Assembly (NCBI GenBank): GCA_937968065.1
Contig: CALBUD010000068.1
Location: forward strand, 1 to 7,445
Reading direction: 5' to 3'
DNA from: Candidatus Iainarchaeum sp.
GTDB lineage: Archaea > Iainarchaeota > Iainarchaeia > Iainarchaeales > CSSED10-239
Length of the DNA stretch: 7,445 nt
Shown: positions 1 through 7,445 of the stretch, in pieces
Numbering within the stretch: position 1 is the stretch's first letter
How the letters are laid out: the number at the start of each line of letters is the position of its first letter
Made by a program: the position numbers and the translations under genes
The notes under the pieces: model-generated
Told to the model about the DNA's origin: nothing
What the model saw: only the letters and a program-made list of their open reading frames with translations
Database searches by the model: none

Positions 1-9
1 AGATACTTA

Positions 10-17
10 TTTAAATA
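10..17 (+). promoter_or_regulatory. candidate TATA box for the 60-719 ORF
   Basis: TTTAAATA on the plus strand lies 42 nt upstream of the ATG, giving a predicted TSS near 41. The upstream context is cut off by the window edge, and the octamer is frequent in this DNA. Confidence 0.25.
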
Positions 18-59
18 TAACACAATTTATTTAATTTATAGAAAAAAGAGAAAATTATT

Positions 60-719
60 ATGGATGCTGAAAATATACCACGAAGAGAAAGAAGACACTA
101 TAGAATTTATAAAGATGGAAAAATTATTTATTCTCAGGTCCCTGTTGATAAATCTTTAAAAAAAGAATCTATAAATAATTATACCTCTACAGATTCTGAA
201 GATACTAAATTTAAAAAATCATTATTAAACATTGATGAAAAAAAAAATATTGAAGATGTTGACAAAGATAAAATTAAGAAAGTATTACAGACATTATCAG
301 ATATTATTGCTCCTGATGTTGATGCTGTTTCTGAAGCTATTTATAATCAAATAAAAAATGATGACTATTATGATGAGTTTAATAAAAAAGATATTCAAAA
401 GACAATTAAAAGTAGTAAACATTATAGAGCTTCAAAAAACGAAGATTCCAGCGAAAATGAAGTAATTGATTCTGATAATATTAAATCATTAGTTGAAGAT
501 GTTTTTTTACAATTACAAAATGAAAATATTAAAACAAATTCTGAAAAGAAGAAAGAAAAAATAGAACCTAAAAAAGAAAAAAAATCTGTAAAAACCATTA
601 AAAAAGAAGAAGATTCTGTTTCTAAAAAATCAAAAAAAGAAGATTTAGATTTTAAAGATCTTTTAGATGAAGATGATTCTGAAGATAGCTCTGAAGATGA
701 TTTAGGTCTTAAATTTTAA
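60..719 (+). CDS. hypothetical, highly charged (K/E/D/S-rich), probably disordered soluble protein
   Basis: ATG..TAA ORF of 219 aa with no hydrophobic segment and no Cys. The C-terminal third is a K/E-rich tract (KKKEKIEPKKEKKSVKTIKKEED) followed by an acidic tail (DEDDSEDSSEDDLGLKF). I recognise no family. It is the only ORF on this strand and is convergent with the cluster. Confidence 0.55.
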   Translation: MDAENIPRRERRHYRIYKDGKIIYSQVPVDKSLKKESINNYTSTDSEDTKFKKSLLNIDEKKNIEDVDKDKIKKVLQTLSDIIAPDVDAVSEAIYNQIKNDDYYDEFNKKDIQKTIKSSKHYRASKNEDSSENEVIDSDNIKSLVEDVFLQLQNENIKTNSEKKKEKIEPKKEKKSVKTIKKEEDSVSKKSKKEDLDFKDLLDEDDSEDSSEDDLGLKF

Positions 720-1465
720 TCTTCAGTATACTCTTTACATCTTAAATTATTTTCTTCATCTAAAATATATTCAGAGTTTATCTTTATAGAAGAAGGCCAA
801 ATTGTAAGATTTGCAACTGCATTTATGTTATCTGTAGTGCCTCTAACCGTATATCTAAAAATCATAGGTGTTGAAGAAGAATATATTTTATTTGCATTTT
901 GAACTAATGTTCTTACAGGTGAGATGCTTAAAGGATTACATAAGAAATATTTTGATTCAATTTGATTATCATTTAGTTCATTAATTTTTAACATAAAATA
1001 AATAAATTCATCATCATTTCTATTTTCTAAATAAAAAATATAATCGTAATTAGATAGAGGATACATGATTGATTTAATTGTGTGAAAAAGATTATATTTT
1101 GCAATATCTCTATCATTAGGAAGAGATGCATCTGATAATTCACTAATATCTTCACTTGCACCTATTTTTTTATCTGGAAGAAAATCTGTTTTTAAAGCTG
1201 TAATTAAATAATCTGTTTCAAAAGTATTTTCTGAATAAATATTTTTTCCAAAATCAAGAGGTATATCTGTATAGAAAATAGTTTTTAAAGTTGAGTTTGT
1301 ATACTCTTTAAAATAAAGATTATTTATTGAAAGATCAATTCTTTCTCCATAGGTTGCAGAAAATTTAAATAATAGAACAGATAAGGCAACAATTATAGTT
1401 AGAAAAAACAAAGAATCTGTCATTGCAGCTTGGCCTTTATTTTTTTTTAGTTCTATTAATTTCAT
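716..1465 (-). CDS. prepilin-like protein with archaeal class III signal peptide (249 aa; largest pilin-like ORF and last gene of the cluster)
   Basis: The N-terminus is MKLIELKKNKG|QAAMTDSLFFLTIIVALSVLLF: a basic leader, K-G|Q-A, then about 20 hydrophobic residues. It has two Cys (C176, C243), both in the predicted external domain. The gap to the upstream gene is 6 nt. The C-terminal domain is unrecognised. Confidence 0.7.
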   Translation of the reverse strand: MKLIELKKNKGQAAMTDSLFFLTIIVALSVLLFKFSATYGERIDLSINNLYFKEYTNSTLKTIFYTDIPLDFGKNIYSENTFETDYLITALKTDFLPDKKIGASEDISELSDASLPNDRDIAKYNLFHTIKSIMYPLSNYDYIFYLENRNDDEFIYFMLKINELNDNQIESKYFLCNPLSISPVRTLVQNANKIYSSSTPMIFRYTVRGTTDNINAVANLTIWPSSIKINSEYILDEENNLRCKEYTED

Positions 1466-1471
1466 ATCTTT

Positions 1472-1999
1472 CTATTCCCAAATAATTATATATAATCTTT
1501 TTGGAGAGGTTTTACCATCTTGTCTTTGTAAAGTTAAAGGATAAAGAAAATTAATTATCTTATGTGATCGAATATCAATTTCATCTAGATTATCATTGCA
1601 CATATAATAATTATAATTGTTTAAATTAGGATCAATTTCTGAAAAAACAAAATCTTCATAACTGTTTTTAGATCTTGTTATTTTTTCTAAAGATATTAAT
1701 TCAAATTGTTCTGTATCTAAGGGGAGATCTACTAAAAAAGCATTCCATTTTTTTGTGGTTTTAATATTTTCACATTTTTCCATGAAATGATCATAATCAA
1801 TAATAACAGGATCTGATTTTAATTGCATTGATATCTCAACTGCCTCTTGATTTAAATTAAATAATTTATTTTTTGCATTATAATCATTAAAAACATTTAA
1901 AAAAACAGCAAAAAATATTACAAGACCTACAAATATTGGTATAAGACTTGGAAGATCATCTCCGATTGCTCCAATAAAACCTTTTTTATTTTTTATCAT
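1472..1999 (-). CDS. N-terminally membrane-anchored pilus-associated protein, possible atypical prepilin (175 aa)
   Basis: The N-terminus is MIKNKKG|FIGAIGDDLPSLIPIFVGLVIFFAVFL. The K-K-G leader resembles the neighbouring pilins, but residue +1 is Phe and an Asp-Asp pair precedes the hydrophobic core. It has two Cys (C76, C134). The gap is 6 nt on each side. The stop codon is TAG. Confidence 0.5.
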   Translation of the reverse strand: MIKNKKGFIGAIGDDLPSLIPIFVGLVIFFAVFLNVFNDYNAKNKLFNLNQEAVEISMQLKSDPVIIDYDHFMEKCENIKTTKKWNAFLVDLPLDTEQFELISLEKITRSKNSYEDFVFSEIDPNLNNYNYYMCNDNLDEIDIRSHKIINFLYPLTLQRQDGKTSPKRLYIIIWE

Positions 2000-2005
2000 A
2001 TTTTA

Positions 2006-2653
2006 TCAATTTAAAACAGCTGTACAAAAGTTTTGTTTACAAATAATATCATTATCAGGATCAAAACTATCAGCATCACACACAAAATTTTTACAAGTAT
2101 CTATATTATTTCTTTTTTCACAAGGTAACAGATAATAATTGACTTCTTGATTTTTTACATTTTTTATAATCATTATTCTTGATTCATTTGTGTTTAATTT
2201 TCTTGGATCAAACAAAACTTTATTTTCATTTTCAGATTCATAAAAAACATAATTAGGGCCTGTATAAACAGATTCATAAAAATTTATTTTTCCTTCATAA
2301 TCAAGATTAAAAGCACCTAAAATTTTATCTTTTCTATAATCAGTGATATAAATAATTAAAGAATCATTATCTTGTAAAGAATATGTTTGAAAACCTAAAA
2401 CATAATTTATAGAATAAAGAGAAGAGGTACCTTGATTAATTCTTATACTTTTTGGAATATCAATAAATTTAATTGAACAATAACTATCTGCATCAATAAC
2501 AGATTTTATTTCTTTTCCAATTTTAAAAGCAAGTTCATAACTTTGTCTTGTCTTAAGATTATCATTTAAAGTATTCATAAAAAAGATTACAACAACTGCA
2601 ATTGCAGTTACAAAAATCAACATATTTACTTTTGATAAGGTAAATTCAAACAT
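2006..2653 (-). CDS. N-terminally anchored, Cys-rich extracytoplasmic protein of the pilus cluster (215 aa)
   Basis: The N-terminus MFEFTLSKVNMLIFVTAIAVVVIFFM has a single hydrophobic helix but no K-G/A cleavage motif. It has six Cys, five of them in the last 38 residues (C178-x8-C-x4-C-x12-C-x4-C210). An SD-like AGGTGAT lies 7 nt upstream of the ATG. The stop codon is TGA. Confidence 0.5.
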   Translation of the reverse strand: MFEFTLSKVNMLIFVTAIAVVVIFFMNTLNDNLKTRQSYELAFKIGKEIKSVIDADSYCSIKFIDIPKSIRINQGTSSLYSINYVLGFQTYSLQDNDSLIIYITDYRKDKILGAFNLDYEGKINFYESVYTGPNYVFYESENENKVLFDPRKLNTNESRIMIIKNVKNQEVNYYLLPCEKRNNIDTCKNFVCDADSFDPDNDIICKQNFCTAVLN

Positions 2654-2660
2654 TTATATA

Positions 2661-2667
2661 ATCACCT
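2661..2667 (-). promoter_or_regulatory. Shine-Dalgarno-like AGGTGAT overlapping the stop codon of the upstream gene
   Basis: The minus strand reads AGG-TGA-T, where AGG is the last codon and TGA the stop of 2662-3240. It is a 7-nt match to the GGAGGTGAT consensus, 7 nt upstream of the ATG at 2653. Confidence 0.45.
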
Positions 2668-3240
2668 AATTTTTACAAAACAAATATTGTGTATTTGTCC
2701 TGATGAACTTGATTTGTATATTTTATAGCTTCCAGAAGGTATTTTAGCATTAGGGTCTATAATATTTAAAACTTCTTCTCTTGAATCGTCATCTATTCCA
2801 CAATTAATTTTAGAATCTTCAAAAACTATGTTTGTTGGAAGATATGTACATACAGGTTGGATAGGATATTTATATTCATATCTTGCTTCATCTATATATT
2901 CATAATATAATAATATACAACTTGATCCAGAACCACAAAATCTTTCACAAACAGCTCTATCTGTTTCTTGTTTTAAATAAGTTCTTTCATAACTTTCATT
3001 ATAACATGCTTTTGTTGTAAATTCAATATTTCTGTAAGCTAAGTCTGATCCTAAAACAACATCTCTTAAAGCAGATATTAAATTACTAAAATCTTGTCTT
3101 TTATTTCCAAGACATGTATTTTCAGAAAGATTTTGTAAAGCATAAGTTCCTGCAATAATTACAAAAACCATAACAATAATTGCAACCAATAATTCAAATG
3201 GAGCGCTTACTTGTGCTTTTTGTTTTTTATTTTTAAACAT
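2662..3240 (-). CDS. prepilin-like protein with class III signal peptide, 8-Cys external domain (192 aa)
   Basis: The N-terminus is MFKNKKQKA|QVSAPFELLVAIIVMVFVIIAGTYAL (K-A|Q-V plus a hydrophobic helix). The Q-x-S start and Leu at +9 fit the Class_IIIsignal QxSxExxxL pattern best of all the ORFs. All eight Cys lie after the helix. A TATA-like box lies 23 nt upstream of the ATG. Confidence 0.7.
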   Translation of the reverse strand: MFKNKKQKAQVSAPFELLVAIIVMVFVIIAGTYALQNLSENTCLGNKRQDFSNLISALRDVVLGSDLAYRNIEFTTKACYNESYERTYLKQETDRAVCERFCGSGSSCILLYYEYIDEARYEYKYPIQPVCTYLPTNIVFEDSKINCGIDDDSREEVLNIIDPNAKIPSGSYKIYKSSSSGQIHNICFVKIR

Positions 3241-3263
3241 ATATTAAAAGATATTATAAGAAG

Positions 3264-3280
3264 TATTTAAAATAGTTTTC
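3264..3280 (-). promoter_or_regulatory. candidate BRE/TATA promoter giving a leaderless transcript for 2662-3240
   Basis: The minus strand reads GAAAAC-TAT-TTTAAATA. The last TATA base (3264) is 23 nt upstream of the A of the ATG (3240), which is the spacing expected if transcription starts at the ATG. No SD is present upstream of this ATG. Confidence 0.4.
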
Positions 3281-3289
3281 TTTTTTTAT

Positions 3290-3295
3290 AAAAAA
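3290..3295 (-). terminator. oligo-T tract (T6), possible partial archaeal terminator after the mini-pilin gene
   Basis: The minus strand reads GAATATTTTTTATA beginning 18 nt after the TAA of 3313-3510. Archaeal RNAP terminates at oligo-T runs. T runs are also common by chance in this AT-rich DNA. Confidence 0.3.
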
Positions 3296-3312
3296 TATTC
3301 TTTTAATCATAT

Positions 3313-3510
3313 TTAAGTTACTGGAACTTGAGAAGGAAGAGTTGCTTGTTTTGCTGAAGCTTTTACAGATTTATTAAACATTGGTTTTACAACAGCAATT
3401 AAGATTATAGCAACAATTGCAACTACAATTAAAAAGAAAACAGTGTTTGATTCTGCTTGGCCTTTTTGATCATCTAAGATTTCTTTTATTTTCTTTTTAA
3501 TTGTTTTCAT
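3313..3510 (-). CDS. mini-prepilin (65 aa precursor, about 48 aa mature); candidate major filament subunit
   Basis: The sequence is MKTIKKKIKEILDDQKG|QAESNTVFFLIVVAIVAIILIAVVKPMFNKSVKASAKQATLPSQVPVT: a basic leader, K-G|Q-A, an 18-20 residue hydrophobic helix and a short polar tail. It has no Cys and one N-x-S sequon (N46). A T6 run follows it on the coding strand. Confidence 0.65.
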   Translation of the reverse strand: MKTIKKKIKEILDDQKGQAESNTVFFLIVVAIVAIILIAVVKPMFNKSVKASAKQATLPSQVPVT

Positions 3511-3522
3511 ATATTTTCAAAT

Positions 3523-4053
3523 TTATTGTTTTACAGGAAAGATTATACAAACTCTAACTCCATCTTCAAAATCAGATATATCAAAATCTTCTCTAATTAT
3601 TGGAGTTGTACTTGATAAATAAGAATTTAATGACTCTTGTAATCTTTCTTTATTTGAATGACATAAAATACCAAATCTATAGGTTACCGTACTTTCATTT
3701 TTAATTTCTAAATCACCATTAATTAAAGTTCCAAAATCAAAAGTATAACCATTATCATAAAACCTTACTTGATCATAAGAAAGACCTGTACCTTGTGTTA
3801 CAGTATCTGTTCCGATTATTTTATCTCTTTTTCCTGAAACTTTTAAAGAATCAGTTAAAGATAATGCTCCTGGTTGATCTTGTTGAGTGTTTATTCTTTC
3901 TTTTATAGCTTCAATTACACGTCCAGTTCCTGGATTAATATTTGCAATAATAGGCATTAAAACACCTAAAAGAGCTAAAGCTACAACCGCAGCTATTAAA
4001 AGTTGAAATGTTGAAAAGGCTTGACCTTTATTATTTAAAGCTATTAACTTCAT
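3523..4053 (-). CDS. prepilin-like protein with class III signal peptide (176 aa)
   Basis: The N-terminus is MKLIALNNKG|QAFSTFQLLIAAVVALALLGVLMPII. It has two Cys (C131, C169). The strongest Shine-Dalgarno match in the window (GAGGTGA) lies 9 nt upstream of the ATG. It is an N-terminal paralogue of the 4646-5167 product. Confidence 0.75.
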   Translation of the reverse strand: MKLIALNNKGQAFSTFQLLIAAVVALALLGVLMPIIANINPGTGRVIEAIKERINTQQDQPGALSLTDSLKVSGKRDKIIGTDTVTQGTGLSYDQVRFYDNGYTFDFGTLINGDLEIKNESTVTYRFGILCHSNKERLQESLNSYLSSTTPIIREDFDISDFEDGVRVCIIFPVKQ

Positions 4054-4062
4054 ATATTCTAT

Positions 4063-4069
4063 TCACCTC
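4063..4069 (-). promoter_or_regulatory. Shine-Dalgarno sequence (GAGGTGA)
   Basis: This is a 7-nt match to the GGAGGTGAT consensus, 9 nt upstream of the ATG at 4053. It is conspicuous as a G-rich island in AT-only flanks. Confidence 0.55.
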
Positions 4070-4113
4070 AAATATTATAATATATATAATCATTAATTTT
4101 AAAGTCCAAAAGA

Positions 4114-4129
4114 TATTTAAATGTTTTTC
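4114..4129 (-). promoter_or_regulatory. candidate archaeal BRE/TATA promoter for the 3523-4053 / 3313-3510 pilin pair
   Basis: The minus strand reads GAAAAACA-TTTAAATA in the 77-nt gap. The TATA octamer is at 4114-4121, giving a predicted TSS near 4090 and a 5' UTR of about 37 nt that contains the SD. The same GAAAAC...TTTAAATA arrangement occurs at 3264-3280. Confidence 0.4.
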
Positions 4130-4130
4130 T

Positions 4131-4625
4131 TTAAAGAATTATTATGTTTTTTAAAATACTTACAAAAATTGTAAAAATTACAGATATAAAAAGCATAAAT
4201 AATAAATCTTTTAATTGAATACCTGTTCTTGGTTCTGTATAATCAAAAACTTTATTTTTATAAGAAACTCTTTTTCTAACAATAAATAAATTCCATAAAG
4301 AACCAAAGATAAAAGCTGTTATTGCCCAGATAACTGTTATTTTTAGATTGATATTTGCTATACTGTTTATAGATTTCCAAAAAAGAATTATAAAACCATA
4401 AGAGACACCTAAAGAAAAAAACATTGTTATAAATAATCTAACTCTTTTGTTAAAAAAAAAACTAATTGATTTATGGAAAAATAAAGATATTAAAAATAAT
4501 AAAGACATTAAAAGTATAATTATTGCTATAATCGCTAAAATAATAATACCAAAAAAATATCCAAAAATAAGAATGATGATTGCAAGAATAAAATATTTAA
4601 TGTTTCTTGTCCAATTACCTTTCAT
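4131..4625 (-). CDS. small polytopic membrane protein of unknown function (164 aa, about 5 TM)
   Basis: Long hydrophobic stretches are separated by K/R-rich loops (HKSISFFFNKRVR; RKRVSYKNKVFDYTEPRTGIQLKD). It has no Cys and only two Asp (D128, D140), both in a loop. It is co-directional with the cluster and lies 20 nt from the upstream pilin gene. Confidence 0.6.
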   Translation of the reverse strand: MKGNWTRNIKYFILAIIILIFGYFFGIIILAIIAIIILLMSLLFLISLFFHKSISFFFNKRVRLFITMFFSLGVSYGFIILFWKSINSIANINLKITVIWAITAFIFGSLWNLFIVRKRVSYKNKVFDYTEPRTGIQLKDLLFMLFISVIFTIFVSILKNIIIL

Positions 4626-4645
4626 AAATAATCATTTTATTTTTT

Positions 4646-5167
4646 TTAATTTCCAGCTGGTTTTTTATTAATGTACATTACACAGAAAAGATCTTCACAA
4701 CTATCAGGGTTTGGAATAGGTGCATTTGCACCGGTTGTAATTTCTGAATATATATTAATATTAGTTAAATCTCTTGAACTCATTCCACTTTTACCACACA
4801 CAAAATAAACATCTGTTTTTAAATATTTTTTTTGAATTTGAACTCCATAACTTTCTTTTAGAATACCAGGACCTACAATAAAACCAAAACAACCAGGTTC
4901 TAAGTTTCCAAGCTGTTCATATTTTGCATGAGAAATAATTCCTGAAACTAAAACATCTTCAACAGCAAAAGGTTTTTCCATACTTACAATTGGACTGTTA
5001 ATTGCAGATAAGAAAGAATCTTCTATTTTTTGATTACTAATAATAATTGCTTGATTGTTTGTTTTATTTACCATTACAAGAATAATTCCTAAAATAGCTG
5101 TTGCAACGATAAATGCAATTAATAACTGATATGCTTCAAAAGCTTGTCCTTTTTTATTATTAATCAT
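4646..5167 (-). CDS. prepilin-like protein with class III signal peptide (173 aa)
   Basis: The N-terminus is MINNKKG|QAFEAYQLLIAFIVATAILGIILV. It has four Cys (C93, C124, C157, C162), all after the helix. It starts 20 nt downstream of the platform gene. Confidence 0.75.
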   Translation of the reverse strand: MINNKKGQAFEAYQLLIAFIVATAILGIILVMVNKTNNQAIIISNQKIEDSFLSAINSPIVSMEKPFAVEDVLVSGIISHAKYEQLGNLEPGCFGFIVGPGILKESYGVQIQKKYLKTDVYFVCGKSGMSSRDLTNINIYSEITTGANAPIPNPDSCEDLFCVMYINKKPAGN

Positions 5168-5187
5168 ATTTTTTCATAAAATTTTTT

Positions 5188-7431
5188 CTAAAATAACATA
5201 TTTGCTAAAATAGTTGTAACAATAAATAATATTGTTGCTATTGGAAGAGTTTGTGCAATTCTTACCTTTGTTAAAACTTTATTTTCTTGTTCAATCATTG
5301 TTGTAAAATAAACAATAATAATTACAATCTGTATAACATAGATTGCTACAATTATTAAAAAAGTAGTTGAATCAGCAAACTTTGAAATGTTTGAAGGATC
5401 AATAGAAGTTCCTAAACCAGAAATACTTGCAGTTCCTCCAGTTCCAAATCCTGCAACATTTAACCCTTCACCTATTCCAGCCATCATGCCTTCCATATCT
5501 TGCATAATATTACTTGAAGCTATAGAATTTAAAGTAGACATTACTATTCTTTGAAGAGCAGTTGTTATTCCAAGAACTATTGGTGCAATATACTTTGCCA
5601 TACTGTTTAATGTTCCTGTAATATCAGAAATTAAATTTGAAAGCATTTTTGAAACTTCATCTGTATTTCTAAGTTGCATAGAATAAGACATTAAAGTTTT
5701 TGCAGCAACAGAAACACCAAGTTGTACAGAATCAACAACTAAAAGCATAGCACTGTTAATTACTCTTGAAGGATTATTTTTTAAAGCTCCATAATTAGGA
5801 TCAAATAAAGAAGCTTTTAAGTTAAGCCCCATTATTCTTATGTTATCTAAAGTTTTTGCAAAAATATTTTGAGCAATTAAAGATCTTGGTAAAAATTCTT
5901 TTGTATGGTTTAAAGCTTCTTCAATAGGTTTGTTTTCTCCAAGTCTACTTGCAATAATATATAAAGCATCTTTAAACTCTTCTTCCATTTTTTGAGATTT
6001 TACTTGCACTCTTCTTTTATATATATTTGTTCCATAAAGATAAATTGATATTAAAAAACTAATTGTTAAAAGAGCACCATAAATAATAAAATAAGGAGTT
6101 GTGTTGTTTTCAGGTCTTAACCAAAAATCTCTTTCAGAAGCACATTGGAATTTAGAATCTTGTGCTTTAATTGATAATTCATCAAGAGTACATGTAAACT
6201 GAGCATCTGAAACTCTTCCTCCTTCTTCTATATATCCTTCATTAACTAAAATATTGTATTTCGTTTTTCCAAAAGTGCTTTGCAAAAAAATACTTGAAGA
6301 GAGTAAAAGAGCTGCAACAATTATCATAATTATAAAAATATTAAATCTCATACCTTTTACAGAAATTGTGTTTTTTGGAGGAATATCTGGATGATTGTCA
6401 GAAATTATTGGTGGAACATATGTTATTGGTCTTTCTCTAATTACTTTTTTTGCAAACAATAAACAACTTATAGGAATAATTATGTTATAGATTAAAATTA
6501 AATAAATTGGTCTTGCAAGAGCAGAGTCTGAGAAAGCAGAACCAACTGGAAGAATAATTATTAAAAGAAGAGGAAGAAGAATACCTAAATAAAACATAAT
6601 CATTGCTGGTTGAGAAAGACTTCTGGCATAATCTTCAAGTTTGTTTCTAATTGAAGATAAAGTATCTTCCATTGTTTTGTCAAGTATTTGATATCTTTTT
6701 GATTCTGAAACTTCAATAACACTTGATCTTATTTTCATTAAAGACTTTTTAAATTCTTGAGAAACATCTCCCCATTTATATGCAAGTTCATCAATAGCTT
6801 CAGAAACACTACCTTTAATTCCTACCTTAACTTCCCATAATAAAGTTTTAAGATCTTCTGCTATTTTTCCATGTCCATGACTTGCTGCAAATTCAATAGC
6901 TTTTTCTAAGTTTGGAACTAATTTCATTGACATTATCATATATCCTAAAATTTCTGGAATAAAAGTTAAAGCATATATTTTTTCTAAATTTACTTTTTTT
7001 TTTGGATAATTTTTGAAATAATTTATTAGATATAAATATAAAATTAAAGGTCCCCCAATTCCAAAAACATTTGGAACAAAAGAACTACCAAAAAAAGAAA
7101 CTAGTTTATCTGCTAAAAATAAATAGAATAATAAAACAATTAAAAATGTTAAAATAAATCCTGCAAAAATTACAAATTTATAAGCTGCAAAATATTCTTC
7201 AGCTTTTAAATCCCATTTTAAGAAATCAATTGAGTTTTGTAGTTTTTCATCATATTTTGTATTTGCTCCTAAAGATGGAAATTTTTTATATATTTTTTTA
7301 CAAAAAAGAACATATGCATTTTCTTGTTTTTTAGATAATCTATCTTCATCTAATGAAAAATCTCTAGATTCTACAGATATTGAACTATATATTTGACCTG
7401 GTGTTCTTGTTGGAGGTTTTATTTTATCCAT
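5188..7431 (-). CDS. FlaJ/TadC/PilC-family (T2SSF-type) polytopic membrane platform protein of a type IV filament system (747 aa)
   Basis: It has about 9 predicted TM helices. There are two cytoplasmic helical modules (residues ~150-272 and ~480-610), each with the T2SSF-like pattern: FIPEILGYMIMSMKLVPNLEKAIEFAA...GKIAEDLKTLLWEVKVGIKGSVSEAIDELA, and FKDALYIIASRLGENKPIEEALNHT...IAQNIFAKTLDNIRIMGLNLKASLF. Each module is preceded by a TM pair. The gene heads a run of prepilin genes. Confidence 0.72.
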   Translation of the reverse strand: MDKIKPPTRTPGQIYSSISVESRDFSLDEDRLSKKQENAYVLFCKKIYKKFPSLGANTKYDEKLQNSIDFLKWDLKAEEYFAAYKFVIFAGFILTFLIVLLFYLFLADKLVSFFGSSFVPNVFGIGGPLILYLYLINYFKNYPKKKVNLEKIYALTFIPEILGYMIMSMKLVPNLEKAIEFAASHGHGKIAEDLKTLLWEVKVGIKGSVSEAIDELAYKWGDVSQEFKKSLMKIRSSVIEVSESKRYQILDKTMEDTLSSIRNKLEDYARSLSQPAMIMFYLGILLPLLLIIILPVGSAFSDSALARPIYLILIYNIIIPISCLLFAKKVIRERPITYVPPIISDNHPDIPPKNTISVKGMRFNIFIIMIIVAALLLSSSIFLQSTFGKTKYNILVNEGYIEEGGRVSDAQFTCTLDELSIKAQDSKFQCASERDFWLRPENNTTPYFIIYGALLTISFLISIYLYGTNIYKRRVQVKSQKMEEEFKDALYIIASRLGENKPIEEALNHTKEFLPRSLIAQNIFAKTLDNIRIMGLNLKASLFDPNYGALKNNPSRVINSAMLLVVDSVQLGVSVAAKTLMSYSMQLRNTDEVSKMLSNLISDITGTLNSMAKYIAPIVLGITTALQRIVMSTLNSIASSNIMQDMEGMMAGIGEGLNVAGFGTGGTASISGLGTSIDPSNISKFADSTTFLIIVAIYVIQIVIIIVYFTTMIEQENKVLTKVRIAQTLPIATILFIVTTILANMLF

Positions 7432-7445
7432 ATTTGTTTAGAATT

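What the first reader, a model, noticed from the sequence alone, without database searches (positions are those of the whole stretch)
716..7431. Compact nine-gene archaeal type IV filament module built from unrecognisable subunits
Seen in the sequence: nine co-directional minus-strand ORFs are separated by gaps of only 20, 20, 77, 12, 72, 8, 6 and 6 nt. The first is a T2SSF/FlaJ/TadC-like platform. Five ORFs have textbook archaeal class III signal peptides, two more are N-terminally anchored, and one is a small polytopic membrane protein. Established knowledge: archaeal type IV filaments (archaella, Aap, Ups and Epd pili) are built from a FlaI/PilB-family ATPase, a FlaJ/TadC/PilC platform, and prepilins processed by an A24-family peptidase (PibD/FlaK/EppA). 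Inference: seven different filament or accessory subunits share only their N-termini, and I recognise no known fold in their C-terminal domains. That looks like a specialised adhesion filament rather than an archaellum. In a very AT-rich, gene-dense genome it could be a cell-cell or host-attachment organelle of a DPANN-type archaeon. The ATPase should lie immediately right of 7445, because only 14 nt precede the platform ATG inside the window.
Basis: partly seen in the sequence, partly recalled or inferred. Interest (0 to 1): 0.8.

Follow-up and report, generated by a model that had tools for sequence, protein, structure and literature searches.

The report
DPANN archaeal pilus operon, motor elsewhere

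Summary
Nine co-directional minus-strand ORFs (716-7431) have gaps of exactly 20, 20, 77, 12, 72, 8, 6 and 6 nt.

g1 (747 aa) is a PilC/TadC/FlaJ-type platform. One T2SSF domain is hit directly, just below Pfam's cutoff. The second is shown by transitive homology (residues 492-620).

g2, g4, g5, g6 and g9 carry a [KR][GA]|Q class III leader conserved across orthologues. g8 has a different conserved KG|F N-terminus. g7 is N-anchored. g3 is a small polytopic protein found only in this clade.

None of 113 pilin-like orthologues hits a Pfam pilin model. A confident AF2 model of g4 (pLDDT 88) matches nothing in the PDB.

The operon (g1, g2, g4-g9) is the standard Ca. Iainarchaeum arrangement in over 40 genomes, where a ~760-aa T2SSE ATPase sits directly upstream.

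The window is the whole contig, so its own flank cannot be read. All five relatives with at least 58% platform identity have a divergent ferredoxin upstream and no ATPase. About 22 AT-rich loci carry an intact, isolated ATPase.

Verdict: a new member of a known kind, an Epd/Tad-like archaeal type IV filament. DPANN loci of this type were already noted in the literature. Interest is moderate.

The parts
5188..7431 (-). g1: 747-aa polytopic platform protein (PilC/TadC/FlaJ-type). First gene of the operon.
   Evidence: Pfam T2SSF E=5e-5. 25 of 30 family members hit T2SSF. AF2 model is all-helical with two similar helix bundles, pLDDT 76.7. Local Foldseek matches to PilC (3jc8_Ca) and to the GspF-like SpoIIIAB domain (6bs9_A, TMt 0.70). 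Directly follows a T2SSE ATPase in more than 40 related genomes.
6547..6948 (-). First T2SSF-homologous cytoplasmic helical bundle of g1 (residues ~162-295).
   Evidence: Direct Pfam hit over 165-295. N-half T2SSF hits of the distant relatives P0380, P0396 and P0462 map to residues 162-295.
5572..5958 (-). Second T2SSF-homologous bundle of g1 (residues ~492-620), shown only by transitive homology.
   Evidence: No Pfam hit in the window protein, and no internal repeat by hhalign. In P0367, P0372 (26.6 bits, above the cutoff), P0450 and P0476, Pfam calls T2SSF on the segment that aligns to window residues 492-620. The AF2 helix pattern H447-639 mirrors H142-301.
4646..5167 (-). g2: prepilin-like subunit, 173 aa, leader MINNKKG|QAFE. 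Its head domain is paralogous to that of g4.
   Evidence: [KR]G|Q in 28 of 38 orthologues. Head-domain hhalign g2-g4 93.5%, E=2.4e-7; four conserved Cys. No Pfam hit.
4131..4625 (-). g3: 164-aa polytopic membrane protein, found only in the window's clade. Function unknown; not a prepilin peptidase.
   Evidence: Present in WIN, L001-L003, L050 and L051 and absent from all ATPase-linked loci. Only one invariant acidic residue (D140) and no GxGD motif. Unrelated to the downstream ~170-aa membrane protein. dN/dS 0.23.
4054..4130 (-). 77-nt AT-rich intergenic gap upstream of g4, with GAGGTGA 8 nt before the ATG. Candidate internal promoter and strong ribosome-binding site.
   Evidence: Sequence read. 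The Shine-Dalgarno enrichment across the family does not discriminate between genes, so this is inference only.
3523..4053 (-). g4: prepilin, 176 aa, leader MKLIALNNKG|QAFSTFQLLIAAVVALA. Candidate main globular filament subunit.
   Evidence: [KR]G|Q in 30 of 35 orthologues, with a near-invariant mature N-terminus. Duplicated in several genomes. Highest dN/dS, 0.60. AF2 pLDDT 88.2, with a long kinked N-terminal helix plus an alpha/beta head. No PDB or BFVD fold match.
3313..3510 (-). g5: 65-aa mini-prepilin (mature ~48 aa) with no globular head. Flp/EpdE-like in size; alternative candidate for the major subunit.
   Evidence: [KR][AG]|Q in 26 of 29 orthologues. The most conserved pilin-like gene: 80%, 54% and 47% identity at platform identities of 83%, 60% and 45%. 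dN/dS 0.24. For comparison, the Epd major pilin MMP1685 is 74 aa, 62 aa mature (PMC3875500).
2662..3240 (-). g6: prepilin-like, 192 aa, leader MFKNKKQKA|QVSAPFE, with eight invariant cysteines in the head.
   Evidence: [KR][GA]|Q in 19 of 22 orthologues. Eight Cys columns are 100% conserved. Preceded by a 72-nt gap.
2006..2653 (-). g7: 215-aa N-terminally anchored protein with no class III leader (MFEFTLSK here; MLGF[TI]LSK in most relatives).
   Evidence: Four conserved Cys. Conserved position in the operon.
1472..1999 (-). g8: 175-aa bitopic protein with the highly conserved N-terminus [KR][GA]|[FY][IL]G[AP]IGDDLPSLIP. Either an atypical prepilin or a PilN-like adaptor.
   Evidence: Motif present in 16 of 16 orthologues. 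Its leader-coding DNA is 88-90% identical to those of g2 and g6 (repeats D1/D3). Two conserved Cys.
716..1465 (-). g9: prepilin-like, 249 aa, leader MKLIELKKNKG|QAAMTD. The largest subunit and the last gene of the operon.
   Evidence: [KR]G|Q in 13 of 13 orthologues. No Pfam hit. dN/dS 0.37.

Best explanation
The window carries the platform-plus-subunit operon of an Epd/Tad-like type IV filament of a Ca. Iainarchaeum-related DPANN archaeon.

Shown:
- g1 is a PilC/TadC/FlaJ-type platform with two T2SSF-homologous domains.
- g2, g4, g5, g6 and g9 are membrane-inserted precursors with a short basic leader ending in [KR][GA], a conserved Gln at +1 and a hydrophobic helix.
- The gene set and order are conserved across the phylum.
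- In most relatives a ~760-aa T2SSE ATPase is encoded directly upstream of g1.

Inferred (standard type IV filament mechanism):
- An A24-type prepilin peptidase, not encoded here, removes the leaders.
- A hexameric T2SSE ATPase docks on the two cytoplasmic bundles of g1. It uses ATP to drive extraction of mature subunits from the membrane and their addition at the filament base.
- Either g4 (globular, fast-evolving, often duplicated) or the head-less mini-pilin g5 is the bulk subunit.
- The fixed block g6-g9, together with g2, supplies minor or tip subunits and membrane-anchored accessory parts. g7 probably stays uncleaved. g8 may be an adaptor.
- Conserved cysteines indicate disulfide-bonded extracellular heads.

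In the window's own sublineage the system is split. The ATPase has moved to a separate, monocistronic locus and the small membrane protein g3 has been inserted after g2. The likeliest role is adhesion to surfaces or to other cells.
For: ORFs and gaps.

Platform:
- Pfam T2SSF in g1 and in 25 of 30 relatives.
- Second domain by transitive homology at residues 492-620.
- Two mirrored helix bundles in the AF2 model.
- Local fold matches to PilC and to the GspF-like SpoIIIAB domain.

Leaders: motifs conserved in orthologues, and shared leader-coding DNA.

Synteny:
- ATPase-g1-g2-g4-g5-g6-g7-g8-g9 occurs in Ca. Iainarchaeum, including I. andersonii and the complete AR10 genome.
- The ATPase has T2SSE and Walker A. 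Its closest solved relatives are afGspE2 (1.6e-31) and CpaF (4.6e-23), ahead of FlaI (5.7e-19).

Split system:
- Five of five relatives with at least 58% identity have ferredoxin/AP endonuclease upstream and carry g3.
- About 22 AT-rich loci have an isolated ATPase that keeps 207-216 of 235 invariant residues and Walker A GSRGAGKTS. One is from the same assembly as L003.

Selection: purifying on all nine genes. Extracellular heads: conserved Cys.

Epd parallels: +1 Gln, a short head-less major pilin, and an ATPase not in the pilin operon (PMC3875500; preprint 10.64898/2026.04.22.720090).
Against: - No ATPase and no prepilin peptidase can be shown for this organism, because the contig is only 7445 nt.
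- No A24 peptidase is linked in any of the ~130 related loci examined.
- The link between the isolated AT-rich ATPases and the window's clade is circumstantial. It rests on one shared assembly, similar GC and two complementary clades.
- The T2SSF hit in g1 is below Pfam's cutoff. The profile finds no PDB sequence. Whole-protein Foldseek E-values are not significant.
- No pilin-like protein hits Class_IIIsignal or Pilin_N.
- Cleavage, filament formation and the identity of the major subunit are untested.
- The Shine-Dalgarno evidence for high g4 expression does not discriminate between genes.
Confidence: 0.8

Rival explanations
1. It is a short pseudopilus or surface-display (bindosome- or T2SS-like) machine, not a long adhesive pilus. 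The pilin-like proteins would form a short membrane-proximal fibre that helps export or anchor the giant surface proteins encoded nearby.
For: In ATPase-linked relatives the locus is flanked by an archaeosortase-like gene (31 loci) and giant surface proteins (21 loci). A 1500-1770-aa Sec-signal protein follows the operon in every long locus. The ATPase has a weak hit to the bindosome ATPase BasE. The 2026 preprint argues that some archaeal type IV filament systems display substrate-binding proteins.
Against: The giant proteins have Sec-type rather than class III signals. No substrate-binding-protein domains were found in g2-g9. A head-less mini-pilin together with a fast-evolving globular pilin is typical of true pili. 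Linkage to surface proteins is not seen in the window itself.
Confidence: 0.12
2. It is a DNA- or nutrient-uptake (competence-type) filament that serves scavenging in a metabolically reduced DPANN cell, rather than adhesion.
For: The same core parts (platform, ATPase, prepilins) build competence pili in bacteria (established knowledge). The organism is a reduced-genome DPANN archaeon.
Against: No ComEA/ComEC-like, nuclease or DNA-binding domains were found in the operon or in the conserved neighbours examined. No second (retraction) ATPase was seen next to the system.
Confidence: 0.06
3. It is an archaellum (a swimming organelle), or a remnant of one.
For: The best NCBIfam hit of the family's ATPase is the FlaI model, and JGI annotated some homologues as FlaI.
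Against: The FlaI score is 134 bits against a cutoff of 550, about equal to the TadA-family hit. PDB similarity is stronger to afGspE2 and CpaF than to FlaI. No archaellin, FlaH, FlaF/G or FlaCDE/X genes occur in any locus. The mini-pilin and the +1 Gln are Epd/Tad-like features.
Confidence: 0.02
4. In this sublineage the operon is an orphaned, non-functional leftover because it has lost its ATPase.
For: No ATPase adjoins the operon in any of the five closest relatives.
Against: All nine genes are intact and under purifying selection (dN/dS 0.15-0.60). Order and motifs are conserved across the sublineage. Intact isolated ATPases exist in AT-rich relatives. In Methanococcus maripaludis the Epd pilin operon also lacks the ATPase and is functional (PMC3875500).
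Confidence: 0.03

Closest known systems
Epd (EppA-dependent) pilus of Methanococcus maripaludis; 'System 1' archaeal type IV filaments
   Same: Many different prepilins with 5-13-aa leaders ending in Gly and a conserved Gln at +1. A very short major-type pilin with no globular head (MMP1685, 74 aa; g5, 65 aa). The ATPase is not in the pilin operon, as in the window's clade. System 1 is reported in methanogens and DPANN (PMC3875500; preprint).
   Different: No subunit hits DUF361/Class_IIIsignal, and the +5 Glu is not conserved. The platform is one fused 747-aa gene rather than two genes. No dedicated peptidase (EppA) lies in the cluster. The head domains are unrelated. Here the platform is in the pilin operon.
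Bacterial Tad/Flp pilus (CpaF/TadA, TadB+TadC, Flp, TadE/F)
   Same: The ATPase is clearly related to CpaF (E=4.6e-23) and to the TadA-family model. It has a Flp-sized head-less pilin and several pseudopilin-like minor subunits. Two orthologues give faint Flp_Fap hits.
   Different: No Flp motif (G|xxxxEY). No secretin and no TadZ/RcpB/C-type parts. The platform is fused. The ATPase carries a ~370-aa N-terminal extension with a Cys/His motif.
DPANN type IV pilus loci with 'dark matter' pilins (Makarova, Wolf & Koonin 2019, Fig. 2A)
   Same: The same concept: a secretion ATPase and TadC flanked by unrecognisable proteins with signal peptides, predicted to be diverse pilins (PMC6393860).
   Different: The figure could not be viewed, so I could not tell whether it shows this particular family.
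Sulfolobus Aap/Ups pili and Haloferax PilA pili
   Same: Archaeal type IV filaments with FlaI-like ATPase, TadC-like platform and class III prepilins processed by PibD (established knowledge).
   Different: Those loci have only one or two pilins, which have beta-sandwich heads and match Pfam/arCOG pilin models. Here there are seven or eight subunits, none hits those models, and the g4 model matches no solved pilin.

Membership tests
Type IV filament (TFF) superfamily machine | Polytopic platform protein with two T2SSF (GspF/PilC/TadC/FlaJ) domains | tested here: met
   Domain 1: Pfam T2SSF E=5e-5, 23.7 bits, just under the 25.2-bit cutoff; 25 of 30 relatives hit. Domain 2: transitive, because Pfam T2SSF in four distant relatives maps to window residues 492-620. 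The AF2 model shows two mirrored helix bundles. Caveats: no direct internal repeat and no PDB sequence hit.
Type IV filament (TFF) superfamily machine | T2SSE/FlaI/PilB-family hexameric ATPase belonging to the system | tested here: inconclusive
   Absent from the window, which is the whole contig. Adjacent to the platform in more than 40 relatives. Absent from the upstream flank in the five closest relatives. Intact isolated ATPases occur in ~22 AT-rich loci, probably of the same clade.
Type IV filament (TFF) superfamily machine | Subunits with class III (prepilin) signal peptides: a short basic leader, Gly/Ala at -1, then a hydrophobic helix | tested here: met
   The motif is present in g2, g4, g5, g6 and g9 and conserved in 13-38 orthologues each. 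Actual cleavage was not tested. No FlaFind tool was available, so a rule-based check was used.
Type IV filament (TFF) superfamily machine | A24-family prepilin peptidase (PibD/FlaK/EppA) in the genome | not testable with these tools
   The genome of this organism is not available. None is encoded in the window or in any related locus examined. g3 is not one, having no GxGD motif.
Archaeal pilin families in Pfam (Class_IIIsignal/DUF361 PF04021, Pilin_N PF07790) | Significant match to the family model | tested here: not met
   No hit for any of the 113 pilin-like proteins of the family at E<=0.05, nor for the window's proteins at E<=1.
Epd pilus / archaeal TFF System 1 | Gln at +1 of the prepilins, and a head-less short major pilin | tested here: met
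   Gln at +1 is conserved in five subunit families. g5 is 65 aa with no head. Definition taken from PMC3875500 and the preprint.
Epd pilus / archaeal TFF System 1 | Two separate platform genes and a dedicated EppA peptidase in the cluster; ATPase in the corresponding phylogenetic clade | tested here: not met
   There is a single fused platform gene and no peptidase in any locus. The ATPase clade could not be assigned because no arCOG reference set or MacSyFinder models were available.
Archaellum | Archaellins plus FlaH/ArlH, FlaF/G and FlaCDE or FlaX beside FlaI/FlaJ | tested here: not met
   No such Pfam or NCBIfam hits in the window or in related loci. The ATPase scores 134 bits against a cutoff of 550 for FlaI.
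Bacterial Tad pilus | Flp motif pilin, TadB+TadC pair, secretin RcpA, TadZ | tested here: not met
   Only two faint Flp_Fap hits (E about 0.02) among 113 proteins. No other Tad components were found.

The most novel reading that the evidence does not exclude
The g2/g4 head is a pilin fold with no solved relative. The invariant block g6-g9, including the cysteine-rich g6 and the GPIGDDLPSLIP protein g8, forms a lineage-specific tip or adaptor complex. That would make this filament the cell-contact organelle of Iainarchaeota. In the split sublineage, g3 would act as a new membrane adaptor coupling the platform to an ATPase encoded elsewhere. A further possibility the data do not exclude: the leaders are removed by the presenilin/SPP-type GxGD protease found near the isolated ATPase, instead of a classical A24 peptidase.
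Probability: 0.15. Interest if true: 0.65.

Novelty: new member of a known kind. Interest (0 to 1): 0.4.

Why it matters
DPANN archaea are thought to depend on contact with other cells, yet their surface machinery is almost entirely 'hypothetical protein'. This work annotates nine such genes in one operon. It also shows that the same operon is a phylum-wide feature of Iainarchaeota and gives its canonical order.

Three further points follow. A sublineage has uncoupled the motor gene from the platform. There are two concrete candidates for the major subunit (g4 and g5). And at least one subunit head has no solved structural relative.

These results supply targets for cryo-ET, filament cryo-EM and metatranscriptomics. 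They do not reveal a new kind of machine.

Tried and rejected
1. Exact look-up of the window's platform on longer contigs found none on record. The window is the whole contig.
2. A profile of the platform against PDB sequences gave 0 hits.
3. hhalign of the platform's N-half against its C-half detected no repeat. This was superseded by the transitive Pfam evidence.
4. g3 as a cryptic A24 peptidase: rejected. It has no GxGD motif and only one invariant acidic residue.
5. g3 as a duplicate of the conserved downstream ~170-aa membrane protein, suggested by a weak BLAST hit: rejected, hhalign probability 0.2%.
6. Finding the clade's ATPase by matching contig lengths among ATPase homologues failed. 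The top 120 hits were all at least 65% identical and none was on a matching contig.
7. The genome-contig scan used N-terminal peptide patterns and so missed the AT-rich ATPases. The metagenome scan with catalytic-core patterns found them.
8. Shine-Dalgarno enrichment as a way to pick the major pilin did not discriminate: g4 65%, g7 60%, g8 75%.
9. Aligning the window's last 14 nt to the upstream regions of relatives was uninformative.
10. Foldseek of g4 against BFVD found nothing.
11. tRNA and Rfam scans of the window found nothing.
12. The cluster look-up returned no accession or organism name for the window.

Full report
OBSERVATION

They are g1 5188-7431 (747 aa), g2 4646-5167 (173), g3 4131-4625 (164), g4 3523-4053 (176), g5 3313-3510 (65), g6 2662-3240 (192), g7 2006-2653 (215), g8 1472-1999 (175) and g9 716-1465 (249). 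The gaps are 20, 20, 77, 12, 72, 8, 6 and 6 nt. A tenth ORF on the plus strand (60-719, 219 aa) converges on g9. There are no tRNA or Rfam matches.

A simple hydropathy and motif script gives the following:
- g2, g4, g5, g6 and g9 have a short basic leader ending in K-G or K-A, followed by Q and a hydrophobic helix.
- g8 has KG|F and then a 13-residue polar/proline stretch before its helix.
- g7 has only an N-terminal helix.
- g3 has about 4-5 TM segments.
- g1 is polytopic.

SOURCE AND FAMILY

The platform protein has 393 homologues. All come from metagenome-derived 'archaeon', 'Candidatus Diapherotrites' or 'Candidatus (I)ainarchaeum' records. The 100% match sits on a contig of 7445 nt, so the window is the entire contig. 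The DPANN guess is right.

THE PLATFORM (g1)

- Pfam T2SSF matches residues 165-295 at E=5e-5, at 23.7 bits against a 25.2-bit cutoff.
- 25 of 30 diverse relatives hit T2SSF individually.
- A family profile finds no PDB sequence.
- An hhalign test of the N-half against the C-half finds no internal repeat.
- An exhaustive profile search of 1.84 billion representatives shows a large family: 913 clusters at E<=1e-3 and 403 at E<=1e-30.
- Among ten distant members, Pfam places T2SSF in the N-half of three and in the C-half of four. One of the four, P0372, is above the cutoff.
- hmmalign maps the N-half hits to window residues 162-295 and the C-half hits to 492-620.

g1 therefore has the two T2SSF-homologous domains that define PilC/TadC/FlaJ platforms, the second by transitive homology.

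The AF2 model (pLDDT 76.7, pTM 0.68) is all-helical, with two similar series of helices: 142-301 and 447-639. Whole-protein Foldseek E-values are not significant. The local matches include PilC in the type IVa pilus machine model (3jc8_Ca) and SpoIIIAB (6bs9_A; TM 0.70 on the target, rmsd 3.6 over 130 columns). SpoIIIAB is a documented structural homologue of the GspF/PilC cytoplasmic domain (PMC10790770).

SYNTENY AND THE ATPase

In relatives with about 45% platform identity (L004, L005), a 761-764-aa T2SSE ATPase lies directly upstream and co-directional. A genome scan with that ATPase returned 44 loci. They include Ca. Iainarchaeum andersonii SCGC AAA011-E11 and the complete AR10 genome CP010424.1.

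Profile-based gene assignment shows the canonical order ATPase-g1-g2-g4-g5-g6-g7-g8-g9 across them, and again in metagenome loci. The ATPase is closest to Archaeoglobus GspE2 (2OAP, 1.6e-31) and CpaF (4.6e-23), ahead of FlaI (5.7e-19). It reaches no NCBIfam equivalog cutoff: FlaI 134 of 550 bits, TadA family 131 of 373.

The window's own sublineage is different. All five relatives with 58-83% platform identity on longer contigs (L001, L002, L003, L050, L051) share four features:
- A divergent 61-63-aa ferredoxin, AP endonuclease 2 and F420 ligase lie upstream of g1.
- No ATPase lies in the upstream sequence held (about 4 kb in L001, 10 kb in the others).
- The extra gene g3 is present.
- The ATPase-linked relatives lack g3.

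A metagenome scan with catalytic-core patterns then uncovered about 22 AT-rich loci (GC 0.23-0.33) with these properties:
- A 767-775-aa ATPase at 57-60% identity stands alone, with no platform or pilin genes within the sequence held on either side (up to 7-8 kb).
- Its conserved neighbourhood holds RPA, MCM, an S-layer protein, a PKD surface protein and, in 12 loci, a presenilin/SPP-type GxGD protease.
- The ATPases keep 207-216 of 235 family-invariant residues and Walker A GSRGAGKTS.
- One (L084, NPIE01004678.1) comes from the same assembly as L003 (NPIE01002285.1).

I infer a split system in this sublineage. The assignment of these ATPases to the same organisms is circumstantial.

THE SUBUNITS

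The leader motifs are conserved across orthologues:

| Gene | Motif | Orthologues with motif |
|---|---|---|
| g2 | [KR]G\|Q | 28 of 38 |
| g4 | [KR]G\|Q | 30 of 35 |
| g5 | [KR][AG]\|Q | 26 of 29 |
| g6 | [KR][GA]\|Q | 19 of 22 |
| g9 | [KR]G\|Q | 13 of 13 |
| g8 | [KR][GA]\|[FY][IL]G[AP]IGDDLPSLIP | 16 of 16 |

g7 starts MLGF[TI]LSK in most genomes and MFEFTLSK in the window's clade, with no basic leader.

The DNA around the starts of g2, g6 and g8 forms an 88-90% identical repeat family, reflecting a shared leader.

None of the window's eight small proteins, and none of 113 orthologues, hits Class_IIIsignal, Pilin_N or any other pilin model. The only trace is two Flp_Fap hits at E about 0.02.

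With the N-terminal helix removed, profile-profile comparison shows that the g2 and g4 heads are paralogous (93.5%, E=2.4e-7) and that all other pairs are unrelated. Conserved cysteines fit extracellular disulfide-bonded domains: eight in g6, four each in g2, g4 and g7, and two in g8.

An AF2 model of g4 built from 64 homologues is confident (pLDDT 88.2, pTM 0.74). It has a long N-terminal helix with a break at residues 38-42, followed by an alpha/beta head. It has no significant match in the PDB (best E=0.19, TM<=0.25) or in BFVD. For g4, 'no recognisable fold' is supported. AlphaFold DB was not available.

All nine genes are under purifying selection against L001: g1 0.15, g5 0.24, g4 0.60. 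g4 is the fastest-evolving gene despite an invariant mature N-terminus, and it is duplicated in several genomes. That is the behaviour expected of an exposed filament subunit. g5 is the most conserved subunit and has no head, like the Epd major pilin and Flp.

g3 has a single invariant acidic residue and no GxGD motif, so it is not a hidden prepilin peptidase. It is also unrelated to the conserved downstream membrane protein.

MECHANISM

Shown: a two-domain T2SSF platform; five or six prepilin-type precursors; a phylum-wide conserved order; and linkage to a T2SSE ATPase in most relatives.

Inferred from the established type IV filament mechanism:
- A prepilin peptidase removes the leaders.
- A hexameric ATPase acts on the platform's cytoplasmic bundles to move mature subunits from the membrane into the base of a growing filament.
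- g4 or g5 is the bulk subunit.
- g2 and g6-g9 are minor, tip or anchoring components.
- The function is adhesion.

Rivals are given with their evidence in the rival-explanations section: a short display or secretion pseudopilus tied to the neighbouring giant surface proteins, a DNA-uptake filament, an archaellum, and a decayed remnant.

COMPARISON WITH WHAT IS KNOWN

The closest known system is the Epd pilus of Methanococcus, 'System 1' of the 2026 archaeal type IV filament survey. That survey reports System 1 in methanogens and DPANN.

Shared features: Gln at +1, many prepilins, a head-less short major pilin, and an ATPase outside the pilin operon (PMC3875500).

Differences: no DUF361 match, a single fused platform gene, no peptidase in the cluster, and unrelated heads.

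Makarova, Wolf & Koonin (2019) had already noted DPANN loci where an ATPase and TadC are surrounded by unrecognisable signal-peptide proteins 'suggested to be diverse pilins' (PMC6393860). The kind is therefore known. This family, its canonical order and its split variant are, as far as the searched literature shows, not described individually.

VERDICT

This is a real, conserved and probably functional type IV filament operon of an Iainarchaeota-type DPANN archaeon, and a new member of a known kind. Interest is moderate (0.4).

Noticed in passing
window 60-719 (+): A 219-aa K/E/D/S-rich protein with no TM segment and no Pfam hit converges on g9, and the stop codons overlap at 716-719. An orthologue occupies the same convergent position after the operon in L001, L003, L004, L005, L050 and L057, so the pairing is conserved although the protein looks like low-complexity filler.
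   Followed up: partly
L035, L038, L039, L042-L044, L052, L073 (ATPase genes): In several Iainarchaeota the T2SSE ATPase is ~1260-1300 aa because it carries an intein with a LAGLIDADG homing endonuclease (PF14528 and PF14890).
   Followed up: partly
L004 1-6470; L005 1-5404; L052 1-5104 and 28 further loci: ATPase-linked versions of the locus have a divergently transcribed short archaeosortase-like gene (PF09721; passes the TIGR04178 signature; 31 loci). Beyond it lies a giant (>2400 aa) CarboxypepD_reg/SpaA-like surface protein (21 loci). Together with the pilus genes this forms a cell-surface island.
   Followed up: partly
L001 13672-16500; L003 17697-22184; L004 18422-22346; L005 16849-21885; L050 18684-22283; L051 17995-22241: Every long locus has, just past the operon, a ~165-180-aa polytopic membrane protein followed by a 1500-1770-aa protein with a Sec-type signal peptide. 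This is a conserved pair of unknown function.
   Followed up: partly
L121 1654-2610 and 11 other isolated-ATPase loci: A presenilin/signal-peptide-peptidase-type GxGD intramembrane aspartyl protease (PF06550) lies a few genes from the isolated ATPase. It belongs to the same mechanistic class as prepilin peptidases. Whether it could process the leaders was not tested.
   Followed up: no
L004 7700-9994, L009 6001-8283, L097 8001-10313 (ATPase N-terminal ~370 aa): The family's ATPase has a long N-terminal extension with a conserved FDC-x2-C...C-x-[FY]-H motif near residues 26-47, suggestive of a small metal-binding module. It is retained in the isolated ATPases.
   Followed up: no
L001 11219-12836: The closest long relative has two extra genes between g9 and the convergent gene: one of 57 aa and one of 464 aa with a weak archaeal Pilin_N hit (E=3.4e-4). 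Both are absent from the window, so the subunit repertoire varies even at 83% platform identity.
   Followed up: no
L023 347-2816 and L082: Gene-order variants exist. In L023 the g5-g9 block is inverted and lies upstream of the ATPase. In L082, g7-g9 precede g1 and the ATPase follows g5.
   Followed up: no
window 1980-2008, 3223-3246, 5148-5176: A direct-repeat family of 24-29 nt at 88-90% identity marks the start codons and leader-coding regions of g8, g6 and g2. The leaders are conserved at the DNA level even though the rest of the genes are unrelated.
   Followed up: yes
L126 (GC 0.53): A GC-rich locus also has a stand-alone 748-aa ATPase with no platform within 8 kb. Detachment of the ATPase may therefore have happened more than once.
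   Followed up: no
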